Shown here in pieces: positions 1 through 64,000 of a stretch of 64,000 nt of DNA. The translations under genes were made by a program, and so were the position numbers. Location of the stretch: positions 1,105-65,104 of the forward strand of contig WRGR01000039.1 in assembly GCA_009787085.1 (NCBI GenBank). Reading direction: 5' to 3'. The notes under the pieces were generated by a model. That model searched no databases, had not been told where the DNA came from, and saw nothing but the letters and a program-made list of their open reading frames with translations. The first letter of the stretch is position 1. Each line of letters begins with the position of its first letter. The stretch is from Actinomycetes bacterium (lineage in GTDB: Bacteria > Actinomycetota > Coriobacteriia > Coriobacteriales > UBA8131).

Positions 1-1
1 G

Positions 2-634
2 ATAAGGGATAAGGGTGAGGTGGGGCGGCTGCTGAAAACTGTTGGCTTGGACGGCGTGAAGAAGCCCTTCAAGGCCTTCTCACTGGGCATGAGGCAACGC
101 TTGGGCATTGCTGGCGCACTGCTGGGGTCGCCGACGGTGATAGTCCTAGACGAGCCGATTAACGGCCTCGACCCGCAGGGCATTATCGATATGCGAGAAG
201 TGATCAAAGAGGCTCATTCTCAGACTGGCGCGACTTTCATTATCTCATCCCATATCTTAGCTGAGCTGGACTTGGTGGCCACCCAGTTCGGCTTTATCGA
301 GCAAGGGGTGCTGATCAAAGAGATATCCCATACAGAATTACATGAGCATACCAGGAAGTCCTTGGTTATCGAAGTGGACGATGTGTTGCTGGCGCAGGCA
401 GTGCTGAAGCCTCTGGGGGCCAGCGTGGCTGCAGTCAACGGCAACCGGATGACGCTGGCCAGCCATCTTGACCAATCGAACTATCTGGCCAGGGCCTTGT
501 TGGATGGCGGCGTAGAGCTTTATGACCTGCACCGGCAGGAAACCACCTTGGAAGAATACTTCATGCGCTTGATAGGGGGTGGCAAACGGGATGCGGAAAA
601 TGATCCAAGGCGAGATATATCGCTTGCTTCATAA
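2..634 (+). CDS. ABC transporter ATP-binding protein (5'-truncated by the window edge)
   Basis: Frame is open from position 2. Signature FSLGMRQR, Walker B/D-loop IVLDEPINGLD, H-loop ISSH, C-terminal TLEEYF. Confidence 0.9.
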   Translation: MRDKGEVGRLLKTVGLDGVKKPFKAFSLGMRQRLGIAGALLGSPTVIVLDEPINGLDPQGIIDMREVIKEAHSQTGATFIISSHILAELDLVATQFGFIEQGVLIKEISHTELHEHTRKSLVIEVDDVLLAQAVLKPLGASVAAVNGNRMTLASHLDQSNYLARALLDGGVELYDLHRQETTLEEYFMRLIGGGKRDAENDPRRDISLAS

Positions 635-1319
635 AAAAAGCATATACATTTATTTTGCTATCATGGCCGCCGCCTATCTTCTTTTTGTGTTCGTCCGTTC
701 AGGTGGCTTTGGCGGGCAGTCGGTTATCGATGATGCGTCGAGCGTGTTTTACTTTCTGCCCGCGCTGGCCGGCGGCTTTTTGTTTGCGGCTATTTACACG
801 GACGACCTGAACTCAAAGAACCTGATTACGCTGGTTGGCTATGGGTTGAGCAAAACAAAGATCGTGATCACCAAGATCATTCTGGCCGCGCTGCTAAACT
901 TGGTCTTTTTCGCCATCTTGCCGCTTTTTCACTATGCTTTATACAGTCTGTTCGGCTGCCCGGTGGCGACTGGCCAAGTGGCTCAGCTCTATGCGATCGC
1001 CAGTAAATACTTGCTGATGACCCTAGCTTATTCAGTAATTTCCAGCATCGTAGCCTACGGTCTGCAGCGTTCCACTTTTGCCATTGTCACTTATATCCTA
1101 TTTGCATTTGGCGTCGTCGGTACTTTGATAAATGTGCTTATAAATCTTCTCAACTTGAATATCCGTGATTATCTCTTGTCCGGCCTTACAGACAAGATAA
1201 TGATCGGCTTGATCGGCGGTGACCCTTTGGTTTTGCCCATCATCGGCTACGCTGCCTACGTCGTTGTTGCGGCGGTACTCTCAACAGTAGCGTTCAGTAA
1301 GAAGGAAATGGAGTTTTAG
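591..1319 (+). CDS. ABC exporter permease (ABC-2 type)
   Basis: About 6 hydrophobic segments; overlaps the ATPase; typical N-terminal GEIYRL and C-terminal FSKKEM. Confidence 0.8.
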   Translation: MRKMIQGEIYRLLHKKSIYIYFAIMAAAYLLFVFVRSGGFGGQSVIDDASSVFYFLPALAGGFLFAAIYTDDLNSKNLITLVGYGLSKTKIVITKIILAALLNLVFFAILPLFHYALYSLFGCPVATGQVAQLYAIASKYLLMTLAYSVISSIVAYGLQRSTFAIVTYILFAFGVVGTLINVLINLLNLNIRDYLLSGLTDKIMIGLIGGDPLVLPIIGYAAYVVVAAVLSTVAFSKKEMEF

Positions 1320-1321
1320 AG

Positions 1322-1717
1322 ATGACCAAGAAGCCCGGGTTCTGGATCGTTGTTGGTGTGGTCGTCGTCCTAGTCGTGGCGGCGGCAGTTTGGGGCAAGC
1401 AGTACTACGAGAACCGTTATGTGGGGCGAGACTATTACGCGATGGTGCCTCTGAGCTACGATATCACGCCACAAATGATGCATGATTCTGGCGGTGCAGA
1501 AGTCGGCCTAGGCAAGACCTTTGACTTGAAGGCCTATAATGAGCATGGGGAAGAAAAGGACATCAGCTTCATCGTCGTTGGTGACGATGTTGCAAGATAT
1601 CCCCAACAAGGTGCGTTTTTGCTGGTAAATGCCAGTAACCAGATAGTGTTAAACTGGAGTTTGATAGACAAGGGCAGCATACCGGCAGCTGCGCTGGCAA
1701 AGATCGAGGCAAAGTAG
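1322..1717 (+). CDS. YxeA/DUF1093-family membrane-anchored protein
   Basis: Single N-terminal TM, then YY..Y.LKAYNEHGEEKDISF and a C-terminal IP..AL.K. The context matches the B. subtilis yxdLM-yxeA arrangement. Confidence 0.7.
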   Translation: MTKKPGFWIVVGVVVVLVVAAAVWGKQYYENRYVGRDYYAMVPLSYDITPQMMHDSGGAEVGLGKTFDLKAYNEHGEEKDISFIVVGDDVARYPQQGAFLLVNASNQIVLNWSLIDKGSIPAAALAKIEAK

Positions 1718-1856
1718 CCAAAGTAACCGAGAGCCGGGCAATTATTAAATGATGAGGGGAACAAAGACGAACCCCCATAATCAAAAAGGGTGACAGTAGC
1801 TCACTCTCTTTTGGGGAAGCACAACGACTGGGTTCGTAGGAAGGTGAAGGACACGG

Positions 1857-2795
1857 GTGTCGGAGGCAATTAGGGTATTGGGGCTGCGCAAGTCCTTCAA
1901 GACACAGACGGTTCTCGATGACGTGTGCTTCACCGTTGCTGACGGCGAGGTATTTGCCCTGCTAGGCTCCAACGGAGCCGGAAAAACAACGCTGATAAAA
2001 ATACTCACCACCTTGCTCCGTGCTGATGGCGGCAGCGCTGCGGTGTGCGGTTACGATGTCGCAAAACAAGGCCGGCGTGTTCGCGAGTCCATCAGCCTGA
2101 CCGGGCAATCCACGGCAGTGGACGACATCCTCAGCGGCCGTGAGAACCTCATCATGATGGCCAAGCTGCGTCATCTTAGCGACCCGAAGTCCGAAGCCGA
2201 AAGGCAACTGGCACAGTTCGGGCTGACCGATGCCGCGAACAAGCCGCTCTCAGCCTACTCCGGCGGCATGCGGCGGCGCTTGGACTTGGCGATGAGCATG
2301 ATTGGCAGCCCACAGGTCGTCTTCCTCGATGAGCCGACGACAGGGCTTGACCCGCAGGGGCGGCTTGCGGTTTGGGAAACCATCCGTGCCATGGGCAAAT
2401 CCGGCGTGACGGTTTTTCTCACCACGCAATATCTTGAAGAGGCGGACAGCCTTGCCGATAGAATTGCCATTCTGCACAACGGTAGCATTGTTGCGCAAGG
2501 CTTGGCGGCAGAGCTGAAGCGCCTTGCGCCGCCGCCCAAACTGGTGTTCAGCTTTTTGGAGGAAGGTGACATGGCGCAGGCCAGCGGTGTTCTTGCGGCC
2601 TACGATGTAAAGAGCGAGGCGTTGACACTGACAGTCACCACAGATGGCAGTGTAGGCCAAACTACGGAGATTCTAAGTCAATTGGAGGGTGCAGGCATTG
2701 TAGCGACCTTCGCCCAAAAGCCGCCGACGCTCGAAGAGGCGTTCCTGACGATCATCAGGGAGGGGCAGCATGAGCCTCAAGTATGCGTTAAGTGA
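1857..2795 (+). CDS. DrrA-like ABC exporter ATP-binding protein
   Basis: Walker A GSNGAGKTT, signature YSGGMRRR, FLDEPTTGLD, TTQYLEEAD. Confidence 0.9.
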   Translation: MSEAIRVLGLRKSFKTQTVLDDVCFTVADGEVFALLGSNGAGKTTLIKILTTLLRADGGSAAVCGYDVAKQGRRVRESISLTGQSTAVDDILSGRENLIMMAKLRHLSDPKSEAERQLAQFGLTDAANKPLSAYSGGMRRRLDLAMSMIGSPQVVFLDEPTTGLDPQGRLAVWETIRAMGKSGVTVFLTTQYLEEADSLADRIAILHNGSIVAQGLAAELKRLAPPPKLVFSFLEEGDMAQASGVLAAYDVKSEALTLTVTTDGSVGQTTEILSQLEGAGIVATFAQKPPTLEEAFLTIIREGQHEPQVCVK

Positions 2796-3534
2796 CACAT
2801 TGGTGATGACCGGTCGGGTGATGAGGCAGGTGGTCCGCAGCCTCGACACGGTGATCACCGTCTTGCTGATGCCGGTTGCCATGCTGTTGGCCATGAACTA
2901 TGTGCTTGGCGGTGCGATGGACTTGGGCGGCATCAAAACGGCTGACTATATGCTGTCTGGAATTATAATGATCTGCGTCTTGTCGGGCGTGTCCTATACC
3001 GCCTACCGGCTTCATGTGGATGTGCAGAAAGGGATATTCGAGCGGTTTCATTCTCTGCCCGTCGCCAAGTCGAGCATCCTTGGCGGCCATGTTCTGACAT
3101 CCGTCGCCAGCAATGCCGTATCCGTTGTTGCCATCGTCCTCGTCGGCCTGCTCATCGGCTTTCGTCCGGAAGCAGGGCTGTTTGGATGGCTCTTGGTGAT
3201 TCTGGTGATTTTGTTGTTCATCGTGGCCATGACATGGATAAGCGTGTTTTTCGGGCTTGTTGCAAAATCGGTGGAGACGGTCGGCGTTTTCGCTTACCTT
3301 TTGCTGGGACTGACGTTTACGAGTTCAGCGTTTGCCCCGCCCGATACCATGCCAGCTGCGTTGGCAGCCTTTGCCAAGTATCAGCCGATGACACCGATTG
3401 CCGACAGCATGAGGCTTTTGCTGCTTGGCGGACCAGCGGGCAACAGCCTAGTGATCGCCTTGGCTTGGTGCTTCGTTATTGCCGCTGTGTTTTGGCTGCT
3501 GTCCGTCAAGGCCTACGGTCGTCGGCAACGGTAA
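2770..3534 (+). CDS. DrrB-like ABC-2 permease
   Basis: 6 TM segments, GIFERFHSLP, SSAFAP..TMP..L; overlaps the ATPase. Confidence 0.88.
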   Translation: MSLKYALSDTLVMTGRVMRQVVRSLDTVITVLLMPVAMLLAMNYVLGGAMDLGGIKTADYMLSGIIMICVLSGVSYTAYRLHVDVQKGIFERFHSLPVAKSSILGGHVLTSVASNAVSVVAIVLVGLLIGFRPEAGLFGWLLVILVILLFIVAMTWISVFFGLVAKSVETVGVFAYLLLGLTFTSSAFAPPDTMPAALAAFAKYQPMTPIADSMRLLLLGGPAGNSLVIALAWCFVIAAVFWLLSVKAYGRRQR

Positions 3535-3611
3535 CCAGCGGCAAAGTCCGGAAAAGCTGCAGGGAATGCCCGCCTCCCTGAATGCTACCGTCGTGGCGAA
3601 GTCGATATATC

Positions 3612-3846
3612 TCAGCAAGCAGTCTTGACGTTATCGGGCGCAGATGGCCGCTTATGCTCGGCAAGCCATTTCTTTCGATATTCGTTCAAACTCAGATGAT
3701 TTGCGCCTCCGGAATATTCCGGATCATCATTTTGAACCCCGTCATCCTGCCAGCTGCAAAGCGGGCAGATCTCAGAGATGCTGCCTTCTGGAAGCGTGGT
3801 GAACCCGCAGCATGCACATGTTTTATTTTTGTCCCATACTTCTCAA
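3612..3846 (-). pseudogene. Cys-rich CPCC-family protein with a +1 frameshift near the start (absent from the ORF track)
   Basis: The minus strand reads KTCACCGFTTLPEGSISEICPLCSWQDDGVQNDDPEYSGGANHLSLNEYRKKW. GGGAGG (3853-3858) precedes TTG 3846 and ATG 3837, which are one base out of frame at an A5 run (3826-3830). Confidence 0.75.
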
Positions 3847-4094
3847 CCTGATCCTCCCAATAATCCAAAGCTCCTTTCAGTTTACGGAGGTATCCACATA
3901 GTAGTTTATATGCTGGTATGTATGAATAATCTGCAAAATAGTTGTAAATAAATTGAGATGAATCTATTGCAATGATGACATTTGCATGGTAGCCTCGGAG
4001 TGGCTTGAACTCAATGGGGTTTGGGGGGGTGGCCGCAAGGGATCCAAGGGGGAACCGTGTGCAGTCGGCTATGGCTGCCTTGAGAAAGGAGAAC

Positions 4095-4514
4095 TTGAGG
4101 GTGCATTGGCGGACAAAAACAGGGGATCAGAATCCGCTGCGGTGGGGGGGGGTTGGTAAGAGGGGCATCCTAGCCCGGGCGGCAGCGGCGTTGCTGGCTG
4201 TCGCGTTGGCGGTGGGCCTTCTGCCCGCCGTGCCGTTCTTTGCGGCAGGGGTAGTGCGCATCGTCACCCCCGACGGAGTGGGGGTCGGGCACCGTACGCT
4301 TGTGCCGGGCGGCAGCGCCGGCCCGTTCAACATCGTGCTCAATAATGTAGACGATAGCCAGTCCACTGTCAGGTGGGCTACTGTGACTGCCAAGGCCGCC
4401 GACGGCTCGAACAAGTCCGCCGCCTGCAAGGTGACGGTGACCCGGCCGGTCACCGGGGTCACGCTGGACAAGGCATCGTCGACGCTCACGGTCGGGTTTA
4501 GGCCGGGACATTAA
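4095..4514 (+). pseudogene. Truncated secreted/surface protein with a partial bacterial Ig-like (Big_2) repeat
   Basis: RBS AAGGAG then TTG 4095 or GTG 4101; signal-peptide-like LARAAAALLAVALAVGLLPA; ATVTAKAADGSNKSAACKVTVTRPVTGVTLDK is Big_2-like but incomplete and ends abruptly. Confidence 0.55.
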
Positions 4515-4520
4515 GGAGGC

Positions 4521-5024
4521 ATGATGAGACGCTTGATGAAGAAGGCACTGATATCATTGGCCATGGCACTGGCTGCGGCAGCGGCCATCGCCCCGTCCGC
4601 CGCCTACGCGGCCACGGCAGCGCCCGCTCCCGCACCCCCAGCCGCACTCTACGCCGGGCGTGTGGATTCCGACACCCTGAAGCTCACTTGGAAGGCTGCC
4701 GAGGGCATCGACGGCTACGTGGTCTTGCGCTACGATGCGGCCAAGAAGTCCTACAGGAAGGCCGCTGTGGTGGGCAAGAGGGCGACCAGCTGGACGGACA
4801 AGGCCACCCTGGCCAACAAGACCTACAGCTACAAGATGCGCTCCTACAAGGCGGCCGGCGGCAAGAGGACCTACAGCGCCCTGACCTACGCGGTGTCGTC
4901 CAAGACGCACAGCCCCGTCGCCAAGAAGACCAACGTCCAGAGGGTCACGGCGCCCAAGGCGCTGACTTTGGGCATTAGGCAGGCCGTGCCGCTGAGGGCC
5001 AAGATTCTCCACGGATCATCCTGA
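4521..5024 (+). CDS. Secreted fibronectin type III-domain protein, probably C-terminally truncated
   Basis: RBS AAGGAGG; signal peptide; FN3 pattern LKLTWKAAEGIDGYVVLRY...TSWTD...YSYKMRSY. It ends where the helicase remnant begins. Confidence 0.65.
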   Translation: MMRRLMKKALISLAMALAAAAAIAPSAAYAATAAPAPAPPAALYAGRVDSDTLKLTWKAAEGIDGYVVLRYDAAKKSYRKAAVVGKRATSWTDKATLANKTYSYKMRSYKAAGGKRTYSALTYAVSSKTHSPVAKKTNVQRVTAPKALTLGIRQAVPLRAKILHGSS

Positions 5025-5416
5025 AGAGCCACAGTTCTGGAAGACCATATAGCGTTGTTCGAACCCATCAAGAATCCTGTAGTTCTTCTTCAGCCGAGTG
5101 CGCTCAAGGTTGTTTTTGATCAGTCCCAAGCAGATCGAGTGAAACGTGCCGACATACATTTCGTTGATGTTAGCGACGATGTCCCGTTCGGCCAGCTCGT
5201 TCGTTATTCTCGTGACCAGCTCTTTGGCAGCTTTTCCGTAAACGTAGCTACCAGAATCTCTTCAGACCTGACACCCTTCTCTTGGATGAGGCACACTGCG
5301 CGCTGAGCCAAGGTAAAGGTTTTCCCGGTGCCGGGGCCAGCAGTGATCAGCACTGGGCCATCCGTGGCCGTAATGGCCATTATCTGGTTGTCGTTGGCAC
5401 CCTTGAAATCGAACAC
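5025..5416 (-). pseudogene. UvrD/PcrA-family helicase N-terminal fragment, frameshifted
   Basis: RBS AGGAGG and GTG start; GPVLITAGPGTGKT and ILVATFTEK. After a -1 shift at 5232-5235 it continues AAKELVTRITNEL...YVGTFHSICL...QRYMVFQN, then breaks off. Confidence 0.85.
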
Positions 5417-5487
5417 TTGCCCTCCTGCCTAAGCCGCTGGGTGCTAGCTCGTCCAGCTCATAACCCGGCATAGCAGCATCAATCAGC

Positions 5488-5554
5488 ATCTCCCTAACGA
5501 ATCTCCCTAACGAATCTCCCTAACGAATCTCCCCAACGAATCTCCCTAACGAAT
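5488..5554. repeat. 13-bp tandem repeat x5 (ATCTCCCTAACGA)
   Basis: Units start at 5488, 5501, 5514, 5527 (one mismatch) and 5540. The last unit contains the stop codon of the flavoprotein gene. Confidence 0.95.
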
Positions 5555-6172
5555 AAAGTTCGTCCAAGCCCGGTCTGTTAGCTGCGGGTGTGTTAGGCCG
5601 GCGGCGGATCCGGCTTGGATGGACTTGATCAGCCAAGCCATGTTGGCGCCTAGGTAATAGGCGGTCTGCATGCCTTCAAGGTCTTGTTTTACCTCTTCAG
5701 CCTGCGATCCGTGCACCATTGGCCAGTAAAACGAGCTGACCAGCGGCATTTGGGCATAAAGCGGATACTTCTGGATCTGCTCCAAGGCAGCAGTGGTGCC
5801 CGCCCGTCGGGCAGAGACCACGCAGGCCGCCGGTTTGGCGGCATAAAGCGAGCCGCCGGCAAAAAACATCCTGTCCAAGCAGCTCTTCAAGGCACCGTTG
5901 ACCCCGGCAAAATATACCGGTGAGCCAATGACCAGGCCATCGGCTGCGACTAGCTGGTCGATTAGGGCGTTGATGCCGTCGTCGGCACCGAAAGCGCAGC
6001 GCCGGGTCTTACGGCAGCCACCGCAGCCGATGCAGGGCTTCAGGGCCTCCTTGCCGATCCAGACAATAGAGGTATCGATGCCGCCGTCTCCAAGGCCGCG
6101 TGCCACCTCTTGGAGGGCGGTGAAAGTGCAGCGTTTTTCGTGGGCGCTGCCGTTGAGCAGTAATACTGACAT
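5546..6172 (-). CDS. Flavodoxin-family iron-sulfur flavoprotein (NADPH-dependent FMN reductase family)
   Basis: LLLNGS...CT, CIGCGGC....C, GSPVYFAG, SARRAGTT, YWPMVHG. Confidence 0.9.
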   Translation of the reverse strand: MSVLLLNGSAHEKRCTFTALQEVARGLGDGGIDTSIVWIGKEALKPCIGCGGCRKTRRCAFGADDGINALIDQLVAADGLVIGSPVYFAGVNGALKSCLDRMFFAGGSLYAAKPAACVVSARRAGTTAALEQIQKYPLYAQMPLVSSFYWPMVHGSQAEEVKQDLEGMQTAYYLGANMAWLIKSIQAGSAAGLTHPQLTDRAWTNFIR

Positions 6173-6335
6173 GTTTTTCTCCTTCTCTCTTTTTTTGCTA
6201 GACGCATTACAGATGTCTCTTGGTGATTATAGACCTAACAAGGCATGGAAATAAAGGTTATAATGTTCCTGCGTACAGATAGATTTCCTGCAGACAGGCA
6301 ATTGATTATGGGGGAAGAGAGGCAAGCTCTGCTCA

Positions 6336-8429
6336 ATGACTGCGTTCATTGAAAGGATCGCAATCCGGCTCTCTGAGAACCGGATGGCGCGGATTATCAA
6401 CAAAGGCCTGATCAACCTGATCCCATTTATTCTGATCGGGGCGATCTGTTTGGCTACGTTGGAAATTCCCATCCCGGCCTACCAGCATTTCATAAGCACC
6501 GTGCTGGGCGGGAGTTTCTTGATGGTGCTGAACGATGCGACGTTCGAGGTCATTGCCTTGGCGGCGTTGCTCTCGGTGTCCCATGCCAGTGCCAGGGAGC
6601 ACCGTTCGACCCGCAATAGCTCGGTTCATGTGGTTATCCCGATGTTCGTCAGCTTTGCCGCCTTCACGATTCTTTTTGCCAGTTGGGATCGGGTGGATAA
6701 GATATTCTATTTCACCGACCTCGGCGCTTCGGGCATGTTCCGCGCCTTTCTGGTAGGCCTGGTGGCCACCGAGCTTTTCTTCTACTTCGCCCGCTTTGGC
6801 GACTGGCTGCTTCCCGACCGTATCGGTTTTGACGCCTACTTGCAAATCCGCTCGGCCTTCCGTTCCATCATCCCCATCATCCTCACCCTTTTGGTCTGTA
6901 CCGGGCTGCGTTTTGGCTTAGATCAGTTGGTCGTCCTGACTGGCATCGATAGCGAGTTCGGGAAGCTGATCAAGGCCAACTTGGTCAACGACTCGCTGCC
7001 CGCAGTCATCCAAACCGTGCTCTATTCGCAGGTTCTGGGCTTTTTTGGTGTTCACTATTTGTCGTCGTTTTCCTTCTTTCCCTTTGTCCGCGACATTGCC
7101 GCCTCCGGATCCACCCCCGTAATGTTTGCCAGCCAAGACTTTTACTTGCAGTTTGTGGCCATTGGCGGTGCCGGGGCAACGCTGGGGCTGATCGTCGCCC
7201 TCTTTGCTGTGGGTTCCCGGGGGAAGAACCGCAGTTTTGCCAGGGCGGCTATTTTCCCAGCTGTCTTCAATTTGAACGAACCGTTGCTCTACGGCTTCCC
7301 AATTGTCTTGAACCCCTTTATGTTCATACCGTTCTTGCTGGCACCGATGGTGGCGGCGATACTCGGTTTCATCTGCTTCAGCACCGGCATCGTGCCGCCG
7401 ATCATCAATGATGTCAGTTGGACATGTCCGCCTCTGATCTCCGGTTACCTCTCGACCGGGTCGCTGGCCGGCACGGCCTTGCAATGCGTGAGCATCGCTG
7501 CCTCCATCGGCCTTTACATACCTTTCGTCACTGCTCAGAAGGGCTTTGAGCGCAAGCAGTACGAACAGAACTTCAACCTGCTGCAAAAAACCGCCGAATC
7601 GGCCATCAAAAGCGAGTATCTGACGATCATCGACCGTGACGACGCCGTGGGCGAGATCGCCCGGGATTTCTCCATCAAACTGCGGGAATATGCCCTAGAC
7701 GGCCAGCTGCCTTTCACTATGGCCTATCAGCCGAAGGTGGACAAGCACAACAAGCTGGTCGGCTGCGAGGCGTTGTTGCGCTGGCATGGCACCGAGACCA
7801 AGAACATCTCGCCGCTGCTGCTGGTGGAGCTGATGGACGAGTCCGGCCTCTCCTCGGTGCTGGGGCGCTGGGTCACCGAGACTTGCATTCGGGAGTTCGC
7901 GGAACTGAAGGCCGGCGGTATCGAGGATTTGCGGATGTCACTGAACCTGAACCCCCGCCACTTGGCTGTTGATGACGGCTTCCTGAAATTCTTAAAGGAG
8001 CTGCGCGACCATTACCGCCTACAGCCCGGCGAGGTGGAGCTGGAGATCACCGAACACGCGATGGTGCGCCACAACATGGAGATGCGTAGGCTGTTTCGGA
8101 GCATGCGCGACCTAGGCTATAGCTTGGCCATCGACGACATGGGGGTAGGCTACAGCTCGCTCAGCTATATCAGCGACTTCGAGGTGCGCACGGTGAAGAT
8201 CGATGCCTCGATGATCGACCGTGTCGAGGACGACTACCAGCAGCAAGAGATCGTCCGCTCCATCACCAACCTGGCCAAGCCGCTGGCCTTGACGGTGGTG
8301 GCGGAGGGCGTGGAGAAAGAGGGCCAGGTGGAGAGCTTGATCCAACTGGGCGTGGAGGTCTTCCAAGGCTATTACTTCAGCCGCCCGCTGACCAAGCAGG
8401 ACTTCATCGAGTTCGCCAAGTCGCACTGA
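6336..8429 (+). CDS. PTS EIIC (cellobiose/lactose family) fused to an EAL c-di-GMP phosphodiesterase domain
   Basis: EIIC motifs IGGAGATLGL, PAVFNLNEPLLYGFPIVLNP, W..PPLISG, YIPFV. EAL motifs YQPKV, EALLRW, ELEITE, IDDMGVGYSSL, KID, EGVE, QGYYFSRP. Confidence 0.92.
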   Translation: MTAFIERIAIRLSENRMARIINKGLINLIPFILIGAICLATLEIPIPAYQHFISTVLGGSFLMVLNDATFEVIALAALLSVSHASAREHRSTRNSSVHVVIPMFVSFAAFTILFASWDRVDKIFYFTDLGASGMFRAFLVGLVATELFFYFARFGDWLLPDRIGFDAYLQIRSAFRSIIPIILTLLVCTGLRFGLDQLVVLTGIDSEFGKLIKANLVNDSLPAVIQTVLYSQVLGFFGVHYLSSFSFFPFVRDIAASGSTPVMFASQDFYLQFVAIGGAGATLGLIVALFAVGSRGKNRSFARAAIFPAVFNLNEPLLYGFPIVLNPFMFIPFLLAPMVAAILGFICFSTGIVPPIINDVSWTCPPLISGYLSTGSLAGTALQCVSIAASIGLYIPFVTAQKGFERKQYEQNFNLLQKTAESAIKSEYLTIIDRDDAVGEIARDFSIKLREYALDGQLPFTMAYQPKVDKHNKLVGCEALLRWHGTETKNISPLLLVELMDESGLSSVLGRWVTETCIREFAELKAGGIEDLRMSLNLNPRHLAVDDGFLKFLKELRDHYRLQPGEVELEITEHAMVRHNMEMRRLFRSMRDLGYSLAIDDMGVGYSSLSYISDFEVRTVKIDASMIDRVEDDYQQQEIVRSITNLAKPLALTVVAEGVEKEGQVESLIQLGVEVFQGYYFSRPLTKQDFIEFAKSH

Positions 8430-8525
8430 CACTGTGCCCGGGCATGTCATAGTTATTGTGCTACAATACTGAAGTTTGTCCATCTGTCATCCCTGATTGG
8501 AAACCAGGGCAAAGGAGATAGAGCA

Positions 8526-9065
8526 ATGAGAAAGAATATCCATCCTGAATATGTGGAGTGCCAAGTGCGTTGTTCCTGCGGCAACACCTTCACCACTCGG
8601 GCGACCAAGCCCAGCTTGCACGTCGAGTTGTGCAACGAATGCCATCCGTTCTATACTGGCCAACAGAAGTTCGTCGATACCGGCGGACGTGTCCAACGCT
8701 TCTCGGACAAGTACGGTTCGGCTTCGGCTGCTGTTGCCGAGCGTGAAGCTGCCCGGCGCGAGGCCAAGGCCAAGGCCGCCGCTGAAGCCGAAGCGGTTGC
8801 CCGCGCCGCCCGTGAGCAGAAGGCGGCTGAGAAGGCTGCCAAGGCTGCCCAGTATGCCGAGAAGGCCCCGACTGCCAAAGCGGCTGCCGATACTGCTGCT
8901 ACTGCCGATGAGGCTGCTGATGCGGCGGCACCTGCGACCGATAGAGCTGAAGTTGAAGCTGAGGTTGCCGAGGCCAGCGAAGCCGCTGAGGCTTCGTCTG
9001 CCACCGAGGCCGAGACAGCACCTGCCGAAGATGCTGGCACTGATGCCGAGGTAGAACAGGCTTGA
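8526..9065 (+). CDS. rpmE: 50S ribosomal protein L31 (Zn-binding type) with a long Ala/Glu-rich C-terminal extension
   Basis: [33 protein letters not shown]; RBS AAGGAG. Confidence 0.96.
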
Positions 9066-9133
9066 GTTGGCGGTTTCGTTAGGTGTACGGCATCTAGGCA
9101 CGGTGTGCAGACGGTTACTGTCAGCAAACAGCG

Positions 9134-9163
9134 GGAGGGTCGGCCAATGAGGCCGGCTCTCCC
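9134..9163 (+). terminator. GC-rich hairpin after rpmE (possible terminator, no U-tract)
   Basis: GGGAGGGTCGGCC-AATGA-GGCCGGCTCTCCC. Confidence 0.45.
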
Positions 9164-9242
9164 TGCGTTATACTGCTTCAACGAGGCTCTTATTTAGGCC
9201 GTCAACCTGAGGCCGTAATCGGAAACTGATAGAAAGGCGACC

Positions 9243-9923
9243 ATGGAAGTCCAACTGCTCTACCACACACCGAAACCAGAACGGGCGGTGGCCACCGCTG
9301 CCCGGCTTTGCTATGCGCCAGTGGGAGCAGCTGAGCTGATGGAGCAGATGAGCGAGGCAGACACAGCCAAGGTGCTGGCCACTATTATGAAAAGCGGTCA
9401 TCATTCGGCTTTGGAGCACGCCAGCTACACGTTTGCGGTCGATGGGGTAAGCCGGGCGTTGACACACCAGTTGGTTCGCCATCGGCTGGCCAGCTATAAC
9501 CAGCAAAGTCAGCGCTACGTGACCTACGAGGGTCACTTCGAGCCGGTGTGTCCGCCAGCAGTAGCCGCTGAATCTGAGACAGCGGCAATTTTCCAAGAGG
9601 CGATGGCTGCTGCTTGGGCGAGCTACGGGCGCTTGATTGAGGCTGGCGTTGCAGCTGAAGATGCCCGCTATGTGCTGCCTAACGCGACGGTCACCAAGAT
9701 CGTGGTGACCATGAATATCCGTGAGTTGCTGCATTTCTTCACCGTCCGCCTCTGCCATCGGGCACAATGGGAAATTCAAGATTTAGCAGCGAGAATGCTT
9801 GATCTGGTTAGGCCGACCGCTGCTTACATATTCGTGGATGCTGGTGCGCCCTGTCGGCGCAGCTGCTGCCCAGAAGGGGCGATGAGCTGTGGCCAGCCCT
9901 TTGAGAGGATCGAGCGCCGATGA
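9243..9923 (+). CDS. thyX: FAD-dependent thymidylate synthase
   Basis: GHHSALEH, VSRALTHQLVRHRLASYNQQSQRY, EDARYVLP, AQWEI. Confidence 0.96.
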   Translation: MEVQLLYHTPKPERAVATAARLCYAPVGAAELMEQMSEADTAKVLATIMKSGHHSALEHASYTFAVDGVSRALTHQLVRHRLASYNQQSQRYVTYEGHFEPVCPPAVAAESETAAIFQEAMAAAWASYGRLIEAGVAAEDARYVLPNATVTKIVVTMNIRELLHFFTVRLCHRAQWEIQDLAARMLDLVRPTAAYIFVDAGAPCRRSCCPEGAMSCGQPFERIERR

Positions 9924-11320
9924 GCGAGCGTATTGATGGTGCTGCGGCATCAGCCGGTGAAGGGGTTTTAGGGAAACGCCAGTTGGCACCGTCCCGTGAG
10001 AGTGCGGCCCGCCGTGCCCACGACACAGAGGGGGTGCTCTGCCAAACGCACATCGGTGGCCAAGCCTTGCTGGAAGGCATCATGATGCGCGGGCGTTACA
10101 ATTGGGCGGTGGCTGTGCGCGAGGCCAACGGCAGCATCTACACTGAGCAACACGACCTGATCAGCGGCCGGGACAAGAACTCATGGATGTACAAGCCAGT
10201 GGTGCGCGGCTGCACGGCTCTGGTGGAGTCCATGGCGCTGAGCTATCGGGCGCTGACCATTGCCTCCGAGCATGCCTTTGCCGGCATTGACGAAAGTGAT
10301 TCCGAGGCAGGGGAGGAGGTCGTGGCTGCGGTGCCTGACGACAGTGCGACACCTGCGGATGGTGCCGCTCCGACCGACAACGCGGCATCAGCCGACAATG
10401 TAGCGGCATCCGGCAACGCCGCTCCGGCCGGCAGTGCCGCTCCGGCCGACAACGCCGCTCCGGCCGGCAGCGTGGCAGCGGCCGGCAGCGTGGCCTTGGA
10501 CAGCGGCTCCCAGGCCACAGCCGTACCGCCATCTGCCGACAGTGTTCCAAGCAGCCCCCCGGCCAGTGGCACCCCGGCCGACGCTGTCGCCGACCCCGAC
10601 AAAAGCGGCTCCGAGATCCCCAAGCCACTGATGACTGCGAGCATGATCATTGGTCTGCTGCTGGGTATCGGCATCTTTATCGCCTTGCCGGCCCTGATCA
10701 CCAACCTGATCGTCGGCGACTACGGCGACAAGACCCTGCTTTGGAACATCGTTGACGGCGTGCTGCGCATTGTCATCTTCATCGTCTATATTTGGCTGAT
10801 CGGTCGAATGCCGGATATCCAGAGGATGTTCGGCTATCACGGTGCTGAGCACAAAACCATCCATTGCTATGAGCATGGCCTAGAGCTGACCCCGGCTAAT
10901 GCCCAGACCTTCCCGACCCTGCACGTTCGTTGTGGGACGGCCTTCATGCTGATGACGATGATCATCGCCATCTTGGTGTTCACCATTGTGCCGGTGGCAC
11001 CGTTGATAGATCTAATGGGTGTCACCAACCCGGTGTTGCGTCTGCTTTTGGTTATTCTGGTGCGCATTATCTTACTGCCCTTGGTTGCCGGCTTTTCCTA
11101 TGAGGTTACCGTGAAATGGGCGGGCAGCCGTCCGGAGAACCCAATTGTCCGGGTTGTCCTCTGGCCGGGCATGCAGATGCAGCGGCTGACCACTAGGCAG
11201 CCTGACGAGGGGCAGCTGCAATGTGCGATTGCCGCCATGCAGCTGGTGTTGGAGCGGGAGGATGCTGAGTCCAAGCCTGCCCAGACGAGCGGTGGCGACC
11301 CTGCTCACAATCTGGCATAG
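9920..11320 (+). CDS. DUF1385 (YqhQ-like) membrane protein with a repetitive insertion
   Basis: IGGQALLEGIMMRG, YHGAEHKTIHCYE, HVRCGTAF, QRLTTRQPD; usual position near rpmE/thyX. Confidence 0.9.
   Translation: MSERIDGAAASAGEGVLGKRQLAPSRESAARRAHDTEGVLCQTHIGGQALLEGIMMRGRYNWAVAVREANGSIYTEQHDLISGRDKNSWMYKPVVRGCTALVESMALSYRALTIASEHAFAGIDESDSEAGEEVVAAVPDDSATPADGAAPTDNAASADNVAASGNAAPAGSAAPADNAAPAGSVAAAGSVALDSGSQATAVPPSADSVPSSPPASGTPADAVADPDKSGSEIPKPLMTASMIIGLLLGIGIFIALPALITNLIVGDYGDKTLLWNIVDGVLRIVIFIVYIWLIGRMPDIQRMFGYHGAEHKTIHCYEHGLELTPANAQTFPTLHVRCGTAFMLMTMIIAILVFTIVPVAPLIDLMGVTNPVLRLLLVILVRIILLPLVAGFSYEVTVKWAGSRPENPIVRVVLWPGMQMQRLTTRQPDEGQLQCAIAAMQLVLEREDAESKPAQTSGGDPAHNLA
10343..10500 (+). repeat. 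Degenerate 18-bp in-frame tandem repeat (about 9 units, NAAPAG-like)
   Basis: SATPAD GAAPTD NAASAD NVAASG NAAPAG SAAPAD NAAPAG SVAAAG. Confidence 0.85.
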
Positions 11321-11418
11321 CAGCATTAGTCGGCGCCCCTCTTGCCGCATTAATTCGGCGCTTCTCCAAAAGCGCTATACTGAAAGCGTAGGAAAATCGA
11401 CACGAAAGGTATTGCTCG

Positions 11419-12177
11419 ATGTCCGGACATTCCAAGTGGGCAACCACCAAGCACCGTAAAGCTGCGCAAGATGCCAAGCGCTCAGCGCTTTTCTCCAAGC
11501 TCTCTCGCAATATCACAGTTGCCGCCAAAGAGGGCGGTGACCCCAACCCTGAGAACAACGCCACCCTAGCGGCGGCGGTGGCTAAGGCCAAAAGCTATTC
11601 TTTGCCGAAGGATAAGATCGACACGGCCATCAAGAAGGCCTTCAGCAGCGGCTCAGACGCTGCGCACTTCGAGACGGTGGTCTACGAAGGCTACGGCCCG
11701 GCCGGGGTGGCGGTTCTCGTGGAGGCGCTGACCGACAACCGTAACCGCACCGCTGCCGATGTCCGTTCGGCTTTCTCCCACTCTGGCGGTAATTTGGGCA
11801 CCACTGGCTCTGTGGCCTTCCAGTTCGAGCGGATGGGGCAGTTGACGCTGGACAAGGCGCAGATGGCTGATGAAGACGAGTTCATGTTGGCTGTGGCCGA
11901 AGCCGGTGGCGAGGATTACGAAGATGCCGACGAAGAGTGGGTGGTGACTACTGCTCCCACTGATCTTGCGCAGGTTAAACAGGGTTTGGAAGCCCAGGGT
12001 CTAGAAGTTAGGGGCTACGAGCTGATCATGCAGGCCACTACGCCGACTAAAGTCGATGTGGCGGATGCCAAGAAAGTGATGCGCCTTGTTGATCGGCTAG
12101 AGGAGCTGGAGGACTTGCAAAACGTCTACCACACCATGGAGATCACCGACGAGATTGCTCAGGCTTTAGAGGAATAG
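11419..12177 (+). CDS. yebC: YebC/PmpR family protein
   Basis: MSGHSKWATTKHRK, YEGYGPAGVA, TDNRNRT, QNVYH. Confidence 0.96.
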   Translation: MSGHSKWATTKHRKAAQDAKRSALFSKLSRNITVAAKEGGDPNPENNATLAAAVAKAKSYSLPKDKIDTAIKKAFSSGSDAAHFETVVYEGYGPAGVAVLVEALTDNRNRTAADVRSAFSHSGGNLGTTGSVAFQFERMGQLTLDKAQMADEDEFMLAVAEAGGEDYEDADEEWVVTTAPTDLAQVKQGLEAQGLEVRGYELIMQATTPTKVDVADAKKVMRLVDRLEELEDLQNVYHTMEITDEIAQALEE

Positions 12178-12231
12178 GTAGGCAGGTAGTGTGGCATGAC
12201 TAATCGCTGCTTCTCGAGGCAAGGATGATCC

Positions 12232-13392
12232 ATGCGGATGCAATGGGCGCGGATTATCGAGGTCGGCAGAGTGATCGGCAGCGTCCAAGAGCTGTCCTGT
12301 GAGACTGTCGAGGCCGAGGGTACGGGTCGGGTTTTGAAGGCCCTGCACTACTTGGATTTCGGGTTGCCGGTCGCCAGCGGCCAGATGGTGATGCTCAATG
12401 TCACCGCGATCGATTTGGGCTTGGGCACTGGCGGTGTGGCTTTTGTGGTTCCCGCTCAGAGCTTTGCAGACTATCGAGGTGATGGCGGGCATATCGTTAA
12501 GTTACGCTATACGCCGCTGCAACGCGAATTGCTGAGCGTTGAGGAACAAGCCTCCCCATACCATGACCTATTAAGCGATGCCAGCTCCCTTGACGGCTTG
12601 CCAGTGGTTTGCTGCTTGCTGCACTCACAAATGCCGCTGGTGGCAGCAGCGATCAAGTATTTGGACGCAACTGCCCGGGTAGTTTACTGTATGACCGACC
12701 AAGGGGCGTTGATGATGTCCTTCTCCGATGTCGTGCGGGCGTGCAAGGGCTCCGGCCTGATCGATGCCACCATTAGCTGCGGCCAGGCGATGGGTGGCGA
12801 CATGGAGGCCGTGAACCTTTATTCGGGGTTGCTGGCGGCACGTCTGGTGCTTCAGGCCGACTACGCAATAGTGGCTATTGGCCCGGGCGTAGTGGGAACT
12901 GCCACTGCCTTTGGCCATGGCGGCCTTGCCCAAGCCGATGCCTTGAACGCCGCGTACGCCCTCGGCGGCTGTCCGGTGGCCTGTCTGCGTATCTCTGAGG
13001 CTGATCCTCGGCCACGGCATCGGGGCCTGAGCCATCATAGTACCAGTGCGCTGGGGCGTGCTTGCTTGGCACCATGCTATGTTGCGCTGCCTACCGACCT
13101 TGAGCCGGAGGTGTTAGACGAGTTACGGGAAGGGATACATAGCAGTGGCATCGGCCTACGCCATCAGGTAGTCAGGGATCAAAGCCACCTCTCCGAGATT
13201 GACCTGCGCGGCATCAAGCCGTCTAGCATGGGGCGCGGCTTGGCCGACGATCCGGCATTCTTCAAGGCTGCCAGTTGTGCCGGGATAGTGGCAGCTGGGC
13301 TGAAGGCCCGCGAGCGCGGCCAAGCATCGATGGTCGAGACAGGCGATCAGTCTGGGAGCAGCAATAAGCCGAAAAACTGGCTTGACGAGTAA
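12232..13392 (+). CDS. DUF3866 family protein
   Basis: LNVTAIDLGLGTGG, GHIVKLRYTPLQ, LHSQMP, GPGVVGT, RHRGLSHH, MGRGLADDPAFF. Confidence 0.85.
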   Translation: MRMQWARIIEVGRVIGSVQELSCETVEAEGTGRVLKALHYLDFGLPVASGQMVMLNVTAIDLGLGTGGVAFVVPAQSFADYRGDGGHIVKLRYTPLQRELLSVEEQASPYHDLLSDASSLDGLPVVCCLLHSQMPLVAAAIKYLDATARVVYCMTDQGALMMSFSDVVRACKGSGLIDATISCGQAMGGDMEAVNLYSGLLAARLVLQADYAIVAIGPGVVGTATAFGHGGLAQADALNAAYALGGCPVACLRISEADPRPRHRGLSHHSTSALGRACLAPCYVALPTDLEPEVLDELREGIHSSGIGLRHQVVRDQSHLSEIDLRGIKPSSMGRGLADDPAFFKAASCAGIVAAGLKARERGQASMVETGDQSGSSNKPKNWLDE

Positions 13393-13433
13393 GGAGCCGC
13401 TCATCTCAGCGCTTCTCCATTTGAAGGTATCCG

Positions 13434-14384
13434 ATGGACTGCCTACGAGCCTTGTCTGAGTATCTAGCTTGGCTTTCTGTGGAGAAAGGCGCAGCCGAGA
13501 AGACTCAGGAAGCTTATCGGCGCGATCTGCGAAGCTACTTGCTTTGGTTGCAGCAGGTCTTTGCGCTTGGCGACCTTGAGGCTATCGATGCAGAGTTGCT
13601 CTCCGCTTACCTGCAGGATTTGGCAGCCTTGGGTTATGCACCGGCCTCACAGGAACGGGCGGCAGCCGCCCTGCGCAGCTTCCACCGCTTCTGTGTGCGT
13701 GAGGGATTGGCCATCCATGACCCCTCTGCCCATGTCCGTCTGCCGAAAAAACCCCGGATCCTGCCCCAGACCTTGAGCATCGGGCAAGTGAACAACCTGC
13801 TTGATCAAAGCTTTCCGAACACTCCCAGCGGCATCAGAGACAAAGCCATCTTAGAGTTGCTTTATGGCTCGGGTCTACGGGTCAGCGAGCTTTGCGGCCA
13901 AGACCGCTCCCAGTTGTTCTTGGATGAGGGGCAGTTGCGGGTGCTGGGCAAGGGTAGCAAGGAACGCCTTGTACCCTGTGGTGGTACGGCGGCGGCCGCA
14001 CTCCAGCAGTACCTGCAGCAAGCGCGCAGCCAGCTGCATTGCGCCCGTCAAAGCCAGCCCGAAGAAGGAGCGGCGGTGTTTTTGAGCCAACGCGGTCGCC
14101 GCCTCAGCCGACAAGCGGTCTTCGACATCGTTCGTCAGTATGGGGAACAGGCCGGGATATCTGGCTTGCACCCACATACGTTGCGCCATTCCTTCGCCAC
14201 CCATCTCTTAGAGGGTGGTGCCGACCTGTTGAGCATCCAGCAGTTGCTCGGCCACGCCTCAGTGGCCACCACCCAAATCTACATCCACGTAGATATGGGC
14301 CACATCCGGGCGGAATACCTAGCCGCCCATCCTCGCGCCGACCGCGTGGCGAACGCCGAGAGCCATAGGAAGGGGGGGCATTGA
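13434..14384 (+). CDS. xerD: Site-specific tyrosine recombinase XerD
   Basis: RDKAILELLYGSGLRVSEL, GKGSKERLVP, HPHTLRHSFATHLL, LLGH, TTQIY. Confidence 0.85.
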   Translation: MDCLRALSEYLAWLSVEKGAAEKTQEAYRRDLRSYLLWLQQVFALGDLEAIDAELLSAYLQDLAALGYAPASQERAAAALRSFHRFCVREGLAIHDPSAHVRLPKKPRILPQTLSIGQVNNLLDQSFPNTPSGIRDKAILELLYGSGLRVSELCGQDRSQLFLDEGQLRVLGKGSKERLVPCGGTAAAALQQYLQQARSQLHCARQSQPEEGAAVFLSQRGRRLSRQAVFDIVRQYGEQAGISGLHPHTLRHSFATHLLEGGADLLSIQQLLGHASVATTQIYIHVDMGHIRAEYLAAHPRADRVANAESHRKGGH

Positions 14385-15355
14385 CGGTCGAACACTATCA
14401 CACTCCAGTTATGGTGGCAGAAGTCAAGAGGCTGTTGGCCTTGGCTCCCGGGGAGGTGTTCTGTGACGCTACGCTGGGTGCTGCCGGGCATAGCTTGGCA
14501 TTGGCATCGGCCTTAGCACCCGATGGGCTGTTGGTTGGCATTGACCAAGATGCCGAGGCACGTACCACCGCTGCCGAGCGACTGCAAGCCGCGTTCCCTG
14601 ATCTTACCTATCGCATCCTAGATGGCAATTTCGCCCAGCTGGATGACTTGCTGCTAAGCGTGGATATTCCCAAGGTGGACAAGTTCCTCTTCGACTTGGG
14701 AGTCTCATCACACCAGTTGGACGCAGCGGCGCGAGGCTTTTCCTATGCTCGGGAAGCGCCGCTGGATATGAGGATGGATCCCAATAACCAAAGCCTCACC
14801 GCCGCCGAGATCGTCAACAGCTCAAGCCAAGCTGAGCTGATCCGGATTCTCCAAGACTTCGGTGAGGAGCGTTTTGCGGTGCGCATTGCCAAACGTATTC
14901 TCCAGCAGCGTCAATGGCAGACATACGTCAACACCACGCAGTTGGCAGAAACAGTTCGCGAGGCCATTCCAGCTGCGGCCAGACGTAGCGGTGGGCATCC
15001 TGCCAAACGCAGCTTTCAGGCTCTGCGCATCGCCGTGAACGGCGAGCTAGATGCCCTGCGCCAAGGGTTAGAGGCTGCCCTGCGCTGGCTTCCGCCCGGT
15101 GGCCGCTTGGCAGTGATCAGCTACCATTCCTTGGAGGACCGCATCGTCAAGCAGTGCTTTGCCACCGCTTGTGGCGACGACGATGTGCCGCCCGAGCTGG
15201 CAGTGGCCAGTCCCAACCAAGCTCGGCAGCCGGCCTTTGAGCTGTTGTGCAAAAAGGCAGTGCTGCCCGGTGGCGAGGAGCTGGCACTGAACTCGCGTTC
15301 AGCGTCGGCCAAGCTGCGGGCGATTGTCAAACGCCGTGAGGCTGTGGAGCTGTAA
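14381..15355 (+). CDS. rsmH: 16S rRNA m4C1402 methyltransferase
   Basis: HTPVM, DATLGAAGHS, DLGVSSHQLD, PLDMRMD, FQALRIAVN, ISYHSLEDR, RSASAKLR. Its TTG overlaps the xerD stop (TTGA). Confidence 0.96.
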   Translation: MTVEHYHTPVMVAEVKRLLALAPGEVFCDATLGAAGHSLALASALAPDGLLVGIDQDAEARTTAAERLQAAFPDLTYRILDGNFAQLDDLLLSVDIPKVDKFLFDLGVSSHQLDAAARGFSYAREAPLDMRMDPNNQSLTAAEIVNSSSQAELIRILQDFGEERFAVRIAKRILQQRQWQTYVNTTQLAETVREAIPAAARRSGGHPAKRSFQALRIAVNGELDALRQGLEAALRWLPPGGRLAVISYHSLEDRIVKQCFATACGDDDVPPELAVASPNQARQPAFELLCKKAVLPGGEELALNSRSASAKLRAIVKRREAVEL

Positions 15356-15552
15356 GATTGCCGTTTACCGTCCACTTGCTCCCCCTCGGCGGCGGCCTGA
15401 ACAAACTGCCTTGATAGGGCAATCTGCGAGGTAGCCGCCTGCTGTGCTCTCTTGCGGCCAGCACAGCTTGCTGTTTAACTGCCTATGTAGTTGCATTTGA
15501 TGGCAGAGCCGCAACATCTGGTATTAACTTGGGATTAGGAATTTGTAAAGCT

Positions 15553-15582
15553 TTGACTTCCAAGGTTGGCATACGCTATAAC
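15553..15582 (+). promoter_or_regulatory. Sigma70-type promoter for mraZ/dcw
   Basis: TTGACT (15553-15558), 18-bp spacer, TATAAC (15577-15582), in an AT-rich intergenic region. Confidence 0.65.
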
Positions 15583-15706
15583 CCTATGGGTCAAAAATGG
15601 TAAGCCACACCAAAATTCTTAAAATTAAAAAATTTCTGCTTCCATTTTAGGGAACTTTAGGGTAATCTTGTAATCCCACGGAAAGCCCTACTGAACGGAG
15701 GTGAAA

Positions 15707-16249
15707 ATGTCGGACAAGGAGCGCTTGGTCGAAGAAGCGCCAGGCGAAGTTGACGCAAACTCAATAGACAGCCCTAACGTTGCTGCGACTGACGGCTTGT
15801 TCGACGAAGAGCACTACTTGGATGGCAACTTTGTAAAGAAGATCGACGGACAAGGCCGCGTTTTGATGCCACCAGAGTTTCGGAAATTCTTTGAGGGCAA
15901 ACCACTCGAGATGGTGCGCTGCTCTTATGACAATTGCCGGTTCTTGAAGTTGATGACCAAACAGAGCTATTTGGCGTGGGAGGAAAGCTTCTTTCAAGAG
16001 GTTGGCGGCTTCAAGCAGTCCGACCCGGCAATGTTTGCCAAGAAGGCGCAGTTGCGCTTGATGAAGGAGCCAGTTGCGGTGGACGGTTTTAACCGTTTGC
16101 GGATTCCGACGGCACTCCGGGATTATCTGGCGTTGAAAGACGATGTGACCTTTATCGGTCTCGGCGACTGTGTGATGGTCATGACCCCCAACAGTGCCGA
16201 TGCACTGCTCAATGGTCCTGAGATCCGAATTGAGGCCTCCGCTGCCTGA
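15707..16249 (+). CDS. mraZ: Divergent MraZ transcriptional regulator
   Basis: Two AbrB/SpoVT-like repeats, IDGQGRVLMPPEFR and VDGFNRLRIPTALRDYLAL...FIGLGD; heads the dcw cluster; acidic N-terminal extension. Confidence 0.8.
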   Translation: MSDKERLVEEAPGEVDANSIDSPNVAATDGLFDEEHYLDGNFVKKIDGQGRVLMPPEFRKFFEGKPLEMVRCSYDNCRFLKLMTKQSYLAWEESFFQEVGGFKQSDPAMFAKKAQLRLMKEPVAVDGFNRLRIPTALRDYLALKDDVTFIGLGDCVMVMTPNSADALLNGPEIRIEASAA

Positions 16250-16357
16250 AGCTGGGCAGTGCGGGTTTAAGGAGGCGGCAGGTTTTTGACGGCGTGAATC
16301 GGCAAGGCCGAGACCGGCAAGTCATGGGGAGGCTATTGCAATAGGTTCTGGGGAGGT

Positions 16358-16523
16358 TTTGACATCTGTATTCTCAGGCACGAGGCCCGCTTCGGGGCTT
16401 CGATGCAAAAAACGGGGAGTCTGGGGAATCGCATCCCAAACACTGTTGAGGCAAAATACCACAAAAACAGCAAGCCTCACCCAGACTCTTCAAAAAAATG
16501 ACTGAGAATCAGCAATGTTCAAG
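16358..16523 (+). ncRNA. Candidate structured RNA of unknown family between mraZ and ftsL
   Basis: Nested complementary helices read by eye: ATTCTCAG/CTGAGAAT, CGAGGCCC/GGGCTTCG around CTTCGG, GGGGAGTCTGGG/CCCAGACTCTTC, TGAGGC/GCCTCA, separated by A6-A7 linkers. Confidence 0.55.
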
Positions 16524-16626
16524 CCGAGGCGGCAGCCAAGGCGGGTGTTGGTGAAGAAATGGCGGTCAGCTGCTGGGGTATGAGTCCAAGGCGAGCAGGG
16601 GCAATCAAGGAAGTTAAGGTGTGGAA

Positions 16627-17085
16627 ATGGCAGAATCAGTACGTCAACTAGGTGATTATTCACAATATCGCCAAGGGGCCGCCCGCCAAGGCGCCGCCCG
16701 CCAATGGCCAGCGCCTTCATATACGCCCGAGCCACAATGGCAAACGCCCCCGAACATCAAGGAGATACCGGGCGGCAAACTGCGGTCGGCGAGTGAGTCC
16801 CAGAGGGTTCCTTTGGCGATCAAGGCTGCCCTTGTTATGGCCTTCATGATTTTGTTAGCTGCCATGATTACGACGGTCGGCATGTGGGACCTCAGCTCCA
16901 AAGCCCGGTACAGTCAAAAAGCGGCCAGTGCTCGGATCTCGGCGCTGAATTCAAGTGGCAGCATTTTGGAGGCTGAATATTCAAAATTAACCAACCCCCA
17001 AAACATCCAGCAGCAGGCAGCTGAAAAACTCGGCATGTCAGAAGACACCGACCCGGAGTACTTGCAGGCCGAGGTTAGCCGATGA
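16627..17085 (+). CDS. ftsL: Cell division protein FtsL-like
   Basis: Cytoplasmic N-terminus, one TM, coiled coil ending LTNPQNIQQQAAEKLGM; directly before ftsI. Confidence 0.75.
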   Translation: MAESVRQLGDYSQYRQGAARQGAARQWPAPSYTPEPQWQTPPNIKEIPGGKLRSASESQRVPLAIKAALVMAFMILLAAMITTVGMWDLSSKARYSQKAASARISALNSSGSILEAEYSKLTNPQNIQQQAAEKLGMSEDTDPEYLQAEVSR

Positions 17086-19115
17086 ATAAGAAAAATACCA
17101 AAGCTCTCAGGCTCGACCGCTATCAGATCATCTTCGGGGTGACGATAGTGGTGGCTTTCTTGCTTCTGATCCGCTTGGTTCAAATACAGATATTTGCTGC
17201 TGACAGCCTAGCGCAAGATGCCCAGAATCAGCGCACGGCCATAGCGAGTTCTAAAGCCAAACGCGGCACCATCTATGACCGTAACGGAGTTGCCCTGGCC
17301 ACCTCGGTAGATAAAGTCTCAATCTATGTCAACAAAAATCAGATGAAAAACCAGCGGGAAACGGCGACTGCTATAGCTCAGGTCTTAGGTGGCAAGGTCG
17401 TTGACTGGGAACAGAAGATCAGCAACAGCGGGGTCAACAGCGACGGTCAAGGGGTTGTCAATGTCTGTTTGTTGCGTTTCGGCAGTGCCGATTTAGAGAA
17501 GAAGTTCGATAATTATCGGCAGCAGTTAAAAAAGCAGTCACAGGATGCCTCAAACTCAGTCAACAACCTCTCTACTAGCCTCTATAACACCTTCGCCATT
17601 AGCAGTGACGGTCATGACTATGTGGTGCAGCGTGCTGAGGCTTTGGACTGCATCAATTTCGATCACGAGTACCAGCGGGAGTATCCTTATAAATCGATCG
17701 GCGCACAGGTTATCGGTCGTGTGGACCCCGAAAGCGGACACGGATTGAGCGGCTTGGAGAAAGAGTACGACAGTATCCTCAGCGGTCAAGACGGGGTGGT
17801 GTACGAGGAGGTCAGTGGCGACGGTGTGCCACTTCCTAACGGTGAGCAGAATGTCAAACAGGTTGGCCGGGACGGGGACAGTATCACTGTATCTCTGGAC
17901 ATCGAGGTGCAACAGAGTGTGGAGAGTCTCTTGGCCAAGTATGGCAAACTCGGAAAAGCCAAAGCTGGCAATGTGGTGTTGATAGATGGCGGCAGCGGCG
18001 AAATATACGCCGCCGCTTCCCTGCCCTTGCTGGACCGGGACAACATCACTGCAGAAGACGTCCAAGCTGGTGCCATCAACCTGCAAGGTATTACGCGTGG
18101 CTATGAGCCGGGGTCAACAATGAAGTCTGTGGCCACTGCTGCCCTTTTAGAAAACGGGGCCGTGAAGCTGAGCAAGCGGATACTCGTTCCGGACAACCGG
18201 TTTATCGACGGCTATCCGGTCGGGGACTGGTATGACCATCCTGCCCAGATGATGGATCTGCGGGCGATACTTGAGCACTCATCCAATGTTGGCATCTCCA
18301 TGCTCTGCGAAAGCCTGAGCAAAGAGCAGCTGTACGACTATTACTGTAAAGCTGGTTTCTATAGTCCTACAGGTGTAGACTATGTAGGTGATGGTCTGAA
18401 AGAGCCTGATGTTTATGATTATGTGCCGCTGGAACAGTGGTCGGCTGTCAGGCTCGCCAATGTCACCTTTGGTCAAGGGTTGTATGTTACCAGTTTGCAA
18501 ATGGCCAGTTTCTACGGGGCGATTGCTAACGATGGGGTTCGCTGTCAACCGCATTTCCTGATCAGCAGCACCTCTGCCAACGCACCGGTTCTTACCAGCT
18601 CCAAACGCATCATGTCTTCGGCCACTGCCAGCACTATGACTGACTTGCTGAAAAGTGTAGTAACGGATGGCACGGGTAAACCAGCCGCTGTGCACGGCTA
18701 CAGTGTAGCCGGCAAAACTGGCACTGCTGAGGTCGCCAACCCCAACGGCGGCGGTTACAGTGGCAACATAATAGGTTCGATGGTCGGCTATTTTGCCAAC
18801 TCGGACTGCAAGCTGGTTTGCATGACATCTATGGATGACCCAGAGATAGTCGGGGTCGCTGTGGCCCCCAAGCCGCTGTTTGCTGCAATCATGGGCTATG
18901 TGGCCAACCGCTATATGGTGGCACCTGACCCCGCAGCAGCTAAGTCCGGGGGCAAGGTTGCCAACGGCGGCGCTACGGGTGGCGCCGCCAGTTCCAGCGC
19001 TACGACGGTTGGCGGCAGCGCTAGCAGCCAAGCTGCTAGCAGTACCGCTGCTGGCAGCACCACTGCCGCCAATGCCACAGCCAGCAGCACCCCGGCAACA
19101 GACAGTGCCGAGTAG
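17082..19115 (+). CDS. ftsI: Class B penicillin-binding protein FtsI
   Basis: RGTIYDRNG, REYP, GLSGLEKEYD, YEPGSTMK (SxxK), SSN, KTGT; Ser/Ala/Thr-rich tail. Confidence 0.93.
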   Translation: MNKKNTKALRLDRYQIIFGVTIVVAFLLLIRLVQIQIFAADSLAQDAQNQRTAIASSKAKRGTIYDRNGVALATSVDKVSIYVNKNQMKNQRETATAIAQVLGGKVVDWEQKISNSGVNSDGQGVVNVCLLRFGSADLEKKFDNYRQQLKKQSQDASNSVNNLSTSLYNTFAISSDGHDYVVQRAEALDCINFDHEYQREYPYKSIGAQVIGRVDPESGHGLSGLEKEYDSILSGQDGVVYEEVSGDGVPLPNGEQNVKQVGRDGDSITVSLDIEVQQSVESLLAKYGKLGKAKAGNVVLIDGGSGEIYAAASLPLLDRDNITAEDVQAGAINLQGITRGYEPGSTMKSVATAALLENGAVKLSKRILVPDNRFIDGYPVGDWYDHPAQMMDLRAILEHSSNVGISMLCESLSKEQLYDYYCKAGFYSPTGVDYVGDGLKEPDVYDYVPLEQWSAVRLANVTFGQGLYVTSLQMASFYGAIANDGVRCQPHFLISSTSANAPVLTSSKRIMSSATASTMTDLLKSVVTDGTGKPAAVHGYSVAGKTGTAEVANPNGGGYSGNIIGSMVGYFANSDCKLVCMTSMDDPEIVGVAVAPKPLFAAIMGYVANRYMVAPDPAAAKSGGKVANGGATGGAASSSATTVGGSASSQAASSTAAGSTTAANATASSTPATDSAE

Positions 19116-19127
19116 TAGGGATCACCG

Positions 19128-20177
19128 ATGGCTGCTCTTGTCCAGTATCCGACCTTCCTGCTCTTTTTAGCAATCTTCGTAGCAATGGCCTTAGCCATGG
19201 TGCTGCTGCCGATTTGGATCCGCATTCTTCGTTTTAAACAGATTGGACAGCAGGTTCGTGCTGATGGGCCACAAAGACATCTAGTTAAACAGGGGACACC
19301 TACCATGGGCGGCGTGGTTATCCTCTTGGCCATGTTGCTGACGGTGCTGGTCTTGGCACAGCCTACCAACCAAGTGGATCTAGTACGCTTGTTGCTGATC
19401 AGCGGTGCCACGCTGATAGCCGGTGTTATCGGCTTGATAGACGACCTTTCGAAGGTCTTCAAAGAGCGCTCCTTAGGGCTGCGTCCGAATGCCAAGATGC
19501 TGACAATGACAGTCGTTTCCGTTACGTTTTGTTTGACAGCGGTAAATTTGGGAGATATCGCCCCTACCGTAAGTATTCCCCTTGGGCCGACTTTCGACTT
19601 AGGTGTTTTGACCAGCTCCATTCCCTTGGCTGGTGGAGTTTTGAAAATACCCTGGCTTTACTTGGTGTTCGTCTTTTTGCTGATGGCTGGGTTGACCAAT
19701 GCCGTGAACTTGACGGATGGTTTAGACGGCTTGGCCGGCGGTACAGTGATGATCGTGATGGTGGCGATAGCGGCCATAGCTTTTCGAGCTGACCTTATAA
19801 ATGTTGCTATATTCGCTGCTGCGGCTACTGGTGCCTGCGTTGGTTTCTTATGGTTTAACAGCTACCCTGCCGGCATCTTCATGGGCGACACAGGCTCTTT
19901 CGCGTTGGGAGCGGCCTTCGCGGCCATTGCCGTGATTACCAAGACCGAGGTCATCTCGTTGGTGGTGGGCGGTATCTTCATCATCGAGGCGTTGTCTGTG
20001 ATTATCCAAGTGGCGTATTTCAAATTGACGCGCAAGCGGGTTTTCCTGATGGCACCACTGCATCATCACTTTGAGCAAAAAGGCTGGAGCGAAGTGAAAG
20101 TAGTGATCCGGTTTTGGATTATCACGGCTCTTTTTGCCAGCATCGGCTTTGCAATGTATTTTGGGCAGAGTTTGTAG
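19128..20177 (+). CDS. mraY: Phospho-MurNAc-pentapeptide translocase
   Basis: KQGTPTMGG, NAVNLTDGLDGL, FMGDTGS, APLHHHFE. Confidence 0.97.
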   Translation: MAALVQYPTFLLFLAIFVAMALAMVLLPIWIRILRFKQIGQQVRADGPQRHLVKQGTPTMGGVVILLAMLLTVLVLAQPTNQVDLVRLLLISGATLIAGVIGLIDDLSKVFKERSLGLRPNAKMLTMTVVSVTFCLTAVNLGDIAPTVSIPLGPTFDLGVLTSSIPLAGGVLKIPWLYLVFVFLLMAGLTNAVNLTDGLDGLAGGTVMIVMVAIAAIAFRADLINVAIFAAAATGACVGFLWFNSYPAGIFMGDTGSFALGAAFAAIAVITKTEVISLVVGGIFIIEALSVIIQVAYFKLTRKRVFLMAPLHHHFEQKGWSEVKVVIRFWIITALFASIGFAMYFGQSL

Positions 20178-20209
20178 GGAAGGTGCATTACGGAAAGGAG
20201 AAGTGTGCT

Positions 20210-22114
20210 ATGAAGCAGACGGTTTTGGGCGAGGCATGTTCCAGTGCCCGGTGGCAGGGCTTTGTAGCCCGGATACTGGGACACTACAAGCCGGCGCAAA
20301 TGCTCATCGTAGTGGTCGCGGTGTTGGTTGCCTTTGGTCTGGTAATGGGCTTCTCTGCTTCCTTCGTACAAAACAGTGACGGTACCAAGTTCTTGGTCAG
20401 CCAGGCAATCTACATGGCTGCCGGTTTGTTGGCTATGTTCCTGATAATCCTTGTCGGCGGCTGGGTTTTTCGTAACCACCGCCTAGCTTGGCTGGTCGTT
20501 GTCGCCGGGCTATGGCTTGGCAGCCTTGTCTTGATGGTCTTAGTGCAAACATCGCTGGGGGTTGAGGTAAACGGAGCCCAGCGGTGGCTCGATTTGCCCG
20601 GTCTGCCCCTTTTCCAACCTTCGGAATTTGCCAAGATAGCCGTGATCCTGTTCTCGGCGGCTCTGATGGAACGCATCCGCGACAACGATGAGTGTTGGGC
20701 GATCTGGGCGCTGTTCATCAGTAACGCGGCAATACTGTTGTTGGCTATTATGCAAAACGATATGGGATCGACCCTTTTGATATACATCGGTTTGCTGGCG
20801 GTGCTCTGGTTCGGGGATCTGCAGATTTTTGCCACTGGCTGGCGTTTCTTTGCTTCTATTAGTTGCTATGTTCTGTTGGCGGTGCTAGCCTGTTTGGCAT
20901 CACTTTTGCTGCCAGGTTTTCGGCAAGCCCGCTGGGCGGCATTCTGGGCACCGATGAGCCAAGTGTCGGATCTTCCCTACCAGATCAAAAACGGTTTTTA
21001 TGCCCTTGGCGACGGCGGCTTGACAGGCTTGGGGCTAGGACTTTCCAAACAAAAGTATTTTTATCTGCCATTTGCCTCTAGCGATTCGATTTTCCCCGTT
21101 GTTGGCGAGGAGCTAGGATTGATTGGTGCTGTTGCCGTAATACTGTTGTTTCTCCTGTTGGCCTTCTATGGCTTACGGGTCGCCAAGCAGGCCGGCAGCA
21201 CTGGTGGCCAGATGTTGGCTGGTGCGGCCACAACTTTGATAGTCATGCAAGCTTTGATCAACATTGCCTCAGTGACCGGCGCAGGCCCGATGACCGGCAA
21301 GACACTGCCTTTCTTCAGTACTGGCGGTTCGTCGATGATCGTCACTTTGATCTTAGTCGGATGCATGCTCCTAGTTGCCTTCTTTGACCCGGAAGAGCAA
21401 AGGCATATTGCCCGTCGGGATGCCTTGCGCTTGGTGCCGGGCGGCTCTGGGGGCGGCGTGTCGCCATCGCTGGCAGCAAGGCCGCGTGCCGGCAAGGCAG
21501 TGCCGACGTCAGCCCTGGCGAATGCCCCGCGACCCGCAGCCCCTCGTTTGCGGGTGGTCAGGGGAAGCAGGCAAGTTGTTGGTGCTGGAGTTTCGATAGT
21601 ATCATCCAGAGAGATGCCAGCCATGAAGAAGAAGGGAAAACCGACTGCTGCTACTGCGGCCTCGACGACCGCACACTCCCGTAACGCATCTGAAAAGGGT
21701 TTCTGGCCGCTGCCGGGCCGGAAAAGCTTTCCGGTTGCTGAGGATCGCACGGCCAGTGCCGCTGCCAACCGCCGTCTCGCCCGCGCCGTCGCGGAATCCG
21801 GGCCACGCCCCCCTCGCCCTGCTGCCAGTCACATTGCTAGCCGCCCTGGCGGCTCTAGGTGCCAGGTGAATGGCCGATCTGTCTCTGCTCGCTCCCACGG
21901 CACATCGAACAGGCACCAGCCTGTATCCTATGCCGCTACGTCGCGCACCCATGCCTCCACAGGCCGGCTTCAGCCTGCCAGTGTCTGCCGTCCGTTGTCT
22001 GCCGGCTCTTGGCGCACTGGCTCCGGGGCATCGCCTCGCTTGCGGGCCGCCACTTCCAGCTACATGCGCTCTGGTCAGTCAGCATCTAACGGGCAACGGC
22101 TGCGGGACTATTAG
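20210..22114 (+). CDS. ftsW: SEDS peptidoglycan glycosyltransferase FtsW with a roughly 240-aa basic disordered tail
   Basis: NGAQRW, FQPSEFAK, QNDMGS, YQ, GLGLGLSKQKYFYLP, DSIF...GEELG, TGKTLPFFSTGGSS. Confidence 0.9.
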   Translation: MKQTVLGEACSSARWQGFVARILGHYKPAQMLIVVVAVLVAFGLVMGFSASFVQNSDGTKFLVSQAIYMAAGLLAMFLIILVGGWVFRNHRLAWLVVVAGLWLGSLVLMVLVQTSLGVEVNGAQRWLDLPGLPLFQPSEFAKIAVILFSAALMERIRDNDECWAIWALFISNAAILLLAIMQNDMGSTLLIYIGLLAVLWFGDLQIFATGWRFFASISCYVLLAVLACLASLLLPGFRQARWAAFWAPMSQVSDLPYQIKNGFYALGDGGLTGLGLGLSKQKYFYLPFASSDSIFPVVGEELGLIGAVAVILLFLLLAFYGLRVAKQAGSTGGQMLAGAATTLIVMQALINIASVTGAGPMTGKTLPFFSTGGSSMIVTLILVGCMLLVAFFDPEEQRHIARRDALRLVPGGSGGGVSPSLAARPRAGKAVPTSALANAPRPAAPRLRVVRGSRQVVGAGVSIVSSREMPAMKKKGKPTAATAASTTAHSRNASEKGFWPLPGRKSFPVAEDRTASAAANRRLARAVAESGPRPPRPAASHIASRPGGSRCQVNGRSVSARSHGTSNRHQPVSYAATSRTHASTGRLQPASVCRPLSAGSWRTGSGASPRLRAATSSYMRSGQSASNGQRLRDY

Positions 22115-22122
22115 GGCAATCG

Positions 22123-23547
22123 ATGGATCTGAGCTTGGCGGATGTCGTTACGGCCAGTGGTGGCACCACGGTGCTCGCCGCCCCGGACGGCTGCCGTCGG
22201 ATTCGTAACCTCAGTTGGGATTCGCGGCGGTTGGATGCCCAGACGGCCTTCCTTGCCCTGCCTGGAGAGCATTTTGACGGCAATGATTTTTTGAGTGAGG
22301 CGGCGGAGCTGTCACCGCTGCTGCTGGCCAGCCGCCCGACCACAGTTGCCGAGCGTCAGCGGGCCTCGGAGTTGGGTGCCGCTCTGGTGGAGCTGCAAGA
22401 CCCCGAGTGGGCATTGGGGCAGATTGCCCGCTGCTGGCGCGGCAAGCTGGCAGCCAAGGTCATTGGCATTACCGGCTCCAGCGGCAAGACATCGACCAAG
22501 GAACTGTTGCGGGTGGTTTTGGCCACGGCCTATCGGGTTTCAGCCAGTCCCGGCAACTTCAACAACCTGCTGGGGCTGCCAGCGGCGCTGTTGGCTACGG
22601 ATGCAGACGCTGAGGTGCTGGTATTGGAGATGGGCATGCAGCACTTTGGCGAGATCGCCCGTTATGCTGAGATTGCCGGACCACAAGTGGCTGTGCTGAC
22701 GAATATTGGCTCAGCGCATCTGGAGATGCTCGGCAGCCGGGAGGCGATCGCTAGGGCGAAGGCTGAACTGCCGGGTGCTTTGCCAGACGGCGAAGGGCTA
22801 GTGGTGGTGAATGGCGACGACCCTTACACCCCTTATGTGTTGGCTGTCAGCGGTGCTGAGGCGCGGCAGTTGACGGTGCTGCGCTACGGGTTGGCTGAGG
22901 CTAACCAGGTTCGGGCGACTAATATTGTCTATGACGGAGATGGTCGGCCATGCTTCGATATTTGCTTCCCGGACACACTGGTCAAACAGCTGCAGTTGCA
23001 GCTGCAAGGCGAGCACAGTGTGCTGAATGCTTTGGCCGCCGCCGCCGTAGCCTGGAAACTGGGGGTGCCAGTGGACGTATTGCGGTCTGCCTTGGAGCAA
23101 AGTCGGCCGCCGACGCAGCGTCAAGAAGTGATCGAGCTGTCATCGGGTACGCTGATAATCAACGATTGCTATAACGCCAACCCAGAATCGATGCGCGCCG
23201 CCTTGACGACCCTGCAGCGCACCCGTCCGGAAAGCCCGCATATTGCGGTACTTGGCGACATGGGGGAACTGGGGCCTAGCGAACAGCAGCTGCACACTGA
23301 TCTGGGTGCCGAGGCGGCGGATTTGGGGCTGGCGCTGCTGGTTTGTGTGGGCCAGAAGGCTGCGTGGATCGCTGCAGGGGCTCGCCAAGGCGGCATGCCC
23401 CCAAGCTCGGTGTTGTACTTTTCCGACTGGCAGGAAGCTGTTGATCGCTTGCTATCGATACTTGCCAGCAGAGCGGTTATACTGGTAAAGGCTTCGCGCT
23501 CAATGGCTTTGGAGCGTATTACCCAGGCACTTATCGATAGCTATTAA
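22123..23547 (+). CDS. murF: UDP-MurNAc-tripeptide--D-Ala-D-Ala ligase
   Basis: GITGSSGKTSTKE, GNFNNLLG, EMGM, NDCYNANPESM, LGDMGELG, VKASR. Confidence 0.95.
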   Translation: MDLSLADVVTASGGTTVLAAPDGCRRIRNLSWDSRRLDAQTAFLALPGEHFDGNDFLSEAAELSPLLLASRPTTVAERQRASELGAALVELQDPEWALGQIARCWRGKLAAKVIGITGSSGKTSTKELLRVVLATAYRVSASPGNFNNLLGLPAALLATDADAEVLVLEMGMQHFGEIARYAEIAGPQVAVLTNIGSAHLEMLGSREAIARAKAELPGALPDGEGLVVVNGDDPYTPYVLAVSGAEARQLTVLRYGLAEANQVRATNIVYDGDGRPCFDICFPDTLVKQLQLQLQGEHSVLNALAAAAVAWKLGVPVDVLRSALEQSRPPTQRQEVIELSSGTLIINDCYNANPESMRAALTTLQRTRPESPHIAVLGDMGELGPSEQQLHTDLGAEAADLGLALLVCVGQKAAWIAAGARQGGMPPSSVLYFSDWQEAVDRLLSILASRAVILVKASRSMALERITQALIDSY

Positions 23548-23574
23548 GCACCCTCAGAGGGAGAACACGGTAAC

Positions 23575-24804
23575 ATGGCACAGACGGGGAACGCAGATTT
23601 TGTCCCTCTGATTTTTGCTTCAGATATCAATGTTTACAGTGTCGCCCGGGCTTTTCACGAACAGTACGGTATTGTCAGTGCTGCCATTGGCAAAGTCGTC
23701 TCGGGTCCCGTGCGCTATAGCTCTATCGTCGACTACCGGCCTCACCCCCAAGCCGATTCAGCGGCTGTATTGCCCAGGCTGGTTCGGGATTTCGCTGCCG
23801 CCCACTCCGAGCAGCGGGTTATTGTCTTAGGCTGTGGCGACAACTACGTGCGTCAGATCAGCATTGCCAAGCCAGACTTTCCGGAGAATGTTGTTGCCCC
23901 CTACTTGGACATCGATGAGCTTGACCGCTTGGCCAACAAAGAGCATTTCTACCGACTCTGTGAGCAGGCTGGGGTGGTCTACCCGCGAAGCTTTATCTGC
24001 TCTGGGCCTCTGGACGATCATTTACAACTAGAGTTTGACGCTCCGTATGTAGTTAAGCCAGCCAACAGTGTTTCTTGGTGGCAACACCCCTTCAAAGGTC
24101 AACGCAAAGTGCATCTGGTGCAGATGCCCGATGACTTGAAAGCCTTGCTCTCGGCAATTTACGCTGCCGGTTATCCGGACACCATGATCATCCAGGAGTA
24201 TATTGGCGGCGGTGATGCTGCCCTGCGGGTGCTGACCCAGTACTTTGACCAAAATGGGGTGTTAAGGCTGTCTTGTGCCGGGCAGGTGCTGTTAGAAGAG
24301 CACACAGCTCATGGCATCGGCAACAGTACAGTGATCTTGAGCGAGCCTCATCCGGCGCTTGCCCAGCAGTTAGCAGCGCTGCTCCAGAATGTCGGCTATC
24401 GTGGCTTTGCCGCTTTTGATGTCAAGTTCGACCACCGCGACCAGTGCTTCAAGGTGCTGGAAGTGAACACCAGGCAGGGTCGCGGCAACTATTATGTCAC
24501 CGCTGCCGGCATCAACATTGCCCGTCACTTGGCTGAGGACGTGGTATATGGGAAGGGGCTTGACCCAGAACTTGAGGGCCGCCGTGCCTGTTGGTCGCTG
24601 CTGCCGCACCGGGTACTTTTAGAGGCTGCCGCCACCGCTGGGCTAAAGGACGATGTCCAAGCTCTGAAAGATGCGGGGCAGGTGATAAGCCCGCTGGTCT
24701 ATGCCGCCGACAAAAACCTGATGCGCTCTTTTTGGATATGGAAGTACACCAAGCGCCTGACCCGTAACTATGACGAATGGCAGCGTGAACTGGCCGATGC
24801 CTGA
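23575..24804 (+). CDS. ATP-grasp carboxylate-amine ligase, D-aspartate ligase (Aslfm/YxbA)-like
   Basis: DINVYSVARAFHEQYG, GCGDNY, KEHFYRLC, PYVVKP, QEYIGG, LLEEH...GIGN, FDVKFD, EVNTRQGR. Confidence 0.8.
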   Translation: MAQTGNADFVPLIFASDINVYSVARAFHEQYGIVSAAIGKVVSGPVRYSSIVDYRPHPQADSAAVLPRLVRDFAAAHSEQRVIVLGCGDNYVRQISIAKPDFPENVVAPYLDIDELDRLANKEHFYRLCEQAGVVYPRSFICSGPLDDHLQLEFDAPYVVKPANSVSWWQHPFKGQRKVHLVQMPDDLKALLSAIYAAGYPDTMIIQEYIGGGDAALRVLTQYFDQNGVLRLSCAGQVLLEEHTAHGIGNSTVILSEPHPALAQQLAALLQNVGYRGFAAFDVKFDHRDQCFKVLEVNTRQGRGNYYVTAAGINIARHLAEDVVYGKGLDPELEGRRACWSLLPHRVLLEAAATAGLKDDVQALKDAGQVISPLVYAADKNLMRSFWIWKYTKRLTRNYDEWQRELADA

Positions 24805-26404
24805 CATTGCGGACAGATTTATAAAACGGCTGGCACTTTCGGAGTTCTGCCGCCGTCTGGATGTTGCCGGCCAGCTGCAGGCTGTGGTGCCCGCTGCTGC
24901 TTTGGCCGCAGAGAATGCGGCACTGGCGGCCGCGGGTGGCTTGGGAGCCGCCGTCTTACCGGCCACTGGGGACGGGCTGTTGTTGGGCGATGCTTTTCCC
25001 GGTCATCTCAGCTACGACTCCCGTGACGTGGTGCCCGGCAGTTTGTTTTTTTGTAAGGGGGCGCGTTTCGACTCGGCATTCTTGGTAGCGGCGCTGGAAC
25101 TAGGAGCTTTGGCCTATGTCAGCGAGACTGCCTACCCGGTAGGCGGCATCGGTATCATCGTTCGTGACGTGCGCAAGGCAATGGCCATGGCCGCCGCTTG
25201 GTATTACGAGGGCCTATTGGACCGGCTGAAGTTGATCGGAGTTACCGGCACCAAGGGCAAGTCGACCACGGTCTATTTTATCCGCGCCGTCCTCGATGCC
25301 TGGATGGCCGAGCTCGGCCAGCCGAACACCGCCTTCCTTTCCAGTATCGACAACTATGACGGCGTAAAAAGCGATGAGTCCCACCTCACTACCCAAGAAA
25401 GCTTCGAGCTCTACCGGCGCTTCGCCCATGCCGTCTCCCAAGGCATCGGCTATTTATCGATGGAGGTGTCCAGTCAAGCTTTGAAGTACGACCGCACCTA
25501 CGGCATCGATTTCGATGTCAGTTGCTTTTTGAACTTCGGCCGTGACCATATCTCCGATATCGAACACCCCAGCTTGGATGACTATTTGGCTTCCAAGCTG
25601 CGTATCTTTGCCCAAAGCCGCACGGCTTGCGTTAATCTTGGCAGTGCTGAGCTGCCACAGGTGCTGAAGGCTGCTGCCGCTGCCGACCAAGTAGTCAGTT
25701 TTGGCCTCGGTGCCGACTGTCGAGCCGATGTTTGGGCCAGCGAGGTGCGGCCGCAGGGCTTGGGCACCGCCTTTGTGGCTTCGGTCTTCGGTAGCGTTAT
25801 CGAGCTGCAACTGGGCTTGATCGGCAGGTTCAACGTCGAGGACGCCTTGGCGGCAGTCGCCGTTACCAGCGTGTTAGGGGTACCGGCCAGCGCCATTCAG
25901 AGCGGTTTGGCCACAGCTCGTGTGCCGGGGCGGATGGAGCTGTTCCGGGCACCCGGCAACAAGACGGTGATCGTCGACTACGCCCATAACCAGATGAGTT
26001 TTGAGGCACTGTTCAGCGCCGTGCAGCAAGAGTTTCCGGAAAGCAGCATTTCCGTGGTCTTCGGCTGCCCGGGGCTCAAGGCCCATGACCGCCGTTCAGA
26101 CCTTGGCCGCATTGCCGCCGTTCAGGCCACTGATATCGTGTTGACTGAGGAAGACCCCGGAGAAGAGCCTCCCGAGGCGATATGTTTAGATATTGCCCGC
26201 CACGTGGTTCGGGCCGGCGGCCGGCCACGGATTATCATCGATCGAGAGGAAGCCATTATCAGCAGTATCCAAAACGCACCGGAGAAGGCCGTAGTGCTTG
26301 TTACCGGCAAGGGCAGGGAGACCCGGCAAAAGCGGGGCAGAGAGTATGTTGAAGTCTTATCTGACGTGGATATTGTCCAGCGCTACATCGGGGCAGGGCA
26401 ATGA
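24797..26404 (+). CDS. murE: UDP-MurNAc-dipeptide--amino acid ligase MurE (non-DAP specificity motif)
   Basis: SYDSR, GVTGTKGKSTT, MEVSSQAL, VPGRME, VDYAHN, VFGCPG, TEEDPGEE (in place of DNPR), TGKGRE. Confidence 0.9.
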   Translation: MPDIADRFIKRLALSEFCRRLDVAGQLQAVVPAAALAAENAALAAAGGLGAAVLPATGDGLLLGDAFPGHLSYDSRDVVPGSLFFCKGARFDSAFLVAALELGALAYVSETAYPVGGIGIIVRDVRKAMAMAAAWYYEGLLDRLKLIGVTGTKGKSTTVYFIRAVLDAWMAELGQPNTAFLSSIDNYDGVKSDESHLTTQESFELYRRFAHAVSQGIGYLSMEVSSQALKYDRTYGIDFDVSCFLNFGRDHISDIEHPSLDDYLASKLRIFAQSRTACVNLGSAELPQVLKAAAAADQVVSFGLGADCRADVWASEVRPQGLGTAFVASVFGSVIELQLGLIGRFNVEDALAAVAVTSVLGVPASAIQSGLATARVPGRMELFRAPGNKTVIVDYAHNQMSFEALFSAVQQEFPESSISVVFGCPGLKAHDRRSDLGRIAAVQATDIVLTEEDPGEEPPEAICLDIARHVVRAGGRPRIIIDREEAIISSIQNAPEKAVVLVTGKGRETRQKRGREYVEVLSDVDIVQRYIGAGQ

Positions 26405-28020
26405 GCGGCCTCCGGCCACAACAGCCGCCGCCCAGTCAGGAAGCCCCGGGTGCACGACCGCTGCCACACCTGATCAGCATCCTGCTTGGCTCCGAGGTCT
26501 GCATCCTCGGCCTTGGTGTTACTGGCTTGGCAGTCGCCCGCTACTTCCTGCGTCTGCCGTCGCCGCCGAACCTTTCCATTTATGTCGAAGACCTGACTCC
26601 GAAAAATGAACGAGCCATCATCGGCTTGGCCGACGAGTTCTTCAGCGACCAAAGCACGATGTTGACCAATGAGATGCGTCGCCACGAGACTCTGCTCCTG
26701 GTGGCAGGCAGCGGTGAGGATCTGCATTACCTGCATATTCATACTGCCGCTAAAGAGGTCAGGGAGGATTATCGGCTGGGGGTTATTAGCCCGGGCATCA
26801 AGCCGACCGCCAAGCTCTTTCAAAGCGCCCATGCCCATTGCGATGAGCTGATCGGTGAGCCGGAGCTGGCCTTCCGCGTTTCTCCACAACGTTGGCTGGC
26901 AGTGACTGGCACCAATGGCAAGACCACCACCACCTGGCTTTTGAGCCATCTTTTGAATGTGGCGGGCATTCCTGCCCGGGTAGCGGGCAACATTGGCCCA
27001 ACACTGATCGATGCCGTTCAGGAGCGTGCAGATGATGAGTATATCGTTGCTGAGCTTTCCTCCTTCCAGTTGGCAAACTCGCCATCCATTGCTCCTGAGG
27101 CGGCGATACTCCTGAATATCACCACCGACCATATCAGTTGGCATGGCAGCTTTGATGCCTACTACGAAGCCAAATTGCGGGTTTTTAGCTGCATGCGGCC
27201 AAATGACATAGTGGTGATCGACGCAGTGTCCCGAACTGGCCAAGGCGTCATTGCCCGGGCCGAAGCCGCCGGCCATCGGGTGGTTCGCCTAGGCAGGCCA
27301 CCAGCCGGGGGTGATGCGGTCGAAGCTGGGCTGGAAGCAGCTTGGGTAGACTCTGCTGGGCGCTTGGCACTGGCTTTGGACGGTCGCACGGAGTCGGTCA
27401 TTGCTGCCTCCAAACTGAGGATAAAAGGGGAGCACAACCAGATGAACGCACTGGCTGGGGCAGCGGTTGCCCTGCACGTTGGTGCCAGCGTGGCAGCGCT
27501 TGAGCGGGGGCTGGCTACTTTCGCCCCCATCGAGCACCGTATTGAGCCAGCGGGCAGGGTCGGCGGAGTCGAATTTTTCAACGACTCCAAGGCCACCAAT
27601 CCAGAGGCCACCCTGATGGCCCTTTCGGCCTTTGACGACAGGCCTTTGATCTTGCTGCTCGGCGGCGAGGACAAGCACACCCCTTTGGATGAGCTGGTGG
27701 ACAGAACCCTCCAGCGCTGTCGGCTGGTGCTCTGCTATGGCCAAGCAGCCCAACGCTTTTTCGATGCCTTCACTGTCGAGCTGCGCAAACAGGAGCGGGA
27801 AGAGGGTGTGGCCACCAGCCACTGCCAAGTTCTGCTCAGCAACACGATGCGCGAAGCATTCCAAGTTGCGGCCAGCCAGGCCCGTCCGGGCGATGTGGTG
27901 TTGCTCTCGCCGGCCTCGGCCTCCTTTGACGAGTTCAGTTGCTTTGAGGAGCGCGGTGCGACCTTCAAGCAGTATGTGGCCGAGATGGTCGGCTGGCACG
28001 CTCCACAGGCGGAGTTATGA
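26401..28020 (+). CDS. murD: UDP-MurNAc-L-Ala--D-Glu ligase
   Basis: LGLGVTG, VTGTNGKTTT, GNIG, ELSSFQL, EHRIE, NDSKATN, LLSPASASFDEF. Confidence 0.95.
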   Translation: MSGLRPQQPPPSQEAPGARPLPHLISILLGSEVCILGLGVTGLAVARYFLRLPSPPNLSIYVEDLTPKNERAIIGLADEFFSDQSTMLTNEMRRHETLLLVAGSGEDLHYLHIHTAAKEVREDYRLGVISPGIKPTAKLFQSAHAHCDELIGEPELAFRVSPQRWLAVTGTNGKTTTTWLLSHLLNVAGIPARVAGNIGPTLIDAVQERADDEYIVAELSSFQLANSPSIAPEAAILLNITTDHISWHGSFDAYYEAKLRVFSCMRPNDIVVIDAVSRTGQGVIARAEAAGHRVVRLGRPPAGGDAVEAGLEAAWVDSAGRLALALDGRTESVIAASKLRIKGEHNQMNALAGAAVALHVGASVAALERGLATFAPIEHRIEPAGRVGGVEFFNDSKATNPEATLMALSAFDDRPLILLLGGEDKHTPLDELVDRTLQRCRLVLCYGQAAQRFFDAFTVELRKQEREEGVATSHCQVLLSNTMREAFQVAASQARPGDVVLLSPASASFDEFSCFEERGATFKQYVAEMVGWHAPQAEL

Positions 28021-29126
28021 GAGTCGTAGTATCGGCCGGCGGCACGGCTGGGCACGTCAACCCAGCCTTGGCGGTTGCCCAAGAGCTGCGCGGCCTCGGC
28101 TGCTCTGTACTCTGGGTTGGTACGCCGAACAGCTTCGAGCAGTCACTGGTGGACCGGGAGGGTTTCGAGTTCGTCGGCTTTGCCGCACATGGCTTCAACC
28201 GCCGTCGTCCTTGGACACTCCTAAGCGCCGCCAGCCGCCAACTGGCTGCTCGTAGTGCCTGCCGTCGCTGGCTTCGGGATCGCGGCGTTCAGGCCGTGGC
28301 CTGTTTTGGCGGCTACGCCACGCTGGCGGTCGGCATGGCCGCCATAGCCTTGAAGCTGCCGCTGTTGGTGCACGAGCAAAACGCCCGCATCGGCCTAGCT
28401 AACCGGCTGCTGGCCAAAAACGCCGACGTGCTGGCTATAAGCTATGCTCAAGCCGCCGCTGACAGCAGGTGCCGGGGACGGGTGGAGTTGACTGGCAATC
28501 CACTGCGGGCATCCCTGTTCTCCCAAGACAAGGCCCAGTCCCGGGCGCACTTCGGCTTTGATCCGGAAGCATTGGTGCTCTTGGCCTTTGGTGGCAGCCT
28601 GGGTGCCAAGCACTTGAACCATGCCTTGCTGGGCCTAGCTGCCGACCTGCTCTCCAGTTTTCCTCAGCTGCAGGTCTTGCAGGTTACCGGTCAACTTGAC
28701 CACCGGGCGGTGCAGGATGCGGCCTTGGGGCTTGGCCTGGATGAGCGACGCTGGCGGCTTTTACCCTATTGCGACACGATGGGCGCGGCTTATGCCGCTG
28801 CTGACTTGGTTTTGTGCCGGGCTGGCGCTTCCACTTTAGCCGAGCTTGGGGCTTTGGCAAAACCGTCACTGTTGGTGCCTTACCCGTATGCTGCCGCCGA
28901 TGAACAGAGCGCCAATGCTGCCCGGATGGCTGCGGCTGGTGCCGCGCTGGTGGTGGCCGATGCCGAGTTGGACAGCCCCAGTTTTGCAGAGAAGCTCGAT
29001 GCCCTGCTCGCTGATGGCGCCTTACGGCAGCGGATGGCGGCAGCGGCCAGAGATTGTGCGATTCACCATGCCCGCGAACGGGTTGCAGGGATTATAATGG
29101 AACTCGCAAAAGATAGGGCCACGTAA
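28017..29126 (+). CDS. murG: Lipid II GlcNAc transferase
   Basis: GGTAGHVNP, GGY, HEQN, TGNP, GGSLGA, RAGASTLAE, VPYP. Confidence 0.96.
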   Translation: MRVVVSAGGTAGHVNPALAVAQELRGLGCSVLWVGTPNSFEQSLVDREGFEFVGFAAHGFNRRRPWTLLSAASRQLAARSACRRWLRDRGVQAVACFGGYATLAVGMAAIALKLPLLVHEQNARIGLANRLLAKNADVLAISYAQAAADSRCRGRVELTGNPLRASLFSQDKAQSRAHFGFDPEALVLLAFGGSLGAKHLNHALLGLAADLLSSFPQLQVLQVTGQLDHRAVQDAALGLGLDERRWRLLPYCDTMGAAYAAADLVLCRAGASTLAELGALAKPSLLVPYPYAAADEQSANAARMAAAGAALVVADAELDSPSFAEKLDALLADGALRQRMAAAARDCAIHHARERVAGIIMELAKDRAT

Positions 29127-29168
29127 ACAAGGCATGTACACAAAACACTGACCCTGAGGAGCGATTCT

Positions 29169-31691
29169 GTGTCTGATTTCAAACATGTGCACTTTATCGG
29201 CGCGGGCGGATCCGGCATGAGCGGCTTGGTGCTGCTTGCCCATGCCCAAGGGCTGAAGGTTTCGGGTTCTGATCAGAAGCCGACGAAATACTTGGAGGCC
29301 GTGCTGGCAGCTGGTATTCCCGTGAGCTTTGAGCAGCAAGCTGCCAATGTTGCCGACAGCAGCATAGACTTGGTTGTGGTTTCCACCGCTGTGCCCGATG
29401 ACAACCCGGAGCTGGCGGCCGCCCGGCAACGTGGCTTGACCATCTGGAAGCGGGCGCAGATGCTGGATTGGCTGGGACGCGGCAAACGCTGCTTGGCTGT
29501 AGCCGGCACCCATGGCAAGACCACCACCTCCTCGATGCTGGCCTCGACTTTGGACGGCCTGTTCCTTGACCCGAGCTTTCTAATCGGTGGTGTGTTGGCG
29601 GGCTTCGGTGCCACCGCCCGCAGTGGCCGAGGTGAGGACTACGTAATCGAGGCCGACGAATCCGACGAGTCCTTCGTCTACCTGCATCCTAAGCTGGCGA
29701 TCATCACTAACATCGAGTGGGATCACATTGACCACTATGCGTCGTTGCAAGAGGTAGAGGCGGCCTTCAGCCGTTTTATCCAGACCATTGACCCTGACGG
29801 CTGCCTGGTCTGTTGTGCCGATGACCCGGTCTTATTGGCGGTAGCCAGGTCATCCGGACGGAGTTTTGTGACCTATGGCGAAATGGCAGGTGCTGACTAC
29901 CGCTGTCTGCCCGAAGCGGCCTCCTGCTTCACTGTCTGCTATCCGGACGGGCAGAGGCTCAGCGTCAGGATCGACACCTCGCCCGGCATACATAACATGC
30001 TCAATGCCAGCGCTGTACTGGCGGCCTTGGACCTGTTGGGTCTAGATCGCAGCGCCACTGCCGCCGCCTTATCTGGGTTTGCTGGTGCCAAACGGCGTTT
30101 TGAGCTTGTCGGCGAGGTGCGGCAAGTACAGGTAGTCGATGACTATGGGCACCATCCAACAGAGTTCAAGGCCACGTTGGCCGCCGCGCAGAGCTTGGGT
30201 TATCGGCGTGTCCACCTGCTTTTTCAGCCACATCGCTTCACCCGTCTGCAGGGTCTATTCAATGACTTCGTCGAATCCTTCGACCTTGCCGATAGCATCA
30301 GCCTACTTGAGGTCTATCCGGCTGGGGAGCAACCCATCGAGGGCATTGACTCGCATGCTTTGGCCAGTGCTCTTCAAGAACGGCATCCGAAGAAGTTGGT
30401 AGAGGTTTTCCCCGACCCCAGTCAAGCCGTTCGGGCGCTAGCTGAGCTGGCCGGCCCCGACGACCTGGTCTTGACTATGGGGGCAGGGGACATCACCCAG
30501 TTGGCACCAAAGATTGTCGAGGCTTTGGCCAGCCAGGACGGCAGCGACAGCGCTGGCCTGGGTCATCTGGCTGAGGTCGAAAACGATGTCTCCGCGCATG
30601 ATACGAGCGGCCATTTAGCAGTGCGTCAGGAAAATCCCGAGGCGAGCCCGCCTATTGCCAAGGGCGGCGACCTGTCGGCTTCGATATTCGAAGCCTATTG
30701 TGAGCTGGAAGGCAACATCCAAGGGAGCTTGATGCTCAATGAGCCGATGAACCGGCACACCAGCTTTCACATCGGCGGCCCAGTGGCCTTGCTTGTGGAG
30801 TGTGCCTCGATTGGCGATATGAATGAAAGCCTAAGTGTTATCCATAAATACCAACTGCCTTGGACGGTCATCGGCAAGGGCAGCAATCTTTTGGTCGCCG
30901 ATGCGGGTTTCATGGGGGCGGTGCTCATCTTAGGGCGGGAGTTCAAGACATTCCATCTGCCCCATGACCATCCGGGTGAGACCTTGTCGGCCATGGCCAG
31001 CAGCCATGGCCAGCGGCGGCCACCCGCCCCGGATGTTCGTAGCGGCGGCGGTGCCGATGGGTCAAGTGACGGTAAGCTGGTGTGTGGTGCCGGAGTGTTG
31101 CTTGGCAATCTGGTACAAGCGGCCTTCAAATGTGGCTATTCCGGCCTAGAGTTTGCTGTTGGCATTCCTGGCACCCTCGGAGGCGCGGTGTTTATGAATG
31201 CCGGCAGTGCCAACGAATGGATCAGTTCGACGCTCAACGCGGTCACGGTGCTCAGGCCGGGCTGCGGCCTTGTTCGCTACCATGCCTGTGAGCTGCCTTG
31301 GAGTTACCGCTTTAGCGGCCTGCCGCCAGGAGAGGTGGTGGTAGAGGCCGAGCTGTTGGTGCGCAAGGGCAACCTTGAGCATATCCGGGGCAAAATGGAG
31401 GCATTGTTGAGAAAACGCCAGAAGTCCCAGCCCCTTAGCCTCCCCAGTGCCGGCAGCGTATTCAGAAACCCTCCGGACGCTTCGGCCGGTCAGCTTATTG
31501 ACTCTTTAGGAATGAAAGGCTTCGCCATTGGCGATGCCAGCATCTCTGAGATGCATGCCAACTTTATTGTCAACCGTGGTCAGGCCAAGGCTGTTGACGT
31601 GCTGGCGTTGATCCAAGAAGTGCGAAGGCGGGTGAAGGAGAGCTATGGTAAGGAACTCAGCACCGAAATCCGGTTCATCGGCTTCTCCTGA
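29169..31691 (+). CDS. murC: MurC-MurB fusion (L-Ala ligase plus enolpyruvyl reductase)
   Basis: MurC: HFIGAGGSGMS, GTHGKTTT, EADESD, DDYGHHPTE, FQPHRFTR, MGAGDI. MurB: HTSFHIGG, GKGSNLL, GIPGTLGGAVFMNAG, SAGSVFRNP, HANFIVN. One 840-aa frame. Confidence 0.9.
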   Translation: MSDFKHVHFIGAGGSGMSGLVLLAHAQGLKVSGSDQKPTKYLEAVLAAGIPVSFEQQAANVADSSIDLVVVSTAVPDDNPELAAARQRGLTIWKRAQMLDWLGRGKRCLAVAGTHGKTTTSSMLASTLDGLFLDPSFLIGGVLAGFGATARSGRGEDYVIEADESDESFVYLHPKLAIITNIEWDHIDHYASLQEVEAAFSRFIQTIDPDGCLVCCADDPVLLAVARSSGRSFVTYGEMAGADYRCLPEAASCFTVCYPDGQRLSVRIDTSPGIHNMLNASAVLAALDLLGLDRSATAAALSGFAGAKRRFELVGEVRQVQVVDDYGHHPTEFKATLAAAQSLGYRRVHLLFQPHRFTRLQGLFNDFVESFDLADSISLLEVYPAGEQPIEGIDSHALASALQERHPKKLVEVFPDPSQAVRALAELAGPDDLVLTMGAGDITQLAPKIVEALASQDGSDSAGLGHLAEVENDVSAHDTSGHLAVRQENPEASPPIAKGGDLSASIFEAYCELEGNIQGSLMLNEPMNRHTSFHIGGPVALLVECASIGDMNESLSVIHKYQLPWTVIGKGSNLLVADAGFMGAVLILGREFKTFHLPHDHPGETLSAMASSHGQRRPPAPDVRSGGGADGSSDGKLVCGAGVLLGNLVQAAFKCGYSGLEFAVGIPGTLGGAVFMNAGSANEWISSTLNAVTVLRPGCGLVRYHACELPWSYRFSGLPPGEVVVEAELLVRKGNLEHIRGKMEALLRKRQKSQPLSLPSAGSVFRNPPDASAGQLIDSLGMKGFAIGDASISEMHANFIVNRGQAKAVDVLALIQEVRRRVKESYGKELSTEIRFIGFS

Positions 31692-33249
31692 TAAACGCCG
31701 ACGGGCGAGTGGCACAGGCCAGGCCAGTGGCCCGACCGCTGCTGGCTCTGGCCGTCGCCAGAGCCAGCAGCGCGGATCCGCTTCGCCCAGTGGCAGCCGC
31801 CGCCAAGGTTTGGCAGGCGATGCCGGGTGGGTTTCAGGAGCCAATGCCAACAATGTTTTGCCCCGGCAGCGACACCCGAAGAGCGCTGTATCTAGGCTAC
31901 GGTCGGATTCGCCCCCAGCACCGTCATCGGTTTCTGGGCAGCCTTTCTCACAGGGGCGCGGCCATCATCCGGCACCGTTGTCCGGGCAGCGGCCAGCACA
32001 GCGCCAGCCAGCACAGCGGCGTCCAGCACAGCGCCAGCCAGCACAGCGCCAGCCAGCACAGCGGCGTCCAGTGCAGCGGCATCCGGAGTCATTCACCGCA
32101 AGCGTATCGGAGGACTGCCAACGTCGTCAGCGTCCCGAGTATCGGGAGAACAGCAGCCACCATCTTTACTCTGACCAGTTTGAGCACCGCCTGAGAACCC
32201 CCCGAGCTCGGGCGCAGGCTTCGACGCGTGTCTTGACATCCCTTGGCAAACAGGGCAAACAGCAGAATAGTGGTGGCAGTCGATCACCGAGTCGCCGTGG
32301 CGACGAGGTCACAGGGCGGAGCACCCGCCAACGCCAAGAGCGACAAGAGCGCGCTGCCCGCCGCGACACTGCCGGTCGCGAAACGGTAGGCGGTGGTCGT
32401 CTCCACGTCCATTTGGCGGTGAAGATAGCCGCAGTGCTGGCGGTGCTGGCCATCGCCGTCTTCGTGGTTTATATGGCTCCCAGCTTTACCATTACCAACG
32501 TTCAGGTGGAGGGCGCGAATTATTTACAGGCGAGCTACATCAAAGACAAGGTGGCTGGTTCCATAAAAGACAATACCTTGCTGCGCATCGACACAAGCGA
32601 AGTGGCCGCCCGGGTGCTGACAGAGCCTTGGGTGGCTTCGGTTCAGGTCAAACGGCATTTCCCTTCTACCTTGGTGCTGCAGGTCAGCGAACGTCAGCCG
32701 ATAGCGGCGGTGGCGCTTTCCGGTGCTGAGACGAAAAGCAACAAGGTCGTATGGGCGCTTTCCAACGACGGGGTATGGCTGGGCGAGGTGAAAGCCATCG
32801 GCCAACATGTACAAGGTTTGGATCCGGCAAAGCTGATCCAGATCGTGGATGTATCGCCAGTTTTGCAGCCCAGTATCGGTGGCTCAGTGGCAGAGGGCAG
32901 CAGCATCTATGCCATGATGACCAAGACGGCCTCGATGCTGGACTCCAAATTGGGAACAACGGTCGATGCTGGTGTGGCTAACGCCTTGAGGATAATCGAC
33001 GGTTTCAGTGTAGATATGCGCACTCAGGTGACATCGATTTCGGCACCAGATACAGTGCGCACCATGCTCTACCTGAACAACAAGACCATGGTAGCCATAG
33101 GCTCTGCCGATGACGTCACGGCCAAGGAAGCGGCGATCAAAACGATCATCAGAGATCATGGGGCAGATATCAGCTATATCAATGTTCGAGTGCCTGACCG
33201 GGCATCATACCGGCTAACCGATAGTTCACCGGAGGTTTTAGCGGGCTGA
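31645..33249 (+). CDS. ftsQ: Cell division protein FtsQ/DivIB with a long disordered N-terminus
   Basis: Single TM, POTRA-like FTITNVQVEG...PWVASVQVKRHFPSTLVLQVSER, C-terminal YINVRVP. Start position uncertain. Confidence 0.85.
   Translation: MVRNSAPKSGSSASPDKRRRASGTGQASGPTAAGSGRRQSQQRGSASPSGSRRQGLAGDAGWVSGANANNVLPRQRHPKSAVSRLRSDSPPAPSSVSGQPFSQGRGHHPAPLSGQRPAQRQPAQRRPAQRQPAQRQPAQRRPVQRHPESFTASVSEDCQRRQRPEYRENSSHHLYSDQFEHRLRTPRARAQASTRVLTSLGKQGKQQNSGGSRSPSRRGDEVTGRSTRQRQERQERAARRDTAGRETVGGGRLHVHLAVKIAAVLAVLAIAVFVVYMAPSFTITNVQVEGANYLQASYIKDKVAGSIKDNTLLRIDTSEVAARVLTEPWVASVQVKRHFPSTLVLQVSERQPIAAVALSGAETKSNKVVWALSNDGVWLGEVKAIGQHVQGLDPAKLIQIVDVSPVLQPSIGGSVAEGSSIYAMMTKTASMLDSKLGTTVDAGVANALRIIDGFSVDMRTQVTSISAPDTVRTMLYLNNKTMVAIGSADDVTAKEAAIKTIIRDHGADISYINVRVPDRASYRLTDSSPEVLAG
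31993..32082 (+). repeat. 15-bp in-frame tandem repeat x6 (PAQRQ/PAQRR) in ftsQ
   Basis: CCAGCACAGCGCCAG / CCAGCACAGCGGCGT units. Confidence 0.9.
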
Positions 33250-33308
33250 GTGGGCGTTGCGTGGTACCATATGGTGGTTCGCAATTGCCGATATCGAAGG
33301 AGACCAGC

Positions 33309-35336
33309 ATGTCACGGGGAACCCTAACTTACAAGATACTCCAGCAGCACCTAGTTGCCGGCCAGTTGTTGCCGGGCGAGAGAGCCACGGTGCGTATCGA
33401 CCAAACATTGACTCAGGACAGCACGGGTACGATGGTTTACCTGCAGCTGGAGGCAATGGATGTCGGTGCGGTGCAGACCGAGCTCTCCGTGGCCTACATC
33501 GACCACAACACCTTGCAGAGCGGTTTTGAGAACGCCGACGACCATGCTTTTATCCAAAGCGTTGCCGCCCGCCACAACGTGGTGTTCTCCAAGCCGGGCG
33601 GCGGCATCTGCCACCAGCTGCATTTGGAGAATTATGGCTGCCCCGGCAAAACCCTGCTGGGCAGCGACTCGCATACTCCGACTGGTGGCGGCTTGGGGAT
33701 GATCGCCATCGGCGCTGGCGGCCTAGACGTGGCCATTGCCATGGCCGAAGGTAACTACACGCTGACTGTGCCGCAGGTCGTTGGCATCGAGTTGCGGGGG
33801 GTACTGCGGTCATGGGTGTCAGCCAAAGACGTGATTTTGGAAGTGCTGCGGCAGCTCTCAGTGAAGGGTGGTGTTGGCCGGATCGTCGAGTACTATGGCG
33901 ACGGCCTGCTCGGCCTTTCGGTCACCGACCGTGCCACTATCGCCAACATGGGTGCCGAGCTGGGTGCCACCACCTCCGTGTTCCCTTCCGATGAGAACAC
34001 CCGCCGCTTCTTGGAACAACAAGGACGGGGAGGGGATTGGCGGCCGTTGGCCGCCGACCCTGATGCTCTTTACGACCAGTCATTGAGCATTGACTTGGCG
34101 GCACTTGCGCCGGCGGCAGCTTGTCCGCATAGTCCGGACAACATCCGCAGTGTCAGCGACATCGGCGAGATCAAAGTCGACCAAGTAGCCATTGGCAGTT
34201 GCACCAATGCCTCTTATAGCGACCTGATGAAAGTGGCGGCGATACTTGCCGGCCGCCGCGTGCATCCCCAGGTCAGCCTAGTGATCGCGCCGGGGTCGGC
34301 ATCTATATTGGCCGTGCTGGCTGCCAACGGCGCCTTGGCCGGGATGATCAAGGCCGGCGCCCGGATCATCGAGTGCGCCTGCGGCCCTTGCATCGGCATG
34401 GGGCAAAGCCCGCGTAGCGGTGCCGTGTCGCTGCGCACCTTCAACCGCAACTTCAAAGGCCGTAGCGGCACCAACGATGCCGATGTCTACCTAGTTAGTC
34501 CGGAGACGGCGGCGATCAGCGCAATCACCGGCGTGCTGACCGATGGCTTGGCCTCTCACCACCGGCTGGGCATCGAGCTGCCGAACATTGCCGAGCCGTC
34601 GGCCGGCAGTTTTCAGGGGGCAGGTGCCTTTACGGTGGCTCCGCCCGCCCTTGCTGCCGCTGGCATTGATGCCGCCGCAGCACCCGGCCAGGCGGCGGGG
34701 CTTCCCGAGGTGGTGATGGGACCAAACATCAAGCCCTTCCCCCGAGGCGTGGCCGTACCGCCCGGCAGTGCCATCAGCGGTAGCGTGGTGCTGGTCTGCG
34801 GCGACAACATCACTACCGACGACATCATGCCCTCTGACAGCCGGCTGCTGCCCTTCCGCTCCAACATACCGCATTTGGCGGAGTACTGCTTTGAGAAGAT
34901 CGACCCGGGATTCCCAGCCCGGGCCGCCGCTGCCCGCGACGGCGAGGTTGCCGGCGGTGTGATCGTCGGCGGTGACAACTACGGCCAGGGGTCAAGCCGG
35001 GAGCATGCCGCCCTGGTGCCGCTTTATCTGGGCATTCGGATGGTGTTGGCCAAGAGCTTTGCCCGTATCCATCGGGCGAATCTAATTAACAGTGGTATTC
35101 TGCCCCTAGTGTTTGCCGAGCCCCGCGATGCCGAGGCTGTCCGCGAAGGTGACATCTTGATGCTGGATGACGCTGCGGCGCAGTTGGGCGGCGGCGATGA
35201 GGCCGACCTACGCCTCCACAACCAGACCCAAGGGACGGAATACCGGCTTTGCGGCCAGCTCTCTTTTGAGGAGCGCCAGATGATCTTGGCTGGCGGCCGC
35301 ATCAACATGATCCAGCAGGCGGCGAAGAGCCGATAG
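33309..35336 (+). CDS. Aconitate hydratase (short, putative type)
   Basis: RBS GAAGGAG; TQDSTG, DHN, GICHQ, GSDSHT, IGSCTN, CGPCIGMG, NRNFKGR, NYGQGSSREHAA, SFARIH. Confidence 0.92.
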   Translation: MSRGTLTYKILQQHLVAGQLLPGERATVRIDQTLTQDSTGTMVYLQLEAMDVGAVQTELSVAYIDHNTLQSGFENADDHAFIQSVAARHNVVFSKPGGGICHQLHLENYGCPGKTLLGSDSHTPTGGGLGMIAIGAGGLDVAIAMAEGNYTLTVPQVVGIELRGVLRSWVSAKDVILEVLRQLSVKGGVGRIVEYYGDGLLGLSVTDRATIANMGAELGATTSVFPSDENTRRFLEQQGRGGDWRPLAADPDALYDQSLSIDLAALAPAAACPHSPDNIRSVSDIGEIKVDQVAIGSCTNASYSDLMKVAAILAGRRVHPQVSLVIAPGSASILAVLAANGALAGMIKAGARIIECACGPCIGMGQSPRSGAVSLRTFNRNFKGRSGTNDADVYLVSPETAAISAITGVLTDGLASHHRLGIELPNIAEPSAGSFQGAGAFTVAPPALAAAGIDAAAAPGQAAGLPEVVMGPNIKPFPRGVAVPPGSAISGSVVLVCGDNITTDDIMPSDSRLLPFRSNIPHLAEYCFEKIDPGFPARAAAARDGEVAGGVIVGGDNYGQGSSREHAALVPLYLGIRMVLAKSFARIHRANLINSGILPLVFAEPRDAEAVREGDILMLDDAAAQLGGGDEADLRLHNQTQGTEYRLCGQLSFEERQMILAGGRINMIQQAAKSR

Positions 35337-35361
35337 CGCCGTTGTCTTTGGGGATAAGGTT

Positions 35362-35901
35362 TTGGTAGTTGCCTTGCGTATCGGCATCATCAGCGACACG
35401 CACGGAAGCCTACCGGCGAGCGTGCACCAAGCGTTCGACGGCTGTGGGCATATCTTACATGCCGGCGATATCGGCTCCCAGGCCGTCCTTGATGAGTTGG
35501 AGGCGATTGCGCCGCTCACCGCAGTGCTCGGCAACTGTGACCGGTCGGGCTATCGTACGTTGGCCGGAAGCGTTAAGGGCATGGAGCGCTTCGATCTGGA
35601 CGGGCTGCGCTTCTTGATGATGCACCGCCCCGAGGACCTTGCTGCCCACTATCGCGGCCTGCTTATGGCGCGGCAGATGCCAAGGGCGAAGGCGCCAGTG
35701 CCGCTGCCGCAGGTCTGTGTCCATGGCCATACGCACGTCCGCGCCAGCAGGACCGAGAACTCCTGCCTAATAATCTGCCCCGGCTCAGCGACCCGTCCCC
35801 GAGACAGGCTGGCCGCCGCAGTGGCAATACTAACGGTCGAGAATGCCAAAGTAAGTGACCTGCAGTTTGTGGAATTGGGGAAGTTTTGCCAGATTGTTTA
35901 G
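35362..35901 (+). CDS. YfcE-family metallophosphoesterase
   Basis: ISDTHG, HAGD, GNCD, HGHTH, PGS. Confidence 0.88.
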   Translation: MVVALRIGIISDTHGSLPASVHQAFDGCGHILHAGDIGSQAVLDELEAIAPLTAVLGNCDRSGYRTLAGSVKGMERFDLDGLRFLMMHRPEDLAAHYRGLLMARQMPRAKAPVPLPQVCVHGHTHVRASRTENSCLIICPGSATRPRDRLAAAVAILTVENAKVSDLQFVELGKFCQIV

Positions 35902-36384
35902 TGCTGCGGACTCGGCATCCGGCCCACCTGCTGCGGTGGCAGTGAGCCTGAGCCTGTCTTTGACGAGCAGCTTCCCCATGGAGCCGCCGAATCCTTCTAA
36001 CCTGATCCCGGCAGTGCCGAAGTTTGCGTTTCTCTGCTGGCGCCCATCGCGCATGGCTTGAGGAATATCCTCGATACGGGTACTGTCAAGCGGCCTTTTA
36101 GCTGACTGCTTGCTGTCGGCTTGGCAGTCGACTAAGACATTGGGCCATCATCACAATCCAACTTGTGGCCGAACATCACACTCCCAGACGGATCAGGACG
36201 ATAGGCCGGACTCAGCAGCGTCGCTGTTCGTAGGCAAAGCACGCCGCTTTTGGAACCCACTGCCGGATCAACGGTCAGGGTTACGGTTGAGTGCTCGCGG
36301 CTGATTCCTTGGGCAAGCGGAAGGGTCTGGCTGAATATGCCGGTAAGCAGAAACAAAAGATTGTGAGTCGGACTGGTGTGGGAC

Positions 36385-36629
36385 AGGGTTTGTGCCTGGC
36401 TCGAGATGTACCGGTAGAGGTCTTGGTAAGAGCCGATGAAACCGTTCGCAGGATCCTCGAAGTTGACCGACACTATCTGCCCTGCTGCAACGCCGGCGCT
36501 CGGCAACCGTTGTTTGAGCAGATCGAGCAGGGTGGACTTCCCGGATCGGCGTAGGCCGGTGAGGACCTTTATCAAGTTTTTGTCTTTGTAGAAAAGCAAG
36601 GTGTCGATACATGAGGGACGAGGCATCAT
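36385..36629 (-). pseudogene. Truncated AAA_14/DUF4143-type ATP-binding protein
   Basis: RBS AAGGAGG and ATG 36629; LIKVLTGLRRSGKSTLL...IVSVNFED. Similarity is lost before Walker B; the end coordinate is approximate. Confidence 0.75.
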
Positions 36630-36706
36630 CTCAGCCCCCTCCTTCTTTGGGCTGGGCAGTGCGGTATGGCCGACAAGGCCAGTTGTAGCTCTTGTGTTTG
36701 ATTTTG

Positions 36707-36759
36707 TAAAACATACTTTAAAAACTTCAAGAATTCTAATGTTTTTAAAGTATGTTTTA
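36707..36759. repeat. Perfect 19-bp inverted repeat with a 15-bp spacer
   Basis: TAAAACATACTTTAAAAAC ... GTTTTTAAAGTATGTTTTA. Confidence 0.92.
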
Positions 36760-36903
36760 TCTGCTTTTAAGTTGCTGGTGGGGGGATACGGCAGTATCAA
36801 GGCTTCGACGATTGGGCGAAAGATGCAGAAAACTGCAAAAGAAGCCCTGATTCCAAGGCTTCTCGGGTTTAGTGGAATTCTATCAATTCCACTGTGTTGT
36901 TTT

Positions 36904-36980
36904 TGGTAGCCCGTACGGGATTCGAACCCGTGATCTCCGCCTTGAGAGGGCGGTGTCCTCAACCGCTAGACGAACGGGCC
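36904..36980 (-). tRNA. tRNA-Glu (CTC)
   Basis: GGCCCGTTCGTCTAGCGGTTGAGGACACCGCCCTCTCAAGGCGG...GGTTCGAATCCCGTACGGGCTACCA; CCA encoded. Confidence 0.97.
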
Positions 36981-37036
36981 TTTCAGCTCGTCTCTCCTGT
37001 TCGTTTGGCTTTGGCAGCCTGTCTGTCGGTCGTCTC

Positions 37037-37110
37037 TGGCTGGGGTGGAAGGAGTCGAACCCTCACTGACGGAACCAGAATCCGCTGTCCTACCATTAGA
37101 CGACACCCCA
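37037..37110 (-). tRNA. tRNA-Gln (CTG)
   Basis: TGGGGTGTCGTCTAATGGTAGGACAGCGGATTCTGGTTCCGT...GGTTCGACTCCTTCCACCCCAGCCA. Confidence 0.97.
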
Positions 37111-37244
37111 ACATCAAGCAATGTGCCAAAGCACGATCTAGGAGCGCAAGGAGATAGGTTACCAAACAATCGCTCGCCGCGCAACCGACACGGCCAATTT
37201 TAAGCAGTATCGAAAGAATGTGCGAAAATGCCCGATGCATCGGA

Positions 37245-37275
37245 TTGACAAACAGCCCCCGCTAATTGTCATAAT
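37245..37275 (+). promoter_or_regulatory. Sigma70-type promoter for the aquaporin gene
   Basis: TTGACA (37245-37250), 19-bp spacer, extended -10 TGtCATAAT. Confidence 0.55.
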
Positions 37276-37308
37276 AGAACAGTAGAGGCTCTGTGTAACT
37301 GGAGCAGG

Positions 37309-37378
37309 AAGGGTCGGGCTGTCTTGGGTAACTATCTCGAATGGCCGAGGCAAGAGGCGGCAGTAGGCCCACGGGTTC
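37309..37378 (+). promoter_or_regulatory. Candidate riboswitch-like leader upstream of the aquaporin gene
   Basis: GGGC/GCCC stem stacked on TGTCTT/GAGGCG, with a CAGTAG bulge; ends just before the RBS. Confidence 0.4.
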
Positions 37379-37396
37379 AAAAAGGAGGACGTTTCA

Positions 37397-38095
37397 ATGA
37401 GTTTAGCAAGGAAGATGATCGCAGAGTTCGTAGGTACGCTGGTCTTGGTCTTCATGGGTTGCGGCAGCGCGGTGTTGCTGGGCTGTGATGTGCCCGGCGG
37501 ACATTTGGCGGTGGCGCTATGCTTCGGGTTGGCTATCGTGGCCATGGCCTATGCGATCGGCAATGTCTCCGGTTGTCATGTTAACCCGGCAGTCTCTTTG
37601 GCGCTGCTGCTAGACAAGCGCATCAGCATTGTCGATTTTGTCGGCTATGTTGTCGCCCAAGTCGTGGGAGCCATCGCCGGGGCCGGGCTGTTGAAGATGG
37701 TGGTCGGTTTCGGTGTGAAGGACCTCACCGGCGGGCTTGGCTCCAACGGTGTGGCGAGCGTTGGCGGTGCCGGCGGTGCCTTTGTGGTCGAGATCATCTT
37801 GACCTTTATCTTTGTCTTGACTATTTTGGCCGTGACATCTGATGAGAAAAAGAGCAGCGTGGCCGGCCTAGTCATCGGTTTGACCTTGGCTTTTGTGCAT
37901 ATCGTTGGTATCCCCCTGACTGGAACATCGGTCAATCCGGCAAGGAGCATCGGCCCAGCTTTGCTTTCCGGCAACGCGGCGGCGCTTTCTGACCTCTGGG
38001 TGTTCATTGTCGCCCCCTTGGTAGGGGCAGCGGTGGCTTTTGCGGTTTTCATGGTCTTCAAGCCGTTGATTGTCAAGAAGGAAGCCACCGAATAA
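37397..38095 (+). CDS. Aquaporin (MIP family, AqpZ-like)
   Basis: AEFVGT, SGCHVNPA, GTSVNPARS; 6 TM segments; RBS AAGGAGG. Confidence 0.95.
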   Translation: MSLARKMIAEFVGTLVLVFMGCGSAVLLGCDVPGGHLAVALCFGLAIVAMAYAIGNVSGCHVNPAVSLALLLDKRISIVDFVGYVVAQVVGAIAGAGLLKMVVGFGVKDLTGGLGSNGVASVGGAGGAFVVEIILTFIFVLTILAVTSDEKKSSVAGLVIGLTLAFVHIVGIPLTGTSVNPARSIGPALLSGNAAALSDLWVFIVAPLVGAAVAFAVFMVFKPLIVKKEATE

Positions 38096-38158
38096 CAAAG
38101 GCTGTCGAGTAACAAAGGCCATACAGAATAGGGCTATACTGAATAAGGCTACATTGAG

Positions 38159-38189
38159 GCCGGACTCCTGGGCCAGCGGGAGTCCGGCT
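38159..38189 (+). terminator. Hairpin after the aquaporin gene
   Basis: GCCGGACTCC-loop-GGAGTCCGGC followed by TGTT. Confidence 0.5.
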
Positions 38190-38266
38190 GTTGCCAAGCT
38201 AAAACGTCGGTTCATGATCGGCGTTGGGCGTTGAGGAAATACTAGTCATTAGGAGGTATAGCAGCT

Positions 38267-39619
38267 GTGGTCAATTCGACGGGGAAGGTGATCGGAGAAG
38301 AGCGTTATTTTCAACCGGAGATCGAGCAGATCGGCCGGTCGGAGCTGGAGGCCATGCAGTTGGAACGCCTACAGCGGACGGTGTGGGACTGTTGCCAAAA
38401 CGTTGCCTTCTACAAGCAGACTTTCAGTCAAGCCGGCATCAATCCCCGCTCCATAACGTCGTTGGCCGACTTGGCCAGTCTGCCATTCACCACCAAGCAG
38501 GACATGCGCGAGGCTTACCCCTTCAAGCTCTTTGCGATCGATCCTAAAAACGAGCGGGTGCAGCGCCTGCATGCCTCATCTGGTACTACTGGCAATGCTA
38601 CCGTAGTCGGTTATACGCAAAAAGACATCGATATCTGGGGGGACACTTTTGCCAGGGCAATTGCCATGGCCGGAGGTGGTCCAGATAGCATTCTTCAGGT
38701 GTCTTACGGCTACGGGTTGTTCACCGGTGGCTTGGGAGCACATGAGGGGGGCATTCGTATGCACTCCACCATCCTGCCGATGAGCTCGGGCAACACCAAG
38801 CGCCAAGTGCAGATGATGAAGGATTTCGATGTGGACATCTTGGCCTGTACGCCATCCTATGCCCTACTGATTGCCGATACAGCCATCGAGATGGGCTATG
38901 ATCCGGCCAACGACTTCAATGTCAGCGGTGCCATCTTGGGCGCTGAGCCCTGCTCTGAGGGCATGCGCCAAGACATCGAGCGCAAATTGGGCGTGAAAAT
39001 GGTCGACATCTACGGCCTTTCCGAGGTCATGGGGCCTGGCGTGTCCTGTGAGTGCCGCCATCAGACCGGGCTGCATGTGGCCGAAGACCACTTCATCATC
39101 GAAATCATCGACCCCAATACCTTGCAGCCGCTGCCGGACGGCGAGTGGGGCGAGGTGGTGTTCACCACGCTCTCCAAGGAATGCTCGCCGTTGATCCGTT
39201 ACCGCACCCGTGACATCTCGCGTATCGTACCCGGGGAGTGCCCCTGCGGGCGCACCATGCGCCGGATGGACCGCATCGCTGGCCGCACCGATGACATGCT
39301 GATTATCCGGGGCGTGAATGTCTTCCCCAGTCAGTTCCAGGAAGTGCTTGCCGGTTTTGAAGAACTGACAAGTTATTATCAGATCGTCTTGACCCGTGAA
39401 GGGCCGATGGACAACGTGACTTTGAAGGTAGAGACTGTCCCGGAGTTCCCCTTCGACCAAGTGCGCCTGATCGAGCAGTTGGAGCAGCGTCTGAAAGGCG
39501 AGCTGCGCAGCAATCTGCAGGTCAGTGTAGGTATTCGTGTGGTTGAGCCGAAATCCATCGAACGTTCGGAGGGCAAGGCCAAGCGGGTCTTAGACCTGCG
39601 TGACGAGCAAGGAGCCTGA
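38267..39619 (+). CDS. paaK: Phenylacetate--CoA ligase family protein (copy 1)
   Basis: HASSGTTG, YGYGLFTGG, TPSY, YGLSEVMGPG, RYRTRD, GRTDDMLIIRGVNVFP. Confidence 0.9.
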   Translation: MVNSTGKVIGEERYFQPEIEQIGRSELEAMQLERLQRTVWDCCQNVAFYKQTFSQAGINPRSITSLADLASLPFTTKQDMREAYPFKLFAIDPKNERVQRLHASSGTTGNATVVGYTQKDIDIWGDTFARAIAMAGGGPDSILQVSYGYGLFTGGLGAHEGGIRMHSTILPMSSGNTKRQVQMMKDFDVDILACTPSYALLIADTAIEMGYDPANDFNVSGAILGAEPCSEGMRQDIERKLGVKMVDIYGLSEVMGPGVSCECRHQTGLHVAEDHFIIEIIDPNTLQPLPDGEWGEVVFTTLSKECSPLIRYRTRDISRIVPGECPCGRTMRRMDRIAGRTDDMLIIRGVNVFPSQFQEVLAGFEELTSYYQIVLTREGPMDNVTLKVETVPEFPFDQVRLIEQLEQRLKGELRSNLQVSVGIRVVEPKSIERSEGKAKRVLDLRDEQGA

Positions 39620-39620
39620 G

Positions 39621-40043
39621 ATGATCGATCAAGTGACTGTTTTTTTGGAGAACTCTACAGGCCATTTGGCAGCGCTCTGCAAGGCGCTAGGCGATGCCGG
39701 TGTATCGATGCACGCCCTGACTGTGGCCGATACAGCCAGTTACGGCGTGGTCAGGATCATTGCCGATGAGCCGGCGCGAGCGTATGAGGTACTCAACGCC
39801 CAAGGTTTTAGGGCATCGCTGACCAAGGTCTATGCTGTGGAGGTGGCCGATGAGCCTGGCGGGCTGGCGAGGCTTTTGGAGTCGCTGGACACGGCAGACA
39901 TTAATGTAGAGTACGCCTATTGTTTTTCCACAAACGCCAACAAAGCCGTCGACGTTCTGCGCCTTAGTGCTGCTGAAGGGGCAGAAGAGGCTATTGCTGC
40001 TGCTGGATGTCGTCTGCTTACGCCTGATGAGCTTTATAGCTGA
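39621..40043 (+). CDS. ACT-domain protein (tandem ACT)
   Basis: QVTVFLEN..G.L, DEPGGL, INVEYAY. Confidence 0.88.
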   Translation: MIDQVTVFLENSTGHLAALCKALGDAGVSMHALTVADTASYGVVRIIADEPARAYEVLNAQGFRASLTKVYAVEVADEPGGLARLLESLDTADINVEYAYCFSTNANKAVDVLRLSAAEGAEEAIAAAGCRLLTPDELYS

Positions 40044-40116
40044 GCTTCGTTGCTGCCTGCTGGCCGGTCTGTTGTCGTTGTCGGCCACCTTGCCGGTTAC
40101 CGTATGATGGCGCAAG

Positions 40117-41448
40117 ATGGGCATCTGGTCTAAGGCTGTTAACATGATTCTTATGGCAATGAATCACAACAACAATCGCAAATGCCAGTGGCATCGCCCT
40201 CTGGCCCTGCTTTTAACTCTGCTTTTAGCGGTTTTCAGCTGCTTTGCCACTTCTGGCACCGTAACTTCTACTTCAGTTTTTGCCAAGGTATACTCCACTG
40301 ACCAAGTTGCTGGAGTGCCACTGGCTGACCGCCCGATCGACAAGACCCCGGACATTGAGGCGGAGTATGCTGCCGTCGCTACAGAGGACGGTCGAATACT
40401 CTGGGAGCGCGGCGGTACTGTCGAGGTACCGATGGCTTCCACTACCAAGATCATGACAGCCGTGGTGGCTTTGGAGCATGCCAATCTGGATAAGGAATGC
40501 CTAGTGACCCGAGGGGCATCGCAGATGCAGCCGACATCGGCACGCCTCAGACAGGGCGATGTGCTGACGCTGCACGACTTGTTGGTGGCGCTGCTTTTGC
40601 CTTCTGGCAACGATGCCGCCGTGGCTGTTGCCCAAAACATTGCCAGCACTGAAGCTGACTTCGTGGCGATGATGAACCAGAAGGCGGCAGAGCTGGGCAT
40701 GAAGCAGACCCATTTCCTAGATTCTTCCGGCCTGAAGGAGGAAAACCACTACACAACGGTTGAGGACTACCTGGTGCTGGCGCGTTATGCCATGCGCAAC
40801 CCCACTTTTGCAGCTATCGTCGGCACCAAACAGGCAACTCTGACTATCAATGGCCGTCAAGAAACCTATGTGAATACCAATCAGCTGTATAACATGACAG
40901 ACGGGGTGCTGGGGATCAAAACCGGCACCAACATCGATTCGGGTGCCTGTCTGGTGGCTTGCACCAAGCACAACAATACGGTCTACTATACGGTGCTCTT
41001 AGGATCGACCGAAGTGGCGCGCTATACCGATACGATGAGCCTGTTGAACTGGGCATATCAGCATTACCGGCCAGTTCAGCTGGTTACTCCGGACACCCAG
41101 GTCGCCGACCTCGGCCTGGCCAGCTGGATCGACCGCAGTGTTCCGGTGGCTGCCGCGGCCCCGGTGACTGTTAACGTTTTTGACTACGATGGTGCAATAA
41201 CCCAAGAGGTGGAGCTGCCGACTTGGATCGGCGGCATTGACCAAGGCCAGAGAGTGGGGCGAATCATTTGGAGCCAGAATAACAGCGTACTGGCAACCGT
41301 CGATCTGGTGGCCAAAGAGACCGTGCCTGCCCCCAACTTTTGGGAGGGCTGGCAGATTCGTTGGAGCCGCTTCCTAGGCATCTTCAGCGGTGCCCAAGAC
41401 CATGTTGGTAACCAAGTGCACCTGTCCGCGAATTTTGCTATGCCCTGA
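40117..41448 (+). CDS. D-alanyl-D-alanine carboxypeptidase (peptidase S11)
   Basis: Signal peptide, ASTTK (SxxK), SGN, KTG. Start uncertain (40117-40159). Confidence 0.9.
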   Translation: MGIWSKAVNMILMAMNHNNNRKCQWHRPLALLLTLLLAVFSCFATSGTVTSTSVFAKVYSTDQVAGVPLADRPIDKTPDIEAEYAAVATEDGRILWERGGTVEVPMASTTKIMTAVVALEHANLDKECLVTRGASQMQPTSARLRQGDVLTLHDLLVALLLPSGNDAAVAVAQNIASTEADFVAMMNQKAAELGMKQTHFLDSSGLKEENHYTTVEDYLVLARYAMRNPTFAAIVGTKQATLTINGRQETYVNTNQLYNMTDGVLGIKTGTNIDSGACLVACTKHNNTVYYTVLLGSTEVARYTDTMSLLNWAYQHYRPVQLVTPDTQVADLGLASWIDRSVPVAAAAPVTVNVFDYDGAITQEVELPTWIGGIDQGQRVGRIIWSQNNSVLATVDLVAKETVPAPNFWEGWQIRWSRFLGIFSGAQDHVGNQVHLSANFAMP

Positions 41449-41515
41449 GCTTCTGGTATCATGGGCATATAGATTGAGGGATCAAAAAAAACATCGAAGG
41501 TAAGGCTGTAACTGT

Positions 41516-41962
41516 ATGGATGAAACAAAGAAATGTCCCGTTTGCAAGGCCGATGTGGCGGCTGAGAGCCAAGTCTGTGAGCGCTGTGGCTTTCGTCTGA
41601 TTGGCATCACTGAGCCGCTCGGGCCGCTGGAGATCGCTGCAGGTGAAGAGGCTGACGCCGAACAGGTCTGCGGATCTCCGCATTTGACATTGATCAAAGG
41701 CCCGCTGAAGGGCGAGGTTTTCTATTTGGAGGTGTTCCCGGTGACCATTGGTCGGGATCCTAGCTGCGATATTTTCTTGAACAATATGACGGTTTCACGT
41801 CAACATGCCATTATGGAGCGACAGGCCGGGCAGGTAGTGGTGCGTGACAACCAGTCTTTGAACGGGACATGGGTGAATGGCAAGGTTGCTGACGAGGCCG
41901 TGTTGGCCGACGGCAGCTTGTTGCAGATCGGCACATTCGCAATGCGCTTTAACTGCAATTAG
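41516..41962 (+). CDS. Zinc-ribbon plus FHA domain protein (GarA-like)
   Basis: CPVC...CERCG; FHA motifs IGRDP, VSRQHA, SLNGTWVNG. Confidence 0.88.
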   Translation: MDETKKCPVCKADVAAESQVCERCGFRLIGITEPLGPLEIAAGEEADAEQVCGSPHLTLIKGPLKGEVFYLEVFPVTIGRDPSCDIFLNNMTVSRQHAIMERQAGQVVVRDNQSLNGTWVNGKVADEAVLADGSLLQIGTFAMRFNCN

Positions 41963-42109
41963 AGATGCGTCGTTCACTGTCCATCTAAGCATCGTGGGGG
42001 GTGCTTTGCGGAGCTTGTCAGCACCGCACCTTGGGGTTATGAGAAATAGCGGCTTCGGCAGATGTCCGGCAGCCAAGGGCTATTTTGACCACGAATAGAA
42101 TGGAGTGCC

Positions 42110-42520
42110 ATGAGTGTCAGTCAACTGAGTGTCTTCGCTGAGAACCAACCGGGTCGCCTGTCTCGCCTGACCGCCTTGTTGGAACGTGAGGCTATCAGCA
42201 TCAGGGGCTTTGCTGTGGCTGATACCGGCGATTTCGGTATCGTTCGACTCATCGTCGATGAACCAAAGAAAGCGCAGAGCTGTTTGCAGGCTGCCGGCTT
42301 TTTAGTTCAGGCCAACGATTTGCTTTGCTTGGAGCTGCCTGATGCCCCTGGATTTTTGAACCTGGTGGTCAGCGCGATGGCTGATGCCGAGATCAGCGTG
42401 GAGTATGGCTACTCGCTGGTTTCTACCTATGTGGTTTTTAAAGTCTTAGACGTGGCTTTTGCCGAACAACAACTGCTCAAGCAGGATATCCGGATCATCA
42501 ACCAAAGCGATTTGGTTTGA
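42110..42520 (+). CDS. ACT-domain protein (copy 2)
   Basis: QLSVFAENQPGRL, DTGDFGIVRL, DAPG, VEYGY. Confidence 0.88.
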   Translation: MSVSQLSVFAENQPGRLSRLTALLEREAISIRGFAVADTGDFGIVRLIVDEPKKAQSCLQAAGFLVQANDLLCLELPDAPGFLNLVVSAMADAEISVEYGYSLVSTYVVFKVLDVAFAEQQLLKQDIRIINQSDLV

Positions 42521-42541
42521 TGCATATTAAAGGTAAACACT

Positions 42542-43870
42542 ATGAACATCCAACAACGTGCCGCCCAACCGATATTCAACCCGAAATTTGAATGTGCCTC
42601 ACGCGACGAGATCCGCTGTTTTCAGCTTCAGGAGCTAAGAAAGCAGGTAGCTTGGGCCTATGAGAAAGTGGACTACTACCGCCAAAACCTTGATGCGGCG
42701 GGTATTGAGCCTGGCGACATCAAGGGTTTCGAGGACTTTAGCAAACTGCCGTTGACCGATAAGACGGCGTTGCGTGATAACTACCCTTATGGCCTGTTCG
42801 CGGTACCTCTAGATCAAATTATCCGCATCCATGCCAGCTCCGGTACCACTGGCAAGCCGATCGTTGTTGGCTATACCCGCCAAGATGTCGAAGAATGGCG
42901 TTACTGCATCATGGCTATGATTCAACAGGCTGGCGTGGTGCCGGGCGACCGTGCCCAGATGGCCTTCGGCTACGGCATGTTCACCGGCGGCTTCGGCCTG
43001 CATTACGGGCTGGAGGGGCTAGGCTGCATGATGATCCCGGCCAGCGCTGGCAACACCGAGCGCCACCTGATGATGATCGAGGACTACGGCACGACCGTGC
43101 TGGTGGCCACCCCCTCCTACGCCATGCATATCTGTGAGGTGGGGGAGGAGCTGGGCTTTGATTGGCAGAAGTCCACACTGCGGGTGGGGCTGTTCGGCGG
43201 TGAGCCCTGTCCACCGAAGCTGAAGTCGGAGATCGAGAAACGGATGTATATCACCTGCACCGATAATTACGGCCTGACTGAGGTGATGGGCCCTGGGGTT
43301 TCCGGCGAGTGCTTGACCAGCCGCGACCAACAGCACATCATGGAGGATCATTTTTATTGGGAGGTTATCGACCCGGAAAGCGGCGCGGTGCTGCCGGAAG
43401 GTGCCGAAGGCGAGCTGGTGTTGACGCCGCTGCAAAAACAGGGTGTGCCGCTGCTGCGCTACCGCACCCATGACTTGACCAGCGTCACCACGGTACCTTG
43501 CGGCTGCGGCCGGACGACGGCGCGGATGAACAAAGTGCGTCACCGCTCCGATGACATGCTGATCATCCGGGGTACTAATGTCTACCCGTCTCAGATCGAG
43601 GACGTGCTGGCCGACGTGGAAGGCGCCAGCGCCCATTACCGTCTGCTGGTGGACGATGAAACCGGCTTGGATCGCCTGACGGTGATGCTGGAGCTTCTGC
43701 CCTTTGCCTTCACGGATTCCTTTGCGGAAATGGAATCGTTCCGAGTGCAGGTGGCCGACAAGCTGAAGGGTGTGCTGCAGGTCAGCGTGGAGGTCAAGTT
43801 GGTGGAGCCGGGAAGCATCGAGCGGACAATGGGCAAGACCCAGCATCTAGAGGACAAGCGCAAGCGGTAG
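42542..43870 (+). CDS. paaK: Phenylacetate--CoA ligase family protein (copy 2)
   Basis: HASSGTTGKP, FGYGMFTGG, TPSY, YGLTEVMGPG, RYRTHD, DDMLIIRGTNVYP. Confidence 0.9.
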   Translation: MNIQQRAAQPIFNPKFECASRDEIRCFQLQELRKQVAWAYEKVDYYRQNLDAAGIEPGDIKGFEDFSKLPLTDKTALRDNYPYGLFAVPLDQIIRIHASSGTTGKPIVVGYTRQDVEEWRYCIMAMIQQAGVVPGDRAQMAFGYGMFTGGFGLHYGLEGLGCMMIPASAGNTERHLMMIEDYGTTVLVATPSYAMHICEVGEELGFDWQKSTLRVGLFGGEPCPPKLKSEIEKRMYITCTDNYGLTEVMGPGVSGECLTSRDQQHIMEDHFYWEVIDPESGAVLPEGAEGELVLTPLQKQGVPLLRYRTHDLTSVTTVPCGCGRTTARMNKVRHRSDDMLIIRGTNVYPSQIEDVLADVEGASAHYRLLVDDETGLDRLTVMLELLPFAFTDSFAEMESFRVQVADKLKGVLQVSVEVKLVEPGSIERTMGKTQHLEDKRKR

Positions 43871-43963
43871 CTTTGGCCGGGGTCGGCCATGGTTTTGGAA
43901 AAGTAACTAAAATTAAACGAATAATTACAATAACAAAACATAGGTTGATGCCCTCCCCCATGT

Positions 43964-44455
43964 AAAATACAGGTCAAGGAGCTGTCGCGGGGGATGACGG
44001 TTAAGCTGCAGCTCGCAGTGGCTTTGTCCCACGCCGCCAGGATGCTAATGATTGACGAGCCGACCAGCGGCCTGGACCCGGTAGCCAGAGACGAGGTCTG
44101 CTATCTGCTGCCGGAGTTCGCCTCCGGCAAGGGCAAGGCTGTCATGTTCTCCACCCATATCACGTCGGACTTGGAGAAGGTCGCCGACCGCGTCGTCTTC
44201 ATCCTGAACGGCGGCATCGTCTGCGCCGGCGACAAGGACGCCCTGCTGGGCGGCTACGTGCTCGTCACAGGCAGCCCGGATGACGTCGATGCGGAATGCT
44301 CGAGGATGATCATCGGCTACCGTTGCCAAGGCCCCGCGTTCGAGGGCGTGGCCAGCGCCGCAGACGCCGGCAGGCCGGCCAAACCCGTTCAGGGAGTGCC
44401 CGCTCAAGAGGTGCTGGCACTAGCGGCTTTCTGGTCACCCTCGGAGGCACCGTAG
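43964..44455 (+). pseudogene. C-terminal fragment of an ABC ATPase
   Basis: Begins at KIQVKELSRGM (signature), IDEPTSGLD, FSTHITSD. No Walker A; an in-frame stop lies just upstream; overlaps the convergent gene. Confidence 0.75.
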
Positions 44456-46284
44456 AAATCCCATGTGCCTAGGCGCAGCTTGATCAAGACAGCGGTGTTG
44501 GGCAGTTTGCGGGTGTCGGCTCCATGGTAGTAAGACCCGAAGGGGCAACCTAAGACGCGCCAGTAGAGGGTCTTTTTTCCCTGAACGGAACGACCTTCGA
44601 TGTAGTGGTTGCCGAAGCTGTCGGTGCCTTGGCCGGTGATGGCGCCGCCTTTGCCCGGCAGCCCTTGTTGCTCCAAGAGCCAACTCAGCTCGTCGTCCAA
44701 CCCGGACGATGCCATATTCACGTACTTCAGCTGCAAGTACGCGCCTTTGTTGCCGCTGGAGATGTCCAGCATCCAAGACCCCAACAACCTGTTCTGTAAG
44801 TCGTCGAAGCTGAAGCCGTTGAATTCGCTGCCGGTGTAGGTGGCCAAGTCGGCTTCCGTGCTGCCCTCCGGCAGGTGGACTATCTCCTTGCCAGTGGCGG
44901 TGGCATCGGGGTTGTCTGAGGTCTTACGGTTGTTCAAGGCCACTTTGACCTTTTCGCCTTGCAAGGCCCTGTAAGCTTTGTTGGCGTTGCTGGAACTGTA
45001 GGACAGCAATTTCGGAAGGCTTTGCAGGGCCGTACGGCTCTGCTCGCTGGTGATGGTCACGGGGCTTGAGACGAAGCCGCCATGGGCCAAGAAATTGATC
45101 ATCTGATAGCTGCCGAAAGCTCCACCCACTAAGGCCAAGGCGATGATCACAGCGATGATCAATGTGCCTAGGGGGTTGCGTAGGCGGGCGAAGCCGCCGC
45201 CGCGGATATGGTAGTCGGTGTCATGCATGGTGGCACGGCGGAAGCTGTTCGGGTCAGCATCTGACAAAGCGTTGGCTCTCCGCACCTTTCTGGTCTGTTT
45301 TTGTTGGCCACGAGCCTGCTTGCGAGCTTGGTTATACGAGGCATCGCGCTGCTTCTGACCCGTATCTGCCTGTCTCTTTCCAGACTTCGGCTTGTTTTGC
45401 CTAGCCTCTGGAGCTTTGGTTTCCACAGGATCTGCGGACTGGTTTTTATCAGCTACTTTTGGTTTGGCTGTCTGGGGCGCTACGGCTTCGGAGTCACTGC
45501 CTCGAGTCTCGGACACCTTGGTTTCTGCTGGCTCAGACGCGCTCGCGGCTAATTTGGCTGCCCGGCGCCTGGCCGCCCTAGACACGTTTGCTTCGGGGTG
45601 GCCAGGTGCCGGCTTGGTTGTCTGCGGCTTGGTCATCTCAGGAATGTCTGCTTCCGGGCTAGCTGCGCCAATCTCATCCGCTTCGTCTTTCCGAACTTCG
45701 GGTTTGGGCCTTGCCTTTCGCTTTCTGGCAGTCTCTGTTGCCAGAGGCCTGTCGGCATCCTTATCTGGCTGCGCTGGTGGCTGGTGGCGCTTTCCGTCGG
45801 CTTCCCCGAGCCAGTCGATGCCAGTGTTCTCATCCGGCTGTGTCGGCGGCTGGCGGTGCTGCCTCCTGCTGGCTTGCTCGGCTCCATCAGCCTCAATTCG
45901 CACCGCCTTTCGTGAACTGCGTTTGCTCATAGCGGCTTCGGCGGCGGCGGCGGCGCGTTGTACCCGTTCGTTGTTTGCGACTCGAGGTTCTTGTTGCCAT
46001 GTTCGTTCACCAATGCTCACCGTTGGCTCTTCAGGCTCGGAGGTCGGTTTGGTGTCTGTGGTAACCCGTTGTTTAGCGCTGTCCCGGGAGTCGGTTTCCC
46101 CTTCTAGAGCATGGACGGTGCCGGTTTCGGAGATAAAGTCGTTGTCGCGCAAAAAGTGATCTAGGTCAAAGCCATTGCTGGAGCTTTCAGCCAGATCAGC
46201 TTGGCCTGACATCGACACTGACTTGCGGTCTTGGTTTTTCGAGTCGTTCGGATCCGCGCCCTGGTTCATTGCTTCAAGTCTCAT
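44404..46284 (-). CDS. Hypothetical bitopic membrane protein with a roughly 360-aa charged disordered N-terminus
   Basis: Long ORF; one TM (GTLIIAVIIALALVGGAFG); globular-looking C-terminal domain. Confidence 0.7.
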   Translation of the reverse strand: MRLEAMNQGADPNDSKNQDRKSVSMSGQADLAESSSNGFDLDHFLRDNDFISETGTVHALEGETDSRDSAKQRVTTDTKPTSEPEEPTVSIGERTWQQEPRVANNERVQRAAAAAEAAMSKRSSRKAVRIEADGAEQASRRQHRQPPTQPDENTGIDWLGEADGKRHQPPAQPDKDADRPLATETARKRKARPKPEVRKDEADEIGAASPEADIPEMTKPQTTKPAPGHPEANVSRAARRRAAKLAASASEPAETKVSETRGSDSEAVAPQTAKPKVADKNQSADPVETKAPEARQNKPKSGKRQADTGQKQRDASYNQARKQARGQQKQTRKVRRANALSDADPNSFRRATMHDTDYHIRGGGFARLRNPLGTLIIAVIIALALVGGAFGSYQMINFLAHGGFVSSPVTITSEQSRTALQSLPKLLSYSSSNANKAYRALQGEKVKVALNNRKTSDNPDATATGKEIVHLPEGSTEADLATYTGSEFNGFSFDDLQNRLLGSWMLDISSGNKGAYLQLKYVNMASSGLDDELSWLLEQQGLPGKGGAITGQGTDSFGNHYIEGRSVQGKKTLYWRVLGCPFGSYYHGADTRKLPNTAVLIKLRLGTWDFYGASEGDQKAASASTS

Positions 46285-46545
46285 CCTTTTGAATCATCGT
46301 ACAAAAAACATCCAGCCTGTTTGTTGGAGCCGACAGTGTTGGTTCATCCTGAAAACGGTGGATATCCGACCCTGTCGTAGCACCGTTTGTCGCAAAATAC
46401 GGTGTAGCACTTCGATAATGTACATTGTAACGCAAGGGGAGCCATAAATAATGCGACCGTAGCGTATTGGGAGCCAAAAAAATGATCCGAGAAGCAAGTC
46501 AGATTGATGCCGCTATGGCTTGATCATTCCTCTCGCTAACTGCTG

Positions 46546-47457
46546 TCACATCACTGAAAGGTCATATGGCGTCTCCTGGTATACGTAATGGTTCAGCCAG
46601 TTGGCGAAGAACTGGTGGGCGTAGGTGCTCCAACGCAACATTATAGGCGCAGTGGCATCGTCGTTTTGGTAATAGCCGATCGGCATATTAGTATCCAGGC
46701 CGTTGGCAAGGTCGCGGCGGTATTCCGCATCCAGGGTGTCGGTTTCGTATTCCAAGTGGCCGGTGATGAACACCTTGCGGTGCTCAGGGCTGGCCATGAT
46801 CACAGCGCCTGCAGTGTCGGACCCGGCCAAGACCTTCAGGCCGGAGGTTTTCAAGTCGCTAGGCAGCACTGTCGCGTAACGGGACTGCGGCATCCAGAAG
46901 GGGTCGTCGATGCCGATCAACAGGCGGCTGCTCTTGTCGAAGTGCTCCATGGGGTAAATGCCGAAGAGCTTCTCTTCTGCTAGCCTCGGTTCAATGCCGA
47001 AGAAGTGGTGCAGTGCCGCCGTCGCGCCCCAGCAGATGAACAGGCTGCGGTAGACGTGGTGGCGCGACCACTCGAATATCCGACACAGCTCGTCCCAGTA
47101 GTCGACCTGCTCAAAGGGCAGGGTTTCCAATGGGGCGCCAGTAACGATCAGGCCATCGAAGCGCTCGTCGACGATGCTGCGGGAGTCGGTATAAAAAGCT
47201 TCTAAGTGCTCAGCCGAGGTGTTGCGCGATACGTGTCCGCCGATTTTCACCAAACTGGCATTGACTTGCAACGGCGTGTTGGAGAGCAGTCTCAGCAGTT
47301 GGGTTTCAGTGGCTATCTTGGTCGGCATCAAGTTGACAATAGCGATGCGCAAAGGTCGGATATCCTGGCTGGCCGAACGTTGTTCGGTCATCAAAAAGAC
47401 ATTCTCTTGGCGCAAGATGTCGATTGCTGGCAGTCCGTCGGGAACATTTACAGGCAT
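46546..47457 (-). CDS. metA: Homoserine O-acyltransferase, MetA family (predicted acetyltransferase)
   Basis: QDIRPL, NLMP, TETQLLRLL, TGAPLE (Glu here marks acetyl-CoA use), ICWGA, GHLEY. Confidence 0.93.
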   Translation of the reverse strand: MPVNVPDGLPAIDILRQENVFLMTEQRSASQDIRPLRIAIVNLMPTKIATETQLLRLLSNTPLQVNASLVKIGGHVSRNTSAEHLEAFYTDSRSIVDERFDGLIVTGAPLETLPFEQVDYWDELCRIFEWSRHHVYRSLFICWGATAALHHFFGIEPRLAEEKLFGIYPMEHFDKSSRLLIGIDDPFWMPQSRYATVLPSDLKTSGLKVLAGSDTAGAVIMASPEHRKVFITGHLEYETDTLDAEYRRDLANGLDTNMPIGYYQNDDATAPIMLRWSTYAHQFFANWLNHYVYQETPYDLSVM

Positions 47458-47624
47458 AAGGACTCCCTCTTCCGAGGTTTCAGGGCGAAAAGTGTAGGCT
47501 TATGATTATCCCATAATGCAATGAGCTTGCAACGAAATTTTAGATCGGGCCAGGCTTCCTATATAATCAAGTGGTGGGCAGTTGTTTAGCGTTTAACCAT
47601 TTTGTTGAAGGGTGTGAGTCTGCT

Positions 47625-48908
47625 ATGCCTGAGAATCTTCAAGTTGTCTTTGCGGTGTCGGTATTCTTTATTACTTATGCCATCATAGTCTCGGAGAAGA
47701 TCCATCGCAGCATCATTGCGCTGAGCGGCGCCTTCTTGATGGTTGTCTTCGGCATCCTGAGTCACGAGAAGGCTATTGCGGCGATCGACTTCAACGTTAT
47801 CGGCCTTCTGGTGGGGATGATGCTGATTGTCGGCATCATCAAAGATACCGGCATCTTCGAATATTTGGCCGTAAGCATTGCCAAGGCTGCCAAGGGGCGG
47901 CCAGTGGTCATTTTGGCGGCGCTGGCAATGCTTGGTGCCTTGCTGTCTGGAATCTTGGACAACGTGACATTGATACTGCTGATCGTGCCGGTTACTATCT
48001 CGATTGCCCGTTTGCTGGGCATCAGCCCCATCCCTTTGGTCATCTCTGAGGTGCTGTTGAGCAACATCGGCGGCGCGGCCACCTTGATCGGTGACCCCCC
48101 GAACATCATAATCGGCTCGGCTGCTGAGCTGGGCTTCATGGATTTCGTGATCAACCTTGGCCCGGTGCTGCTGGTCATCGCTGTGGTCACCACTGCCCTG
48201 TTGGCCGTGGCCTATCGCCGAAAACTGAAGGTCGATGACGAGCATCGGCAGCGTCTGATGGAAATCGATGCCGCCAAGCAGATCAAGAGCAAGCCGCTGG
48301 CTATTAAGTCGCTGGCAGTGATGGGGCTGGTGATTGTCGGCTTTATCACCCATCAGCTTCTGCATTTGGAGTCGGCAACGATTGCTATGGCCGGTGCCTC
48401 CTTGTTGTTGCTGCTCGTTCGGCCGAATGTGGATAAGACCTTCCGTCATGTTGAATGGCCGGTGATCTTCTTTTTTGTCGGCCTCTTCATTTTGGTCGGC
48501 GGCTTGCAGGCTGTCGGGGCTATCAAGTGGCTGGCTCAACAAGTGGTCGGGCTGACCGGTGGCGAGCTGTTGCCTTCTGGGTTGGCCATCCTTTGGTTCG
48601 CCGGCTTTGCGTCGGGTTTTGTGGATAACATCCCCTTTACCGCAACTATGGTTCCCATTATTCAGGAGATGGGGGGGTTGACCGCAATGCAGGATCTTGC
48701 CCCGCTGTGGTGGAGCTTGGCGCTGGGTGCCTGTTTGGGCGGAAACGCCACCATCGTCGGCGCATCGGCGAACGTGGTGGCCATCGGCATGTTGGACGAG
48801 AAAGGCATGCGGGTCAGTTTCCTGCAATTCATGGCCATCGGCCTACCGTTGACACTGCTGGCACTGCTCATCTCGTCAATCTACCTATACGTTTTCTACC
48901 TGACCTAG
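47625..48908 (+). CDS. ArsB/NhaD-family ion transporter
   Basis: About 12 TM segments; LDNVT, SNIGGAATLIGDPPN, VDNIP, LGGNATIVGASAN. Confidence 0.88.
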   Translation: MPENLQVVFAVSVFFITYAIIVSEKIHRSIIALSGAFLMVVFGILSHEKAIAAIDFNVIGLLVGMMLIVGIIKDTGIFEYLAVSIAKAAKGRPVVILAALAMLGALLSGILDNVTLILLIVPVTISIARLLGISPIPLVISEVLLSNIGGAATLIGDPPNIIIGSAAELGFMDFVINLGPVLLVIAVVTTALLAVAYRRKLKVDDEHRQRLMEIDAAKQIKSKPLAIKSLAVMGLVIVGFITHQLLHLESATIAMAGASLLLLLVRPNVDKTFRHVEWPVIFFFVGLFILVGGLQAVGAIKWLAQQVVGLTGGELLPSGLAILWFAGFASGFVDNIPFTATMVPIIQEMGGLTAMQDLAPLWWSLALGACLGGNATIVGASANVVAIGMLDEKGMRVSFLQFMAIGLPLTLLALLISSIYLYVFYLT

Positions 48909-49082
48909 GGAAGCATCGACTCAGTCATGCTGGGCCTGAAGAGTACGGCCTGGAGGAGCAGAAAGTGCATGGCATGACTAAAAATCGTCGATGGTTAAAC
49001 CCTTAGTGGTCCAAGCAATGCGTTGCAGCCCCGTGTGACCAGTAACGTTTCTGGCATTTCTGCGGGAAACGGAGTCTGCAAC

Positions 49083-49112
49083 TTGCAATGCAGTGGCGTT
49101 GTATGGTATAAA
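49083..49112 (+). promoter_or_regulatory. Promoter of the rimP-nusA-infB operon
   Basis: TTGCAA, 18-bp spacer, TGgTATAAA. Confidence 0.55.
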
Positions 49113-49183
49113 TACTATCACCAGTTAGTTGGTCGCTTTACCACGCCGATGGCTGGTTGCGTGGAAACAGTGCTGTCCGTCCG

Positions 49184-49215
49184 AGAAAGTGGGCCTTGTC
49201 CCGCTTTCTTTTGTT
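49184..49215 (+). terminator. rimP leader attenuator hairpin
   Basis: AGAAAGTGGG-CCTTGT-CCCGCTTTCT-TTTGTT, located in the rimP 5' leader. Confidence 0.7.
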
Positions 49216-49265
49216 GACGGGCGCTTGTTGTTGTGTTCGGATTCGAGAGGTAAAGGAAGCTTTGC

Positions 49266-49859
49266 GTGGCGCTACGCTGCAGGAAACACAGGTTGATTGC
49301 CAGTTTGGAGACGGCAGCGCTGCAGCATGGTCTGGAACTGGTGGATCTGGAGCTGACAAGCTATCACGGTCAGAGGATTGTGCGGGTTTACCTTGAGGCT
49401 ACGGCAGTGGACGGTCAACGACACCCCCTTGACCTCGACGAACTGGCAGCAGCCAACAGTTGGGTTGATGCCATACTTGAGGTTGATCCGCCCTATAACG
49501 GGGCGTATCTGCTGGAAGTGTCGTCAGCCGGCCTTGACCGTCCCTTGCGGACGTTGGAGCATTTCCGGCGTTTTTGTGGTGAGCGGGTCAAGCTGTCCAG
49601 TGAGGCCGTTGATGGCCGTCGCAATTGGACAGGGGAGCTGGCGGGTGTTCTGGACGGCGTTGCAGACAGCGCTATCGGCAGCACTACGGGCACCACGAGC
49701 AGTGCCGTCGGCCAGTCGGAAGTTGAGGCTGGGCAGCCGGGTGCGCTCGTTTTGGTTAAGCTTGATGGATTAGAAGAGCCGGCGCGTATCCCGTTCGCCA
49801 TGATAAGAAAGGCGCACGTGCAGGCTAAATTACAGTTCAATAACGGAAAGGGTCAATGA
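49266..49859 (+). CDS. rimP: Ribosome maturation factor RimP
   Basis: LELVDLE, VRVYLE, YLLEVSSAGLDRPL; low-complexity insertion. Confidence 0.92.
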   Translation: MALRCRKHRLIASLETAALQHGLELVDLELTSYHGQRIVRVYLEATAVDGQRHPLDLDELAAANSWVDAILEVDPPYNGAYLLEVSSAGLDRPLRTLEHFRRFCGERVKLSSEAVDGRRNWTGELAGVLDGVADSAIGSTTGTTSSAVGQSEVEAGQPGALVLVKLDGLEEPARIPFAMIRKAHVQAKLQFNNGKGQ

Positions 49860-51175
49860 TGTCTTCGGAGTTAATGTCGGCACTGGAAGCTCTGGCTACG
49901 GAAAAGAATATCGACGAGATGTACCTTTTAGAGCGCTTGGAGCGTTCTTTGGCCGAGAGTTATGAGCGGATCCTAGGGTTGCCCGAAAAGCGCACTAGGG
50001 TCACCATCAACCGGGAAAATGGCGAGATCTACGTTTTTGAACTGGTTCCAGTGGGTGATCCTGATCCGGAGAGCGGCGAATACGAGAAATTCGATGAGCG
50101 TGATGTGACGCCCAAAGATGTCAGCCGCATCGCTGCCCAAAACGCCAAGAACGTGATCATGACCATTGTCCGTGAGGCCGGGCGGCAGCAGATCTATGCT
50201 GAGTTCTCCGACCGTATCGGCGAGCTGGTGAACGGCACGGTGCTGCAGTCCACAGCGGATTTCACGATCATCAAGATCAGAGACGGTGTGGAGGCCGAAC
50301 TGCCGCATTTCGATACCAAGCGTTATCCCGATGAGCGCAACGAGAAGCCGGCTGGCGAGTACTACCACCATAACATGCGACTACGTTCGCTGATCATCGC
50401 AGTGCGTGACCCGAGCCGCAAAGACACCAATGTCCGCAATGAGAATACCCGACCGGGGATAGTCGTCTCCCGGACGCACCCCGATTTGATCCGGCGGCTT
50501 TTCGAGATGGAGGTGCCGGAGATCTACGACGGTTTGGTGGAGATCAAAAACATCGCCCGTGAGTCCGGGGCTCGCTCCAAGGTGGCTGTTGCATCCCGTG
50601 ACGCCCACTTGGATCCGGTTGGCGCCTGCGTTGGCCCGAAGGGTTCACGGGTACGGATGGTGGTCGAAGAGCTGAAAAGCGAGCGCGTTGATGTTATCCA
50701 GTGGGACGAGAAGCCTGAGATTTACGTGAAGAACGCCCTTTCGCCGGCCAAGGCCGACAGAGTGATAATCTCTATGGACAAGCCTAACTACGCCACGGTG
50801 ATCGTCCCAGATGACCAGCTCTCTTTGGCTATCGGCAAGGAAGGGCAAAACGCCCGGTTGGCCGCCAAGCTGACTGGCTGGCATATCGATATCAAGTCTA
50901 CCGCCCTGATGGGCGGTGTTGTCGGGCAAGCTATGGAGACGCTGCTAGACGAGGAAGAGGCACCAACCAAAAGCGAGGATGGGCGTTGCGAGTATATTGC
51001 TGCCAATGGTTTGCGTTGCCCGAACCACGCCCTCTCTGACAGCCGTTTTTGCCGCATACATGGCCAGGCCGTGGCCGATGGCCAGGCCGTGGCCGATGAG
51101 CAGGCCGTGGCCGATGAGCAGGCCGATGCCGATGAGCAGGCCGTGGCCGATGAGCAGGCCAAGGGGGAGAGCTAA
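49856..51175 (+). CDS. nusA: Transcription factor NusA with a C-terminal Cys3His motif and a repeat tail
   Basis: [53 protein letters not shown]. Confidence 0.97.
51065..51160 (+). repeat. 18-bp in-frame tandem repeat x5.3 (QAVADE) in nusA
   Basis: CAGGCCGTGGCCGATGAG units. Confidence 0.93.
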
Positions 51176-51182
51176 GCGCTGT

Positions 51183-51497
51183 ATGGCTGTTCGCAAAGCA
51201 ACAACACATGAGGCTTGGCGGAGCTGCATCGCCTGTCGACGACAGGCGCCGAAGCCTGCCTTGGTGCGTATCGTCTGCGATGCGGAGCATACTGTACGCA
51301 TTGACCCCGGCGGTCGCGTTGCTGGCCGTGGTGCCTATTTGTGTAAGTGTTCGGAGTGCTTTGCCAACGCTCGCCGCAAACGGCGCTTGGAGCAGGCATT
51401 ACGGCTGAGCATTGCCGATAACGTATACGAGCGCTTGGGTCGGGAGTTTTCCGATCTTTGCTGCCTGAACATGGAAGAGGACAGAATTGATGGCTAG
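51183..51497 (+). CDS. ylxR: YlxR/DUF448 family protein
   Basis: RSCIACR...K..LVRIV, GRGAYLC...C; lies between nusA and infB. Confidence 0.9.
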   Translation: MAVRKATTHEAWRSCIACRRQAPKPALVRIVCDAEHTVRIDPGGRVAGRGAYLCKCSECFANARRKRRLEQALRLSIADNVYERLGREFSDLCCLNMEEDRIDG

Positions 51498-54400
51498 CAT
51501 GCGTGTACATGAGCTGGCGAAGGAATTGAACCTGGACTCCAAGGATCTCTTATCTCGCTTGGAGGAAATGAAGATTCCCGTCAAAAGCCATTCATCTACC
51601 TTAAACGATGCTTTTGTGGCGCGTATCCGTAAGCAGTTGGGTGCGGAGACGGCTGCTGCTGCAGCGGCAGCAGATGCCAAACGGCTAGCTGAAGAGCAGC
51701 TACAGGCACAAGCTGAGCGGAAAGAGCGTGAAGCTGCCGAGGTTCATCGGCGGCGCGCCGCAGAACAGGAGCGTGCCCGGCGTCGCAAGGAGCGTGCCCA
51801 AAACGACGATCTTGGTGAGCCGACAGCCCAGGATGGTGCCACAGAAACATCGGAAGGCACCAACAAGGCAACTCAATCCAATGTCGCAACGGAGCCAGGC
51901 GAGGACAAAGGGCCAAAGAAGCCGATTCCGCGCTTCAGCGGGTTACTCTCTCAAATTGAGGCCGAGAACCGTCGTTTGGCAGACGAGAAGAAGCGGGCGG
52001 CCAAAAACCAAGCTGAATCCGAGGCCAAGGCCAAGGCATCCAAGCAAGCCGCTACCGGCGGCGCGGCTTCGGCAAAGAGCCGGGTCACAGGCGGCGGCGG
52101 CGCGGCAGCGGCCAGAGCCACTGGCCAATCTGCCACCAAGGCAGCTCTGGGCGTACCGGGCGACGGTGCGGCTGGCGCACAGCGTTTGCCCCAAGGCCAA
52201 AGTACAAAAGCAAGTCAAGCTGCCGCTGTCTTGGCGGCCTCACAATCTGCTGGCCGGCCGGCAGCGGATGGCGCTGCCCCGCTCTCGTCTGCCGATGCCG
52301 CCCAAACCAAGGTTTCACAGTTTGGCCACCCGGCCGGTGATGCTCCGATCACGGTTGATAACGTTGGCAGTCAAGCCTTGGATCAGGCCACAGTTGTCTC
52401 AGCGGCCGCAGATCCAGCAGCCTCGGGAAGCACTGGCCAGCCCGTTGGCCAGACTGGCCCAGAGGCTGCCCAAGATGCCGCCAAGGATCACGGGTCCGGC
52501 AAGGTCGGCAATACCGCCGGAGGCTCTGGAGGTAGCACTGATCAGAATGTTGTCGATAAGCCTGGCAAGGCTGGTCGTAAAAAGGATACGGCCAAGCGTT
52601 CCCAAGGCCACGCTCTGGACGATTATGCCAACTACAACAGCGGCACAGACGAGTTTGATGACGACCGCTATCGTCAGATGGCCTTGGCGGCCGAGAAGTT
52701 CCAGCGAGAGCGGGTGCTGGCCGAGGCGCGGGCAGCTGTCGAGGCCGCCAGCAGCGAAGGCGAGGGCCGTCGCCGTAAACGCCGGGAGCGGCGCGAGGCG
52801 GAGGCCAAAGAGCGAATTGAGCTGGAGGCCATTGAGAAGGGTGTTGATCCAGAGCTTTTGCTCGGCGACGATGTGATTCAGGTGACCAGCGGTGCCAGTG
52901 TCAGCGAGCTGGCAGATGCGATGCAGATCCCGGCCAACGACATCGTCAAGAGGCTCTTCATGCTAGGAACGATGATGACTGTCACCCAATCGATGAGCGA
53001 TGAGCTGGTTGAACTGATAGCCGAGGATATGGGCTATAAGGTACACGTCGTTTCTCCGGAAGAAGAGTACGCTGTTTCCATCTATGACTCTGAGGCCGAT
53101 CTTCAGCCCCGCCCACCGGTAGTGACCGTCATGGGCCATGTCGACCATGGCAAAACCTCGCTTTTGGACGCGATCCGCGAGACTAGTGTAGTGTCCGGTG
53201 AGGCCGGCGGCATCACCCAGCATATCGGTGCCTCGGTGGTGGACATCAACAACCGCCAGATCACCTTTATCGACACGCCGGGGCACGAGGCGTTCACGGC
53301 CATGCGGGCTCGGGGTGCTAAGGTCACCGATGTCGTGGTGTTGGTGGTGGCCGCCGATGACGGCGTCATGCCGCAGACTGTTGAGGCTATCCATCATGCT
53401 GAAGCCGCCGGTGTGCCGATTGTTGTGGCCATCAACAAGATAGACAAGCCCGGGGCGAATCTCGACCGGGTGCGCAACGAGCTTTCCGAACAGGGCATCA
53501 TCTCTGAGGAGTGGGGTGGCCAGAACATGTTCGTAGAGGTTTCGGCGCGGATGAAGGTAGGCATCGACGACCTCTTGGAGACCATTTTGCTGCAAGCCGA
53601 TGTGCTGGAGCTGAGGGCCAACCCCAATGCCGCCGCCTCCGGCTTCGTGATCGAAGCCAAGCTGGATAAGGGCCGAGGTCCTGTGGCCACCGTGCTGGTC
53701 CAGCGCGGCTGCCTGCATGGCGGCGACACCGTGGTGGCCGGGACCTCCTTTGGCCACGTGCGTGCCCTGATCAACCCAAAGGGCGAGATGGTGGCGGCGG
53801 CCTATCCCGCCGACCCAGTGGAGATACTCGGCCTGAGCAGCGTTCCCGAGGCCGGCGACGAGTTCCGGGTCTTTGCCGAAGAGCGCGATGCTCGCAACTT
53901 GGCCGTTGACCGGGCGCTGCGCAAGCGTCAAGCCGAGCAACAAGAGCGCGGCCATGCATCCTTGGAAGACCTTTTCGCCCGTATCGAAGAGGGTGCCGAA
54001 GAGCTGAACTTGGTGGTTAAGGCCGATGTGCAAGGTTCCATTGAGGCATTGAAGGATGCCTTGGCCAAGATGGATCAAGATGAGGTGCGGCTCAACGTCA
54101 TCCATTCGGCAGTCGGCGGCATCACCGAGACCGATGTCACCTTGGCAGCGGCCTCCGATGCTGTTATCATCGGCTTTAACGTTCGTCCCCAGCCCAAGGC
54201 GCGCTTGGCTGCCGAGCGCGAGAAAGTTGAGATCAAGACCTACCGGGTCATCTATCAGGCCATCGAAGACATCAACCAGGCTCGTATCGGCCTGCTGAAG
54301 CCAGATGTCGTGGAGGAAGAGACCGGTGCCGCCGAGGTCTTGCAGCTCTTCCGGGTGCCGAAGCAGGGTACCATTGCCGGCTGTTTGGTGTCTGAGGGCG

Positions 54401-54609
54401 AGATCGAGTCCAGCAACAACCTGCGGGTGGTGCGGGACGGTGCCGTGGTCTTTGAGGGCAAGATTGCCTCGCTACGTCACTACCGTGACGAGGTGAAGTC
54501 GGTGCGTGGCGGCTCGGAATGCGGTATTGGCGTCGAAGGCTTCCAAGACCTGAAAGAGGGCGATATCCTTGAAGCCTATCGGATGAAGGAAGTCGCCCGT
54601 GACTCATGA
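51490..54609 (+). CDS. infB: Translation initiation factor IF-2
   Basis: [48 protein letters not shown]. Confidence 0.98.
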
Positions 54610-54622
54610 TAGGGGCTGAGTA

Positions 54623-55024
54623 ATAAAGCAAAGCGCACATACCCGTAAGGCCAACGAAGCGGTCAAGGAAGCCTTGGCCAAGGTCTTATTGGTAGGTGTC
54701 TCCGACCCGCGTTTGGGCAATGTGACAGTTGGCGGCGTCGAGGTCAGCCCTGACCGCCGGGTGGCCAAGGCCTTCATGATCGTCGATGATGCCCACGCTG
54801 ACGAGGTGCTGGCCGGCCTACAAAGCGCCAAGGGCCGTATCCGCAGCTTGCTCAGCCAAGAGCTGGGCTGGCGCTACACGCCGGAACTGCGCTTTGGGAT
54901 GGACACCACTTTGGATGAGGCCGATAATATTCGCAAGGCTTTGAAGCATGTGCCGCCGACGCTGGCGATAGCCAAGGACGATCACGGCTACCCGTTGCCC
55001 GAGGCTGGCACCTGTAAAGAATAG
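54623..55024 (+). CDS. rbfA: Ribosome-binding factor A (apparent ATA start)
   Basis: (M)KQSAHTRKANEAVKEALA...VSDPRL, VEVSPD, SAKGRIRS, RYTPELRF; directly after infB. Confidence 0.92.
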   Translation: MKQSAHTRKANEAVKEALAKVLLVGVSDPRLGNVTVGGVEVSPDRRVAKAFMIVDDAHADEVLAGLQSAKGRIRSLLSQELGWRYTPELRFGMDTTLDEADNIRKALKHVPPTLAIAKDDHGYPLPEAGTCKE

Positions 55025-55036
55025 GGGGATAAAGCG

Positions 55037-56095
55037 ATGCTTCCCGACGGGGCATTCTCAAGAACTGCCGAGCTGTTCAGGCCCGGCATGAAGGTGGCGC
55101 TTTGCGGCCATCGCAACCCTGATGGCGATGCCTTGGGGTCGTCGGTGGCGATGACACTTTGGCTGGAAGGCATAGGCTGTGATGTGGTGCAGCTTTTAGC
55201 TGACGGCCCCGATGCCCCTGAGCTTTACTCCTTCTTGGCGGGCTATGACTTCACTGCTGCTGCCGACTACCATGGCACCCCCGACCTCTTTGTGGCGCTC
55301 GACCTCTCCACCCCCTCTAGGCTGGGGGCGGCCGAGGCGGTGCTGAAACGCTCACCGCGCTCTTTGGTCATCGACCATCACCGCGGCTATGACGGTTTTG
55401 CCGACCAAGCGTTGAGCAGCCCGGAGGCGGCAGCCTGTGGCTTGATCGTCTGGCAGTTGATCGGGCATGCTGGGTACCTCCGCAGCCGCCAGATGGCTGA
55501 GGCCTGTTATGTTGCCCTGATCACTGACACCGGGCGTTTTGCCTTCCAAAACACCGATGAAGAGGCCTTGTTGGCAGCGGCGGAGATGGTTGCGGCGGGC
55601 GCTCACCCGGCCTTGATCTCGAGTTTGATCTATGACCAGCGCTCGCCGGGGGCGATGGCACTGGAGGCCAAGGTGATCGAGCGGATGCGCCTGTTGTTTG
55701 ACGGTAAGGTGGTTTGCTCTTGGCTGGACGACCACGATCTCGCCGCATTTTTGGTGGAGAAAGACGAGACGGAAGGCCTGCCGACGTTGCTCCGCTCACT
55801 GAAGGGTGTCGAGGTGGCGATATTGCTGCGCAAAGAAGGCGGCAAGGTGCGGGCCAACCTGCGCGCTAAGGGCGGCTTTGACGTGGCGGCGATCGCCAAG
55901 GGCTTTGGCGGCGGCGGCCATACCGCAGCCGCCGGCTTCACTTTTGCGGGCAGCTTGGAGGCGGTAATCGAGGCTGTCAGTGAGAAGTTGGCGGCCACCG
56001 CGATAGGCACGACCAGCCAGCAACCGTTGTCTGTTTCGGACTCGGTCGTATCTTCGGGGCCTGCCCTGGCAGCCAACTGCACAGAGGCACAGTAA
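55037..56095 (+). CDS. nrnA: DHH/DHHA1 phosphoesterase (NrnA-like)
   Basis: HRNPDGDALGS, IDHH, TDTGRF, GGGGH..AAG. Confidence 0.9.
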   Translation: MLPDGAFSRTAELFRPGMKVALCGHRNPDGDALGSSVAMTLWLEGIGCDVVQLLADGPDAPELYSFLAGYDFTAAADYHGTPDLFVALDLSTPSRLGAAEAVLKRSPRSLVIDHHRGYDGFADQALSSPEAAACGLIVWQLIGHAGYLRSRQMAEACYVALITDTGRFAFQNTDEEALLAAAEMVAAGAHPALISSLIYDQRSPGAMALEAKVIERMRLLFDGKVVCSWLDDHDLAAFLVEKDETEGLPTLLRSLKGVEVAILLRKEGGKVRANLRAKGGFDVAAIAKGFGGGGHTAAAGFTFAGSLEAVIEAVSEKLAATAIGTTSQQPLSVSDSVVSSGPALAANCTEAQ

Positions 56096-56106
56096 GGGCA
56101 GCCACG

Positions 56107-56835
56107 ATGGGCCGCGCTCGCCGTGGGGCTACCGATTTGAACGGGGTGCTGTTGGTGGACAAGCCGACTGGCATCACCTCCCACGATGTGGTGGACTGTT
56201 TGCGTCGGGCTTCTGGTGAAGGCCGCATCGGCCATGCCGGCACACTTGACCCAATGGCCACTGGACTGCTGGTGGTCTGTGTGGGGCCAGCCACCAAGCT
56301 GGCAGAGCACCTGACGGCTGCGGATAAAAGCTATCTCGCCCGCATCATCTTCGGCACCTCGACCGCCACCGATGATAGGGAAGGCGAGGTGCTGGAGCAG
56401 GCCACGCCGCCAGCCTGTCTTGCAGATCCCGAGTACGTGCAGTCGATACTGGCCGCTTTCGTCGGCGAGATATCCCAGATGCCGCCACAGTTCTCGGCCA
56501 TCAAGCTGGACGGCGTGCCCGCCTATCGTCTGGCCCGTCAGGGCCGGCAAGCCGAGCTCAAAGCCCGGCAGGTGCGGATATCGAGCCTTGAGTTGTTGGC
56601 TGCTACTGCCGATAGCTGGGATATCAGTGCCGATGTCTCCAAAGGCACCTATATTCGCTCCTTGGCCAGAGATATCGGCCAAGCGGTGGGCTGTCCCGCC
56701 CATCTGGGGGAGCTGCGGCGCTCGGCCGTTGGCCAGTGGCGTGTTTCCCAGGCGCAGCCGCTGGCCGAGCTGGAGGCGGCCGCCCGGGCCGGGAGCCTGA
56801 CGGAGCATTTCTTGGAGCTGGCGGTCGGTCAGTGA
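56107..56835 (+). CDS. truB: tRNA pseudouridine(55) synthase
   Basis: DKPTGITSHDVV, GHAGTLDPMATG, PPQFSAIK, SKGTYIRSLARD. Confidence 0.96.
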   Translation: MGRARRGATDLNGVLLVDKPTGITSHDVVDCLRRASGEGRIGHAGTLDPMATGLLVVCVGPATKLAEHLTAADKSYLARIIFGTSTATDDREGEVLEQATPPACLADPEYVQSILAAFVGEISQMPPQFSAIKLDGVPAYRLARQGRQAELKARQVRISSLELLAATADSWDISADVSKGTYIRSLARDIGQAVGCPAHLGELRRSAVGQWRVSQAQPLAELEAAARAGSLTEHFLELAVGQ

Positions 56836-57818
56836 GTGGGGGCAAGCTGGAGGCAGTCTGTACCATCGGCGTTTTCGACGGTCTGCACATTGGCCATCGC
56901 TACCTGCTTGACCAAGCTATTGGCGATGCCCGCAGCTTGGGTCTGCCCTGCGTGGCACTGAGCTTTGACCATGACCCGGAAGAGGCGTTCTTGCCACCGG
57001 AGAAGGTGCAACACCTGCTCTCCAATACCGAAAGGCTAGAGCTGCTGGCTAAAAGTGGTGTAGATCAGGTCATCGTCTTGCATTTTGACCACGCTCTGGC
57101 TGCGCTCACGGCTACGGAATTCTTAGATCAGGTGCTGGGACGCTTGCTGGCACCCAAGAGCATCCATGTTGGTGCGGACTTCCGTTTCGGCGCTGCAGCT
57201 CAAGGCGACGTGGCCTGCTTAAAGCAGTGGGCGGACAGCCGGGAGGTGGCGGTATTCGGTCACCAACTGCTGGGTGACGGCGGCCAGGCAGTGAGCGCCA
57301 GCCGCATTCGCGCCTGCTTGGCCGACGGTCGATTGGATGAGGCCAACCAACTGCTCGGCCGGCCACACCACCTTAAAGGCCGGGTTGTGCGTGGCCGCGG
57401 TGTCGGCAATTCGCTGGGCTTTCCGACCGCCAATATTGCCAGTGATGATGGGGTCGTCCTTCCCGCCGATGGGGTCTACGCCGGCCTCGTCCAGTTCGGG
57501 GAAGTGCGGCAAACAGAATCAGTTTCGGAGAATGGCCGCGCTGCGCCGTCGGATGCCCCGCCGCTGCCCCAGGCAGAGTTGCATGCTGCCGCCATCTCGG
57601 TCGGTGTGCCCCTGAGTTTTGATGGCGTTGCCGCCAGTTTAGAGGCTTTCTTGCTGGACTACCAAGGCGACCTCTACGACCAGGAACTGAGGTTGCACTT
57701 TCTTAAATACCTACGGCCAATGCAGGTTTTCGGCGATGCCCGCGCCCTCTCCCAACAGATATCCGATGATGTGCGGCAAACCAGAAAACTGGCCGCACAA
57801 TATGAGTGCGAGCAGTAA
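56832..57818 (+). CDS. ribF: Bifunctional riboflavin kinase/FAD synthetase
   Basis: IGVFDGLHIGH, GADFRFG, VSASRIR, LGFPTAN, DGVYAG. GTG overlaps the truB stop. Confidence 0.94.
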   Translation: MSGGKLEAVCTIGVFDGLHIGHRYLLDQAIGDARSLGLPCVALSFDHDPEEAFLPPEKVQHLLSNTERLELLAKSGVDQVIVLHFDHALAALTATEFLDQVLGRLLAPKSIHVGADFRFGAAAQGDVACLKQWADSREVAVFGHQLLGDGGQAVSASRIRACLADGRLDEANQLLGRPHHLKGRVVRGRGVGNSLGFPTANIASDDGVVLPADGVYAGLVQFGEVRQTESVSENGRAAPSDAPPLPQAELHAAAISVGVPLSFDGVAASLEAFLLDYQGDLYDQELRLHFLKYLRPMQVFGDARALSQQISDDVRQTRKLAAQYECEQ

Positions 57819-57966
57819 CACCCAATTTTTCCGAAGGTGAGGATCTCTTCTGCGATCGTCCATCCCAAAACCGGAGATTTCCTTTAAAATGGATGAGGCT
57901 TTCTATCGTTAGCCATTTGTATGCCCCTTATTGTTTGTTCCGAATTCTCAGAGGAGGACTGTCTGG

Positions 57967-60150
57967 ATGTCTGATATTGTCCAAACTACAGGAATGTTGG
58001 CCTGGATCGCGCCTGCTGCCGCTGTCATCGGCTTGGCCTTTGCGGCCTATTTGGCTATCTGGGTGCTGAAGCAGGATGCTGGCAACGAGCGAATGCAGTA
58101 CCTGTCCGGTTTGATCCAAAAAGGCGCTAAGGCCTTTCTGATCGCCGAGTACAAGAGCCTGATCATCTTCGCGCTGGTCGTGGCCATCGTCTTGGGGGCG
58201 GCCATCAGCCCCTTCACCGCCTTGGCCTTCTTGACCGGCGGCATCTTGTCTGTTATTGCTGGTTATATTGGCATGTACGTGGCTACCCGGGCCAATGCCC
58301 GTACCACTCATGCTGCCCAAACGGGTATTGCCGCCGCACTCAAAGTGGCCTATCGCTCCGGTCTGACCATGGGCCTGGTCGTGGCCTCGCTCGGCCTTTT
58401 CGGCCTCGCCCTCTGGGCGATCTTCTTTTTGGTCAACGCCGCGCACCCGGAGCCGGAGATCGTTGATGGCTTTGTGATGGGTGCCTCATCGATAGCGCTC
58501 TTTGCCCGTGTTGGCGGCGGCATCTACACCAAGGCGGCCGATGTCGGCGCTGATTTGGTGGGCAAAGTCGAGGCTGGCATTCCCGAAGACGACCCGCGCA
58601 ATCCCGGTGTCATCGCTGATAACGTCGGCGACAACGTCGGCGATGTGGCCGGTATGGGTGCCGACCTCTATGAGAGCTATGCCGGTGCCCTTCTGGCACC
58701 AATGGTGCTGGCGGTGGCAATGGCCTTCACCGTCGGCTCGCCGCTGGGTGGCGGTTTGATCGAAGAGGGCAATCACAGCATTTTTGCCGGCTTCACCCTA
58801 GACGGCATCTTAGCCCTGATCATGCCGCTGTTGTTCGCTGCAGGCGGCATCATTGCTGCCATCGTCGGCTTGCTGGCTGTGAACACCCAGGATCCCAACA
58901 AGATCCACAAAGCTTTGAACCGCGGCACCTACCTGACCTCTGGTTTGGAGCTGGTGATCATTCTCGTCCTCTGCCTGATTTGGCAAAGTGTCGGCAATAT
59001 TCCCGCGGTTTGGTTCTTCGGTTGCACGGCTGCCGGCTTGGCTGCCGGTCTGGCCATCGGCAAGCTTACCGAGTATTACACTTCCTATCACCATAAACCG
59101 GTGAAGAAAATCGCCCAAGCTTCAGAGACCAGCACGGCGACCAATATCATCGAAGGCCTCGCCACTGGTATGTTCTCCACTGTGTTTCCGGCTCTTGTAC
59201 TGGTGGCCGCAGTGGCTGTGGCCTATATCTGTGGTATGCAGGTGGGTGGCAAGGAATGGGCCTTGCAGTTCGGTGTTTACGGCATTGGCCTTTCGGCCTT
59301 GGGCATGCTCTCCACCACAGCGGTTACCGTCGGTGTGGACGCTTATGGGCCGGTGGCCGACAATGCCGGTGGCATTGCCGAGATGGCCGGTCTGCCACCG
59401 GAGATCCGGGAGCGCACTGATGCTTTGGATACTGTGGGCAACACCACCGCTGCTGTGGCCAAAGGCTTCGCAGTTTCCTCGGCTGCTTTGACGGCCCTAG
59501 CCCTCTTCGTCGCCTTCAAAACCAATTTGGAGCATCATCTTGGCAAGGATGCCATGCTTGTTCAGCTGGACAATCCGTATGTGATCATCGGTGTCCTCAT
59601 TGGGGCAACTATGCCGTTCTTCTTCGCCGCCATGACCATGGGGGCGGTGAGCCGGGCGGCCAATGCTATGATCGTTGAGATACGGCGTCAGTTCCGGGAG
59701 ATCAAGGGGCTTTTAGCTGGCGATCCGGGAGTCGAGCCGGACACTGAGGCTTGCGTGACCATCTCCACCAAGGCCGCCTTGCGAGAGATGCTGTTGCCGG
59801 GAATTCTGGCCGTAGTGATCCCGGTGGTCTTGGGCATCCTAGATGTCAAGATATTGTCGGGAATGTTGATCGGCACCCTGTGCTGCGGTTTTTTGATGAG
59901 CGTCTACATGGCCAACACCGGTGGTGCTTGGGATAATGCCAAGAAGTACATCGAGACCGGTGTCCACGGTGGCAAGGGTTCAGATGCGCATAAGGCCGCT
60001 GTGGTCGGCGACACTGTTGGCGACCCGTTCAAAGACACTTCCGGCCCCTCCATCAACATTCTGATCAAGGTGGTCACCGTGGTGTCGTTGGTCTTCGTGC
60101 CGCTCTTTGCCAATTTGGGCGGTGGAGTGTTGCACGGCATCATTGGCTAA
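57967..60150 (+). CDS. hppA: Membrane pyrophosphatase, K+-dependent, probably Na+-pumping
   Basis: GGGIYTKAADVGADLVGKVE, EDDPRNP, DNVGDNVGD, GADLYES, GNTTAA, GGAWDNAKK, GDPFKDTSGP. Confidence 0.95.
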   Translation: MSDIVQTTGMLAWIAPAAAVIGLAFAAYLAIWVLKQDAGNERMQYLSGLIQKGAKAFLIAEYKSLIIFALVVAIVLGAAISPFTALAFLTGGILSVIAGYIGMYVATRANARTTHAAQTGIAAALKVAYRSGLTMGLVVASLGLFGLALWAIFFLVNAAHPEPEIVDGFVMGASSIALFARVGGGIYTKAADVGADLVGKVEAGIPEDDPRNPGVIADNVGDNVGDVAGMGADLYESYAGALLAPMVLAVAMAFTVGSPLGGGLIEEGNHSIFAGFTLDGILALIMPLLFAAGGIIAAIVGLLAVNTQDPNKIHKALNRGTYLTSGLELVIILVLCLIWQSVGNIPAVWFFGCTAAGLAAGLAIGKLTEYYTSYHHKPVKKIAQASETSTATNIIEGLATGMFSTVFPALVLVAAVAVAYICGMQVGGKEWALQFGVYGIGLSALGMLSTTAVTVGVDAYGPVADNAGGIAEMAGLPPEIRERTDALDTVGNTTAAVAKGFAVSSAALTALALFVAFKTNLEHHLGKDAMLVQLDNPYVIIGVLIGATMPFFFAAMTMGAVSRAANAMIVEIRRQFREIKGLLAGDPGVEPDTEACVTISTKAALREMLLPGILAVVIPVVLGILDVKILSGMLIGTLCCGFLMSVYMANTGGAWDNAKKYIETGVHGGKGSDAHKAAVVGDTVGDPFKDTSGPSINILIKVVTVVSLVFVPLFANLGGGVLHGIIG

Positions 60151-60160
60151 ACGGCCTGAC

Positions 60161-63100
60161 TTGGCACCGGCTGCCGCCCCGGTGCCCAACGAGCAACAAC
60201 TGGCGGCCATCGAGGCCGTTGACGGGCCGGTGCTGGTGGTGGCCGGCCCCGGTACTGGCAAGACCCAACTGCTCAGTCTGCGGGTGGCCAATATCTTGGC
60301 CACCCGGGATGTCAGCCCAGAAAATATCCTCTGCCTGACTTTCACCGATGCCGGTGCCGAGGCGATGTCCAAACGCTTGGCGCAGATGATCGGCAAAGCG
60401 GCCTACGAGGTGCGCATCAACACCTTCCATGCCTTTTCGGAGTTTCTCCGTTCCCGTTATATCGAGTACTACGACCGCTCGCCCTTCGATGCCAAAATCA
60501 CCGATCTGCAAGCGCTGCGGGTTTTGAGAGCTCTGCTGGAGGGGCTTTCTGTCAGCGACCCACTCTACCAGAGGTCGCAGAAGGGGGGTGTACCCGGTCA
60601 GCTTAGCCAGATGCAGTCGCTGATCAGCAAGATCAAGCGTTCTGGCCTGAGTACCGACGAGCTGCGGTTGGCGGCGCGGCAAAGTTTGGAAACTATCGAT
60701 TACCTAGAGCAGCAGACTGACTTGGTAGAGGCGATGTGTGCGCCAATGCCTAAAAAGGCCGAGGCCAAGTCGGCTTTTTGCGATGAGCTGAAGACTAGGG
60801 CGGCTTTGATCCTCAGCAGTCTGCCCGCTGCCCTCACAGAGCGGCGGCTGGCACTGCCGGGAAGCTACGACCCCTATGGCCTTTATCTGGCTGCTCGCCT
60901 AGAGCAGACCGAATGGTATGAGGGTACCAAGACCACAGGTTTACAGGCGCTGAAAAAAGAACTCTTCGACACCAAGGCCATGAGCTTCAACCCTGTCGAG
61001 AAGAGGCGCCATCAAAAGATGCTCAGTGCCTTGGATGTTTTCGACCGTTATCAGGAATTTTTGGTGACCCACGGTCTTTATGACTATGATGATATGATAC
61101 TGGACACGGTGGCGGCAATCGAGACACATGCCGAGTTCCAAAGACTGCTTGAAGCCCAGTACCGCTATCTTCTGGTCGATGAATTCCAAGACACCAATGG
61201 CTCACAGATGCGCCTTGTCGAGTTGCTTTCCGCAGGTCAGGATAGCCCGAACATCATGGCAGTGGGCGATGACGATCAGGCTATCATGCGCTTCCAGGGT
61301 GCTAGTGTGGCCTTCCTCAAACAGTTCGAAGAGAAATACCTAGGTACCCGGCGTATCGTTTTGCAAGAGAACTTCCGCTCAACTCCATCCCTAGTTGGGC
61401 TGGGAGGGGCTATTGCCCGTCAGATCGTCGGTCGCTCCGAGGCCAGTGCCGAGGACAAACGGCTCTTCGCCCATCGCCGCGAAGAACGGCCGACGCAGTT
61501 CAGTGTCAACAAGTATTTGAGCTGCGAGCTGCAATACTATGATATCGCCCGCTCGATTAAAGAACGCATCGATGCCGGATTCATCGAGGCTGCTGCCGAC
61601 CCTGCCGAGGCCATCGCGGTCATCGCTTGGAAGCGCAGCAGCCTGGAAGCCCTGATCCCTTATCTCAAGGTGTTCGGCATTGACTACCGCTATGACGTGA
61701 CCGCCACGGTGGGCAAATCTGAGCCTTTGCAGGGCTTTTTGGCTTGCTTGCACTATGTGGCACACTTGGCTAACGGCAACGTTAGCCGCGCTGACCCCTG
61801 GTTGCCACAAGTCGTCGCTGCACCGGAGCTGGGGGTGGCGGCCGAAGAGTATGTACGCTTTGCGCTTCAGGCCGGTCGCGCCAGCAAGGGCTGGAGTAGC
61901 GAGTTGCTGCGGCTTGGACATGATGATGACGGTGCTGATGACAGCTTTCCCCAGTTGGCAGTGCTTAGGGAGTGGCTGGCCAAAGCGGTCAAGGCCGCTG
62001 CTGCCAGCTCTGCCCAGCGGGTCATCCATATCTTGGCTAAGCCTTTTATTGACTACTACCAAGGCCGCATCGAGTCCGACCCCTTTACGGTGATGGAGCT
62101 GAACTATGGCATTGCGGCCTTGCTCGGTTTCGTTATCGGCGAAGCCGAGGCAGAGCACCAACAGCAAGGCGGCGGCCGTGGTCGCTCGCTGCGGCTGGCC
62201 CAAGTGGTTGAGCTTTTGGAAGAGACCGACACCTACGGCCTGAACATCAACATCCCGGTGCCTGTGAGTCGGCCGTCGGCCATCTCTCTGAAGAGCGCAC
62301 ACGGCTCCAAAGGCTTGGAATATGACTTGGTATACCTGCTGGATGCTGATGAGAAGAGCTGGCACAGCAAGCATCGGCGGCCAGACATTGCCTGTCCCAA
62401 TATATACTTAAGCGAAAGCCCGGACGATGACGACATGCGACGGCTGCTGTTCGTGGCGTGTACCCGGGCAAAGTACGAACTGCAGATGAGCATCGGCCGG
62501 GCAGGCGTGGCGGCCGAGCTCTTAGAAGTCGCTCCAGAGGTAGCCGTGGAACTCTCTGAACATGAGGTTGCAGAGCAGTCTATGGTAACTTGGGAGGACA
62601 GCTACTTCCCCGACAATCCCCAGATGCTGGACTTGGTGTACTCGGAATTGGCTAAAAAGAAGCTTTCAGCTACCATGCTGAACAACTTTGTGCACTTTGG
62701 CTGGGAGGGGGATGGCAGCACTAGGGGGTTCGTTTTCGACCAAGTGTTCCGCTTCCCGCGACCGCCGATCTCCTATTTCGAGTTCGGCAATCTAGCACAC
62801 CGCTACTTGGAGCTGTACCTGCGCCACGTGGTGCAGGCAGCGAGCATAAGCCCCACCGAGCTGCTGGCTGCGATGCATCGGGAGATCGAGCAGCTCGACT
62901 TTGACCAAGCCGACCTCGGCAGTATGCATGAGCGCTTGGACCTGATCGCCGAAGTCTTCATCCCCCAGGCTGGCATTTATCTGAAGCCCGATTCCCTTTC
63001 CGAGCAGTGGCTGAACGCTTTTCTGGACGGGGTGCCACTGGTCGGCAAAAGCGACCTCCTAGTGTTTGATGCTGTTCACCGGACGATTCAGATTGCAGAC

Positions 63101-63526
63101 TATAAGACCGGCAAACCTAAAACCGGCAGCTTCGATGCTGACTACCGCCGTCAGTTGATATTCTACAAACTGCTCATCGAAGAGGGCGGCCAGTATTCGG
63201 GCTGGAAGGTGGCCGGCGGCATGGACATCTTCATCGAGCCTGACCCGAAGACCAAGGAGCTGCCCGATCCCTTGTTGGCAGCAGTCTCTGAGGCTGATGT
63301 CGAGCACGTCCGCCAACTGATCCGAGTTGTCTACTGGCGCATTCAAAACGCCGACTTCGACACCTCTGCTTTCAGGGAGAAGGTGTTGGCGAAGATCATC
63401 GCCAGTGACGAGCCGCTGGCCGGGGAGGCCGATTCCGAAGCAAACCCCGAGGCCGACGACATTCAGTTGGCCTTTGAGCTTTGGCTGATAGATGACTATG
63501 AGCAAAGATCGTCCGCATCCCACTAA
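60161..63526 (+). CDS. UvrD-family helicase fused to a C-terminal PD-(D/E)XK nuclease
   Basis: AGPGTGKT, LTFT, VDEFQD, VGDDDQAI, NFRS, HGSKGLEY, FVACTRAK; nuclease motifs GKSDL, DYKTG, QLIFY. Start uncertain (60161 or 60182). Confidence 0.88.
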   Translation: MAPAAAPVPNEQQLAAIEAVDGPVLVVAGPGTGKTQLLSLRVANILATRDVSPENILCLTFTDAGAEAMSKRLAQMIGKAAYEVRINTFHAFSEFLRSRYIEYYDRSPFDAKITDLQALRVLRALLEGLSVSDPLYQRSQKGGVPGQLSQMQSLISKIKRSGLSTDELRLAARQSLETIDYLEQQTDLVEAMCAPMPKKAEAKSAFCDELKTRAALILSSLPAALTERRLALPGSYDPYGLYLAARLEQTEWYEGTKTTGLQALKKELFDTKAMSFNPVEKRRHQKMLSALDVFDRYQEFLVTHGLYDYDDMILDTVAAIETHAEFQRLLEAQYRYLLVDEFQDTNGSQMRLVELLSAGQDSPNIMAVGDDDQAIMRFQGASVAFLKQFEEKYLGTRRIVLQENFRSTPSLVGLGGAIARQIVGRSEASAEDKRLFAHRREERPTQFSVNKYLSCELQYYDIARSIKERIDAGFIEAAADPAEAIAVIAWKRSSLEALIPYLKVFGIDYRYDVTATVGKSEPLQGFLACLHYVAHLANGNVSRADPWLPQVVAAPELGVAAEEYVRFALQAGRASKGWSSELLRLGHDDDGADDSFPQLAVLREWLAKAVKAAAASSAQRVIHILAKPFIDYYQGRIESDPFTVMELNYGIAALLGFVIGEAEAEHQQQGGGRGRSLRLAQVVELLEETDTYGLNINIPVPVSRPSAISLKSAHGSKGLEYDLVYLLDADEKSWHSKHRRPDIACPNIYLSESPDDDDMRRLLFVACTRAKYELQMSIGRAGVAAELLEVAPEVAVELSEHEVAEQSMVTWEDSYFPDNPQMLDLVYSELAKKKLSATMLNNFVHFGWEGDGSTRGFVFDQVFRFPRPPISYFEFGNLAHRYLELYLRHVVQAASISPTELLAAMHREIEQLDFDQADLGSMHERLDLIAEVFIPQAGIYLKPDSLSEQWLNAFLDGVPLVGKSDLLVFDAVHRTIQIADYKTGKPKTGSFDADYRRQLIFYKLLIEEGGQYSGWKVAGGMDIFIEPDPKTKELPDPLLAAVSEADVEHVRQLIRVVYWRIQNADFDTSAFREKVLAKIIASDEPLAGEADSEANPEADDIQLAFELWLIDDYEQRSSASH

Positions 63527-63650
63527 GATTCTGAAGCTTTGAATTAGCCTCATGTCACATGGAATATATGCATCTTTTCGGCACGTGATCGTTTTCTTCG
63601 GCCAATGATCAGATTCTTCTTCTAAAATCCTATATAAAAAAGTGATGCAT

Positions 63651-63689
63651 CCAAAACCAGTATTGACAACTGGTCAATACTGGTTTTGG
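63651..63689. promoter_or_regulatory. Perfect 17-bp inverted repeat (operator or hairpin) in a promoter region
   Basis: CCAAAACCAGTATTGAC-AACTG-GTCAATACTGGTTTTGG; TATGAT at 63694-63699. Confidence 0.7.
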
Positions 63690-63917
63690 CGACTATGATT
63701 ACCTCAGAACGTAAAGCATGAATAACGTTCTTTCTGCTATCGCAGACGCCCCCCCTTCATGTCAAGTAAATGTCAAGCATCCCGACGCACCTAGTAAGCG
63801 CTGGGTTTTGCTATGGCGGTGAGTTGCGCCCGTAGTTTGCCGGGCATTTCCGTAAAGGTCGTACTAGGGAAGAGCTACGACACAGTGTTTTGAAGGCATG
63901 GGAAAGGAGCGTTGCGC

Positions 63918-64000
63918 ATGACCGAAATCAAATATGCGGACAACTACGTGGAAATGGCCATTGAGGAGATGAGGAGGTACACGCCCACCTCGCCAAAAAA
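63918..64000 (+). CDS. Start of an unidentified CDS (runs off the window)
   Basis: RBS AAGGAG and ATG; MTEIKYADNYVEMAIEEMRRYTPTSPK is open to the window end. Confidence 0.6.
   Translation, partial: MTEIKYADNYVEMAIEEMRRYTPTSPK

Follow-up and report, generated by a model that had tools for sequence, protein, structure and literature searches.

The gap between mraZ and ftsL in this Coriobacteriales genome probably harbours a dcw operon RNA element of the coding-embedded kind, a hairpin here termed P3, that survives free-standing at the old site of rsmH (mraW). Comparison of sequences and predicted folds establishes that the hairpin is homologous to part of rsmH, that intact rsmH genes carry the same structure, that pairing in the relic exceeds neutral expectation and that the structure is degraded in the relocated working gene. 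From this we infer a series of events in which the ancestral rsmH stood between mraZ and ftsL and the working copy came to lie 5′ of the mraZ promoter region, while the copy left in the original place shrank to a fraction of its length and ceased to be an open reading frame. The part that would have survived is a roughly 80-nt stretch forming a conserved two-helix hairpin, apparently maintained by compensatory substitutions, which two further helices (P1 and P2) would clamp into a 171-nt three-way junction within the mraZ–ftsL intercistronic RNA. All positions refer to the window, the whole 64-kb stretch of DNA that was analysed.

The gene order of relatives is DUF3866, xerC/D, gap, mraZ, rsmH, ftsL, and a MraZ match is directly followed by rsmH in 23 of 25 loci from the family. 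Here the order is DUF3866, xerC/D, rsmH, gap, mraZ, relic, ftsL. A reading of the letters by a model (the sequence-only reading) had placed the element where rsmH usually sits, which the order in relatives bears out; the gene is nevertheless not missing, because a functional copy lies upstream of mraZ at 14381–15355 (+; Pfam PF01795, E 1.6e-102), with its start overlapping the stop of the xerC/D-like recombinase gene (13434–14384) and a product 53–60% identical to the family's RsmH. Between this gene and mraZ, the mraZ upstream region (15356–15706, +) is similar in size to the xerC/D–mraZ gap of relatives. By eye it contains a terminator-like hairpin 3′ of rsmH (15441–15467), promoter-like hexamers TTGACT (15553–15558) and TATAAC (15577–15582) and two direct repeats TTTAGGGNA at about 15646–15665, none of which was called by a consensus scan of 15300–16700; that scan returned no promoter-like site on the + strand and no terminator-like site (1.7 expected). 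The divergent mraZ (15707–16249, +; 180 aa; PF02381, E 1.1e-11) starts at ATG 15707 in an ORF opening with GTG 15701, and its product is 24–36% identical to the family's MraZ. Downstream of the gap, ftsL (16628–17085, +) starts at ATG 16628 behind AAGGTG in an ORF opening with GTG 16621, and was identified by a weak Pfam DivIC match (E 0.0037) together with tblastn matches to the ftsL of relatives; it is followed by ftsI (17082–19115), mraY and ftsW, all assigned by Pfam. Within the gap itself, the earlier claim that no credible ORF is present agrees with the lack of a Pfam match for any of the four ORFs tested.

The structure predicted for the gap is confined to 171 nt. On the + strand, the minimum free energy (MFE) fold of 16355–16525 is a three-way junction of 50 pairs, five of them G-U, with a stability of −66.3 kcal/mol compared with −40.1 ± 3.7 kcal/mol for 200 dinucleotide shuffles (z −7.15), none of which was as stable. 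The element ranked first (z −5.13; next best −4.56) when 2838 windows of 171 nt, taken from both strands of the 64 kb, were scored in a composition-regressed scan. The flanks 16250–16354 and 16526–16627 gave z values of about 0 and the entire 377-nt gap folded no better than its shuffles (z −0.65), so that folding beyond shuffled controls is found for the element and not for the gap as a whole.

All helices that had been listed from the letters are present in the MFE fold. The closing stem is P1, in which the 5′ arm 16355–16377 forms 21 pairs with the 3′ arm 16502–16525 (+). P2 is a side hairpin of 11 bp (16378–16406, +), whose UUCG lies in a six-nucleotide loop, GCUUCG, rather than in the closed C(UUCG)G tetraloop that had been proposed. 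P3, the largest domain of the fold, consists on the + strand of a 12-bp outer stem (16414–16425 with 16480–16491) and a 6-bp inner stem (16447–16452 with 16474–16479), separated on the 5′ side by a 21-nt internal loop and capped by an A/C-rich apical loop of 21 nt. The A6 and A7 linkers (16407–16412 and 16492–16498, +) were correctly recognized. A pseudoknot between CTGTT and AACAG had also been suggested; in homologous sequences only 39.5% of the corresponding cells are paired and they do not covary. Folded separately, in sub-windows picked after the fact, P3, P2 and P1 reached z values of −3.3, −4.3 and −5.1 relative to shuffles. P1 has no known homologous sequence, and P1 and P2 were seen in this genome alone. 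P2 contains CGGGGCTTC (16393–16401), the same letters that in the family consensus of intact rsmH encode Arg-Gly-Phe upstream of the hairpin, a likeness too short for significance.

The preference for the + strand that had been noted was upheld, as the opposite strand reached a z value of only −2.61 and five G-U pairs are present in the relic. This asymmetry argues against a DNA-level function, in which a regulator or recombinase, such as MraZ or the neighbouring XerC/D-like enzyme, would bind the inverted repeats. The stems are indeed also inverted repeats in DNA, the gene of a tyrosine recombinase is found 2 kb upstream, and the gap contains, as described before, a 12-bp palindrome flanked by two nearby copies of TGGGGAGG. 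However, the repeat arms stand 55–125 nt apart and are nested like RNA helices, intact genes have more G-U than A-C cells (52 versus 23), and TGGGGAGG is not enriched, since the window holds four copies against 3.15 expected. We consider a DNA site very improbable.

The origin of P3 was revealed by covariance models. When 150 genomes of the order were searched with a model built from the fold of the single sequence (R1), 14 matches other than the sequence itself reached E ≤ 1, and 13 of these lay inside rsmH, on the sense strand and at the same place in the gene. A second model (R2) was then derived from 74 intact rsmH genes without the window sequence. R2 matched the relic at 16413–16492 (+) with 36.9 bits (E 1.9e-9, model positions 1–83, one mispair) and found one other place in the window, the relocated rsmH (51.6 bits); the only further match there was a 9.8-bit partial one (E 1.4). 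Among 150 other genomes a single R2 match, partial and of 24 bits, fell outside rsmH, with 10 matches spot-checked against rsmH coordinates. Primary sequence supported the same assignment of P3 (16414–16491, +) to rsmH nucleotides of about 377–463: blastn aligned the relic with nucleotides 396–472 of one relative's rsmH (68.8% identity over 77 nt, E 6e-6), and a Smith–Waterman comparison with rsmH scored 35, compared with a shuffled maximum of 26.1 ± 2.0. With nhmmer, the order profile (E 0.004) and the family profile (E 0.048) matched the relic and a 45-sequence profile spanning several phyla gave no significant match (E 3.4). Identity of the relic to the family averages about 54%. Ascertainment bias should be noted: the element was flagged in the first place for folding well, and a structure-aware model was what initially revealed its homology.

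The relic is no longer part of a gene. A 2-nt deletion and an in-frame TGA interrupt its reading frame, and it lies outside any intact rsmH frame, and thus is non-coding rather than located at codons of about 126–155. Its helices (12 and 6 bp) and single strands (21 and 21 nt) match the architecture of the rsmH-internal hairpin, 16 of the 18 consensus pairs form in fixed register, and its position and orientation are those of the ancestral rsmH in the family. The relic hairpin is therefore a derived, free-standing form of the hairpin inside rsmH. Both the move of rsmH and the identity of the main fold domain, a remnant of the old gene that preserves the intact-gene structure, were absent from the sequence-only reading.

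Beyond P3, the gap shows no significant similarity to rsmH, with sub-threshold collinear matches only. A read-through search of the genome with PF01795 recovered the real rsmH and not the relic, and the best match of a family protein profile to the three-frame translation had an E value of 0.11. The protein profile did not bear out a possible C-terminal rsmH remnant noticed by eye just before ftsL. To call the whole gap a pseudogene is thus to rely on its position and one 77-nt segment. In having the ancestral position and orientation, a homologous segment, a frameshift and a stop, the region resembles an rsmH pseudogene; it differs in that only the RNA-structured part is recognizable and in that its pairing is above neutral expectation. 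A tRNA identity of the 72–80-nt matches in relatives was rejected because ARAGORN found no tRNA on 12 of the loci (L044–L055), and a search of these loci against Rfam gave nothing at the hairpin.

Intact rsmH genes of the order and of two families from other orders of the class contain a conserved RNA structure with abundant covariation, as judged by comparative sequence analysis. It comprises two coaxial helices (3+9 and 6 bp) with a 5′ single strand of about 21 nt and a 21-nt apical loop. RNAalifold independently predicted P3 from 21 rsmH genes of the family, which were picked through MraZ and not by structure; in this set the 17 pairs were 94.7% paired, 22 cells carried double-sided changes, and none of 500 shuffles reached the covariation score. 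A broader set of 81 genes, about one per genus from 13 families and likewise not selected by structure, had 88.1% of cells paired and double-sided changes in 10 pairs (106 cells), again with a covariation score reached by none of 500 shuffles, while controls slid along the alignment were 28–53% paired. The Watson–Crick type of one pair switches within up to five separate families. The covarying changes couple synonymous third positions with first codon positions at a distance of about 24 codons, and synonymous-site entropy along rsmH is lowest at the hairpin (0.89 versus a mean of 1.32). Loop sequences are conserved among intact genes and not in the relic. A P2-like hairpin (86% paired) and a closing helix are also paired in intact genes, in both cases without covariation.

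The hairpin is present in 75 of the 81 sampled genes across 13 families. It was also found in all 10 sampled genomes of two families belonging to other orders of the class (f18 and f22), whereas 30 genomes sampled from the remaining families of the class outside the order all lacked it. Six of the 81 genes have lost it, showing that it is dispensable in some lineages. Five of the genomes concerned keep the canonical gene order, so loss is not linked to rearrangement, and no stand-alone copy of the hairpin was detected in the five genomes with a structure-lacking rsmH that were searched.

The relic offers a view of the hairpin after release from coding constraint. In a neutral simulation with 25–34 differences in 77 nt, starting from an approximated ancestor, 8.8–10.5 of the 17 pairs would be expected to persist; the relic keeps 16 (P 0.00015–0.002) and carries three to six compensatory pairs (P 0.0009–0.03). 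Pairs 23–98, 26–95 and 56–86 are of a single Watson–Crick type in 78–80 of the 81 coding genes, and in the relic both sides of each have changed from the family consensus and still pair. P3 is predicted to be more stable in the relic (−26.8 kcal/mol) than in the median intact gene (−23.5 kcal/mol). By this sequence-based measure, pairing has been retained beyond neutral expectation. That the hairpin was kept while the frame decayed suggests that it serves a purpose of its own within the cell division operon.

These data bear most directly on the simplest alternative, a neutral pseudogene relic in which a self-complementary gene fragment and chance helices in its flanks fold without having any function. 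The ancestral gene already possessed the stems of P3, the case comes from a single genome and drew attention by its good folding, the gap as a whole is indistinguishable from its shuffles, and the six genes that lost the hairpin did so without visible consequence. Such a relic would nevertheless have to explain the excess of kept and compensatory pairs, why the hairpin part persisted when the rest of the gene became unrecognizable, why P1 and P2 lie far beyond shuffles and why the fold comes first among all segments scanned. We regard neutrality as unlikely.

The working rsmH contains a degraded version of the hairpin at 14771–14853. R2 matched it with four mispairs at the score given above, compared with at least 69.7 bits in 133 of 151 genomes of the order and 78–100 bits in the other 19 genomes of the family with a match. 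Degradation is a matter of degree, as the relocated gene forms 14 of 18 consensus pairs and structure-less genes range from 7 to 14. The combination of a weakened hairpin in the working gene and a preserved one at the old site raises the possibility, to which we give roughly even chances, that the rsmH frame of this order, and of the 10 genomes sampled from f18 and f22, also carries a functional RNA element of the cell division operon and that the two roles have been subfunctionalized in this genome, with the protein function upstream and the RNA function beside ftsL. Under subfunctionalization, duplication or relocation would have come first; the hairpin of the upstream copy would then have been degrading, and at the old site the coding sequence would have decayed as the hairpin was reinforced by two new helices.

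How would the hairpin act? We favour a model in which it acts in cis, as folded RNA within the transcript of the dcw operon, and would most likely be a processing or stability determinant or a modulator of translation or termination for the ftsL–ftsI part of the message. The element is unlike an intrinsic terminator or attenuator, in which a G+C-rich hairpin precedes a U run, as no U run follows P1 or P3. A cis role on ftsL–ftsI, which we regard as putative, would explain why the hairpin stayed beside ftsL while the protein-coding function moved. Indirect evidence for such a role is that no terminator-like site separates mraZ from ftsL and that the element was retained beside ftsL. The sequence-only reading had offered a new cis-regulator of ftsL–ftsI expression as one of two interpretations, and this part of a reading that is partly supported is compatible with the evidence. 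Only 5 nt of the apical loop are, by eye, complementary to the ribosome-binding site of ftsL, which is within chance.

Alternatively, a stable RNA could be released from the operon transcript and act in trans or bind protein, with P1 as a stalk for processing and the A/C-rich single strands, both of 21 nt, as binding surfaces; this seems improbable to us. Release would suit a 21-bp stem that joins the 5′ and 3′ ends around a compact junction with exposed A/C-rich loops, and the dcw cluster provides a precedent in UpsM, a leader-derived sRNA (PMC5089854, in its available text). Yet the hairpin of intact genes lies within a translated ORF and lacks a supported flanking stalk, its loop sequences differ from those of the relic, and no promoter or terminator brackets the element. 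Moreover, the element remained next to ftsL and did not travel with rsmH, favouring a role tied to position, as the cis model proposes.

In Rhodobacteraceae, the dcw cluster has a long 5′ leader that gives rise to UpsM; this sRNA is located 5′ of mraZ, has a Rho-independent terminator at its end and is a target of RNase E cleavage (PMC5089854). Both UpsM and the present element are lineage-specific structured RNAs of the dcw transcript near mraZ for which a regulatory role is proposed, whereas the element described here occupies the mraZ–ftsL gap, lacks a terminator and is derived from coding sequence. The two share no sequence, as judged by the lack of an Rfam match. Searches of the region against Rfam at E ≤ 10, and of the whole window at gathering scores, returned only noise and two tRNAs.

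The mraW RNA motif is a simple hairpin upstream of its gene. It resembles the present element in being a candidate cis-regulatory RNA tied to mraW/rsmH in dcw clusters, and differs in that the conserved structure described here lies within the rsmH reading frame. The earlier statement that the element is not this motif was borne out, as RF01746 had no match at E ≤ 10 in 15300–17300 and none at E ≤ 1 in the genome. The available text of PMC2864571 lists the motif for Actinomycetales.

The hairpin has more in common with the general class of coding-embedded RNA structures, for P3 overlaps codons in the intact rsmH of the order and displays synonymous/non-synonymous coupling with reduced synonymous variation. 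We know of no precedent for such a structure persisting as a free-standing relic after its gene decayed. The structure is absent from Rfam 15, and in the literature searched, supplementary files aside, we found no report of an RNA structure within rsmH. P3 would thus represent an undescribed, strongly covarying RNA structure within a near-universal housekeeping gene at the head of the division and cell wall operon. Covariation within genes is masked by constraints on codons, so that functional RNA structures are difficult to prove there. The relic is the control that is otherwise lacking: free of the coding constraint, pairs that are nearly invariant in the genes have changed on both sides and remain paired. 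If the hairpin controls ftsL–ftsI expression, it would add a new regulatory layer to cell division in this clade. More generally, the case shows that what looks like a novel RNA in an unusual intergenic gap can be all that persists of a lost gene, namely its functional core.

The second interpretation offered from the letters, a 6S/Ms1-like sRNA that binds RNA polymerase, is hardly credible, as is a dispersed repeat of the MITE or REP type. A size of about 170 nt and a long closing stem recall 6S RNA, but the fold is a three-way junction and not a rod in which two long helices enclose a central bubble, there is no 6S (RF00013) or Ms1 match at the site, where nothing apart from noise appeared at E ≤ 10, and a full-length, sub-threshold 6S candidate (35.3 bits) is found on another contig. 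As for a dispersed repeat, which would occur in many copies, the element is single-copy in its own 1.83-Mb, 93.6%-complete assembly and DNA searches of 60 relatives gave no match, in agreement with the earlier expectation that it is not repetitive. WhiB was absent from all six genomes tested (this genome and five complete relatives), which by itself hints, short of proof, at a clade outside Actinomycetota, and 6C RNA was also absent.

A second genome with the relic was not found by MraZ, FtsI, RsmH or DNA searches. MraZ used as bait recovered no locus from either genome contigs or metagenome contigs, and in a set of 5.8 billion proteins the 180-aa MraZ matched itself only. An RsmH search of genome contigs returned 13 loci, all from other phyla, and an FtsI search of metagenome contigs returned two loci, both with the canonical mraZ–rsmH–ftsL order. 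No RNA run is listed as a carrier of the stretch. Three DNA runs carry it, all from termite-gut metagenomes of two studies and two of them possibly its source; in these the sequence is identical, with no variant letters seen.

Folding 16355-16525 on the forward strand reproduced all of the nested helices that the sequence-only reading had described in the gap between mraZ and ftsL. In the predicted fold a closing stem of 21 pairs (P1; 16355-16377 with 16502-16525) is combined with a side hairpin of 11 pairs (P2; 16378-16406) and a main domain (P3; 16414-16491), in which a 12-bp stem leads across a one-sided internal loop of 21 nt to a 6-bp stem capped by an A/C-rich loop of 21 nt, with A6 and A7 linkers in the junction. 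The folding energy was −66.3 kcal/mol, compared with −40.1 ± 3.7 in 200 dinucleotide-shuffled sequences (z −7.15). For the reverse strand z was only −2.61, and G-U accounts for 5 of the 50 pairs, upholding the earlier preference for the forward strand. The 377-nt gap as a whole folded no better than its shuffles (z −0.65) and the flanks of the element gave z near 0, showing that the structure is local. A composition-regressed scan divided the two strands of the 64-kb window into 2838 windows and placed the element first (z −5.13; runner-up −4.56). P1 and P2 gave z −5.1 and −4.3 when each was folded alone. Two details of the earlier description fell away: the UUCG sits in a hexaloop rather than a closed tetraloop, and the proposed pseudoknot was unsupported. 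On the 5′ side of the fold, the perfect 12-bp palindrome CTATTGCAATAG (16333-16344) is flanked by two copies of TGGGGAGG, 24 nt apart; these motifs are present as described, but the window shows no enrichment of the 8-mer (4 found versus 3.15 expected).

No open reading frame of the gap matched Pfam, in line with the earlier view that it lacks a credible one. The element had no match in Rfam, was single-copy in the 1.83-Mb assembly, which argues against a dispersed repeat, and found no DNA match in 60 relatives. The mraW motif of actinobacteria lies upstream of the gene. The element did not match this motif (RF01746), which PMC2864571 lists for Actinomycetales. UpsM of the Rhodobacteraceae, which stems from the dcw leader (PMC5089854), provides a precedent for lineage-specific dcw RNAs, although its place and form differ from those of the present element.

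A covariance model built from this single sequence and its fold (R1) was run on 150 genomes of the order and returned 14 non-self matches at E ≤ 1, 13 of which lay inside rsmH, on the sense strand, approximately 380-470 nt into the gene, and aligned to P3. A tRNA check ruled out tRNAs as the source of the matches, and no Rfam family covers the matched rsmH stretches. The P3 stretch itself aligned by blastn with rsmH of a relative (locus L015; 68.8% identity over 77 nt, E 6e-6), its Smith-Waterman score was 35 against a shuffled-query maximum of 26.1 ± 2.0 (all 46 rsmH genes), and nhmmer with an order profile gave E 0.004. At the level of sequence comparison these results show that P3, hereafter the relic, is homologous to rsmH. 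Compared with rsmH it has lost 2 nt and contains a stop in frame, protein-level searches for rsmH remains in the gap returned nothing, and the gap outside P3 had no significant similarity to rsmH. Together, the frame lesions, the silence at the protein level and the dissimilarity of the remainder indicate that the gap is a heavily deleted relic of an ancestral rsmH, of which P3 is essentially the sole recognisable part.

The sequence-only reading had placed the element where rsmH normally sits; rsmH is not missing from the locus but lies upstream of mraZ at 14381-15355, within the order DUF3866, XerC/D-like recombinase, rsmH, a 345-nt gap, mraZ, a 371-nt gap, ftsL, ftsI, mraY and ftsW. Among family loci, the MraZ match was directly followed by rsmH in 23 of 25, the two exceptions belonging to one genus with another local arrangement, and loci with a long enough flank read DUF3866, xerC/D, gap, mraZ, rsmH, ftsL. 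Relocation of rsmH was observed in the genome of the window only.

The structure was then sought in intact genes. For 21 family rsmH genes, collected via MraZ and not via structure, RNAalifold returned the same two helices as in the relic; the 17 pairs were 94.7% paired, both sides had changed in 22 cells, and none of 500 column shuffles reached the observed covariation. A second set took a single rsmH segment from almost all genera sampled in the order (81 genes, 13 families; genomes picked from a protein search). Here 88.1% of cells were paired compared with 28-53% in slid controls, double-sided changes occurred in ten pairs (106 cells), and again 0 of 500 shuffles reached the score. These results show that the P3 structure is conserved inside intact rsmH. 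The Watson-Crick type of one same pair switches within up to five different families. Because the covariation ties synonymous third positions to codon first positions approximately 24 codons away (e.g. the third base of Pro with the first base of Arg/Trp, and the third base of Asp with the first base of Ile/Val), it is explicable only by RNA pairing. G-U outnumbered A-C cells in intact genes (52 versus 23), and third-position entropy at conserved residues had its gene minimum in the hairpin region (0.89 versus 1.32). At least 16 of 18 core pairs were formed in 75 of the 81 genes and at most 13 in the other six. Beyond the order, 40 genomes of the class were compared: in two families the structure was present in 10 of 10 (16-18 pairs), and the remaining 30 genomes were without it (7-14 pairs). 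A P2-like hairpin and closing helix were pairable in intact genes and showed no covariation. Our literature search, supplementary files aside, found no report of structure inside rsmH; recent work in Bacillus subtilis (PMC13659658) connects RsmH with the translation of mRNAs carrying early stem-loops and does not concern structure within rsmH itself. Through the relic, a structured element within rsmH that had not been described before comes to light across the whole order; the function we propose for it follows below.

To compare the two copies in the window, we used a covariance model derived solely from 74 intact, structured rsmH genes, with zero window sequence (R2). It detected the functional rsmH at 51.6 bits with 4 mispairs and the relic at 36.9 bits (E 1.9e-9) with 1 mispair, the only further match in the 64-kb window being partial (9.8 bits, E 1.4). 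Over 151 order genomes R2 scored 69.7-102.5 bits in 133, placing the window rsmH in the low tail, above nine genomes at 25-46 bits; outside rsmH there was one weak partial match (24 bits; ten matches spot-checked against rsmH coordinates). The hairpin copy in the relocated gene is thus degraded. Mean identity to family genes was 54% for the relic and 70% for the relocated gene, compared with 75% among the family genes themselves, and relic divergence was equal at paired and unpaired positions. Nevertheless, the relic keeps pairing beyond neutral expectation: 16 of 17 pairs were retained versus 8.8-10.5 when neutral decay was simulated for an equal number of differences (P 0.00015-0.002), and 3-6 pairs were compensatory versus 0.7-1.4 (P 0.0009-0.03). 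Three pairs that join second codon positions are of one Watson-Crick type in 78-80 of the 81 coding genes. In the relic both partners of each of these pairs differ from the family consensus, and all three still pair. P3 is also more stable in the relic than in the median intact gene (−26.8 versus −23.5 kcal/mol). The original observation was real: what had been read as a new RNA element is the surviving RNA core, apparently kept by selection, of the rsmH once located there.

We propose that the hairpin works in its folded RNA form and acts in cis on the transcript of the dcw cluster, since it stayed beside ftsL when the coding function moved upstream, no terminator-like site was found between mraZ, the relic and ftsL, and P1 and P2 are predicted to clamp it into a constitutively folded junction. 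Such a junction suggests that the folded state itself matters and argues against the hairpin being a sensor of rsmH translation. In our preferred reading, it would be a putative determinant of how the ftsL-ftsI portion of the transcript is processed or how stable it is; a close alternative would be an effect on termination or on the translation of ftsL. Against a strong role for the hairpin, loop sequences are conserved in the genes and not in the relic, some lineages have lost the hairpin with canonical gene order and no replacement copy, and P1 and P2 are known from one sequence only. The hairpin has decayed or disappeared (no R2 match or 25-46 bits; at most 13 of 18 pairs in genes fetched) in rsmH of G047, G064, G082, G094, G138, G143 and G148, relatives from one genus of family f4, and of G124, G135, G109, G067 and G014; the order mraZ-rsmH-ftsI was kept in all five such genomes checked (G014, G047, G067, G109, G124).

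Several further features were observed around the locus. Loci L007 (G011:C41) and L009 (G024:C105), from one genus, are rearranged another way, L007 reading DUF3866, mraZ, xerC/D with no rsmH within 534 nt after xerC/D. The window MraZ (15701-16249; likely start ATG 15707, 180 aa) is unusually divergent, with 24-36% identity to family MraZ versus 53-60% for RsmH, and no relative sharing 5-residue words was found among 5.8 billion proteins. By eye, and uncalled by the consensus scan, the region upstream of mraZ contains a T-tailed hairpin that follows the relocated rsmH (15441-15476), two hexamers resembling a promoter, TTGACT (15553-15558) and TATAAC (15577-15582), 18 nt apart, and, in the mraZ leader (within 15441-15665), two direct repeats of TTTAGGGNA 11 nt apart, possibly MraZ operator boxes. 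Just 5′ of the relocated rsmH, 171-nt windows in the 3′ part of the xerC/D-like gene (14131-14346, forward strand) folded more stably than their composition would predict (z −4.35 and −3.78), and a search of this segment for long inverted repeats gave none. On another contig, beyond the window, a full-length 6S RNA candidate (RF00013; C46:86031-86206, reverse strand) scored 35.3 bits (E 1.1e-5), below the gathering score of 46.4. At 31737-31772, just after an 840-aa ORF ending at 31691, a perfect inverted repeat of 16 bp encloses a 4-nt loop and may be a terminator; strong folding (z about −4) was seen on both strands in neighbouring 171-nt windows. Finally, an imperfect inverted repeat of 19 nt, whose arms are separated by 119 nt, lies at 56469-56625, and the 171-nt window from 56521 (forward strand) was the second-best folder of the scan (z −4.56).
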